From Macrostomum lignano (taxonomy: Eukaryota), in NCBI GenBank assembly GCA_002269645.1, contig NIVC01001201.1:186001-250000 (forward strand): 64,000 bases of DNA. The letters run 5' to 3'. How positions within the stretch are numbered: position 1 is the first letter of the stretch; each line of letters opens with the position of its first letter. Position numbers and translations under genes: made by a program. This document shows positions 1-64,000 of the stretch, in pieces. A model generated the notes under the pieces. The model had not been told where the DNA came from and did no database searches. It worked only from the letters and a program-made list of their open reading frames with translations.

Positions 1-1290
1 TACCTGTGCAATCTGATATGGTAATGCCACCTGTGTAATCTAATATGGTAATGACACCTGTGTAATCTGATATGGTAATGCCACCTGTGTAATCTGATAT
101 GGTAATGCCACCTGTGTAATCTAATATGATAATGCCACCTGTGTAATCTAATATGGTAATGCCACCTGTGCAATCTGATATGGTAATGCCACCTGTGTAA
201 TCTGATATGGTAATGCCACCTGTGCAATCTGATATGGTAATGCCACCTGTGTAATCTGATATGGTAATGCCACCTGTGTAATCTAATATGGTAATGATAC
301 CTGTGCAATCTGATATGGTAATGCCACCTGTGTAATCTAATATGGTAATGACACCTGTGTAATCTGATATGGTAATGCCACCTGTGTAATCTGATATGGT
401 AATGCCACCTGTGTAATCTAATATGGTAATGATACCTGTGCAATCTGATATGGTAATGCCACCTGTGTAATCTAATATGGTAATGACACCTGTGTAATCT
501 GATATGGTAATGCCACCTGTGTAATCTGATATGGTAATGCCACCTGTGTAATCTGATATGGTAATGCCACCTGTGTAATCTGATATGGTAATGACACCTG
601 TGTAATCTGATATGGTAATGCCACCTGTGTAATCTGATATGGTAATGCCATCTGTGCAATCTGATATGGTAATGACACCTGTGTAATTTGATATGGTAAT
701 GCCACCTGTGTAATCTGATATGGTAATGCCACCTGTGTAATCTGATATGGTAATGCCACCTGTGTAATCTAATATGGTAATGCCACCTGTGTAATCTGAT
801 ATGGTAATGACACCTGTGTAATCTGATATGGTAATGACACCTGTGTAATCTAATATGGTAATGCCACCTGTGTAATCTAATATGGTAATGCCACCTGTGT
901 AATCTAATATGGTAATGACACCTGTGTAATCTGATATGGTAATGCCACCTGTGTAATCTAATATGGTAATGCCACCTGTGTAATCTGATATGGTAATGAC
1001 ACCTGTGTAATCTGATATGGTAATGCCACCTGTGTAATCTAATATGGTAATGCCACCTGTTTAATCTAATATGGTAATGCCACCTGTGCAATCTGATATG
1101 GTAATGCCACCTGTGTAATCTGATATGGTAATGCCACCTGTGTAATCTGATATGGTAATGCCACCTGTGTAATCTGATATGATAATGCCATCTGTGCAAT
1201 CTGATATAGTAATGCCACCTGTGCAATCTGATATGGTAATGCCATCTGTGTAATCTGATATGGTAATGCCACCTGTGTAATCTGATATGG
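1..1290. repeat. 27-bp minisatellite (GCCACCTGTGTAATCTGATATGGTAAT)n, in an NFX1 intron
   Basis: Direct tandem periodicity, about 47 copies; lies upstream of the first visible NFX1 acceptor (AG 1460-1461). Confidence 0.97.
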
Positions 1291-1461
1291 GAATCTAATA
1301 TAGTAAAAAAATCCTGTTTAAAAATTTCTTTTTTAATCGGTCTAGTCTGCCTAATCCTTTATTGATAAATTTGCCAATAAGAAAACCGCATTGCACTATT
1401 CGCAGTAGTGCAAGCAGCACATTCGCTGTATTTCACAATTTCATAATTTTACTTGGCGCAG

Positions 1462-4400
1462 GTGACCTGCCACTGCGGCAAGTCGGAGGCCACGCAGCGT
1501 CCTTGCGCCGATTACCACCGCCGGGGCGGCGCCACCTTCGCCTGCCAGCGCGTCTGCGGCCGCCAGCTGGGCTGCGGCCTGCACACCTGCCAGCTCACCT
1601 GCCATCCTGGCGCCTGCACCGCCTGTCCCAGATCGCCCGAACTGGCCGGAACCTGCCCTTGCGGCCGGGCCACCCTCATGAGCCTCACTGGCTTGGCGGA
1701 CGGTGGCCGGAAACTGTGCACCGACCCGCTGCCCGCTTGCGAGGCCACCTGCGGCCGCGTGCTGCACTGCGACCCGCAGCACTCCTGTCTGGCCACCTGC
1801 CACGATGGCGACTGCCCGCCATGCCAGCTCAGCACCTCCGTCACCTGCCACTGCGGCCGCTTAACCAAGGAGGTGCCGTGCGTTGAGGCCACCACCAAGT
1901 ATAGAGGGCCGCACGCTGACACCCTGCTGTGCCAGCGGCGGTGCAAAAAGATGCGGCTATGTGGGGTTCACAGGTGAGCGGGTGCGGTGACTGGGGTCTT
2001 GGGACGAGTTTGTCGGTGGCTGGGGTCATTGGAGTGAGTTTGTGGGTGACTGGGGTCATTGGAGTGAGTTTGTCGGTGGCTGGGGTCATTGGAGTGAGTT
2101 TGTGAGTGGGTGGGGTCATTGGAGTGAGTTTATCGGTGGCTGGGGTCATTGGAGTGAGTTTGTGAGTGGGTGGGGTCATTGGAGTGAGTTTGTCGGTGGC
2201 TGGGGTCATTGGAGTAAGTTTGTCGGTGGCTGGGGTCATTGGGGTGAGTTTGTGGGTGGCTGGGGTCATTGGGGTGAGTTTTGAGTAGATGGGGTCATTG
2301 GAGTGAGTTTAGAGTAGATGGCGTCATTGGGGTCAGTTTGGAATAGATGGGGTCATTGGGGTGAGTTTAGAGTAGATGGCGTCATTGGGGTCAGTTTGGA
2401 ATAGATGGGGTCATTGGGGTGAGTTTTGAGTAGATGGGGTCATTGGAGTGAGTTTTGGGTAAATGGGGTCATTGGAGTGAGTTTAGAGTAAATGGGGTCA
2501 TTGGGGTGAGTTTGGAGTAGATGGGGTCATTGGGGTGAGTTTGGAGTAGATGGGGTCATTGGGAGTGAGTTTGTGGGTGGCTAAGGTCATTGGAGTAAGT
2601 TTGTGGGTGGCTGGGGTCATTGTAGTGAGTTCGGAGTAGATGGGGTCATTAGGATGAGTTTAGAGTAGATGGCGTCATTGGGGTGAGTTTAGAGTAGATG
2701 GGGCCATGGGGGTGAGTTTGGAGTGGATGGAGTTTGGACTAGATGGGGTCATTGAGGCGAATTAGAATGGGGATGGCTGGGGTCATTTTTCGCGGCGGGG
2801 GTACCTCTGAGTCGTCTAGCGTCACTTCTTTCCTATTTTAACCTTGGTTACCTGCAACCAGCGACTCTGGGAGGACACATCTAGGCCTAAGTACCGTTTT
2901 TATCGGGCGGTCATTAAGGATGATTCCTGGGAAGCACAGGTGATAAAGACCGATTCCTGGGGGATGCACAGGTGATGGAGACCGATGCCTGGGGGATGCA
3001 CAGGTGATGGAGACCGATGCCTGGGGGATGCACAGGTGATGGAGACCGATGCCTGGGGGATGCACAGGTGATGGAGACCGATTCCTGGGGATGCACAGGT
3101 GATGGAGACCGATGCCTGGGGGATGCACAGGTGATAGAGACCGATTCCTGGGAAGCATCGGTAAAAGAGACCGATGCCTGGGGGATGCACAGGTGATGGA
3201 GACCGATTCCTGGGGGATGCACAGGTGATAGAGACCGATTCCTGGGGGATGCACAGGTGATAGAGACCGATTCCTGGGGGATGCACAGGTGATGGAGACC
3301 GATGCCTGGGGGATGCACAGGTGATGGAGACCGATGCCTGGGGGATGCACAGGTGATGGAGACCGATGCCTGGGGGATGCACAGGTGATGGAGACCGATG
3401 CCTGGGGGATGCACAGGTGATGGAGACCCATTCCTGGGGATGCACAGGTGATGGAGAGCAACGACAGATAGACCATACACCTGCCCCCACCCCACCCCAC
3501 AGATGCGGCGAGCTCTGCTGCATCCAGCAGGACCATCCGTGTCCGCAGACCTGCTCAAAGCCGCTGCTATGCGGACTCCACCAGTGCGAGGAGCCGTGCC
3601 ACCTGGGCCGCTGCCCGCCCTGCCCCCGCATCCTGCTCAGCCCAGTGTCCTGCCTGTGCGGTGCTCAGGCCATCCAGCCTCCCGTGCCCTGCGGTGCCCG
3701 GCCGCCCGACTGCGGCTTCCAGTGTCCGCTGCAGCGGCCCTGCGGCCACCCCAGTCTGCACGAGTGCCACCTGGCTGGCGAGCCCTGCCCGCCCTGCGCC
3801 TACCTGATCTCCAAGCGGTGCCAATGCGGCCGCTCTCTGCGCCAGAACGTACCCTGCCACCAGACCGCCGTCAGCTGCGGCATCCAGTGCGGCCGCTCGC
3901 TGCCCTGCGGCCACCGCTGCGCCCTGCTGTGCCACTCCGGCGACTGCGAGGCCGCCGCCGAGAGGCAGCAGCAGCCGGCCTGCAAGCAGCCGTGCCGGCA
4001 GGCCCGTCAGGACTGCGGCCACCCCTGCATGCTGCCCTGCCACCATCCGGAGCCATGCAAGCAGCCGCCGCCATGCCAGGAGCCCGTCACGCTACGCTGT
4101 CCCTGCTCTCGCCGAATCCAGGAGGTGCCGTGCCACCTCACCGCTCAGATGGGCAATGCAGGCTTGCATCTGACGGTGGCTCTGGGCGGCGAGATGGACC
4201 TGCAGGTGAGCTGCTCTGGGGCTTGCGAGTTTCCAGGGACGCCCTTGTCTGTCAGCATTATCTCTAGTATATTTTCCTAGGGACCCAAGTCGTCCTACCC
4301 TAGGTTGCCAAATAGTCCAAACTATATCCCATATACCATTTTCGCAGCCCATCCCCATCAATCCCACCCCATCCCCTTCATCTCACCCCATGCCCTTCAT

Positions 4401-5999
4401 CCCACCCCAACTCCATCAATCCCATCCCCATCATCCCACCCCATCCCCTTCATCTCACCCCATCCCCTTCATCTCACCCCATCCCCATCATCCCACCCCA
4501 TCCCCATCATCCCACCCCATCCCCATCATCCCACCCCATCCCCTTCATCTCACCCCATCCCCATCATCCCACCCCATCCCCATCATCCCACCCCATCCCC
4601 ATCATCTCACCCCATCCCCATCAATCCCATCCCCATCATCCCACCCCATCCCCATCAATCCCATCCCCATCATCCCACCACACCAATCCCATCCCCATCA
4701 TCCCACCACACCAATCCCATCCCCATCATCCCACCACACCAATCCCATCCCCATCATCCCACCACACCAATCCCATCCCCATCATCCCACCACACCAATC
4801 CCATCCCCATCATCCCACCCCATCAATGCCATCATCATCATATCATCAACCCCACCCCAGCATCCCAATCGCCCCAGCCCCATCTAATATCTTTTACCGA
4901 CACCTCTAACGCCAGGCTTATCGCGAGCTGCAGACCCGCGGCAGCCTTCAGTGCGACGCCCAGTGCCAGTTGGAGAAGCGCAACCGTCAGCTGGCCGAAG
5001 CTCTGGGCGTCGAAACCGACTCCAACGGGTCGACGGCAGCGGCGGCTGGCGGCGGCGCCGTGAACCTGGCTCCGGTGTACGCCAGGACGCTGCTGGACCT
5101 GTGGAAGGCCTATCCGTCCTTCGCCGTTATGGTGGAGTCCCGCCTTGACGAGACCTGCTCCGCGGTGGTGTCCGGCCGGAGCCAGAGCCGCAGCACCCAG
5201 TTCCAGGCGCCCAACAGGGACGGCAGAAAGTTTATCTACGAGCTGGCCGAGGTGTACGGCTGCGAGGTTCAGGTATTTACGGGTCTGTTTGGATAGCAGT
5301 GCATGGGGTCAGGGGTCATCCGGACGAGGGGCCATGCCAGGGGTCGGAGAGGCGCTTTATCAGGTCTCATTGTCAGTTGTCCTGTCAGTTTATAAAGCTA
5401 GGGGGTCACGCCAGGTCGCAGAGGCAGAGCAGGGTGAGGTCACGCCAGGTCGCAGAGCAGGGTGAGGTCACGCCAGGTCGCAGAGCAGGGTGAGGTCACG
5501 CCAGGTCGCAGAGCAGGGTGAGGTCACGCCAGGTCGCAGAGCAGGGTGAGGTCACGCCAGGTCGCAGAGCAGGGTGAGGTCACGCCGGGTCGCAGAGCAG
5601 GGTGAGGTCACGCCAGGTCAATCAGCCAAATCACTGATCCGTTCCGCCCAGGTGACGGGCGCCGGCTCGGACGCCAGCCGGACGGTGACGGTCACGGCGA
5701 AGCGCGGCCGGGCCCGCCTGCCGGACCGGAAGCTGTCGGCCGAGGCGCAGCGCCTATTCGGCATCGGCGGCCTTCAGCAGCAGTCGGGCCAGCATCGTCT
5801 GCTGCCGCGGGCCGTCCAGTCGTGGAGCTCCGGGCTGGCGGTCACGGCCAGCAGCTCCCAGCTGACCACTCTGGGCCGGGTGGCCACCGCCTACTCCCGC
5901 CTGCCCGACCAGATGGACTCCATGGAGTTGGGCGGCAGCGGCGGGGCTGCCGGCAGCTCAGCAACTCGGATTGATTATTTTGACTTCACCGAGTCCTAG
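1462..5999 (+). CDS. NFX1: NFX1 / shuttle craft NF-X1-type zinc-finger and R3H protein, 3' part; exons 1462-1973, 3503-4205, 4916-5272, 5652-5999
   Basis: Repeated NF-X1 Cys/His fingers (C-x-CG...C...CH-x-G-x-C-x-x-C). GT-AG junctions with matching phases (2, 0, 0). R3H-like segment PNRDGRKFIYELAEVYG...RTVTVTA. C-terminal IDYFDF motif as in NFX1 orthologues. Stop TAG 5997-5999. 5' exons lie outside the window. Confidence 0.92.
1985..2780. repeat. 29-30-bp G-rich minisatellite (GGGGTCATTGGAGTGAGTTTGTCGGTGGCT)n, NFX1 intron
   Basis: Tandem periodicity beginning just after the donor at 1974; sequence drifts gradually along the array. Confidence 0.95.
2925..3455. repeat. 31-32-bp minisatellite (GGGGATGCACAGGTGATGGAGACCGATGCCTG)n, NFX1 intron
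   Basis: Tandem periodicity; source of the spurious ITCASPRHRSPSPVHPPG ORFs. Confidence 0.95.
4345..4880. repeat. C-rich low-complexity repeat (CATCCCCATCATCCCACC-type), NFX1 intron
   Basis: Degenerate short-period CCC/CAT repeat between donor 4206 and acceptor 4914-4915. Confidence 0.9.
5405..5620. repeat. 28-bp minisatellite (GGTGAGGTCACGCCAGGTCGCAGAGCAG)n, NFX1 intron
   Basis: About 7 near-perfect tandem copies. Confidence 0.95.
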
Positions 6000-6344
6000 G
6001 GCTAGCTTAGCTACTCATAGTAGTGCTGTCTAATTACTAGCAAAACTGAATGCGCAGTCCGCTGCCGCCGTGATTTTTATTTCTTGGAATTTTTTCCTTC
6101 ATCTTCGTCTTCCAATCGACTGCAGTCTCCATCGGCTTCATTCTCCTCTGTTCCTGCTCTCCTTGAAGCTTTCTTTTCCATGAACACCGAGGTTCCATTC
6201 TCTTCCTGGTGACGGGTCTGTGGCCTTGAGGCCTGAGCATAGCTTAGCATGCGTAATGAGAAATATTGAATAGCTCAGCTTTCATTTAGACTTGCTGAGT
6301 CATTTACAGAGTATTTTTAAAGCCTGATTTCTTGATTCGATTGG

Positions 6345-8910
6345 CTGATCGATTGATCCGGCCCGATTGATTGATTTATTGATTGATTGATCCAGCCCGG
6401 TTTATTGATTGATTGATTGATCCAACCCGATTGATTGATTCGGCCTGATTGATTGATTGATCCGGCCCGATTGATTGATTGATTGATTGATCCGACTCGG
6501 TTAATTGATTGATTGATTGATCCGACTCGGTTAATTGATTAATTTATTGATTGATTGATCCGGCTCGGTTAATTGATTGATTGATTGATTGATTGATCCG
6601 TCTCGGTTAATTGATTGATTGATTGATCCGGCTCGGTTAATTGATTGATTGATTGATCCGACTCGGTTAATTGATTAATTGATTGATTGATTGATCCGGC
6701 TCGGTTAATTGATTGATTGTTTGATTGATCCGTCTCGGTTAATTGATTGATTGATTGATCCGGCTCGGTTAATTGATTGATTGATTGATCCGGCTCGGTT
6801 AATTGATTGATTGATTGATCCGGCTCGGTTAATTGATTGATTGATTGATCCGACTCGGTTAATTGATTGATTGATTGATCCGGCTCGGTTAATTGATTGA
6901 TTGATTGATTGATTGATCCGGCTCGGTTAATTGATTGATTGATTGATCCGACTCGGTTAATTGATTGATTGTTTGATTGATCCGTCTCGGTTAATTGATT
7001 GATTGATTGATCCGGCTCGGTTAATTGATTGATTGATTGATCCGGCTCGGTTAATTGATTGATTGATTGATCCGGCTCGATTAATTGATTGATTGATTGA
7101 TCCGACTCGGTTAATTGATTGATTGATTGATCCGGCTCGGTTAATTGATTGATTGATTGATTGATTGATCCGGCTCGGTTAATTGATTGATTGATTGATC
7201 CGACTCGGTTAATTGATTGATTGATTGATTGATTGATCCGGCTCGGTTAATTGATTGATTGATTGATTGATTGATCCGACTCGGTTAATTGATTGATTGA
7301 TTGATTGATCCGGCTCGGTTAACTGATTGATTGATTGATCCGGCTCGATTAATTGATTGATTGATTGATTGATTGATCCGGCTCGGTTAATTGATTGATT
7401 GATTGATCCGACTCGGTTAATTGATTAATTGATTGATTGATTGATCCGGCTCGGTTAATTGATTGATTGATTGATCCGGCTCGGTTAATTGATTGATTGA
7501 TTGATCCGGCTCGGTTAATTGATTGATTGATTGATCCGACTCGGTTAATTGATTGATTGATTGATCCGACTCGGTTAATTGATTGATTGATTGATCCGGC
7601 TCGGTTAATTGATTGATTGATTGATCCGACTCGGTTAATTGATTGATTGATTGATTGATTGATCCGGCTCGGTTAATTGATTGATTGATTGATTGATTGA
7701 TCCGACTCGGTTAATTGATTGATTGATTGATTGATCCGGCTCGGTTAATTGATTGATTGATTGATCCGGCTCGATTAATTGATTGATTGATTGATTGATT
7801 GATCCGGCTCGGTTAATTGATTGATTGATTGATTGATCCGTCTCGGTTAATTGATTGATGGATTGATTGATCCGACTCGGTTAATTGATTGATGGATTGA
7901 TTGATCCGGCACGATTGATTGATTGATCCGGCACGATTGATTGATTGATTGATCCGTCTCGGTTAATTGATTGATGGATTGATTGATCCGGCACGATTGA
8001 TTGATTGATCCGGCACGATTGATTGATTGATTGATTGATTGATCCGTCTCGGTTAATTGATTGATGGATTGATTGATTGATTGATCCGTCTCGGTTAATT
8101 GATTGATGGATTGATTGATTGATTGATCCGTCTCGGTTAATTGATTGATTGATTGATTAATTGATTGATCCGTCTCGGTTAATTGATTGATGGATTGATT
8201 GATCCGGCACGATTGATTGATTGATCCGGCACGATTGATTGATTGATTGATTGATTGATCCGTCTCGGTTAATTGATTGATGGATTGATTGATCCGGCAC
8301 GATTGATTGATTGATCCGGCACGATTGATTGATTGATTGATTGATTGATCCGTCTCGGTTAATTGATTGATGGATTGATTGATCCGGCACGATTGATTGA
8401 TTGATCCGGCACGATTGATTGATTGATCCGGCACGATTGATTGATTGATCCGGCACGATTGATTGATTGATCCGGCACGATTGATTGATTGATTGATTGA
8501 TCCGTCTCGGTTAATTGATTGATGGATTGATTGATCCGGCACGATTGATTGATTGATCCGGCACGATTGATTGATTGATCCGGCACGATTGATTGATTGA
8601 TTGATTGATCTGACTCGGTTAATTGATTGATTGATTGATCCGACTCGGTTAATTGATTGATTGATTGATTGATCCGGCCCGGTTCATTGATTGATTGATT
8701 GATTGATCCGGCCCGGTTTATTGATTGATTGATTGATTGATCCGGCCCGGTTTATTGATTGATTGATTGATTGATCCGGCCCGGTTTATTGATTGATTGA
8801 TTGATTGATCCGGCCCGGTTTATTGATTGATTGATTGATCCGGCCCGATTGATTGATTGATCCGGCCCGATTGATTGATTGATCCGGCTCGGTTGATTGA
8901 TTAGTTGATA
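6345..8910. repeat. Compound satellite: (GATT)n runs punctuated by CCGGCTCGGTTAATT / CCGGCAC / CCGTCTCGG spacers
   Basis: Directly visible for about 2.5 kb; gives the SINQ-type false ORFs. Confidence 0.97.
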
Positions 8911-9519
8911 ACTTGAACCTGCTCCCATACCATCAACACAAACTCTGTCTGCATTCGCCTAGAGCTCGCAACTGCGTTCCTTATCTGCGCCAATTAGCAA
9001 TTTTTATCATTTCGTTCCTGTCGTCTTAATAATAATGCTGTTCGCAAATCTGAGAAAAATACTTTAAAATATTAGCTGGACTGTCAACTTGCTTATCTGG
9101 CATTAATTTATTTAATCCGTGTGACGCCCGTGTCTGCAGCTGCGCCTCTTGCATAAAGTGCACAGTAAAAGTACATTTGCTACTTCTATAATTTAACTTT
9201 CGGAGGCGCCTCCCATTGTGCCCAGCTTGTCGCTCTGGGCTTCGTCGATGAAAATCCTGAGTAAATTGGCTTCTTGAGTTCTCGCGTGCTCACTGCTGCC
9301 TCGCGTGCCATTCTGAGCACTCGCCGTGCTCCATACTCGTACGGGCCTCACCGAGCCCCAGCCTCTGTCCATATCGTTCCCAGTCAGTCCCAGTCTCTCT
9401 GCTGAACTCTGCCATCAAATTTAATTGCCATGCTGTGGCACCCGACTTCAGGATTTGGCAGCTTGTCTGAGTACTTAATTTCAATTATCACTTATCTGTG
9501 GAATTACCAATTTCAATAC

Positions 9520-10612
9520 TCCCCAACTTTCATACCCCCAATCTCAATAATCCCCAACCTTCACACCCCAATCTCAATTATCCCCAACCTTCACACCCCA
9601 ATCTCAATAATCCCTAACCTTCACACCCCAATCTCAATAATCCCCAACCTTCACACCCCAATCTCAATAATCCCCAACCTTCACACCCCAATCTCAATAA
9701 TCCCCAACCTTCACACCCCAATCTCAATTATCCCTAACCTTCACACCCCAATCTCAATAATCCCCAACCTTCACACCCCAATCTCAATAATCCCCAACCT
9801 TCACACCCCAATCTCAATAATCCCTAACCTTCACACCCCAATCTCAATTATCCCCAACCTTCACACCCCAATCTCAATTATCCCCAACCTTCACACCCCA
9901 ATCTCAATTATCCCTAACCTTTACACCCCAATCTCAATAATCCCTAACCTTCACACCCCAATCTCAAAAATCCCCTTCCTTCACACCCCAATCTCAATAA
10001 TCCCTAACCTTTACACCCCAATCTCAATAATCCCTAACCTTCACACCCCAATCTCAATACTCCCCAACCTTCACACCCCAATCTCAATAATCCCTAACCT
10101 TCACACCCCAATCTCAATAATCCCTAACCTTCACACCCCAATCTCAATAATCCCTAACCTTCACACCCCAATCTCAATACTCCCCAACCTTCACACCCCA
10201 ATCTCAATAATCCCTAACCTTTACACCCCAATCTCAATACTCCCCAACCTTCACACCCCAATCTCAATACTCCCCAACCTTCACACCCCAATCTCAATAC
10301 TCCCCAACCTTCACACCCCAATCTCAATACTCCCCAACCTTCACACCCCAATCTCAATACTCCCCAACCTTCACACCCCAATCTCAATACTCCCCAACCT
10401 TCACACCCCAATCTCAATACTCCCCAACCTTCACACCCCAATCTCAATACTCCCAACCTTCACACCCCAATCTCAATACTCCCCAACCTTCACACCCCAA
10501 TCTCAATACTCCCCAACCTTCACACCCCAATCTCAATAATCCCCAACCTTCACACCCCAATCTCAATTATCCCCAACCTTCACACCCCAATCTCAATAAT
10601 CCCCAAGCTTCA
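9520..10612. repeat. 30-bp minisatellite (CCCCAATCTCAATAATCCCCAACCTTCACA)n
   Basis: About 36 copies with exact 30-bp phase; explains the ORF 9430-10539 (PISIIPNLHT)n. Confidence 0.97.
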
Positions 10613-11059
10613 CAACCTTTTCCCTTTTCCTGCAGCTTTTATATAAAAAGAAGCCACTCCAGGCGGTCCATGGGCTTCTAAAAATGTTACATCTAAAAGT
10701 CCATGGGCGGACGCAGTCTCCGCAATCGCTGCAGCAATTACTCACGGAGACCTGCTCTGCATTCAGCTGCGCCCTTCCTTCCTTCCTGAGGGTCTACCTG
10801 CCCTATTGTGTCTCCGAGCCTGCCCCAGCCTCCGCGCTTCATCTGTCTCAGCTTCGGCGAACCGAATCATCGGAGACCCGAGCTCTCCTAGGCCGGGAGT
10901 GCGCATCTAATTAACAGCCCCCCAGCCGTGTGCTGCCCCGCTGTTTCCATAAGTGCTCCCGCTTCATCAGCCTCTACGAACCTGATGTTTGCGTGTGCGG
11001 CTTCCCCTTACCTCAGCCCGCGTGTCCCCTCTCGGGTTCCGCCTGTGCGTGTCTGAGTC

Positions 11060-11685
11060 ATGCACCTGTGCCTGTTGTGTAACAGTGGGCTGGCTGTACC
11101 TGTGCCTGATGTGTAACAGTGGGCTGGCTGTACCTGTGCCTGATGTGTAACAGTGGGGCTGTACCTGTGCCTGATGTGTAACAGTGGGGCTGTACCTGTG
11201 CCTGATGTGTAACAGTGGGGCTGTACCTGTGCCTGATGTGTAACAGTGGGACTGTACCTGTGCCTGATGTGTAACAGTGGGACTGTACCTGTGCCTGATG
11301 TGTAACAGTGGGGCTGTACCTGTGCCTGATGTGTAACAGTGGGGCTGTACCTGTGCCTGATGTGTAACAGTGGGGCTGTACCTGTGCCTGATGTGTAACA
11401 GTGGGGCTGTACCTGTGCCTGATGTGTAACAGTGGGGCTGTAACAGTGCCTGATGTGTAACAGTGGGGCTGTACCTGTGCCTGATGTGTAACAGTGGGGC
11501 TGTACCTGTGCCTGATGTGTAACAGTGGGGCTGTAACAGTGCCTGATGTGTAACAGTGGGGCTGTACCTGTGCCTGATGTGTAACAGTGGGGCTGTAACA
11601 GTGCCTGATGTGTAACAGTGGGGCTGTACCTGTGCCTGATGTGTAGCAGTGGGGCTGTAACAGTGCCTGATGGCTAACAGTGGGA
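11060..11685. repeat. 31-bp minisatellite (GTACCTGTGCCTGATGTGTAACAGTGGGGCT)n
   Basis: About 20 tandem copies. Confidence 0.96.
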
Positions 11686-12073
11686 GGCTCGTACATGTAC
11701 CAATTTCAATCCAGTTTCTCCCGCTTCCTTACGTGCATGCTGTACTCTTGTGCGGGTCTCTTCTGTAGCAAAAATCCGTTTTTCTCTTCTGCTATCAGCG
11801 CTGCCTCTGCTGCACCTGCCTACCGAGCGCTAAAAGCCGCTGTCAGGCCCGTCTCCCCTTCTCTTCTGTCTCCCCTCGCATTGAAAGGATTCTGGATCTT
11901 ATTTGCTACATTTATTTCGAATCCGTGCCCCTGTACCTGAGCAGAGCAGCTGAGGCGGCCTCGCTCCAGGTTGCATAAAATCTCTCATTTTTGATCTGAT
12001 TCGGTTCGCATGAACATCGGACCTTGTCATCCGGGATGCAGTGAAGTAGGCGGCCCAATCAATGCAGCCGCAG

Positions 12074-14930
12074 TTGAGTTGAGTCTCAGTTGGAGTGCCA
12101 GTTGAGTCTCAGTTGAGTTTCAGTTGAGTTTCAGTAAAGTCTCAGTTGAAGCGCCAGTTGAGTCTCAGTTGAAGTGCCAGTTGAGTCTCAGTTGAAGTGC
12201 CAGTTGAGCCTCAGTTGAAGTGCCAGTTGAGCCTCAGTTGAAGCGCCAGTTGAGCCTCAGTTGAAGCGCCAGTTGAGCCTCAGTTGAAGCGCCAGTTGAG
12301 CCTCAGTTGAGTCTCAGTTGAGTGCCAGTTGAGTCTCAGTTGAAGCGCCAGTTGAGCCTCAGTTGAAGCGCCAGTTGAGCCTCAGTTGAGTCTCAGTTGA
12401 GTGCCAGTTGAGTCTCAGTTGAAGCGCCAGTTGAGCCTCAGTTGAGTCTCAGTTGAGTGCCAGTTGAGTCTCAGTTGAAGCGCCAGTTTAGCCTCAGTTG
12501 AGTCTCAGTTGAGTGCCAGTTGAGTCTCAGTTGAAGCGCCAGTTGAGTCTCAGTTGAAGCGCCAGTTGAGTCTCAGTTGAAGCGCCAGTTGAGTCTCAGT
12601 TGAAGCGCCAGTTGAGTTTCAGTTGAAGCGCCAGTTGAGCCTCAGTTAAAGCGCCAGTTGAGCCTCAGTTGAAGCGCCAGTTGAGTCTCAGTTGAAGCGC
12701 CAGTTGAGTCTCAGTTGAAGCGCCAGTTGAGTCTCAGTTGAAGCGCCAGTTGAGTTTCAGTTGAAGCGCCAGTTGAGCCTCAGTTAAAGCGCCAGTTGAG
12801 CCTCAGTTGAAGCGCCAGTTGAGTCTCAGTTGAAGCGCCAGTTGAGCCTCAGTTAAAGCGCCAGTTGAGCCTCAGTTGAAGCGCCAGTTGAGCCTCAGTT
12901 GAGTCTCAGTTGAGTGCCAGTTGAGTCTCAGTTGAAGCGCCAGTTGAGCCTCAGTTGAGTCTCAGTTGAAGCGCCAGTTGAGCCTCAGTTGAAGCGCCAG
13001 TTGAGCCTCAGTTGAGTCTCAGTTGAGTGCCAGTTGAGTCTCAGTTGAAGCGCCTGTTGAGTCTCAGTTGAGTGCTAGTTGAGTCTCAGTTGAAGCGCCA
13101 GTTGAGCCTCAGTTGAGTCTCAGTTGAAGCGCCAGTTTAGCCTCAGTTGAGTCTCAGTTGAAGCGCCAGTTGAGTCTCAGTTGAAGCGCCAGTTGAGTCT
13201 CAGTTGAAGCGCCAGTTGAGTCTCAGTTGAAGCGCCAGTTGAGCCTCAGTTAAAGCGCCAGTTGAGCCTCAGTTGAAGCGCCAGTTGAGTCTCAGTTGAA
13301 GCGCCAGTTGAGCCTCAGTTAAAGCGCCAGTTGAGCCTCAGTTGAAGCGCCAGTTGAGCCTCAGTTGAGTCTCAGTTGAGTTTCAGTTAAGTCTCAGTTA
13401 AAGCGCCAGTTGAGCCTCAGTTGAAGCGCCAGTTGAGCCTCAGTTGAGTCTCAGTTGAGTGCCAGTTGAGTCTCAGTTGAAGCGCCAGTTTAGCCTCAGT
13501 TGAGTCTCAGTTGAGTGCCAGTTGAGTCTCAGTTGAAGCGCCAATTGAGTCTCAGTTGAAGCGCCAGTTGAGCCTCAGTTGAGTCTCAGTTGAGTTTCAG
13601 TTAAGTCTCAGTTGAAGCGCCAGTTGAGCCTCAGTTGAAGCGCCAGTTAAGCCTCAGTTGAAGCGCCAGTTAAGCCTCAGTTGAAGCACCAGTTAAGCCT
13701 CAGTTGAGTTTCAGTTAAGTCTCAGTTGAAGCGCCAGTTGAGCCTCAGTTGAAGCGCCAGTTAAGCCTCAGTTGAAGCGCCAGTTAAGCCTCAGTTGAAG
13801 CGCCAGTTAAGCCTCAGTTGAAGCGCCAGTTGAGTCTCAGTTGAAGCGCCAGTTGAGCCTCAGTTGAAGCGCCAGTTGAGCCTCAGTTGAAGCGCCAGTT
13901 AAGCCTCAGTTGAGTCTCAGTTGAGTGCCAGTTGAGTCTCAGTTGAAGCGCCAGTTGAGCCTCAGTTGAGTCTCAGTTGAAGCGCCAGTTGAGCCTCAGT
14001 TGAAGCGCCAGTTGAGCCTCAGTTGAAGCGCCAGTTGAGCCTCAGTTGAGTCTCAGTTGAGTGCCAGTTGAGTCTCAGTTGAAGCGCCAGTTTAGCCTCA
14101 GTTGAGTCTCAGTTGAGTGCCAGTTGAGTCTCAGTTGAAGCGCCAGTTGAGTCTCAGTTGAAGCGCCAGTTGAGTCTCAGTTGAAGCGCCAGTTGAGCCT
14201 CAGTTAAAGCGCCAGTTGAGCCTCAGTTGAAGCGCCAGTTGAGTCTCAGTTGAAGCGCCAGTTGAGCCTCAGTTAAAGCGCCAGTTGAGCCTCAGTTGAA
14301 GCGCCAGTTGAGCCTCAGTTGAGTCTCAGTTGAGTTTCAGTTAAGTCTCAGTTGAAGCGCCAGTTGAGCCTCAGTTGATGCGCCAGTTGAGCCTCAGTTG
14401 AGTCTCAGTTGAGTGCCAGTTGAGTCTCAGTTGAAGCGCCAGTTTAGCCTCAGTTGAGTCTCAGTTGAGTGCCAGTTGAGTCTCAGTTGAAGCGCCAATT
14501 GAGTCTCAGTTGAAGCGCCAGTTGAGTCTCAGTTGAAGCGCCAGTTGAGTCTCAGTTGAAGCGCCAGTTGAGCCTCAGTTAAAGCGCCAGTTGAGCCTCA
14601 GTTGAAGCGCCAGTTGAGCCTCAGTTGAAGCGCCAGTTAAGCCTCAGTTGAAGCGCCAGTTAAGCCTCAGTTGAAGCACCAGTTAAGCCTCAGTTGAATT
14701 TCAGTTAAGTCTCAGTTGAAGCGCCAGTTGAGCCTCAGTTGAAGCGCCAGTTAAGCCTCAGTTGAAGCGCCAGTTGAGTCTCAGTTGAAGCGCCAGTTGA
14801 GCCTCAGTTGAAGCGCCAGTTTAGCCTCAGTTGAAGCGCCAGTTAAGCCTCAGTTGAAGCGCCAGTTAAGCCTCAGTTGAAGCGCCAGTTAAGCCTCAGT
14901 TGAAGCGCCAGTTGAGCCTCAGTTGAAGCA
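12074..14930. repeat. Satellite of 11/12-bp CAGTT-initiated monomers (CAGTTGAGCCT, CAGTTGAAGCGC, CAGTTGAGTCT, CAGTTGAGTGC), 23-bp base period
   Basis: About 2.85 kb, roughly 250 monomers, with recurring longer blocks. Confidence 0.97.
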
Positions 14931-15695
14931 AAACTGACACGGAAACCATCGGGAGTTTCTTCACCAGCAGAAAGCGCTCAGCCTGGCTGATTCATGGACT
15001 GGCAGCGCTGGATACCAGAGCTGTCGCGACCTGGGAGACTGTGTGGGTCCAAGAAGAGTTCTCAAGCCTTGCGCTCGAATTGAGGAACAGTACGAGTGAT
15101 GAATCAAATCTTGAACTCACAAATCAGTTGAAGCATTCGGTGAGCGAGCCCGCCTCTATCTCCGCTTCGCCTGCAGTGAGCCGCTAACAACCGTGTTCGT
15201 TTTAAAAAAAGTTGCAAAGTCAAGGCCCGTGTTGAAATGGTGTGGAATGAGGCTTTATAAGTTTTTGCATTGTCTGTGCTGCCTCCATGTTATATCTGCA
15301 GTTCATGCATTTGCTTGCATAAAACTTAAGTTGTCGATGCTTCACCAATAAATATCAATATATATTAATCAATAGTGCTACTCTAACTGGCAACAACAAA
15401 ATACACCGCGCCAGCCGCAGAGGGGGGAGGTGAACGCACGCCTTTGGGCCGCACTTCTCAAAAACTCAGCTCCTCCAGTCAGAACGGGGCTCTCGCATCC
15501 CTCGGAAGCGGCTCGGGGCAGCGCGTCGTCCGCCCTTGGCTTTGTCTCCGCGGACCCTGCGCCGTCCACAACAGCAGGTCGTGTAGCGGCTCGCGGCAGC
15601 GACTCTCCGAACTTACAAACTAAATTTAAAACACCAATTTCTCAGTTCGAACCCCAGCCCCAACTCTGGGTTCCGACGCGCCCCTTCAGTCAGCG

Positions 15696-17015
15696 TCAGA
15701 ACAGCGGCGTCGCGAAGACGCCTTCTGGCAGGGCTCTGAACTTCTTCTCCATGCACCGCCGGAACTCCTCCATGGTGATGGCGTCTGGGTCCGCCGGCTG
15801 AACCTCGTCGAACAGCTGCTCGAGCTTCTCCGCGGGAGCCTCAGGACGCACGGCCGGGCGCACCTGGTCCCCGCACAGGTCGAAGATTGCGGCGGAGACG
15901 GCCAGCGCGTCCTGCCGGGAGATCTGGCCGTCCGAGTCCACGTCGTACAGGCGGAACACCCACCGCAGGCGCTCGTCCGCCGGCCCCCGGGTCAGCATGG
16001 ACAGGGCGCAGACTAGCTCCTCGGTGGTGACCACTCCGTCCCTGTCGCAGTCCACCGTGTTGAAGACGTAGTGCGCAAACAGGGTGGGGTTGCCCATGGG
16101 GAACAGGTAGGCCATGGCGTCCGCGAACTGCCGGCGGCGCAGCAGGCCGCTGGGGCACTGCTGCTTGAATGCCCGGTAGATCGACTTCACCTCCTCCCGG
16201 CTGAAGCGGGTGCGCTGCACCATCTCGCTCAGCGGCGGCGGCCGGTACCTGTCTCCCAGCCGGCTGCTGCCGCCGAAATTGCCGAATCCGGCGCCGACGA
16301 TGCCGTCCTTGGCGCGACGCCGGACAAGGAACGGCCTGGCGAGGATCTCGAGGAGCCGCAGGCGGTAGCGCGCCCGCAGCCGGTCCAGCAGGCCGCAGCC
16401 GGTTGGCAGTTCCGCGTCCTCCGCCTGGCGCCGCTCGCGCCTCTGCTGCGGAGTCTCCACGTCGGCGAGCTGCTGCTGCAGGAGGCTGGCCAGCTCGTCC
16501 GGCAGGCGGTCCAGGGAGATCTGGTAGCCGCTGGAGCTCATCAGCGACACGATGGACGGCCGGCCGTGCGCCGCGCCCGGCACCGCGAGCCGGTGCTCCG
16601 AGCCGAGCTGCGAGCTGTGGCGCGACTCGCGGCGGGCGCTGGACGACCGACGGCTGGCGCTGCCGCCGCTTCCGTCGTCCAGGCGCTGCGGGCTGAGCAG
16701 CGGTTGCAGAGTCTGCACGCGGCGGGTTGAGTTCTCGCTGCTGCGGCGGGCCATCGGCTCCGATGACTCAGCCTGTTGCTGTTGCTGTTGCTGCTGGTGC
16801 TGCTGCTGCCTCTGCCGCAGCACTGTGCAGGAGCTGGACCGCCCCGCCACCAGCAGCGAGTAATGGGGCGTCGTCGGCTGCTGCTGCCGGTCCTTCGCAA
16901 TGGCCGCTGCGGACGAGGGCGTCGCAATGAGCGTCTCGGCGCTCTCGCCGGCCTCGGCGTCCGGCGAAGTCAGCGTGATGCGGATGTCTCTCTGCTGGCC
17001 GGTCATTTTGTTCAT
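15696..17015 (-). CDS. KCNIP: Kv channel-interacting protein (KChIP/calsenilin-like neuronal calcium sensor), single-exon ORF, 439 aa
   Basis: RYRPPPLSEMVQRTRFSREEVKSIYRAFKQQCPSG, FPMGNPTLFAHYVFNTVD, EF-hand loops DCDRDGVVTTEE and DVDSDGQISRQD, ERLRWVFRLYD are hallmark KChIP segments. Uninterrupted ORF with GC-rich codon usage. Confidence 0.9.
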   Translation of the reverse strand: MNKMTGQQRDIRITLTSPDAEAGESAETLIATPSSAAAIAKDRQQQPTTPHYSLLVAGRSSSCTVLRQRQQQHQQQQQQQQAESSEPMARRSSENSTRRVQTLQPLLSPQRLDDGSGGSASRRSSSARRESRHSSQLGSEHRLAVPGAAHGRPSIVSLMSSSGYQISLDRLPDELASLLQQQLADVETPQQRRERRQAEDAELPTGCGLLDRLRARYRLRLLEILARPFLVRRRAKDGIVGAGFGNFGGSSRLGDRYRPPPLSEMVQRTRFSREEVKSIYRAFKQQCPSGLLRRRQFADAMAYLFPMGNPTLFAHYVFNTVDCDRDGVVTTEELVCALSMLTRGPADERLRWVFRLYDVDSDGQISRQDALAVSAAIFDLCGDQVRPAVRPEAPAEKLEQLFDEVQPADPDAITMEEFRRCMEKKFRALPEGVFATPLF

Positions 17016-17599
17016 ATCGAAGCTGAGAGCTGAGAGCTGCGCGCGGTTGAGTCTGGCTGAGCAGTTCTGGTGGGAGGAGCGCAGCGGAGATGTTTTACTG
17101 TGGAGGCGAAAACGTTCGAGGCGTAGGAAGAAAGAGAAAAGCTCTGATTGGCTGCCCTCCCCAGAAGACCCTCTGGGCGCCGGCCTCTGTCGAGCTCGGG
17201 GTGCCGGCGGTCTTGAGGAATTTCTGATATCTGTCCGTCCTCAGCCTCCCTCCCTGCCTGCGCTGGCGGCTCTGGGACAGGGCAAATCCTTATCACAGAT
17301 CTCGGGGATTATGCCGTGCCGTCTCTTTCCTCACTGCTTCTTTCGGACGAAAATATGCTTTTGCTGCTTCCCTGTCACCCTCTTGATCCCTCATCCCGGC
17401 AGATACATATCCCAGCTATTAATCTATCCCTAACAACAATGACCTTTTTCCAATCGGCCTCAAGAGGGCGGCAGAGTTTGAGATCCGATGCAGGGAATTT
17501 TAATTTTGCGACTGTACTGGCAGGGTAGGAGGTTCTGATGGACAGTCTGAGAAGCTGATATTGCCGTTTGGGTTGTGAGACATTAGATAGGCAGGCTGC

Positions 17600-18178
17600 G
17601 GCATCAGAGCCTTATGAATGGCATCGGGACTTCATGAATGGCATCGGGACTTCATGAATGGCATCAGAGCCTCATGAATGGCATCGGGACTTCATGAATG
17701 GCATCGGGACTTCATGAATGGCATCGGGACTTCATGAATGGCATCGGGACTTCATGAATGGCATCGGGACTTCATGAATGGCATCGGGACTTCATGAATG
17801 GCATCGGGACTTCATGAATGGCATTGGGACTTCATGAATGGCATCGGGACTTCATGAATGGCATCGGGACTTCATGAATGGCATCGGGACTTCATGAATG
17901 GCATCGGGACTTCATGAATGGCATCGGGACTTCATGAATGGCATCGGGACTTCATGAATGGCATCGGGACTTCATGAATGGCATCGGGACTTCATGAATG
18001 GCTTCGGGACTTCATGAATGGCATCGGGACTTCATGAATGGCACCGGGACTTCATGAGTGGCATATTGGGACTTTATGAATGGCATCGGGACTTCATGAA
18101 TGGCATCGGGACTTCATGAGTGGCATATTGGGACTTTATGAGTGTGGCATTGAGACTTCATAAATGGCATCGGGACTT
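17600..18178. repeat. 20-bp minisatellite (GAATGGCATCGGGACTTCAT)n
   Basis: About 28 tandem copies. Confidence 0.96.
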
Positions 18179-18544
18179 AAAGTCTATCTACTCTGCACTC
18201 TGTCTTTATACACTTCAAGCGGGCGCTCAACTGGATGAATCGCGGTACGGGGACAACTTTTCTCCACAGCGTCTTTCCCGCCTTAACCCTTCCTCATCCC
18301 AGCTGAGAAAGGCCGGCCTAATTGCGTTACGCCGCCCAGCTGCTCGGAAATTAATCAAGCAAAGTTGTGTCTCCTCTCGAGCGGCAGGCTGGGTAGCAAC
18401 TGCTTTCGGAATTATTAATGCACTTCGTACTCTGCGGTCCACAGCGCCAATGTTGCATTCTGGCCTCTGGTTTCTACTGGACTCTTGTGAGAGCTGCCAG
18501 CCCGACCGAACTAGTGCAATCACTTGGATAACAACTCGAAATTC

Positions 18545-19135
18545 ACTGCTGATCCGTCACTCTGGAACAATATCCGATTCCCTCCCGGCTTCTGATCCAT
18601 CACTCTGGAACAATATCCGATTCCCTCCCGGCTTCTGATCCGTCACTCTGGAACAATATCCGATTCCCTCCCGGCTTCTGATCCGTCACTCTGGAACAAT
18701 ATCCGATTCCCTCCCGGCTTCTGATCCGTCACTCTGGAACAATATCCGATTCCCTCCCGGCTTCTGATCCGTCACTCTGGAACAATATCCGATTCCCTCC
18801 CGGCTTCTGATCCGTCACTCTGGAACAATATCCGATTCCCTCCCGGCTTCTGATCCGTCACTCTGGAACAATATCCGATTCCCTCCCGGCTTCTGATCCG
18901 TCACTCTGGAACAATATCCGATTCCCTCCCGGCTTCTGATCCGTCACTCTGGAACAATATCCGATTCCCTCCCGGCTTCTGATCCGTCACTCTGGAACAA
19001 TATCCTCTATTCCCTCGCGGCCTTTGATCCGTCACTCTGGAACAATATCCTCTATTCCCTCGCGGCCTTTGATCCGTCACTCTGGAACAATATCCTCTAT
19101 TCCCTCGCGGCCTTTGATCCGTCACTCTGGAACAA
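18545..19135. repeat. 43-bp minisatellite (CTGATCCGTCACTCTGGAACAATATCCGATTCCCTCCCGGCTT)n
   Basis: About 13 copies; the last three share a variant (CCTCTATTCCCTCGCGGCCTT). Confidence 0.96.
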
Positions 19136-19619
19136 TCCTGGATCTGCGTCACTCCGCAGTAAAAAGAATTGACTTGTCGAGGGAAATAGACTTTCTAAGA
19201 ATCCACGAGAATCCACGAGAAGCGAACAAGGAACCGCAAACACAGCAGTCGCTTTCCTTTCGGATTGACACTCAAGAAATCAATGAGAGCAAAATATCCC
19301 ATCCCACTGATCCCCTGTTCTCAAAGCCAGCCAATTCCCGTTGGCAACTAGAATCGGGAATATTCAGGAGAGCTTTAATGCAATGCCCAGGTACTCATTG
19401 ATCTCAGAACTGCCAGCCGCAGCTGCGCTTGGGCGGTGGCTGGGACGAGGGCCGCCGCCGGTGGCCTAAGCCCGGATTCCCATTTCATTTTTGCCCCCGC
19501 GGAATCGATCGGCCCTGTTGATTCATTCGCCATCAAAGTCAACCGGATTCTGCAGAGATATCCAAGGTCGCGGTCTCAATGCTCATTAGCGCTTGCTTTA
19601 AAGTTCGAGCAAAAGTGCG

Positions 19620-19932
19620 AACCCATCAGCACCGACACCACAGAACCCATCAGCACCGACACCACAGAACCCATCAGCACCGACACCACAGAACCCATCA
19701 GCACCGACACCACAGAACCCATCAGCACCGACACCACAGAACCCATCAGCACCGACACCACAGAACCCATCAGCACCGACACCACATAACCCATCAGCAC
19801 CGACACCACAGAACCCATCAGCACCGACACCACAGAACCCATCAGCACCGACACCACAGAACCCATCAGCACCGACACCACAGAACCCATCAGCACCGAC
19901 ACCACAGAACCCATCATCACTGACACCGACAT
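19620..19932. repeat. 24-bp minisatellite (CCCATCAGCACCGACACCACAGAA)n
   Basis: About 13 copies; source of the TEPISTDT and HQHRHHRT false ORFs. Confidence 0.96.
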
Positions 19933-20216
19933 CAGCAGAGCAATATTGGCAATTCAAAAGTTCTTAAAAAGTATTCTACTGTTAGTAGGAAAGACCGCTC
20001 ATTAAAATTCATGAAGAAAAAGCTCTTTTCGATATAAAGTTTACGGTGTGAAGTTTCAACCCGTGACTTTTATTATGCAATATTACAGTTGATTTCGGAG
20101 GATCAATGTTTGAGAAACATGCAGGTGTGCCACGGGTAGCTACCGAGTTTTTATGTGGGCTAAGAAAGACTTAGCAGCAACCTGCTGCACTCAATTTACA
20201 ACCGCTCGCTTGTAGT

Positions 20217-20566
20217 AATCGGAGATCTGGGATCGGAGATCTGGGATCGGAGATCTGGGATCGGAGATCTGGGATCGGAGATCTGGGATCGGAGATCTGG
20301 GATCGGAGATCTGGGATCGGAGATCTGGGATCGGAGATCTGGGATCGGAGATCTGGGATCGGAGATCTGGGATCGGAGATCTGGGATCGGAGATCTGGGA
20401 TCGGAGATCTGGGATCGGAGATCTGGGATCGGAGATCTGGGATCGGAGATCTGGGATCGGAGATCTGGGATCGGAGATCTGGGATCGGAGATCTGGGATC
20501 GGAGATCTGGGATCGGAGATCTGGGATCGGAGATCTGGGATCGGAGATCTGGGATCGGAGATCTTG
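20217..20566. repeat. 14-bp perfect minisatellite (GGAGATCTGGGATC)n
   Basis: About 25 essentially identical copies. Confidence 0.97.
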
Positions 20567-20583
20567 GATGAGGCATCGGACAA

Positions 20584-21315
20584 TCATGGCTTATTATCCT
20601 GAGCTGGTTCACTTTCAGCGGCATAATCTTCAGCAAGGGCAGCAGCCGCCCTTCCTGGTGTTGACCTTCCCGAATCCCCAGCTGCCGAGGCCGGGCCCCA
20701 GTGTCTTCTTGGAGTCAGCGCCAGCTTTATCTTCAGCTTTGACGCACTGTCCAGCCAGACTGAATCTTCAACGACTGTAATTGGACAGCTTTTGTACACC
20801 ACTCTCTGCTGCTGCTGCTGCTGCGGCGGCGGCGGCGGCGGCGGCGGCGGCTTTGCTGGCTGCGACTCGGCAGCTTTCGAAGCCTGCCTGGAGACCGCAA
20901 CAACTCGTCGAGGGCTTCGGCAGCTGCGCCGGCAGGCCGTGGCGCTGATCGGAGCGATGAGGCAGCTGGCGGGCCCAGCGGTCGGGCTGGCTGTTGAAGC
21001 CACCGACGCCACCGAGGCCGGACGCTTGCATGCTGCCCCAGCCGCTGCCGCAGCTGCCAGGGCGCGTCGGGCCGACTCGATCGGTCGCCGAGTGTCGCGG
21101 CTGACCATCGTCAGGTGCCTGACGGCCGCGGAGGTGGAACGCTGCTGCTCAGGTTGTTGCTGCTGATGCTGTGGTGGCAGATCTGGCTTCACCACTGGCG
21201 GCTTGAAGTACAGACTGCCGACATGCTGCTGCTGCTGTTGTTGCTGTTCTTCATCACGGTACTCAGGTGGCAGCAGAAAGGTCACGCCCGTTCTGCCGCC
21301 TCCGTCCGCTGCCAT
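20584..21315 (-). CDS. Hypothetical low-complexity protein, 243 aa (poly-Q/P/A), possibly a single exon
   Basis: GC-rich ORF with the poly-Gln/Ala/Pro style of the true exons in this window; ATG at 21315; no recognisable domain. Confidence 0.5.
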   Translation of the reverse strand: MAADGGGRTGVTFLLPPEYRDEEQQQQQQQHVGSLYFKPPVVKPDLPPQHQQQQPEQQRSTSAAVRHLTMVSRDTRRPIESARRALAAAAAAGAACKRPASVASVASTASPTAGPASCLIAPISATACRRSCRSPRRVVAVSRQASKAAESQPAKPPPPPPPPPQQQQQQRVVYKSCPITVVEDSVWLDSASKLKIKLALTPRRHWGPASAAGDSGRSTPGRAAAALAEDYAAESEPAQDNKP

Positions 21316-22112
21316 GCCCCCTCGCTGTCTGTACAGTCAGGTAAAAATGGCACAGATTCTCAGCTGGAGTTGCTCAACTCGACTGTTAGAGGAGATTTAT
21401 TTGGAGGCTCACCGGCCCCTTCGGCTCGCGTATTCTGCAGCTGAGCTGGCCGCCCTCCACAGCCTCCGGGCTCCGGAAGCGCGGACAATGCACCTGCATC
21501 CCCACTTCATAGCGACTGGCTGAGAAGGAGAGAGGGAGAGCTGAATAAGGAAGAAGCGTTTCGCCTCTCTCGCCAGACGGCGTCCGAGATTAGGATAATG
21601 GCGGCCTAAGTAACCCGGGCTGCTCAATGCATAATGCATGGTCGGTCGCTTGAGCAGCCTGGGTAGTATCGGGATCGCTGCAGCTCAGGCCTCCTGGAGT
21701 TTAGGCAAAGGTACGGGTAATTAGGCTTCTTAAGCACCTGATTGGGCTTTGTGAAGAATACCTTCAGTGAGTTTTCAAACTTAAAGCCTTGTGATGGATC
21801 GAGCATTGGGGCGTCTTAAACAAATTGTCGCGATTCGCTCTCACCTCACGCGTACAAAATGCGCAATCTGGGCTGTTATTGATTGGAAGTTTAGTTAAAA
21901 GTCTATCAACTAAAAAACACTGTGCTTACCGTAAGCTGGTGCTTACCGTAGCGTATGTTAAGCGGCATTGTAATTATACTTTTACCCAGACGCAATAACA
22001 AAATATTTTGGCCATTATTCTACAGTTTTGATGTGTACCATAGACATTTGGATTGAAAAAATCATCGCACATCGCTACGAGCACTCGTGTTTTGGCCATT
22101 ATTCAACTCAGT

Positions 22113-23464
22113 TACTCCGGCTGTCCGGAAAGTCGTGAGAATGTATTTAAAAACCAGTCAGAACTATCAGAAAACACGATAACTGCACTAGTTGGTAATG
22201 TAATCTCCCCTTGCGTTGATTACAGATTGGCAATGGTCAACGAGTCGCTGAACCTCTCTTTTCAAGCAATCTTCGTCAAGGCCTCTTGCCCATTGCAACG
22301 CAGCTTCTCGAACTTCATTGTGGTCGCTGAACACTCGCCTGGAGAAATCAGTCTTCATCCTACTGAACAAAAAACGGTCGCACAAATTAAAGTCTGGGCT
22401 GTAAGGACTCTGAAACACCAGCTGAACTCCACGGGACTCCATGTACTGCTGCACAGAACGAGCCACGTGAGGTCGCGCATTGTCCCACTGCCAAAGAACA
22501 TCCGACAGATGAATTGGCCTTGACCTGAGAGTACGCCATAGGTCTCCGGTGTGCCGAATGAACTCAACTATGCCATTTGCATCAACAGTTTGCTTTGGGG
22601 CTGTGGATTCAATGGAGAAGCGCTTGTTTGGAGTAAAAGCAACCAGAAGCATTGTCTTTGCATTGCTGACTGAGTGCCTGACAACCTGAAGCCGATGATC
22701 CCCTTGGCCAAGCCAGCACCTGTTGTTTTGCTTTGTGCCAGTGTTGTTCAGGTACACCCACGTCTCATCCTCCACCACGTACTTGTCGCAAAAGTTTTCC
22801 ATGCCCTCGTTGTAAAAAAGCCTGCGAATTTGCTTGGCACAATTGATGCGGGCAGTCTTTTTCTCCTCAGATAGAGCATGCGGAACCCAGAAAGCAGAAA
22901 CGTTTCGAAGGTGCAAATCCTCAGTCAAAATTTCGTGCACTGCGGTTTTTCCAACTTCCAAAAAGTCAGCGAGGTCTCGGACACAAACTTTTGGATCCTC
23001 TTCAACAAGAGCTCGGCAGGTTTCGATCAGTTCCGCTGTCCTTGTTGACCGTGGCCGGCCAGTCCGAGGAGCTGAGACAGGGGAAATGCTTCGTCACGGA
23101 ACTTCGAATACCATCTGTAAACCGTTCACTGACCTGGTGCAGCATCTCCATAAAATTTGAGCAGCCCGTCATGGCAGCTGAGAGCGGAGATTCCAAGACG
23201 GTATCTAGCATAGGCATAACCCTGAAAGTCTTCCATTTTGAAGAACTCGCTGTCAAAATTTTCAACCTTGATCACCGCGTTGCATTTGCTATCGAGCACT
23301 TTATACTGAGCTCGCCCCCTGCCCCCAATTTTGCTACTAGAATAACAAGAATTTTCACCAGAGACATATATAAGTCTATTATTGAAAATTTCTGTGTGCC
23401 ACGTCACTAGCTTGCTGCTTTCTTGCTTAATCGACACATTCTCACGACTTTCCGGACATACTAT
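22113..23464 (-). mobile_element. Mariner (DD34D) DNA transposon with a disabled transposase
   Basis: 23-bp perfect inverted repeat TGTCCGGAAAGTCGTGAGAATGT at 22122-22144 and 23436-23458, TA near both ends. Transposase from ATG 23236 to stop 22188 with WVPHAL, DETW, WDNARPH and YSPDFNLCD (34 residues between the last two Asp). In-frame TGA at 23126-23128 (likely CGA) and a frameshift near 23090. Confidence 0.93.
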
Positions 23465-23473
23465 ACAATCTAC

Positions 23474-24224
23474 TATAGCATTTTGCAGCCCATTTGGGCT
23501 TACGCGCATTTAATTTAATCCAAGATACGTTTGCCAATGTAACGGAGCTTTTGTCTATGGTAGCAAGGCTGGCGCAGCGGCATTTCATTTGGTCCAACAA
23601 GCATCCATTTGGTCCAAACACTCGTGAGCCATTGGACAAACTCTTGCCTTCTCTCAACCGTCTGCAGGTTGTTGCGCACCGCTGGAATGTCAGCGTCTCT
23701 ACCAAAAATTTTCAGTTGCTTTTCCAGAGCTCTGCTGATAGTCGAAATCTGATAACCAACTGGAGCTGTTCCCTCAACTTCTGCTGCATTTTCTGAAACG
23801 TCAACAAAGGGTTCGTCTCCACTGCATCGAGTAGCAGTTGGACCTGAGGCTCTCGAGCAACTTTCCTTGGCGATTGCCACCCTTTCGCAGGCAATCTCTG
23901 CCGGCAGAGTTTCAAGGCGCTGCTGGATGTTGTAAACCACCTTTTCTTTTACATTCAGCAACCTTGCAATGTCCTTTGGGTGTTCACCTCCGTCGAGTGC
24001 TTCGATCACAAGCCAATGACATTCGTTCAACAGCCTAGCATATGGTCCACAATTCTGGGACTGAGCTGCAAATGAACTAAATGGACCAAATTGATGCTTG
24101 TTGGACCAAATTAAATGCCGCTGTGCCAGCCTTGCTACCATAGACAAAAGCTCCATTACTTTGACAAACAAATCTTGGATTAAATTCAATGCGCGTAAGC
24201 CCAAATGGGCTGCAAAAAGCTATA
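23474..24224 (-). mobile_element. Internally deleted IS630/Tc1-type element with 143-bp TIRs (non-autonomous)
   Basis: Inverted repeats 23474-23616 and 24082-24224, both ends TATAGC. The interior encodes frameshifted N-terminal transposase pieces (LVIEALDGGEHPKDIARLLNV, LLLDAVETNPLLT, STISRAL, RNNLQTVERRQEFVQWL); no catalytic triad remains. Confidence 0.85.
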
Positions 24225-24488
24225 TTCTACCATGACCTTTGTGCCCGCTGGGCACTTATTCTTGCCTTTTAATGCCATAGACTACATTCCATACTTGGGA
24301 TTTAATCACATACCGACCTCAAACCCATAGAATATCTTATACTTAACTGCTCGCTAATTTGCATTAAAGTAAGTTTGACATAGACAATTTGCTGAGATAT
24401 TTCTTTCCTGCAAGCGGGCTTAAATGTAGTCTATGGCATTAAAAGGCAAAAATAAGTGCCCAGCGGGCACAAAGGTCATGGTACAATG
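24223..24488. mobile_element. MITE, about 266 bp, 66-bp TIRs, TA-flanked (Tc1/mariner-type)
   Basis: TTCTACCATGACCTTTGTGCCCGCTGGGCACTTATT...ACTACATT (24225-24288) is the inverse of 24423-24486; TA at 24221-24222 and 24489-24490. Confidence 0.85.
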
Positions 24489-24639
24489 TACTATTGTCAC
24501 GCAACTGGCGAGAGGCATTGCTACCCATTCCGCCGATTCCCCTGAGCAGGGACACAAGCGCAAGGATGCGTACGCAATCATACAAGCACACACTCACACA
24601 GGAGTGTACAACGGCCCTGGCTTAAAACTTCTTAAAGCT

Positions 24640-25845
24640 TAAACTTAGCTGCTGGGGGTCCCGGGGGGGGCATTCCGCTAACCCCTGGCGACCCCGGGCA
24701 GCTGGTGCTGCGGTGTAGCGCAGGGAGATCCGGTGGTGACGGTGTCAACAGCGCGGTCCCCCTCCAGAGAGTCCAGGAGGTGAATGGTCGCTCGCCCGCG
24801 GTAGCCTTTAAGTAGCGGACGAGCTGGCAGAGATTCTCGGGCCTGAAAAATGTCGGTAAGGTCCGGGTGTTGGCCGAGGTAGGTGAGCATCGAGAACCCC
24901 ATTCACCTCTAGGTCAGTGTTGCAGATGAAGCCGGCGAAGGAGATGGCCGGTCTCACAATGGCAGTGTAAATCCACCAGAGGCGTTGGGGGTGAGGCCCC
25001 AGGTAGCGCCGAAAGCTCTGCGGATCTGCGCGAGAGTCGCAGGAGCTTTGCGGGCTTGGGCGTGTGGGGTCCAGCTCAACGTGGTGGAGGGTGACGCCCA
25101 GACATCTGGTTTGTTTCTCCATGGCAACGGGTTTGCCATAGAGGGAGAGCGGTTCGATCCTCAAATTTCGGCGGCTGGTGAACATGATAGCCACGGTTTT
25201 AGACTCAGAGAACCTGAGACCGCAGCTATGTGCCCTGCTCAACAATAAAATAAAACAAATCCAAATAAACACTCAAGCGCTTGGCACGGTGGATGAAGGC
25301 TTAGAGAAGGTCTCTGAGGACCGCGGGTGATGGTCCAGCCACAGTGGCGGTAACATCATCCGCATAGCCGACCTTCTGAACCGGGTCCGGATACGGGCTG
25401 CAGAGCAGCTTGTCCATGACTAAGTTCCAGAGGATCGGGTTGAGGACCCCACCTTGCAGTCCACCTTTCTGGACCTCCACAGAGCGGGAGTGTCCCAGGA
25501 GTTGCGAGATGGCAGTACGATGAGAGACCATGTACATGATCCAGCGAGTGAGGTGCTCGTGCGTGCCCCAGGATGATCAATGTCGAGGAAAAGTGAGAGC
25601 GCTCTAGCTTGTCGACAATGGCATGCAGCGCACTTTCAATGGAGCGTCCAGGTCGAAAGGAGTGCTGGTTGGGGGAGTGAGGGGAGTTCCTCAGCTCCAC
25701 GAGGAGGAGGCGCCAGAGCACCAGCCGTTCCATCAGATTGAGGGAGAAAGACTTCAGGCTGATGGGGCGGTAAGCTTTGGCAGAGTGATAGTCTCCCTAC
25801 CCTAGTTTGGGTATGAAGACTACCGTGGCCTCTTGCCAGGTTTTT
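24640..25845 (-). mobile_element. 5'-truncated, degenerate non-LTR retrotransposon RT fragment (R1/LOA-like)
   Basis: Frameshifted RT motifs QHSFRPGRSIESALHAIVDKLE, QGGVLNPILWNLVMDKLL, GYADD, LWWIYTAIVRP. Confidence 0.8.
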
Positions 25846-26456
25846 TTACTTTTAGCCTTGTGGAGGTTGCAGAGGAGCCGGGCCCTGAATTTAGTTATCG
25901 TGTACACTTTCTGTGCCTTGTGGGTGGGCCCTCAGAGACGTTAATTGCACTAGCAGAGCCGAGCGGAGATTCCAATTAAGCCTTAAATTAATGTGACTGC
26001 ACTTGGAATCGATGAGTTGCCTAATTATAGCGCGGCACCATCGCATCATCTTAAATGCTTCCTTGGTTGCAAGAGACTGCATGCCGGCCATAGAGGGTGA
26101 TCTCTGGCGCGAAGTGCTGGCGTGTTCGCAGAAGCATTCAGATAGCAAAACTGAGAAATTGAATTCCCAACTGCAGTGAAAGTGCTCATCAGTCAAGGCG
26201 GATGCCCTTCTGCCCAAGATGAGTCAGCATCTGCTCATAGGCAGGCTGAAAAGATTCCTGCCTTGCAGGGGACGGAAGTGCGACGGCGAGGCGGCGCATC
26301 TCACGACAGACGAAGACGGCGACACCAACGGTGGCGGCGTCGAGTCGGCGACGGAATCCTGGACAACCGGAACTCCCGGATCAACGCAGTGCCGGCCGCT
26401 GCCACAGCGCGCGCATCGGCGCCGGCGGAGGCTGCAGCGGAGCGTGGTCGGTGCAG

Positions 26457-29400
26457 ATGCAAGGTGAGCTATGAGCACAGTTGGTGGCACTTTTACTGTG
26501 GTGGGTACGGAGCTTTTCAGACGAGAAAGTATTTTTCCGACTTGTCTTTTAATCGTTTTAGTAGATCTTAGCGACAGGATTACACTTTAAATTTTGTGAA
26601 CAGTGAAATCTCATGCTTGAGAAGTATTAAAATAACTCTTTCAACAAATAAGAAAAACATAGCTTTGCTGGAGTTGCGTTTCCTAGAACTCCAAAAAGAA
26701 TCTATTCATCAAGCATTGAAAAGACTTTGTAGAAACTTGGGTTGGTTCGGCTGCCCAGACCAAGTACTGTGAATGCGCCAGTACGAACTGGCGTAGTGAC
26801 GCTCTGGCAAAATATACACCACCCCTGACCTATTAAGCTTCCCAGAAAACCTAACTCAAAAAAGCAGACTGATTACCATGCAGAAGCCGAATATCAGCAT
26901 CGCTGGATATTTGACCTTGCAGTCAATCGTACTCGACGTACTCAATCGGCTATTCTGATTGATCTTGCCCGTCACGAACGTAGCTGACTAAATAATGGAT
27001 TAATATATTTATTTATGCATACGTGCTCAGCGTAGAGAGTACTAAGCAGCTCTAAGTGAGCAGCCAATCGATTATATATTGATTTTAGAGACAAACACAT
27101 ACGAGTAAGTGCAGGCACTACAAATTAGACAACTGTATACAGGGCTGTACTTAAAGAAGTCAGTCGTGCCCACTGCTTGCCTTCCCACTGGATTTGGGTC
27201 TACTGTTACCTCAATATAGTGCAGGGCCCAAAAGCCCCTATCCTTGCGAACAAACCAGCTAAGCAACTGGGACTCATGTCATGACGCACGCAACTCATTT
27301 CCCAAAATCCCTGGAGAATCGTTTCATTACACAGTGTTTCTGCCAGAAAGGCCTGTGCTGGTTAATTGACGTGATGGAACGCGTATCAACCGTTTTGAGC
27401 CAGTGCACATCTGCATTAATAGCGACTCGCCACGCAGCGGCCAAACAGCTGCTGACGTCTCCCCGCAGGATTGCGCGGCCAATCACGCTCCGCACACATC
27501 GACGGAATCGGCGCGAACCCTGGACGATGAGGTCACGATGGGAACCTGCGGTCAAGTCAGTGTCGCCTCGGAGAATCGCATTGTTTTGACGCCCAAATCT
27601 ATCGTGCAATTGTCGGAGTCTCAGCTGCGCTCACCATCCGCTCTTAGCAATGCTGCCGTAGCCGCTGGCGCTGTCACCAGTTCTACGACTACATGCAATG
27701 AACTTGACGCTGATCGAACAGGCATTCTTGATAAAGCATCGGCTGGCGACGCTGCTGCTGGCTGTCCCAGCAGTTCGGCTGTTGAACGAAGCACCGCTAG
27801 TCGAGCCTCGATGCGAACAGCTGTTGGCGCCGCGACCGCGGCCTCTTCTGCCGATCGACAGCTGGAACTCAGGTCAGTTGGAAACAATGTCGGCGCTGCC
27901 AAGGATGAGCAGGACGAGGCCAGTAAAAATATTTTAGCAGACTGCCAAGCCGAAATCTGCCAGCTTCAAAGTTATAGTAGCAAGGGTGAGTACCTGTTGA
28001 ATACTTTTGCGAGTGGATTAGTTGAACCTGGACAGCTGAAGCAAAACAAATTTTGCTGGGGGCCGGTTTTCGCTGAAAAGTGCACTAGCGAGATTGGAAA
28101 CTTTTAGTTTATCACGTTCAAAATAATTACAAATAATTACAAACAGAGCAATTGTGTGTCAAATTTTGTGAAGTGAACTTAAATTTTTTTAAAGAAAATG
28201 TTTAAAAAAGTATTTTTGTAGACTGGCATCGACCAAGATACGTTAATATTTTCTTAACGGTTTTTTGCAAAGATTTGTGCATTTGCATAGAGCTGAGTGG
28301 GGTTTTACAGCCATTCGACGTCAATTACACCGACTTTCAGCCGATGTATGACGTCTTTATCCGTCATTGTCGGCGACACCAACTGGTTGAATTTTGGTTG
28401 AAATTGGTTGAACTTTGCTTGCTTGTTGGTCTCTTTTAGAGTTTCAAAAAAGGTCCCAAACGAAATTTGTACGATTTGCGAGTGAGTGTGTCGTATTTCA
28501 GTTGTCCATGATCTTAAAACATTACCGCTGCTGTTTCAGCGATAGACGCGCCATTTAACGATTGCGATCACTCGGCATCCGAAGATTTGGTGGTTTCCGA
28601 ATATCTGGTGCAGGAGCGTCTCAACTTGCAGTCGGACCAGGTCAACCAGGTTGTTAACAATGCCCTGCTCAACTTGCAGCACCAGCTCAAAGCTGAGCTG
28701 TGCGAAGTCAGTTGTCGGGAAACCGGATCACCGTCAAATTGTAAGAAGCAGCATGGGGAAGCACTTTGTGTTTGTAGACAAACAGTTCATCAAATCCAAG
28801 ACACTTTATTTCGATCAATAATTCTAGATTCTAGCGAGGCAATTCATCTGTCAACAAATTTGTCTAACGTGGCCACTCTGGTAAGCTGAAAATAGTTTTG
28901 CTTTTCCCATCGACACGAACTACAAAGGACACTCGGGTTGGAAGCGTCCACGACAAAACCTTTGGGCCGTAATCAGGTAGTCTCGCAGTGCAGTCTGATG
29001 GTCATCACGGAACAAAAGGCCACCAAAGCAAGTCCAATCAGCCGAGGTCCAATACCTATTCTTGAAATCGATTCAGTAGATTCTTTTTTCCTACCCTATG
29101 ACAGCCGCCGTGACAATGTCACCATACTCTTTTACTCTTGTACTGCTTCAGGGTCACAATTCAAAACAACTTTTTGGTTTTCTGACTAACAACTTGTCTT
29201 ATAGAAAGCACTGCACTTGCAGTCTGCAGCTCGTACTCTATGCTCCCTTCCTAATACCATTTGTCAGCTGAATACTAGCAACTTGGCAGCTAGCAACCAG
29301 AACGCCTGCGAACAGCGTCTGCCGCCACCGCTGATAATGAACTTTGCGGCAGTGGCGGCGTCTTCAGCGGCTTCGACCGAGTACTCTGGACTGCCCGAGC

Positions 29401-30730
29401 CGAAAACCAACGCCAGCGTTACTGCCAGCGCCGCCAGCGAGTCAACCGTGGCCAAAGGCGGTGAGTTACAGACTTCTCCGGCCGGCGCCGTCGAATGTAG
29501 CGTCAACGAGCATCCCACCTCTTCTGGCGACGCGAGGAACAGAAAAAGCAACAGGTAGTTGATAGATGAGTTATCGCTTTAATTCTTAGATACGAGTATA
29601 TGTACATAGTGGGAGTTTCTAGCCGAATCAGTACGATTATGACCAGTTTGTCCTGCCAAACAAAAGCAGTCTCTCCTCCCATCTCACCTGTTTGTAAATG
29701 AAATGATATTGTAGATTAACAAATGACTTGATAGTTTGATACCTTAGAAACAAGAAGCAAGCAAGAAGCTGGTTTTGGAGTTAACATATGAAACAAATAA
29801 TAAATAGCTCGTACTTTTCCTGTCGAAGGGACTATCTTCTTAGCTTGTTGAATTTCTTAACATTATTCACTTGATTTCAATGCGAGGGTTTAATTTTTCA
29901 TCCACTGGCCCGCAGAAAGTCAACCGTTAGCCCGGAAAACAAATGCCCGATCAGCTGCGTCCTAACGTCGGCCGATTCTAGGATCTTTGTCGGCGACTCT
30001 GACGAGCCCCCGGTGGAAGCTCCCGACGCGCGCTTGATGAGCTCGGAGATTCAAAGCCGAATTAGCGGCTTGCCATCATCGTCTGAGTTGGGCAGACTGG
30101 GCACTCTGTCCAGCAGTCGGTGCACCAACATTTGCCAGGCCTTGCAGAGCAACGTCTTGATGGACAGGTAAACCAAACTGAGCATAGTTGGCTTGAGTAC
30201 CAGGTAATCATACATTCCTCATCTGTTCTGTCCTGTCCTGATCCATCATCTGGAAAATCTCTATGTTTTCTTTTTCTTGAAAGGAGCAATGTCACGTACT
30301 TAAAAGTAGATTTTCCAGTGTTTTTAAACTCTCAACTGAGCCTTCGGTGGGCACCTATCTTTATGAGTAAGTAAGTGCTACCTGCATGATATACTGCTCA
30401 TTGTTCCAATTTGCTCCCCCCCCCAGATACTTGTCAAAGCGTGACGTCAGCGAGGCCACCCGAATCTGGCACAGGCAGCGCTGCGCCTACATCACGGCTG
30501 ATTTAGTGCAGAAGGTGCTGCAGAATTCAGTCGACGCTAGCGAAGTGCCCGCAGCTAGCAGTGCCGCTGCAGTTAAGGCGTTCAACAGCAGCGCCAACAA
30601 CTCGGTGGAGCTTGGCGTCGCCCCGAGCTCGAGGCCGCCAGTTCTGGCAGTTGCACAGTCGGCAGGCGCGGTTAGACGACCGATGGCTCACAGAGCACCC
30701 GGTCTGTCGTCCATTGCTAAGAAAATTTGA
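26457..30730 (+). CDS. Uncharacterised multi-exon protein; exons ?26457-26463, 27404-27985, 28540-28880, 29205-29554, 29916-30167, 30284-30370, 30427-30730
   Basis: All junctions from 27985 onward are GT-AG with matching phases (1, 0, 2, 2, 2) and give one open frame; branch-point-like CTGACTAAC at 29182-29190. The first exon and start codon are uncertain. No domain recognised. Confidence 0.65.
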
Positions 30731-31649
30731 ACCCTGCTACTTGAAGAAGACCAGTTTTTATGGGACAATCATTAATCTGTCGCAGAGACAACGATATCAA
30801 TATGGTCACTGTTTATAGAGTTCCAGAGTCAGTCGGAGCTAAGGATATAAAGAGGGCAAGACAAAGAAGAATTGTAGTTAGAGAAACTCGCCATAACTGA
30901 GTTGCTATGCTAATTTTGAGCTGCTCGCTGCCTGTCTGTAAACGCAGGCTCGATTTGGATTGGAAGGCGAGAGTCACTGATCTGAAGTAACCACTCAAAG
31001 ATCTTTGCTCCACCGCACTCAACTATAAAGTTTGCAGTTGCATTCCTTAAAGATAAATAATAATCCTGAGCTTAAACTGAAAAATGAAGTGACTATATTG
31101 AAGCTCTAGCTAATTGCGTCGAACTGTCTTTTGCGAATTGCTTGTCTTGATGGAAAGTATCCATTTTTTGGTGCTGTGAAGTTTTCAGTTTTTACTATTT
31201 CTGCAGCAATAACTTACAAAAGTACTGGAATTTAACCAACTCTTCCTCCACCGGCAGAATTTATACAGAATAAATATTTTTCCTAAACGACTTTTTATTT
31301 CTTTCGCCGTCACCGCCACAATTACCACGCGGGCTTGAATTTGCGTAAATTTTAAAATCGCAACTTTGCAGTTTTGTATATGCAAAAGACTAATCGATTA
31401 GGCTCTATGAAGTGCAATTACATGTAAATATACAGTACGTGTATTTTGTGTTTGACCACAATAGTAACCCTAGCATGCAAATGTCGCTCTCGTACTTATC
31501 GAAAGTTCGGATATCAAATGCCTCGCTCGATAGCTACTATCACATACACGTACATGTACATGCCCTGGCCCTGTCACATCTTAATTGCCTTCAATGCATG
31601 CATGTAAATAAATTCTGTGAGCAGGAATTTAGTCATTGTCCGTGACTAT

Positions 31650-34600
31650 AACAACAACAACAACAACAAAACTACAACAGCCCTTTTGGACAAGCCAAAT
31701 TAGCTTTGTTGCTGTCAAAAAGCGCGCGCAAGCGCAGAGTTGTGGGCAGAACAGCGAGTCCGCGAGGGTCAGGAATCTCTGCGTATCTTAGAAGCAGGTC
31801 GACGAAACGCAGACTTCTCGCCTGACCAAGCCGCCGCGGCCCTTGAAGGGATAGCAGCAGCACGTCTTGAAGCGGCTCAGGGCAGTACTGCTCTGCCCGG
31901 ATGACGTGGCCGGCCAGCTGTAGGCGTCGGATGCGCAACAGCTGGCTGGGTCAGGAGAGCTGGGCCCGTCGGTATAACTCGTCATTGCTGGTCGTGGTGG
32001 TGGCTGTCGGCGAGTAGTGGACACCAAAGGCGGCTCTCAGGAGTCTAGCGTGAGCGGCCTCGAGTTGCCGCTCCTGCGTGCCGTTCAGTGTCCACGTTTC
32101 AGCGTTGTAAAGGAGGACGGTTTCAATGACGGCCTGGAACAGCCGCCCTCTCAGCCGATCTGGCAGCGCAGGGCTCTGCAGGACAGTCCGCACGGTGCAA
32201 ATTGCGCCCCAGGCAAGCGCCCTGCGCCGTGCCATGTCCTCCGTGATGCTTGGCACCAGACCGCCGAGGTAGACGAACTCTTTGCAGCGGGGCAGCAACG
32301 CCACCTGCCCGTTCTTGCAGCGGCAGTAGATCTCAGCTGGGAGGTCCGTCGGCACGGTCAGCACCATCGTCTTTTTGGTATTCACGGACAGTCCGATCGC
32401 AGCGGCCGCCGCCGTCAGCTGGTCTAGCAGGCGTTGAGCTCCTTCAGCTGTGCTAGACAGCAGCGTTAGATCGTCCGCGTACGCTAGGACGGAGAGTCGC
32501 TTCTCGGGGTGCCGCCTGCTTGTTCTGCGGCTGAGCAAGAATCCTTTGGAGTCGTCAGGGAGGCCAGTGCGCAGTACCCAGTCCAGGACCAGGACGAACA
32601 GAAAAGGAGCCAAGGTGTCCCCTTGGAGAACGCCAGAAGACGTGTCAAAGAAGTCGGAAAGGCCATCCGGTGTCACAACTGCCCCCCTAGTTTCCTGGTA
32701 CAGAGCTAACACAGCCGTCACCAGCTGCTCGGGTACGTGATACGCGCGCAGGATGTTCGCGATGACCCGCCTCGACACCGAGTCAAAGGCCTTCAGGAAG
32801 TCTACGAAGATGCAAATGATGGTTGACTGGTGGATACGGGCCTCTTCTAGAATTCGACGCAGAGCGAGAATTTGGGTCACGGTGCCTCTGCCTGGCCGGA
32901 ATCCATTTCACTGGCTGCAGCCGTGACAGCAGAACTCTGTAAATAGCTTAGATGTGCAGGACATTAGCGAAATCCCGCGATGTTCTTCGACCTTGACGGA
33001 ACCTGGTTTCTTTGGGATCCCGACGATATGCGCAGTCCGCCACTCAGCAGAGGCGGGGCCCCCAGCTAGCACGTAGTTCATCACTCGTGTGACTTCCAGC
33101 GTGACTTGCGGGAGGCGCAGCACCTCGACAGGCACGTCGTCTGGTCCAGTAGCCTTGTTGCCTGGCGTCTTCTTTGCAAGTTGGAGCACCTCGTCGATGG
33201 TGATGGGGCTGATGTTAAAAAGGACCTCTCTTCTTGCAGTGCAACCTCCGCCGTGGGCAATGACATGTCCCTTTGCGGCATCGGAGGTGCGTCGACGATG
33301 CCAGACAAGAAAGTCCGCAGTTCGTTTCGCCTCTTTTCGGGGTGTCACTCGCCAGTTTCAGAACGTTGGGTTTCTTGCGGCTTGTCAGCTGATTGACGAC
33401 CGACCAGACGGCATGCGGTTTCTTGTCGGGACCGGCGTCTGTGATCTCCTGAATAACAACGGTTTCTACCGCAGTGCGTAAAAATGTCTCCGCTAGAGTC
33501 TCCTCTCCTTTCTCCGCAGGCTGTCCGCTCCTCCACAGTCTCTCCACTGTCATCCGGGCCTGCCGCAGCACTTCGTCGTTCTGCCACACTGGCCGACTCT
33601 TTGCTGCTGGCTTCACCAGCGGTAACGTTTTGGTAGCGGCGGCTTGGATGGCAGCGCTGATGTCCGGGTACTCGGCTGGGGTTTTTGTGCCCGGCCGTCC
33701 TTCCAGCGCCTCGGCCAATGCCAGACAGAAGCGAACACTTGTAAACCGGGTCGCGTAGGGCACGGAAGTAGCGCTTAGGCTGTTTTTGGTGGTCTATGGA
33801 TCCCTATAGCGCAGGTCGCAGTAGAGCAGCCTGTGGTCTAATCGCACTTCCAGCGGAGCCACCGTTTCGCTGTTGGTCACTCGTCGTCGCTCTCGTCGGC
33901 GAAGCAGCACGTGGTCGAGCTGTGCAAGTCTTTTCCTATCAAATTTTTCACACACGTGACCGTTTGCCAATCGGCTATTGGCCGTTTGCAAACGTTGCCA
34001 ATCTGTGAAGCGGCTTCCTGAACATCGTGTTTACTGAGACCAGGTTGTGGCGGTCCCATGAAATCCACTTAGAGCGTTATATATATAATAGTATTGTTGT
34101 TTTCGCGTGCGGTTACATAGCGGGTGCGCTCGGATTTTCGCATGGCAGCGTTGAGGTCTCCGGGGGTACCAGTACAGTGTCACGTTGAGTGGTCTTCTCC
34201 AGCTGCGCTGACAGGAACTCCAGGACTGCCGGCGGTGCTCTACCGCTAGATGCGCAGTCTTGGGGCGCATACAAGTATAGGCACGGAAGAGCCGCATACG
34301 CGTGTGGAATCGAATGTCGACGCGCAAAAGCCGCGGTGACAGGCTCTTACAGCGCGCACTTTTCTGAAGCCTTGGCCCCGTTAGAAGGCCAATTCGTCCC
34401 CGGTCTTTCGAGTCTGCTACATGTTAGCTGATGTGTAGGAGCCAACCGCTGCCTAAGTGCTCCTGGTGAAGCCCAGGCTCGACCGTTAAGGAGAACTCTT
34501 GCAGCATAATTATATCAAGTTGTAGATTGCCTGCAAGCTGGGCCAAAAGATAGATGTTGTCTCCACTTTGCTCGCAGCGTTTGGCAGTTCCAAATGCAAT

Positions 34601-34775
34601 TCTGAGTCGTTGCTGTGCGCATTTTGGTTCCGCTGGGTTTCGGTGATTTGAACTTCATTGTCCCCGGCGCCACCCAGCGGATCCGCACCACCAGTTGGGA
34701 GGGGCCTGCCGCTTGCGGCTCGTCGCTCGCCTTTTAATTTAGACTGCAACTTTTAATAGACTGCAAATTCTTTTT
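31650..34775 (-). mobile_element. Near full-length RTE-clade LINE (APE endonuclease plus RT), frameshifted
   Basis: APE motifs LDIIMLQE, GRIGLL, GDLNA, QLDHVL, DHRLL. RT motifs FVDFLKAFDSV, GVLQGDTLAPFLF, YADD, YLG, LYNAETW, RRLQLAGHV. 3' (TTG)n tail at 31650-31680. Candidate TSD GTGACTAT at 31642-31649 and 34776-34783. Confidence 0.92.
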
Positions 34776-36619
34776 GTGACTATGCAACAACAGCGAAATT
34801 GGGGGCATGTCCGTTGCCTCTCTGCTGATCATCCGTTCAGAAGCAAGTAAGGGTCGATTCGGCTCCTACTTAGAACAATGTCTAGCAAAGTTACGATCTG
34901 CAAATCTTTTTTGCAATTTTTTTCTGGCACTCGTTAATAACGACAAAAATTTATAGCAGACTTTAGGTGAAAATGCACGAATAATTGCAAGATCTCCGTT
35001 TCACACGCTTTGCCTTTTTAACTATATAAGAAACGAACTCGACGCGTTTAACTGTTCTTTAAGGCCTCTCTCTATAAGCAACTGTCTGTTGTCAATATCT
35101 ATTATAATATTAAAAAAACAAATATCTGTACCCTGTAGAGTATATATCTTAAAATCATAGAAACTATTTGTGACCTATGTGTTGTATTTATATTTGCATT
35201 ATATTTGATAATTGTATACCAATGGCAAATAGTCATCTGAATTTTTATATGGCAAAAAATTATATTTCATTTTTTAATTAAAAATTTTGAGCCTATAAAA
35301 AACAAAGCTTTAAAATTTAAAATATTAGCTATGATCCATAGTCTAGAAGGTGGCCTTTATGCTGGAATTTTTTAGCATATTTTTGTTTTTGCTAACAATC
35401 TTGGCATATACTTAGCATATAGAATTTTTAGGTTCAACATGAAGTATACACAGTCAGTATTACAGTATACAAAAAATAGCTAAGTTCAAAGCTAATAATA
35501 TAATCATGTAGTTACTTAAATATCAACCAATGTCAAAAACTCTAAAAAAATAAAAAAATAAGAAAGAAAATATTATACAATCAAAAAAAAAATCAAAATT
35601 AAAACAAGGAATATCAGTTTTTAGTGTTGTAGGGCTACTTTTTTAATTCCTATTATTAAATATCCCACTGTTAAGCCACCAAGTTGTAACAAGGCTTTTA
35701 TCTCCTACTTTATCAATTTTAATCCTATTAAATGCCACTAAGTTGTATAGGTGTTGTTCCTGTCTGTTTAACTAAAGTTATCCTGATTGCACTTCTATTT
35801 TTATTCCCTAACTGTTTCTTAGAATTTCATTTGAATATACTATACTGGTAGCGTCTTATATATTAGTCTGTTAGTGTTTTATGTGTTAGGCCCTAGTCTA
35901 GTAGCATTTTATGTATTAGTCTGGTAGCATTTTATATATTAGTCTGGTAGTGTTTTATGTATGGCCTAAGTGGTCTAGTACTGGTACATGAACTTATCAA
36001 ATTGTCCTAATTGGGCATTTGCCAAGATTAGAGGGCCACGGTACAACTCTCTGAATCCTCTTTGTATATTTTCCTAATCCCTTCTTTTAGTAAGTTTCTG
36101 AGCACTGTTACTCCCTCTTTCCTTAAAATAACTAACTCAATAAGATTTCAAAGTTTATCTGAGAATATAGAATGAGCCAATATTATAGCGCACAAATATT
36201 TCGAGAGCAAGAAAAAGGTTAATTTTATTTAGGCAAAATTCACTCATACATATACTGTCTTAGACGGCTATGTTTATAACAAAAATATTTATCAATAATA
36301 TTTTGCGCAATAAAACAAATGCTAAAATTTGTTTCTAGTTTGCATACGAGTTTAACATGGTTATTAATTGGCTATTTTACATGTATGAATTGTAATAAGC
36401 ATTTTATCAGGCACAAAGAATAGTAAAAGTAAGTTAATAGAAGCATACATTAGCACAACTTTCCTCTAAAAGAAATTTTTTAATGCAAAAAGAATATTAT
36501 AAATTTTAAATGCAAAAATTTTAACTAAAAGTGCTAAAATTAAAAGTGCAACATTAATAAAGAGTGCAGCATAAGAAAGAAATTGTTTATAGCGCAAATT
36601 GTTAGAATCACTCAGTCCT

Positions 36620-37330
36620 TAAAACTGGCAGGGATGCGGTAGGTCACGGTAGTATGGCCACTTGATTTGGCCTAAAAGCCAATCAATCTTGGCATTGATC
36701 AGCTGGCAGTTTGGTGGTCGACAGTCACTGCAGAAGTTCTGGTGCAACTGGTCGGCCACATCCTAGAGGATGGCAACTGCTTCCTGATGGGAGTACTGTT
36801 CCCGCAGAATTTTGACACTTGGCCAGACCTTGGAGGCCTGCGGCAATCGCTGACATATGTCCAGACAAAGGTAAGCTAGTGTCAGCATGTACTGCCAAAA
36901 ATTATAGTGCAGCCTCTCGATGTTGGCGCCGCGGGTTTCAATCAATCTGCATATTATTCTGCGAAAGTCGGCCACCTCCCTTGGCAGTGATCGTCTCTGC
37001 TGTCCTGGCAATGGGCTCTTCTGTGGTGACATTCTCAGGCTTGGCAGCGAAGCTCTCTGGCTCTGTGGTGGTGATCGTCTTTGCCGAGGTGATGTTCTTG
37101 GTCCCAGTCGTGACGATATCGGCGCCGCAGTGGCTGCAGACGCAGGTGTGCTCTGTCGCGGTGTCTTCAAGCCTTGAGCTGTCAGTGCCTTGGTTGGTGC
37201 TTCAATTTGGATCGTATGGCTGCTGCTTGGTAGGGTGGCCCTGACTACCATTGATCGTACTGGTGCTGCGGCTTGAGAAGCTAAAAAAAGCAGCCCGCTT
37301 AAGTCTCGGTTCTTCACTTGTAGTAGCTAG
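36620..37330 (-). pseudogene. Unidentified ORF remnant (Ser/Pro/Arg-rich N-part, Cys/His/Trp-containing C-part) with an internal TAG
   Basis: The ORF 36763-37317 continues in frame past TAG as DVADQLHQNFCSDCRPPNCQLINAKIDWLLGQIKWPYYRDLPHPCQF; GC-rich island inside AT-rich DNA. Probably TE-borne; family unknown. Confidence 0.4.
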
Positions 37331-38149
37331 GGATGATCTCTTGGCAAACTTTTTTGATAGCATTTGTTTTAGCACATGATACAATCAAACCTTTTTTGAT
37401 AAGATTTGTTCTAACATAGGCTTGCTATGATCTTGACTATGGTGCTATCCTATTATTAAACTATCAAAATTGTAACTAGGATATCTTCTAATATAATATC
37501 CTGATGTACTTTTAATATTATACTTTGTACTAATAATGTATCATGTAAAGTTGGTAGTATATCACATAAAATTAGCCTAACCATAATTAGTTTTTTGGCA
37601 TTGTATCTTATATAGTATTTAGCTTTCCTATCAAGGTTTCTCTTAGTCTAAGGGTTATTGGTATCAAAGGGTCATAGCTTACATTTTAGTAGATATTTTT
37701 ATCTTAAAGCAAGTTCTTAGATCTTAAGCCTAGATTCTTACCCTTTGGGCAATTTCTTAGATAATAAATTTAGACTGAAGGTCTTAACTCTTAGTTTTTT
37801 GGCTAGAAGCAAAGTGCAAAATTGCACTTTATTCCCAAATAATATGTAAGGTGCAATAAAGTATTTAAGTGCAGTTTTTATTATTTTAAGGCAATGCAAA
37901 TGAGGCTTGAAGGAAAATATATACAGCAACATTGAAAAGTTGCTACCTTTTGTGCCAAGCAATTTATCTTGATAAAGTTGTACAAATTGTGCAATTCATT
38001 CTTATTGCCAACCAAGTTTTAATTAAGTTATTATCCCTAGTAGCAACACTTGATTTAAAATGTTTAAGTCATTTAAACGAATTAAGTAAATGTTTAAAGA
38101 CAAAAAGTCTTAATAACAAGTGTATCCTTTGCAAGCATATAGCAAGGTA

Positions 38150-39300
38150 GAAACTCTTTGTAGCATTCCCAGATGCTACAAAAAGTCTTTTGGAAGACTG
38201 CTAAGTATCTATAATGGCTTAGTGCAGTTGCAAGCCATTGAACTCATTTTTTGTGGATTTTCCTACTAAATTTTGCACTTCATATCTTAGACACATGTTC
38301 AATTGAGTTCATATTTGGGGACTAAGAAGGCTAGCAAAGTGTATGTAGCTGCAGCTACTCTTTTAGCTAAATCACAGTGGCAGCTCAATGTGGCAGGGCA
38401 TTGTTATCTTGAAAGGTGCATTTTAAAATATCTCCAAAGGCTATATTGGCAAAGGGTAGAAAATGAGTGCAGAAGATAGGCTTAGGCATTAGTATTTACA
38501 TTTGTGTCTAAGAAGACACTTTCTATCCTTGAGCATACATGCGCAACAGTCGGCCGAGTCGGCCGATCCGGCTGACCGATTTGGCGGCCAACCAAAGAAG
38601 TCGCAAAAATGCCCACCCGAAAAAATAACGTAGTAGTACTAAGTAGCTGACGAGGCATTTGCCTTAATAAAACAGTCATAGTTACTCCTGCCGTTTACCC
38701 AAAGTTGCGTTAATTTTGCTTTAGGGTTTTTTTACATCTAAGTCGCATTTTTGGCCAAAAAACTACGTCGCATTTTTGTTAAAACTAAGTCGCATGGCCG
38801 ACCGAATTTCGGAGGTTGCGCATGTATGTCCTTGAGTGCAATGAGATCCTAGCCCAGATAAGACTAGAAGCTAATTGACTATCTTCAGATTGCAAATGCT
38901 TTTACGCTATCTCCTGCCATAGTTATTGCCATACAAGTATAACTGAGCTTGGAAAAGGCGAAACTGGCTCTCATCAATGATGACAATATGCCACTATTGC
39001 TGCTGTCTCTAGATAGTGAATGTTTTGTATAGCCCATTGCTCACAGCAGACAAAATGAGCTAGACTTAGTTGCAGTCAATTGTCAATCTGCCTTAGCAGT
39101 TGTGCTATAAGAATGGCCACGCTGGCCTTGACTTGCATAAGCCACACTGCCTATCTTTTGACTTAATTAGCAATTTCTAGATGTTTTTATGGGTTTGTCC
39201 AAATTGGTAAGCCACCTTTCAAATATGAAATAGATATCATAGCTTCAATTTTGCCTATAGCCCACCATTGCTTAGCATCTATCATCTGCCAAACCATTTT
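38150..39300 (-). pseudogene. Fossil Tc1 (DD34E) transposase, heavily C>T mutated, split by a MITE
   Basis: Minus-strand remnants QWAIQNIH, *WHIVIIDESQFRLF (38993-38950), VFLDTNVN, and FQDNNALPH*AATVI*LKE*LQLHTLC*PS*SPNMNSIEHV (38414-38292), which gives exact 34-residue D..E spacing. Element ends not found. Confidence 0.82.
38534..38828. mobile_element. hAT-type MITE, 295 bp, 14-bp TIR CATACATGCGCAAC, 8-bp TSD TCCTTGAG
   Basis: Perfect TIRs at 38534-38547 and 38815-38828; identical 8-bp direct repeat at 38526-38533 and 38829-38836. An 8-bp TSD with CA-starting TIRs is typical of hAT. Confidence 0.9.
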
Positions 39301-40254
39301 TAAATATGAGAGTAAATGATGTGTGCATATAAAAACTGAGTTAGAGCTTTAACTTGCCTATCACTCCTGTCATTCATGTATAGTTCATATTCATACTTAA
39401 ATCAACTGATTATATATTGTATGCCCCTGTGGTATAGAGAGTAAATTGCACAAATTGCAAATAAGATCTAAGAGAAATTGCTGAACACAAAGGATAGTGA
39501 CTTTTCAATGTTGCTAAGTATAAGTTGTGGGACAGCACCTTTACCATATCCATTTTTCAGGGTAAAATTTCAAAATTTAGAGTTATATAATGTACATGTA
39601 CACTCTACACACAAAAAACCCAGGGTCTCATTCTTAAGGGTTTGTTTTCCTAATCTCAAGGGTTATTCCTATGTTCTTACTTACTACTTAAATGATTTCC
39701 ATAGAAGTAGACACTAGCCCTGAGGCTGAGTATCAATTTTGTCTTTGACTCTAAAAAGAATAGCTAGAGATAAAAACTCAAATGGTCAATAGAAGAAATA
39801 AGTATAAAAAGAAAAGTGAGTTTATTTAACTTAGCTTGTAGTTGGCTCCTATTTATACAAAAGTATAAAATATATTTAATGTTTATACAATATAACAGTA
39901 GTACAATTTTTAAAAATGCAAATTTCTAAGAAAACAAGAAAATAGAATCAAAGCCTATTACATATAATATATATAACATACCATATGCTTGTCTTTTAGG
40001 CTATGTTATGTTATAAGGCATATAGTGTTATTTTGTCTATTGTCTTTTTGACACAACTTGAAAATAGACATAATGACTTTGAAAACAAAAAGCAATCTGT
40101 GACTTACTTTTTGACAAAAGTGCAACTTATCTATGAAAAAAGTGGTAAAGAAACTGGTAGCAAAAAACAGCAAGCAATTTGCAATATTCTATTATTATTA
40201 TTAAATTACTTATATCAAATTCTAAAATGCATGAGATTATAGATATTTTTATTA

Positions 40255-40422
40255 CATACATGCGCAACTTCGGGAATCACCCAGCCGTTTCTATTGGCAA
40301 CACACATGTAAGTCGCTATTGGCTGAGAGCAGTCACGTGACTACTTTTCTGTCCAATAGCGACTTACATGTGTGTGTTGCCAATAGAAACGGCCGAGTGA
40401 ATCCCAAGGTTGCGCCTAAGCA
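40255..40422. mobile_element. Palindromic (foldback) MITE sharing the CATACATGCGCAAC terminus; right end degenerate
   Basis: Left end identical to the TIR of the 38534 element. Arms GCCGTTTCTATTGGCAACACACATGTAAGTCGCTATTGG and its near-perfect inverse flank a spacer containing GTCACGTGAC. Confidence 0.8.
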
Positions 40423-40822
40423 TGATAGATAACGACTTAATAAGATAGAGATATACTAAAAGTAAATTTTCTAATTGAAATTGAAAACAGAATTTGCTAC
40501 TTTCCAAAATCTAATTTTAGAAAAAAATTGTATAACCAAGGTTGGTTGTTTACTGTCAAAATTGACTGCTCAAGAAAAACCAGATACATGCATATTACAT
40601 ATATAGCATAATGTATTAATCATGGCTTTATTACTTGAAATCCAATGGCAATGCTAGAGAATTTCGTAAAAAAATATTCTGTCGAGCAGCAGCAGTTCAC
40701 TGGCGCAGCAATTGGCCAACAATCAGCGGTGGCGCTTGCTTATCTGACGGCGCCAACCGTCTCTCCCTCGTCTCTTGGAAAATTAATCCTCTAAGTCGTT
40801 TGTCGGGGCGCAGTTCGGTGCG

Positions 40823-50375
<9,553 letters not shown>

Positions 50376-52627
50376 TGTTTTATTTGGGCTGGGAATCCTT
50401 GGATAAATTAATTCACTTAGTTGTATTGCATAATAAGTTTTATCACAGCGCTAATTTTGTTATTGCTTTATTGCATTAATTATCCCGAGTTATCATATAT
50501 ACCAGAATATTAATAGCTTAGTACTGCTGATAATGGATCAAAAATTCAAAATTGCACCATAATTGTAGCGCTTTAGTGAAACAAAGGCCCGGTCAGCAAA
50601 CTCGCAAACTAGGCATGTGTTTATTTATAAATCATGCAACTTTGTAAACAAAACAGATTTCCCTGCTAAATTTACACGGATCTGTCTGGCATTTCCTTAG
50701 TGAGGCGGCTAATTAATTTACTAAAAAATGTGTGCAATGCGTGCACGGTTTTCATTCCTGATGTAGGCTAAGATTGCGTGTCCCCATTGCACAGTTTCTA
50801 TTGCTTAAAAGTGATCAATCTGTCAATTCTCCGTGGACTTGTACATGCTTTCAATTTAACTGTTTGCCGTTGGAAAGTGCAAAATAAAAGTGCGTATTGC
50901 ATAAGTTATTTTTCATGAAAAACCAGCCTGTGGCGGTGCAGTGGCCCGCTATGAACCGCGAGAAAATCAAAATGGCTTATTGGTTTATTCGTTTCAATCG
51001 TCTTTCTCCTACACAAGAAAGTAAAAGTGATTAATTAATGCCCGTGTGGATCGAAATTGTCGAGGGGCAATTATAATTTCATCGAAAAGCTACTTAAATT
51101 AAGCGGCCACTTTCAGTTCCCGTTTTCCGAGCGCACAGACTAATAATACCTTGGTTATAATAGCGAGCCGCACGTCTTTCAAAACACGTCTATGAGAACC
51201 AATATTGATAAAAATAAATTCCCCATTATTCGCTTAGTTAATGTCTACTCAAAGTACTATAAAAATGACTGTGTATTTGAAAGACGTTTGAATCGTTAAT
51301 AACCAATACGAAAATGGACTTCGTAGCAAGCAAAATAATAGTTCGGCCAAATTATTTTGTTTGGTCAACGCTATTTCGCTTGCTGCTGTCTGCCAGAATT
51401 CTCGCTGCGCTTCGTGGCGGACACTGAATTGGTTCGCTGCAACAATAAATGACGGCAATTAAAGTGGCGTGTGTACATGTAGCTCAAGATGATAATCAGC
51501 CTTGCACGCAGATGAAACTTGGACTGGAAGTATACTCCGTTGTAGTCCATGAGCACTCTTCTCTGCTAGACAAGATACGAAGTTTTAGAATTAAAAACAG
51601 CATTAGCTGATGGTGCATGAAAATGTGCGCATCTTAGCTTGTAGGGCTAAAATTTTATTTGCAGCGACCCACGCCAAAGGCGGTTGTAATTTAAGAAAGC
51701 ACAAAGTACATTCCGGCGGCAGAGCAGCTGCACTTATGATGAGTAGATAGAGTACAGATGTATAATATATATATTGCAGTTGTACTAATTCCTAAAGAAT
51801 TCATTCCCTTCCAACTTTTAATCGCTTCTAGGTCTTCATCTTTAAGGATACTGGCGAGTTGCTTCCGGTAAGTGATAATTTTGTTTAATTAAGCTCTTGT
51901 TTTTGTTTCTATTTGTCCAGAGTGTGTCCCCTGTCCGACTTAGAGTTCGCTATTTCCAAGCTCATTGCAGCCAAACGATAGTTGATTTTCAATATGGCTT
52001 AAAACTTGAGGCCGGATGCCAAATGGCACCATATTTAAAAAATGAAAAGCCTTTTGATAAGCTCGTGCTACCTCAGTCTCAGTGGTTTTTATTTACTCTT
52101 TCTGTTTCTGAACTGCGATTTTGCGTTATAATAAAGCGCCGATGACTATAGCTAGCTAGAAGTGTCTTTTATTCGAATTCTAATGCACTTATAGCTATCT
52201 CCAAGATACCAGTAGAAATCATCTTAGCTCAACTTACGAAGTGTCTCCCAGTCGCAGCACATAGACGATTGGCTTGGTGTTGGGAATTCAATAATAAATA
52301 TAAAACAGCGGCCGAGCCTTGGCGAGAGAGAATCTGCACTCTGCCTTGCTCATCCCCACTGGGACTTGCCAGCCATAGACATCTCTTTGTACAGTTGGCT
52401 CGGAAGGCAACTCGGGCCCATTCCGCTGCTCAGCCCAGAGGGGAAGGCTTTTTCGGCTTACGGCTTTGCATTAGAGCCGCTCGCATTTTGACCTTAACAA
52501 AAGACAACCCGAGGCCCAAGGTGCAGTTAGAGGCAACGAGAAGCGTCCACGAGCCACATCTAGCTAAACTTGCGTCGGATTTGGTCAACCACAGCTGCAG
52601 CACCTATATACCTAAGCAGACTGAACT

Positions 52628-54132
52628 ATGCGCGAGATTGTGCACATGCAGGCTGGCCAGTGTGGCAATCAAATTGGAGCAAAGGTAAGCCTTATTTATT
52701 CTCCATTATTTTAACACCATGGTCGCGTTTCTAGTGAGATCGGACTCCCAATTTCCCTTACTGTGTCCTCCTTGGTCTTTTTAGTTTTGGGAGGTGATCT
52801 CAGATGAGCATGGCATCGACCCCACTGGCACCTACCATGGCGATTCGGACCTGCAACTCGAGCGAATATCGGTTTATTACAACGAAGCTACCGGCGGCAA
52901 ATACGTGCCGAGAGCTGTGCTCATCGACCTGGAGCCCGGCACCATGGAGAGCGTTCGGGCCAGCTCCTTTGGCATGCTGTTCCAGCCCGACAATCTGGTC
53001 TTTGGCAAGAGCGGCGCCGGCAACAACTGGGCCAAGGGCTACTACACAGAGGGCGCCGAGATCATCGACAAAGTCATGGATGTTATCCGCAAAGAGTGCG
53101 AAGGCTGCGACTGCCTGCAGGGCTTCCAGCTGACCCACTCGCTTGGCGGCGGCACCGGCAGCGGCATGGGATCTCTGCTGCTGAGCAAAATTCGCGAGGA
53201 ATATCCAGACAGAATCATCACCTCCTTCTCTGTGGTTCCTTCACCAAAGGTAAGCTGAGCTGTTTTTTCTAAACCAAGTTTGTGCTTTGCCTCTAACCAC
53301 GCCACCGAATCTATTCCAGGTGTCGGACACGGTGGTTGAGCCCTACAACTGCATGCTGTCTCTGCACCAGCTGGTTGAGAACACCGACGAAACCTTCTGC
53401 ATCGACAACGAGGCCCTGTATTACATCAGCTTCCACACCTTGAAGCTGGCCACCCCCAGCTACAGCGATCTGAACCATCTGGTCAGCGCGGCCATGTCCG
53501 GCGTCACCACCTGTGTCCGCTTTCCCGGCCAGCTGAATGCTGACCTGCGCAAGCTGGCAGTGAACATGGTGCCGTTTCCTCGCCTGCACTTCTTCATGCC
53601 CGGCTTCGCCCCGCTGACCGCTCGCGGCAGCAGTTCCTACAGGCAGGTGAATGTCTCCGAGCTCACCCTGCAGATGTTCGACGCCAAGAACATGATGGCC
53701 GCCTGCGACCCCAAGCACGGCCGCTACCTCACTGTGGCTGCCATCTTCCGCGGCCGAATGTCCACCAAAGAGGTCGACGAGCAGATGCTCAACCTGCAGA
53801 ACAAGAACAGCTCGTACTTTGTTGAATGGATACCCAACAATGTGAAGACCGCAGTGTGCGACATCCCGCCTAGAGGACTCAAGATGTCGGTGACCTTCAT
53901 CGGCAACTCCACCTCAATCCAGGAGCTGTTCAAGCGAGTCTCCGAGCAGTTCAGCGCCATGTTTAAACGGAAAGCATTCTTGCACTGGTACACCAACGAA
54001 GGCATGGACGATCACGAGTTCATGGAGGCCGAGTCCAACGTCAACGATCTGGTGTCCGAGCTGCAGCAGTACCAGGACGCCACCGCCGACGACGAGGGCG
54101 AGTACGAAGAAGAAGAAGAGGAGTTGGAATGA
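52628..54132 (+). CDS. TUBB: Beta-tubulin (divergent isotype, 444 aa); exons 52628-52684, 52785-53249, 53320-54132
   Basis: [46 protein letters not shown] and an acidic tail. Two GT-AG phase-0 introns (after codons 19 and 174); intact frame. Confidence 0.97.
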
Positions 54133-55097
54133 CACTGACGGCCACCGAGCCCCCCTGCCCCCTACTGCAGTCCCCTGTGCCTCGCTGCACTTTTTTTGCG
54201 TTCTCCTACTCGTAACCTCTTTACCAAAGCGCATTGCTGGCCTGGATCAGTGCCCAACGGCCAAGCAGTCTTCACTCCGACAATCGGAGATACCGCACTG
54301 CCCGAACCTCCCCCACCTCTGATGCGCAGCATATCGCTTCAATCTGTCCCTCTCGCATTGTTTATCGCGTCACAATGTCCTGGCAACCACAATTCCCTAT
54401 TTAGTGTCATTGCGCTATTTATTTACATTGGCATAACCCGTACAGTAACCTGCTTGTACGGACGGATTTTGTAGGGCTCAAATTGGTTTTAAACACGCAA
54501 AACACACGTCACATTTCTGTACACCAGCGCAGCCGACAGCGAGCGGTTGAACACAGGTAGACAACTGCACTCGGCATCCACTTAGCATTTTAGTTTACCT
54601 TGACTCATTATTTATTACTGTTGTACAGTCGTACTCGAATACATATAACGCTTGATTTTAGTGTCAGTTATGCACTGCATATTTCTGTCTTTGACTTCTG
54701 TTTTGTCTTTATCGATGCAACGGGAAAAACAGCATGAAAAATTCTCACAAACCCGGGTCTGCTAAATCAGCTAGAAAAGAATATGTTAAAGCTCATCACG
54801 AATGATAAAGCTTGGAAAAATTTCTGCTCCCAGCTTCTTCCTCTTCGGCGAGAATTCTTCAAACAGTTACGCTTGATCTCCAGTTGTGCTGGTTGCAAAG
54901 AAAACGCGGTTTCTTCATTCCTCTTCCACCGTTGCAGTTTCGCAAGAGTTTGTGGTTATTTCTTTTCTTGTGAACTGCTCCATCTGGTGTCTGTTTTACT
55001 CCCAGGCTCCTCAGATGCGGCTTGTGCATGTGGGGGGGGGGCTTACCCGCGATTCTTACTCTGTTTATTCCGCCCATTGCTAACCGTCTCCGAGCAG

Positions 55098-58060
55098 ATC
55101 TGGCACCCGCTCGAGCTGAAGGAGAATGACCACTACGTGGACCCCGTCGCCAGCCAGCTGTACTGCTTGGACCAGCCGTTGCGGGACGATGAAATGCCCC
55201 CCGCTGTGGCGCCGCGCGAGCGAAGCGGGACGGCCGCTGGCGGCGGCTTCCGACTGCAGGAGCCACCGCCCGGTTGGCGACGGCGCGGCGGCGTGACCAA
55301 AGCCTCTGTGCGCGGCGCTGGCGGGAGTCGGTCCGCTCGAGCCGCCGCTGCTGCTGCCGCCGCAGCCAGCGGATCAGGCGGCGTCCTGCAACCGCTGCGC
55401 CTGAAAGACGAACTTCCGCCAGCCCTGGCAGCCGCCGCGGAATCCGCCGGCTCCAGCAGTCACTACAGGCACCCTAGCGGCAAACTGCAGATTCCCAAAT
55501 CTCTGTTCCACCGGGATAGCCTGTCCCTGTCCTACGCCAAGCCGAAGCGGCCGCTGGTGCAGCGCCCAGGCGTTGGCGGCGTTGTCGGCCCAGGCGGCGT
55601 TGGTGGCCTGGGCGTCGGTCCGGGGCATCAGCAGATGCTGGCCAGGCCCGGGTACAGCAACTATGACAACCCGAGCGGCACCGACTTCGATCTGCAGCCA
55701 AAGTGGAGCGCTCACGAGCAGCTGGGCATCATCCAGAGCATCGAGCGCTTCCAGGAGATGTACCTGGAGACGGCCCTGTCCTACGAGCCGCGGTTCACCA
55801 CCCAGATTCCAAACTGGGATTTGGCCGAGTACTGCGTCAACAATTTCGTTCGATCCCGCTGCTACCGCGGCAAGTTTCACATTCACGCCCACATCGACCA
55901 ACTGGCCAGCAAGGTCATGGACGATGGCACGGCGGCTGCCGCAGCTGCCGCCGCCGCTTCCGGATCGGGCAACGATGCCGCCTCATCGCAGCAGCTCCCA
56001 GCCTCTGCCGACGGTTCAACCAGCTCTTCTTCCACAGCTGCCGGAGGCGCGCAGGCCGCGGCGGCCGCTGCTGTGGCCGCAGCAAAGAAGGCCGCCCGCT
56101 GCCGCCTGAAGCGGGGAATCCTGCGGTCCCGGCTGAGCGCAGGCGAGTCGGCGACCCAGCTGAACTACTCGGTGGACGCCAAGGGCCAGGCCATGCGTAG
56201 CCTCCTACGCTGCGGCCTGAGCACCGGCTCCGGTGGCGGCGGCGGCGGTCACAGCCGCAAAGGCGGCCCCGCCATCGGACTGAACCGGCCGCGACCGACT
56301 TCCACGGGCTCCTCCGCCTCATCCGGCGTGACGCTATTCAAGAACACCCAGCACCTGCAGCTGCTGCAGGAAGAGGGCATCAAGCTGGACACCATCGTGA
56401 GTCCCGCGCACATCATCCGCCTGGCTGAGGAGCGGCGCAAAACCCAGCCGGTCTCTACTGCCATCACCGCTGACGTTGGCGAGCAACAGCAGCAGCAGCC
56501 ACAGCAGCAGCAGCATTCTCTGCATCAACAGCAGCTGCAGAAACTGCGAATGTCCAATCAGGGCGGCCTGACGTCAATCGGGCCGGGAGGCTCGCAGTCG
56601 CATGTGAGTTGGGGATCATTATAAGAGTGCAGATAATCACGCCAGCTCTTAGGCTGCTCAACAATCTATAGTTAAAGCATTGGGGGTTTATTTAGCTGGC
56701 ATTTGCCTCCAGCTGCAGGTGTCCACCTCGGCCGGGGCGGCCGCCAAGTCCAGCATCCTGGTGCCCGGCACCGCCAGCTCCGTCCTCGGCTTCCAGCGCA
56801 GCGGCGGCGGGCCTTTCCGGGCCGCTAGTGCGGCCGCTGCTGCCGCCGCCGCAGCAGCCTCAACGACATCCGGCGGGAAGCCGCCGCCGCCGACGGCTCC
56901 GGCCAGGATTCTCACCTCTGGCTTCGGCGGCCCCTCGAGCTCGTCCAGCAGCGGCGCCAGCAGCGGCAGCACGCTGCTCCGCCCGCCACCGCAGCCAATG
57001 CCGCTGCCGCAGTCCCAGGCAACTCTGCCCGTGTCGCTGCAGGCGCCTCAGCAGCCGATTTCAATCACTTCAACGCAGCACCAGCCTGCTGGCCTGGCCG
57101 CGGCCACCGGCATCGGCCTTGGCGGGCTGCGGCGTCCCGGCGGCGCCTACGCATTTCCAGCCTCGGCTGGCGGAGTCGGCCGGCTGAACCCGAACCAGCC
57201 TGCCGCCTTCGTGCGCACCCTGGGTGAGTTCAGGGGACCGTCGGGATTTTAAATTGCTGCATCTTAGCTGTGGGCTGTCGGTAGCTCCAACCCGTTGAAA
57301 AACTAAAAAGTGGTTGCTAAAAACTCTCAAGTGACTCAAGCGACTCTGTTGTGACTCTGGTGACTTTTTAACGACTCAAACGCGTCTAGTGCGACGGAGA
57401 GGCGGCTGTTGCGTCACAAGCGCATCACGTGAATTTTAGGATCGTAAAAGAGTCCTCAGTGACTCTACAGCTACTCCAGCACGCCTCAGATACGACGTTT
57501 TACCGTCGCGTCAGAGTCACTTGCGTCGCCCCATTGTCTTTCATTGTCATGTCACAATCGACCCCATCCCGCTCCCGGCCAGGTCCGCGGTCCAGCATTC
57601 TCGGAGCTGCCGGCGGAGCGACCTCGGTCCCGACCACCCTGGTCACCACCTTGCCGCGGGCCCGCCTGCAGGGCCCTCGGCAGCCGCCGCCGCAGGGTCA
57701 GCGCAGCAGCAGCCGTCGGGTTCCGCCGGTGTCGCTCCCGCCAGCCTGTACAGCGGCGGCGGTGGCGGCGGCGGCCGTCACGTGATCCTGCAGGGCACCA
57801 CCACCGTCACGGTTCGCCAGATTCCCGATTTGAGGTCGGCCGACTCGGCCAGCCAGCAGCCAATCATCATCTCGGCCGCCAAGCCGACCCCGGCCGCCAG
57901 CATCAGCCTCATCCCGCCCGGTTCCGCCGCCGCTGCCGCCGCCTCAGCCGCCTCCTCAGCCGCCAGCGTCTATCCGTCATTCACTGTCTCGGCCAGCGCG
58001 CATTCCTCGGTGGCGACTCTGCCGCCAGTGGATTTGGACAGCATTGACGATGGCAACTAG
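55098..58060 (+). CDS. dom: Alternative 3' exons of domino (p400/DOM-A-like C-terminus with SANT-like domain); exons 55098-56603, 56713 (or 56719)-57223, 57583-58060, joined from donor 49481
   Basis: IWHPLELKENDHYVDPVASQLYC...EMPP resembles the EP400 segment MPLWTPPTPPQDDSDIY; IPKSLFHR resembles PPRSLFDR; PKWSAHEQLGIIQ...QIPNWDLAEYCVN...CYRG resembles the EP400 SANT domain. Acceptor CAG 55095-55097 with CTAAC branch site at 55080 is phase 0, like donor 49481. No credible own start. Probable extra 1-nt deletion near 57675. Confidence 0.82.
57328..57523. repeat. Short intronic element bounded by a 10-bp inverted repeat CAAGTGACTC / GAGTCACTTG, with clustered G(T/C)GACTC motifs
   Basis: Inverted termini and internal motif repeats are visible; no TSD confirmed. 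Confidence 0.4.
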
Positions 58061-58064
58061 CGAA

Positions 58065-59478
58065 AAGGAATGCCGTCTCTGTCTCTTCCCCTGACCTTCG
58101 ATGGGATGCCGCCACCACCTCTCCCCCCTGACCTTCGATGGCATGCCGCCACCACCTCTCCCCCCCTGACCTTCGATGGGATGCCGCCACCACCTCTCCC
58201 CCCCCCTGACCTTCGATGGGATGCCGCCACCACCTCTCCCCCCCCTGACCTTCGATGGCATGCCGCCACCACCTCTCCCCCCCTGACCTTCGATGGCATG
58301 CCGCCACCACCTCTCCCCTGACCTTCGATGGCATGCTGCTACCGCCTCTCCCCCCTGACCTTCGATGGGATGCCGCCACCACCTCTCCCCCCTGACCTTC
58401 GATGGGATGCCGCTACCACCTCTCCCCTCTGACCTTCGATGGGATGCCGCTACCACCTCTTCCCCCTGACCTTCGATGGGATGCCGCCACCGCCTCTCCC
58501 CTCTGACCTTCGATGGGATGCTGTCCCTGTCTCTTCCCCTGACCTTCGATGGGATGCCGCCCCTGTCTCTTCCCCTGACCTTCGATGGGATGCCGCCACC
58601 GCCTCTCCCCCCTGACCTTCGATGGGATGCTGTCCCTGTCTCTTCCCCTGACCTTCGATGGGATGCCGCCACCGCCTCTCCCCCCTGACCTTCGATGGGA
58701 TGCTGTCCCTGTCTCTTCCCCTGACCTTCGATGGCATGCCGCCACCACCTCTCCCCCCCTGACCTTCGAACGCTTCGATGGGATGCCGCCACCACCTCTC
58801 CCCCCCCCCTGACCTTCGATGGGATGCCGCCACCACCTCTCCCCCCCTGACCTTCGATGGCATGCCGCCACCACCTCTCCCCCCCTGACCTTCGAACGCT
58901 TCGATGGGATGCCGCCACCACCTCTCCCCTGACCTTCGATGGCATGCTGCCACCGCCTCTCCCCCCTGACCTTCGATGGGATGCCGCCACCACCTCTCCC
59001 CCCTGACCTTCGATGGGATGCCGCTACCACCTCTCCCCTCTGACCTTCGATGGCATGCCGCTACCACCTCTTCCCCCTGACCTTCGATGGGATGCCGCCA
59101 CCGCCTCTCCCCCCTGACCTTCGATGGGATGCTGTCCCTGTCTCTTCCCCTGACCTTCGATGGGATGCCGCCCCTGTCTCTTCCCCTGACCTTCGATGGG
59201 ATGCCGCTACCACCTCTCCCCTCTGACCTTCGATGGGATGCCGCCACCGCCTCTCCCCCCTGACCTTCGATGGGATGCTGTCCCTGTCTCTTCCCCTGAC
59301 CTTCGATGGGATGCCGCTACCACCTCTCCCCTCTGACCTTCGATGGGATGCCGCCACCGCCTCTCCCCCCTGACCTTCGATGGGATGCCGTCCCTGTCTC
59401 TTCCCCTGACCTTCGATGGGATGCCGCCCCTGTCTCTTCCCCTGACCTTCGATGGGATGCCGCCACCGCCTCTCCTGC
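58065..59478. repeat. 35-38-bp minisatellite (CCCCTGACCTTCGATGGGATGCCGCCACCACCTCT)n right after the long-isoform domino stop
   Basis: About 38 copies with alternating variants; source of the many overlapping minus-strand false ORFs. Confidence 0.95.
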
Positions 59479-60254
59479 CGCACAGAGATTGGCTGGTTTC
59501 TAAAACCCGGGCCTTTGTACAAAATCAAAGCCAATCAATGAGTGGCATTGTGTATTTACAATGTGCTGGTGGGAGTTTTGTTCATATTTAATACAGCTTT
59601 GCATTGCGTTGTGTTCGTCTGTTGACGCGTTTTGTACTCACTTGGCTTCGACATTAATCCAAGTTGCTGCGAGTATTTAAGGTAAATAACAAATTCATAC
59701 TTACTTCACTGCTCGCTGCATAAGTTTCACTTGCTGTTGTTGAATTTGGCATCCGCCTGTAATATTGACTGCGTCCAACATTTTCCATCGCTGTTCCTCT
59801 CGAATGTTTGGCTCATTAGGCTCGAAATTGCTCTTTAATTGAATGTTATTCTTGCGTCTCCCTGTGCTTGTGTCCGTTGCTTATTGGAATGGTTAATCAT
59901 TAAATTGAATTGATTATGCTAATTAGCTTTTTGCGGCTGTTATTTGCAGGCCAATAAATAGTGTGTTAAATTTTTTTAATCGGCAGCTCAATTAAAATAG
60001 ACTTGACTTTGTTTTGTTTTGCCTTTTGCTTTTGGCTGCTACCCATTTATTCTCCCTGCATCTCACTGCTCTCATCCCGATACAGGGAACGAGAGAAGCA
60101 ATTAATAACATTGTAAAAGCTCGATCCACAGCGGCTGCAAACTCAATAAACAATTATTCAATAGCAGATACATCTCGACATGGTTGCCCTAGCAACCATG
60201 GACTTTCCAGCTTCCCAAACAATCAAATGCCCATCCAGCAACCAGGTGCCCCTA

Positions 60255-60620
60255 GCTTCCCTTAGCAAACAAACTCTTCTAGCTTCCCTAGCAATCAGAT
60301 GCTCCTATAGCTTCTCTAGCAACCAGATGTCCCTCTAGCTTCCCTAGCAACCAGATGTCCCTCTAGCTTCCCTAGCAACCAGATGTGAGATGTCCCTCTA
60401 GCTTCCCTAGCAACCAGGCGCCCCTCTCTAGCTTCCCTAGTAACCGGGCACCCCTCTCTAGCTTCCCTAGCAACCAGATGCCCCTCTAGCTTCCCTAGTA
60501 ACCAGGCACCCCTCTCTAGCTTCCCTAGTAACCAGGCGCCCCTCTCTAGCTTCCCTAGTAACCAGGCACCCCTCTCTAGCTTCCCTAGTAACCAGGCGCC
60601 CCTCTCTAGCTTCCCTAGCA
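60255..60620. repeat. About 30-bp minisatellite (CTAGCTTCCCTAGTAACCAGGCGCCCCTCT)n
   Basis: About 12 degenerate-to-perfect copies. Confidence 0.92.
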
Positions 60621-61600
60621 CTATGTCACTATGATTCTCCTCGTAATTTATTCTCAAGTACAGAGTATAAGGTAGGTAAATTAAGTTGTCAGAAAGCGTA
60701 CATGTACTGTGCTTAAAAATCACAAAAATGGCACAGCTCGACTCATAGGCTTTATGACTCTACTGTATCATTTTTAGTTGACTGCGTAATAAAAGCGTAA
60801 CAGATTCATAAAACCAAATAAATCGAGTTGCGCCATTTTTATGATTTTTAGACAGGACATGTACGTAGAATATAAAATTAACACAGAATCCTAATTTTAT
60901 AAACGAAAAGCTTTGTGAATATCAATAGAGCTATAGCAAAGATAAAACATATCAAAAGATGAACATTAGGTCTGCCTTCTATCAAAAGCAATAACAATAT
61001 TTGTGCTGGAAAATGAAGATTTCTCATCTCCGTAGTGTATTTTCCGGCGAAAACTAGCCTCAAACATTTTCCAAGAAACGCAGTCTCCCGTCCTACTTGA
61101 GTAGTCCTTTCCTACGGTGCGATGGCGTGGGCAAAGTTGAAGAACATGCGACAAACTTGGCCCCTCAATGCCTACATGTATGAAAAGTCAACGTGGGCGT
61201 GACAGAATTTTGGTGGCCCTTCCAATCCTTTATCTCCCAGCCTCATCTTCCATTCATCTTTGTTTCTTCTATTCTATATTCCTTTCTTTCCAGTTTCCCT
61301 GTCAGGCTGCGCTTGCGCTGAAGATGCGAGCGAATTGAGTTTGTGTGACCGGGGGCGGGCCTACACAGCAGTGCCTGCTGACTCCGGTTGGGGGAGTTTG
61401 AAGTTGCCGTCACGGGTGACGGCGGCCGCGGCCCAATAGCACCGGCGCCGGCCTTGGTTACCATGAAAACTATGGGAGCAAAACAATGCGGGATTTTATA
61501 TTCCACAAGTTTTGTCTCAGGGGGGGAACTCTGCGTTTTTGTCGCTGAGTTGCTGTTTATAGCAATTCTTGGTCTGCTTTTAAAAGAACAAATATTTGCC

Positions 61601-63432
61601 ATGGGTCTTGGCTGGCACCGCCTGGCAACTCTGCTGCTTGCGGCCTTCTGGACCCCGCCTGTGCCCGCCAACGCGGCGATCTCCGACTTCGACGCCTGCT
61701 TGGCCAGCTGCTTTCGGATTCAAAGGTTTTGTGCAGCTCTTATGAGCTGGCTTTGTGACTGTGCAATCCTGTCATAGAATGAGTTGCTCCTACCGCAGTG
61801 CCCCATATAGCTGCATCCTATAACTCGTAGTATCTTTGGATTTTATTCGGCTTTCTAAGACGGATTAGCAAACCAGCGCCTAACTGCGAGCCAGAGAGGA
61901 GAAACGATAGAGGAGACTAGAGAGGAGAGATTAGAAAAAAGAGGAAAGATGTGAGAAGGGAGAGTAGATTAGAGAGGAGAGCAGAGAAGAGACGAACCAC
62001 AGAACCACAGTATTCTGTGAGACGAACCTTGAATTGTTATTCTGAAGTTTGTACTGGGGTTTGCCGACACCTGTTCTAAGACATCGATATAATGTGTACA
62101 GAATGTCAGCAGGATGTGCACTCAATGCCCCATTCGGTACCCTGCCAGACACATTGGTGACTTCTGCCCGCCGACTGCGCCCGCCGGGCGCAGTGTCTGC
62201 CGCTGCCAGTCCCGGCTGCCGCGCCTGCGTCACCAGCTGCCGACCTGCCCGGAGCTTCCCGTCCAGCAGCCGGCCGTTCCGGGCTGCTGCCGTTTCAACG
62301 CCGGCCGCGACCGCTTCGCCGTCCGCTGCCCACCGACGGTCGCCGTCGGGGCCGCCTTCGCCTGCTGGTTGGCGCCGCTGCCCGGCTTGAAGCCGCCGGC
62401 CTTCGGCTGCCTCGACGGCGCCGCGGCTGTGGAAGCCCGCCTGCTGACCAGCTGGGAGGTGCGACCGGATGAGCGGCAGCCCGCTGCCGTGGCCAACATC
62501 AGCTCAGGTGCTTTTCTGGCACCTCACCTGACGCTGGGTTTAGTGCCTTCTCCCAGTTCTTATGTTGGCGCCCTTTAGCACCTGTTTTGGCGCCTCCCAT
62601 GACATTTTGGTACCACCCCTGACATTTTGGCACCGCCCTTGACATTTTGGCACCGCCCTTGATATTTTGGCACCTCCCCTGACATCTTGGCGCCTCTTCT
62701 GACATTTTGGTTACCACCCCTGACATTTTGGCACCTCCCCTGACATCTTGGCGCCTCCCCTGACATTTTCCCGAAGCCTGACACCTGCTTTAACTGCCTG
62801 CTTTTATGTCTGTTTTGGCGCCTTCCATTCTGTCCCTTTTTTGAGTCATCTGACAAGAAGGCATTCAGGACTTACTGTTCTGTTCTGTCCTGTTTTGGCG
62901 ACCACCCTGACCCCTGTTTTTTCCCCGAATTCATTGGTTAAGGATCGCAGCAACGCAGCATTGACTCGCCAACAACGTTCGCCGTCCCGGAGCTCGCCGC
63001 GCCCAGTCAGGGCCGGCACAGCATCGGCGGCCGCCTGCGGCGGGGCGGCCGCGACTGCGGCAGAGCTGCAGTGCCGGCCACCGTGACTGCCTACCTGCCG
63101 CTGACTGGCCTGACAGTTCGGCTGCTGGCGCCGAACCGCGGTGAGTTTTGCATCCCACTGGCAATTGTAAATGGATTTTGATTTTGCGCTGAAAACTTCT
63201 GCTCTTCTCCCCATCCTCCGTCACAGAAGCCGACCGTCCAGCCACCTCCACAGTCCTCGTAGAGCCCCAGCCTCAGGACGCACTGCTGACCGACTTTGTC
63301 GTCCGTGTCGACGGCTTCCGGCTGAGCGGCGTCAAGCCACGTCGGCCGCTGCCGCTGCCGCTGTCGCTGAACTTCGGCTGGCACCGGGTTACCGCCGTTG
63401 CCTCCAATCCCGTCTCCATGGCAACCGCTAAC
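61601..63432 (+). CDS. 5' part of a secreted or membrane protein with a Cys-rich N-terminus and PKD-like repeats (polycystin-1-like); exons 61601-61725, 62149-62507, 62943-63140, 63227-63432, continuing beyond the window
   Basis: Signal-peptide-like MGLGWHRLATLLLAAFWTPPVPANA; phase-consistent junctions (2, 1, 1, 0); GWHRVTAVASNPVSMATAN matches the PKD-repeat G-x-Y/H-x-V-x-V-x-ASN-x-VS signature. The exon 3 acceptor (AAG 62940-62942) is less certain. Confidence 0.62.
62598..62768. repeat. 20-bp degenerate minisatellite (GACATTTTGGCACCGCCCTT)n, intronic
   Basis: About 8 copies between donor 62508 and the next exon. Confidence 0.88.
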
Positions 63433-63469
63433 GTATGAATTGGCTTGACTTTCATGGAAATTTTGGAGA

Positions 63470-64000
63470 GGGGCAAGCGAGGGAAAAGATCTAGAGATTG
63501 GGAGGGTAAGGGGAGAAGATCTAGAGATTGGGAGGGTAAGGGGAAAAGATCTAGAGATTGGGAGGGTGAGGGGAAAATATCTAGAGATTGGGAGGGTGAG
63601 GGGAAAATATCTAGAGATTGGGAGGGTAAGGGGAGAAGATCTAGAGATTGGGAGGGTGAGGGGAGAAGATCTAGAGATTGGGAGGGTGAGGGGAGAAGAT
63701 CTAGAGATTGGGAGGGTAAGGGGAAAATATCTAGAGATTGGGATGGTGAGGGGAAAATATCTAGAGATTGGGAGGGTGAGGGGAAAATATCTAGAGATTG
63801 GGAGGGTAAGGGGAAAAGATCTAGAGATTGGGAGGGTGAGGGGAGAAGATCTAGAGATTGGGAGGGTGAGGGGAAAATATCTAGAGATTGGGAGGGTAAG
63901 GGGAGAAGATCTAGAGATTGGGAGGGTAAGGGGAAAATATCTAGAGATTGGGAGGGTGAGGGGAGAAGATCTAGAGATTGGGAGGGTAAGGGGAGAAGAT
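63470..64000. repeat. 30-bp G-rich minisatellite (GGGAAAAGATCTAGAGATTGGGAGGGTAAG)n, intronic, runs off the window
   Basis: About 18 copies after donor GTATGA at 63433. Confidence 0.96.

Follow-up and report, generated by a model that had tools for sequence, protein, structure and literature searches.

In a 64,000-nucleotide stretch of the Macrostomum lignano genome, referred to here as the window and matching contig NIVC01001201.1 at 100% identity, a beta-tubulin gene follows a chromatin remodeller gene of the domino/SRCAP type on the same (+) strand and is itself followed by further coding sequence. This arrangement raises two questions: whether the tubulin is nested in an intron of the remodeller gene, and whether it affects which form of the remodeller is produced. 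A preliminary description of the locus had placed the tubulin in an isoform-deciding intron and had suggested that its transcription may interfere with the long isoform. We favor the nesting: with a probability of roughly 55%, the tubulin lies in sense orientation in an intron between two alternative domino 3' ends. Coupling of the tubulin to the isoform choice is speculation; no observation points to control of the remodeller form by the tubulin, which is probably a nested gene of the ordinary kind.

An intact beta-tubulin gene from a divergent clade

The tubulin gene has the following structure:

52628-54132, + strand: beta-tubulin gene, three exons, 444 amino acids, GT-AG introns
52628..52684, + strand: exon 1, ATG and codons 1-19, donor AAG/GTAAGC
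52785..53249, + strand: exon 2, codons 20-174 including GGGTGSG, both boundaries in phase 0
53320..54132, + strand: exon 3, codons 175-444, acidic tail, TGA stop

The preliminary description had delimited this three-exon gene and its own ATG exactly, and we find no defects in it. The joined exons form a 1335-nt ORF free of internal stops and frameshifts, and the two introns (100 and 70 nt) share the donor AAG/GTAAGC. Pfam detects Tubulin (PF00091, 1.6e-63, residues 3-210) and Tubulin_C (PF03953, 3.8e-43, residues 261-382). As in canonical metazoan beta-tubulins, both domains are full, residues 1-4 read MREI, GGGTGSG is found at residue 140, the C-terminal tail is acidic and an intron follows codon 19. 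The protein exactly matches a M. lignano entry in GenBank labelled 'hypothetical protein' (PAA70872.1, BOX15_Mlig025496g1), and the annotation treats the tubulin as an independent gene.

The sequence nevertheless departs from the canonical forms. It sits in a divergent, Macrostomum-specific beta-tubulin clade with 93-97% identity within the clade; the clade is only 82-83% identical to canonical beta-tubulins, which among themselves share 87-94%, and the tubulin itself is 83-85% identical to animal beta-tubulins. At positions invariant in the six canonical beta-tubulins used for comparison, the clade has fixed 23 substitutions, including Q94K, H105Y, D209Y, M406H and Y422L. The best protein matches come from M. 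lignano, at 94-97% identity, while identity to the divergent Drosophila-specific tubulins is 68%; together with the exact match of the window to the M. lignano contig, this rules out a fly origin of the DNA. Purifying selection is strong, with dN/dS of 0.03-0.05 at dS of 0.7-0.9 against two paralogue groups. The tubulin at 52628-54132 is thus an intact, functional and selectively maintained gene.

Tubulin and paralogues show 84-88% nucleotide identity in the exons, while introns and flanks are unalignable. The position of intron 1, after codon 19, is common to the four closest paralogues, L001-L004, which form two pairs (L001/L002 and L003/L004) with 99-100% identity within the pair. A retrogene origin of the tubulin is ruled out, because both of its introns are also present in L001. 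These paralogues adjoin HIT/DcpS and arrestin genes, not domino, and are therefore silent on the age of the nesting. Their upstream neighbors lie on the opposite strand, so the paralogues need promoters of their own. A nested duplicate from a multigene family is in itself ordinary genome architecture.

The remodeller gene and its apparent frameshifts

The shared part of the host gene, with approximate exon boundaries, is as follows:

40823..49481, + strand: shared part of the SWR1/SRCAP/domino-type host gene, recognized by Pfam (HSA and SNF2-rel_dom) and by tblastn with domino/SRCAP homologues
40823-41163, 41386-41806 (HSA) and 41884-42024, + strand: first shared exons
42305-43903 and 43993-44599, + strand: exons of ATPase lobe 1
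46639-47044, + strand: exon between those of lobe 1 and lobe 2
47246-47803, + strand: exon of ATPase lobe 2
48103-48345, 48582-48754 and 49263-49481, + strand: last shared exons

The SNF2 ATPase is split: lobe 1 ends near 44430 and lobe 2 begins near 47250, with conserved exons between them. Lobe 2 scores highest against SRCAP (148 bits, the best PDB match), followed by SWR1 (121 bits) and EP400 (82 bits). The host gene is a SWR1/SRCAP/domino-type remodeller closest to SRCAP, and carries the only SWR1-type ATPase in the window. Proteins retrieved by homology with the SNF2 ORF were all below about 930 aa in length, and no full-length flatworm domino was among them.

Three apparent 1-nt frameshifts interrupt the host gene, at 47640-47644, 48116-48118 and about 48630-48640. 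In the public annotation, the protein model of this remodeller breaks off at 47657, at what looks like a frameshift within a T run; the absence of annotated CDS further downstream is therefore uninformative. This model has 1332 aa and our best model of the same protein 1308 aa; no plausible single or double change adds the 24 residues.

If the frameshifts were real, the host copy would be a duplicate undergoing decay in a polyploid genome, which would leave the tubulin as the only functional gene; the juxtaposition of the two genes could also be an assembly error. Duplicated loci are numerous in M. lignano, a hidden polyploid; the three breaks fall within 1 kb of highly conserved coding sequence; and polishing of the assembly with Illumina and RNA-seq reads should have left few errors. 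Yet at least two of the breaks consist of a lost base in a short homopolymer run (T5 and A3), as is typical of long-read errors, and neutral decay is at odds with the 94-98% identity that the residues flanking the breaks share with homologues from other phyla. The remainder of the host gene, the tubulin and the first candidate exon downstream of it (A1, below) are all open. As to a misassembly, the window contains no Ns and no repeats flank the tubulin; with no flanking repeats, nothing points to transposon-mediated capture or a misjoin. We regard a defective or misassembled host as improbable, and the three frameshifts are probably assembly errors.

Two candidate 3' ends on either side of the tubulin

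The sequence between and around the two candidate ends includes:

49482..50375, + strand: read-through of the last shared exon, 298 further codons, Q/P/S-rich, TAA stop at 50373-50375
49482..55097, + strand: candidate alternative intron, 5,616 nt, which would enclose the tubulin gene
55098..56603, + strand: candidate long-isoform exon A1, 502 codons, ending CAT/GTGAGT
55689-55868, + strand: p400-type SANT-like segment in A1, matching the human EP400 SANT region
56719..57223, + strand: candidate exon A2, acceptor ctgcag/GTG, donor CTGG/GTGAGT, low-complexity and A/S/P/Q-rich
57471..58060, + strand: candidate last coding region A3, stop at 58058-58060

At the proximal end, the frame of the last shared exon remains open up to 50375, and this tail is a candidate SRCAP/DOM-B-like short C-terminus. 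Its codon signal is weaker than in the other exons; AT-rich sequence follows the stop, and the first AATAAA occurs at 50883. The tubulin ATG lies 2,253 nt beyond the host stop. On the far side of the tubulin, ORFs resume from 55098, so the placement of the tubulin between the candidate short-isoform end and downstream coding sequence holds as first described. The coding signal in codon usage and a GC3 of 0.78 set in exactly at 55098, with neither present immediately before it. In A3 the best frame shifts near 57690-57780, and the stop lies just 5' of a 37-nt minisatellite.

The splice that would join the shared part to the distal exons, 49481>55098, is one that we infer from its two borders. 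The donor CAG/GTACGG at 49481/49482 is the top-scoring GT in its exon ORF, the acceptor at 55097/55098 reads ctccgagcag/ATC, and both are in phase 0. The donor GTACG deviates from the M. lignano consensus GT[G/A]AG (PMC8629364). A spliced query across the 49481/55098 junction matched nothing in PDB.

The long isoform had been described as p400-like; one segment of A1 may fit this label, which is not borne out at the level of annotated domains or full-length homologues. A phmmer search of all PDB sequences gave a weak match of A1 to the EP400 SANT region (E 0.41, one of three hits). Targeted Smith-Waterman alignment of A1 with the EP400 SANT region scores 74, against 21.5 +/- 4 for shuffled sequences and a maximum of 50 in 20,000 shuffles (p < 5e-5), and tblastn of the window with EP400 SANT finds A1 at E 1.6e-5, the next match having E > 1. 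By contrast, Pfam detects neither SANT nor any other domain in the A1 ORF, and an exhaustive HMMER search of 1.84 billion proteins (a library representing ~15 billion) with the downstream ORF yields no significant p400 or domino match and no annotated protein containing the ORF. The sole marginal hit of that search (P0242) is unrelated and weakly CSRNP_N-like. A word-indexed homology search with the ORF, swamped by low complexity, returned nothing, PDB searches with its N- and C-terminal parts returned nothing relevant, and the AlphaFold model of the SANT-like segment is unusable (pLDDT 40). The match of A1 to EP400 SANT appears weak but specific.

A rival arrangement would comprise three tandem genes and no nesting: domino/SRCAP would end at 50375, the tubulin would be its neighbor, and 55098-58060 would be a separate gene or unexpressed remnant exons. 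A true gene end is consistent with the 298-codon open tail, the stop and the change in composition beyond 50375; the donor at 49482 departs from the consensus; and the tubulin is annotated as independent with no annotated gene in the 10 kb after it. Spliced-leader (SL) trans-splicing, which affects 30% of M. lignano genes, could even provide the downstream exons with a beginning: the 3' end of the leader reads ...TTGCATG (PMC8629364), so that trans-splicing at 55098 could supply an ATG in frame with the phase-0 exon start. However, the acceptor gagcag at 55097 does not fit the trans-splice acceptor motif YTNCAG, and transcriptome-based annotation should have captured an independent ORF of ~1000 aa, whereas no such protein is present in the collection. 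No metazoan p400/DOM-A protein is known that corresponds to a stand-alone SANT/Q-rich protein lacking HSA, and a same-strand p400-type SANT segment right after the only SWR1-type ATPase of the window would be a remarkable coincidence. We consider the tandem arrangement possible but doubtful.

Under the nested arrangement, the animal's only domino-type gene would have alternative 3' ends on either side of the 5.6-kb interval with the tubulin. Read-through past the donor at 49481 to the stop at 50375 would give a SRCAP/DOM-B-like tail, and the exons from 55098, encoding the SANT-like segment, would give a p400/DOM-A-like one. The tubulin would then be nested in an intron removed only from the long isoform. 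We take such an arrangement to be neutral, a side effect of a gene duplicate landing in a large intron.

Transcription of the tubulin

Four short elements precede the tubulin ATG:

52293-52298, + strand: AATAAA, directly abutting the next element
52299-52305, + strand: TATAAAA, 329 nt 5' of the tubulin ATG, not conserved among the paralogues
52373..52380, + strand: 8-mer CCATAGAC, a candidate shared promoter element
52595..52600, + strand: CTGCAG, fitting the trans-splice acceptor motif YTNCAG, 27 nt 5' of the tubulin ATG

A promoter of its own most likely drives the tubulin, as must be the case for its paralogues. The TATA-like element reported near 52300 is indeed present; its reading as a promoter mark is ambiguous because AATAAA directly abuts it, and TATAAAA could be a promoter element or a piece of a poly(A) signal region. 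The 8-mer CCATAGAC recurs 176-296 nt upstream of the ATG in other tubulin paralogue groups. With a marginal shuffle p of ~0.06 and an excess of the motif across the window as a whole, the sharing is weak evidence of a common promoter element. Neither AATAAA nor ATTAAA is present between the tubulin stop and 55097. An Rfam scan of the window gave no matches, hence no intronic snoRNAs or similar RNAs. Mlig025496, EP400 and SRCAP were not found in the searched supplements of M. lignano publications.

The preliminary description left spliced-leader trans-splicing and operons out of account. About 30% of M. lignano genes are SL trans-spliced, with the acceptor motif YTNCAG, and 15% are assigned to operons (PMC8629364). 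In an operon-like arrangement, the tubulin would have no promoter of its own: transcription would start at the domino promoter, and the tubulin RNA would be freed once the 3' end of the short isoform had formed and SL trans-splicing had then taken place after CTGCAG, at 52601. As in the SL operons of M. lignano, tubulin and host are same-strand neighbors, and a possible YTNCAG acceptor lies just before the tubulin ATG. The AATAAA at 52293 is ~300 nt upstream of that acceptor, inside the repeat-adjusted spacing of about 1 kb applied to M. lignano operons (PMC8629364), and another M. lignano beta-tubulin is listed as trans-spliced. Unlike in these operons, the distance from stop to ATG is 2.25 kb, far above the mode of roughly 100 nt (PMC8629364). 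The paralogues lie beside opposite-strand genes and hence have their own promoters, the CTGCAG at 52595-52600 is not conserved among them, and the ATG of the leader would open a 5-codon upstream ORF. Such an operon would tie tubulin output positively to the short isoform and make it mutually exclusive with removal of the 5.6-kb intron, but we find it quite improbable.

A more elaborate version combines both ends with the operon: a single pre-mRNA would face a three-way choice, in which either the intron is removed and p400-like Domino is made, or cleavage after the SRCAP-like tail leaves the lineage-specific beta-tubulin to be made from a downstream RNA, through SL trans-splicing or a separate start. 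In particular cell types, a mechanistic link would then exist between the amount of tubulin and whether the remodeller takes its SWR1 or its NuA4 form. We judge this scheme very unlikely. We infer that the tubulin has a promoter of its own and that functional coupling to the remodeller is absent.

Comparison with known systems

In Drosophila, one SWR1-type gene, dom, encodes DOM-A and DOM-B, which have the N-terminal part in common and diverge solely at the C-terminus (PMC7239659). The long DOM-A has a SANT domain and Q-rich sequence and is p400/NuA4-like; the short DOM-B has an unstructured tail and is SRCAP/SWR1-like (PMC7239659). Beyond Drosophila dom, where this design with two C-termini is documented, it has been proposed for other arthropods (PMC7239659). 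The M. lignano host resembles it in the HSA domain and the split ATPase, and the order of elements in the window is also the same: shared exons, a proximal open tail, and distal SANT-like and Q/A-rich exons. The differences are that the M. lignano isoforms are predicted from genomic sequence, that the SANT match is weak, that the animal is a flatworm and not an arthropod, and that a complete tubulin gene stands between the two domino ends. If the long isoform is real, a single gene with two C-termini for SWR1-like and NuA4/p400-like forms would exist in a flatworm as well, and we would argue that the design is old in protostomes rather than an arthropod invention. The locus would also provide a clean natural test of how a sense nested gene bears on the choice of alternative 3' ends of its host. 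M. lignano is tractable for transgenesis, and tracks of SL reads and poly(A) reads are public.

Same-strand nested genes are a known arrangement. That nested genes are more often antisense to their host, as had been stated for this locus, agrees with human data: about 63% are antisense, and roughly one-third of the protein-coding ones are in tandem (PMC3192792, Kaer et al. 2011). By these proportions, the sense orientation at the M. lignano locus is a minority case, not a rare one. Like the human same-strand cases, the tubulin is a complete gene with its own exons in a candidate host intron.

This geometry, as first described, would allow the nested tubulin to hinder elongation or splicing of long domino through promoter occupancy, its splice sites and its 3' end; cells expressing tubulin would then make mainly the short form, and chimeric transcripts might arise. 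The 49481>52785 junction proposed for such chimeras is phase-compatible, and thus in frame, because tubulin intron 1 is in phase 0 like the donor. Nested genes in sense orientation have been shown, in human cells, to cause retention of introns, exonisation and premature polyadenylation on their 5' side (PMC3192792). However, the pair of short and long isoforms exists in Drosophila and probably in other arthropods (PMC7239659), where no nested tubulin is reported, and the tubulin is therefore seemingly not needed for the isoform choice. We see interference of this kind as highly improbable. In formal terms, the candidate short isoform of M. lignano looks like the host transcripts of human sense-nested genes, in which introns are retained or exons extended and polyadenylation falls 5' of the nested gene (PMC3192792); the short form probably predates the insertion of the tubulin.

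A constrained beta-tubulin gene

The beta-tubulin gene lies at 52628-54132, exactly where the preliminary description placed it, and its spliced ORF comprises three exons:

52628-52684, + strand, exon 1
52785-53249, + strand, exon 2
53320-54132, + strand, exon 3

Both introns (100 and 70 nt) are GT-AG and in phase 0, with the donor sequence AAG/GTAAGC. The ORF of 1335 nt encodes 444 residues without internal stops, and the full-length protein contains the Pfam tubulin GTPase (1.6e-63) and C-terminal (3.8e-43) domains, MREI, GGGTGSG and an acidic tail. It is identical to GenBank PAA70872.1 (BOX15_Mlig025496g1), annotated as 'hypothetical protein'. Its closest matches are M. lignano beta-tubulins (94-97% identity); identity is 83-85% to canonical animal beta-tubulins and 68% to the Drosophila-specific divergent tubulins.

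At least four M. lignano paralogue groups make up the clade in which this gene falls; they are 93-97% identical among themselves and 82-83% identical to canonical beta-tubulins, the canonical forms being 87-94% identical across phyla. The clade carries 23 fixed substitutions at sites invariant in the six canonical beta-tubulins compared. At the DNA level, exon identity to two paralogue groups on other contigs (loci L001/L002 and L003/L004) is 84-88%, and the introns and flanks are unalignable. Judged from coding divergence against these groups (dS 0.7-0.9, dN/dS 0.03-0.05), the gene arose by an old duplication and is strongly constrained. The dN/dS values rule out a pseudogene; a retrocopy was rejected on intron 1, common to all groups, and intron 2, present also in L001. 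The Mlig011676 paralogue (L003/L004; NIVC01000420.1, NIVC01001075.1) lacks intron 2 (after codon 174), which the window gene shares with Mlig024742, a difference that reads as a loss or gain inside the clade.

The paralogues adjoin opposite-strand HIT/DcpS or arrestin genes, not a domino locus, and must therefore have promoters of their own. One 8-mer, CCATAGAC, occurs 176-296 nt 5' of the ATG in all three tubulin paralogue groups, within flanks that are otherwise unalignable:

52373-52380 in the window, 9705 in L001, 9742 and 9825 in L003: CCATAGAC, upstream of tubulin start codons

With a shuffle p of ~0.06 and seven occurrences in the window against ~2 expected, it hints weakly at a shared promoter element. 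The TATA-like TATAAAA reported earlier is present at 52299-52305, but abuts AATAAA and is not common to the paralogues.

The host gene and its proximal tail

Upstream of the tubulin gene lies a remodeller gene of the SWR1/SRCAP/domino type on the same strand, with three apparent breaks of frame:

~40823, + strand, start of the host gene, with HSA and split SNF2
42305-44430, + strand, SNF2 lobe 1, 3' of HSA
47246-47803, + strand, SNF2 lobe 2, after a long insertion and followed by conserved post-ATPase segments
47640-47644, frame break 1, apparent loss of 1 nt at a T5 run, after SRF, in a very conserved part
48116-48118, frame break 2, apparent 1-nt deletion after RLISE, in a very conserved part
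~48630-48640, frame break 3, apparent 1-nt deletion after AAEKAKK, in a very conserved part
from 49263, + strand, last conserved host exon, holding the candidate donor CAG/GTACGG at 49481/2

In bit score, lobe 2 is closest to human SRCAP (148), ahead of yeast SWR1 (121) and EP400 (82). In the public annotation the host protein (a 1332-aa model) stops at 47657, which is the stop created by break 1, and no gene is called over the 10 kb 3' of the tubulin gene. Because the annotated stop coincides with an apparent frameshift, this silence 3' of the host carries little weight: with one CDS per gene, everything beyond the first break would be left as untranslated sequence. The three breaks are probably residual long-read errors; at least breaks 1 and 2 look like such errors, being short homopolymer deletions flanked by residues 94-98% identical to other phyla. 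That same conservation argues against a defective host copy with genuine frame breaks, a possible reading favored by the Pilon polishing of the assembly.

The candidate donor is the top-scoring GT in the ORF of the last conserved exon, and departs from the M. lignano consensus GT[G/A]AG (PMC8629364). Were it left unused, the host frame would stay open for 298 further codons to a TAA at 50373-50375, downstream of which the sequence is AT-rich with AATAAA motifs. A tail ending at 50375 is a credible SRCAP-like end resembling that of DOM-B, the short Drosophila domino isoform.

Candidate distal exons with a likely SANT-like segment

A stop-free stretch of 628 codons (54738-56621) lies 3' of the tubulin gene. 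Coding signal is absent upstream of 55098 (codon score -0.55, GC3 0.49) and clear from there on (GC3 0.78, with the correct frame scoring highest in each sub-block), and a good acceptor ending in ccgtctccgagcag directly precedes 55098. Further candidates follow:

56719-57223, + strand, candidate exon downstream of the 55098 ORF
57471 to the stop at 58058-58060, + strand, candidate last region

These ORFs contain no Pfam domain, gave no match in a word-indexed protein search and, when 1.84 billion representative proteins were searched exhaustively with HMMER, returned one marginal, unrelated match. They are thus not part of any annotated protein, and the exons of 55098-58060 are missing from every one searched. 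A 101-residue sub-query had only three PDB matches, among them, weakly (E 0.41), the SANT region of human p400, with the aligned residues DLQPKW..E....IQ.....PNWDL....VN..SR.YR. As likeness to p400 was a prior hypothesis, we aligned the two directly: the EP400 SANT region reached a Smith-Waterman score of 74 against the downstream ORF, compared with 21.5 +/- 4.0 (maximum 50) for 20,000 shuffles, and tblastn of the EP400 segment over all six frames of the window placed it at 55689-55868 (E 1.6e-5; runner-up E >1). The segment 55689-55868 is likely SANT-like; its AlphaFold model was unusable. About 170 residues further 3' in the same ORF, the heptapeptide TIVSPAH (56391-56411) is identical to a stretch within the human EP400 SANT region (E ~1), a recurrence probably due to chance.

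Probable nesting and its alternatives

The proposed arrangement would run from SRCAP-like common exons through a proximal open tail with its stop to distal exons with SANT-like and low-complexity sequence. The donor at 49481/2 and the acceptor before 55098 are both phase 0, and since the tubulin gene would stay inside the intron whichever phase-0 donor of the tail exon were used, nesting is the most economical reading and a probable one. M. lignano is a hidden polyploid with operons, in which ~30% of genes receive by trans-splicing a 35-nt leader that ends in ATG (PMC8629364). The SANT exons could belong to a separate gene that would take its start, in frame at 55098, from that ATG; we consider this unlikely, though well short of negligible. 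Far less plausible is that the tubulin gene follows the short isoform as in an operon. CTGCAG, 27 nt 5' of its ATG, fits the trans-splice acceptor motif of the species and is not conserved in the paralogues.

If nested, the gene represents a known arrangement, a sense-oriented gene in an alternative-3'-end intron, and is itself already annotated. Of more interest is the resemblance, at the sequence level, to Drosophila domino, whose two-C-termini design may extend to other arthropods (PMC7239659). Here too the candidate order is a proximal tail followed by SANT-like distal exons; p400/DOM-A-like exons after an SRCAP-like tail in a flatworm hint at a DOM-A/DOM-B design outside arthropods, and this design may be older than Drosophila and the arthropods.

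The preliminary description further suggested that the tubulin gene may interfere with the long domino isoform. Its premise that nested genes are mostly antisense holds (~63% of human nested genes), sense orientation being a minority but not rare (PMC3192792). Interference has a precedent in human cells, where a sense-oriented nested gene induces intron retention, exonisation and premature polyadenylation in the host sequence 5' of it (PMC3192792). Against it, the short/long pair occurs in arthropods, where a nested tubulin is not reported, so the tubulin gene is seemingly not needed for isoform choice. The window sequence holds no argument for coupling, and both the interference and a regulatory role in isoform choice are unsupported. 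The junction 49481>52785 is in frame by arithmetic, which is not evidence of chimeras.

Other features of the window

Four minisatellite arrays occupy 58088-59475 (37-nt unit x37), 60237-60620 (30-nt x13), 62585-62769 (20-nt x9) and 63481-64000 (30-nt x17+). The first starts ~30 nt 3' of the last candidate long-isoform stop codon and is the source of long but spurious ORFs on either strand. An ORF at 31951-32880 (- strand), ~8 kb 5' of the host gene, encodes a reverse transcriptase domain (RVT_1, 2.3e-19) and marks a retroelement. Another at 15696-17015 (- strand, 439 aa) combines EF-hand pairs with a weak match to the N-terminal domain of USP32; it is probably one exon of a gene for a USP32-like or calcium-binding protein. 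Short interspersed repeats at 24493-24888 and 25939-26012 are 75-90% identical to copies on M. lignano contigs that are otherwise unrelated (L001, L002, L004).
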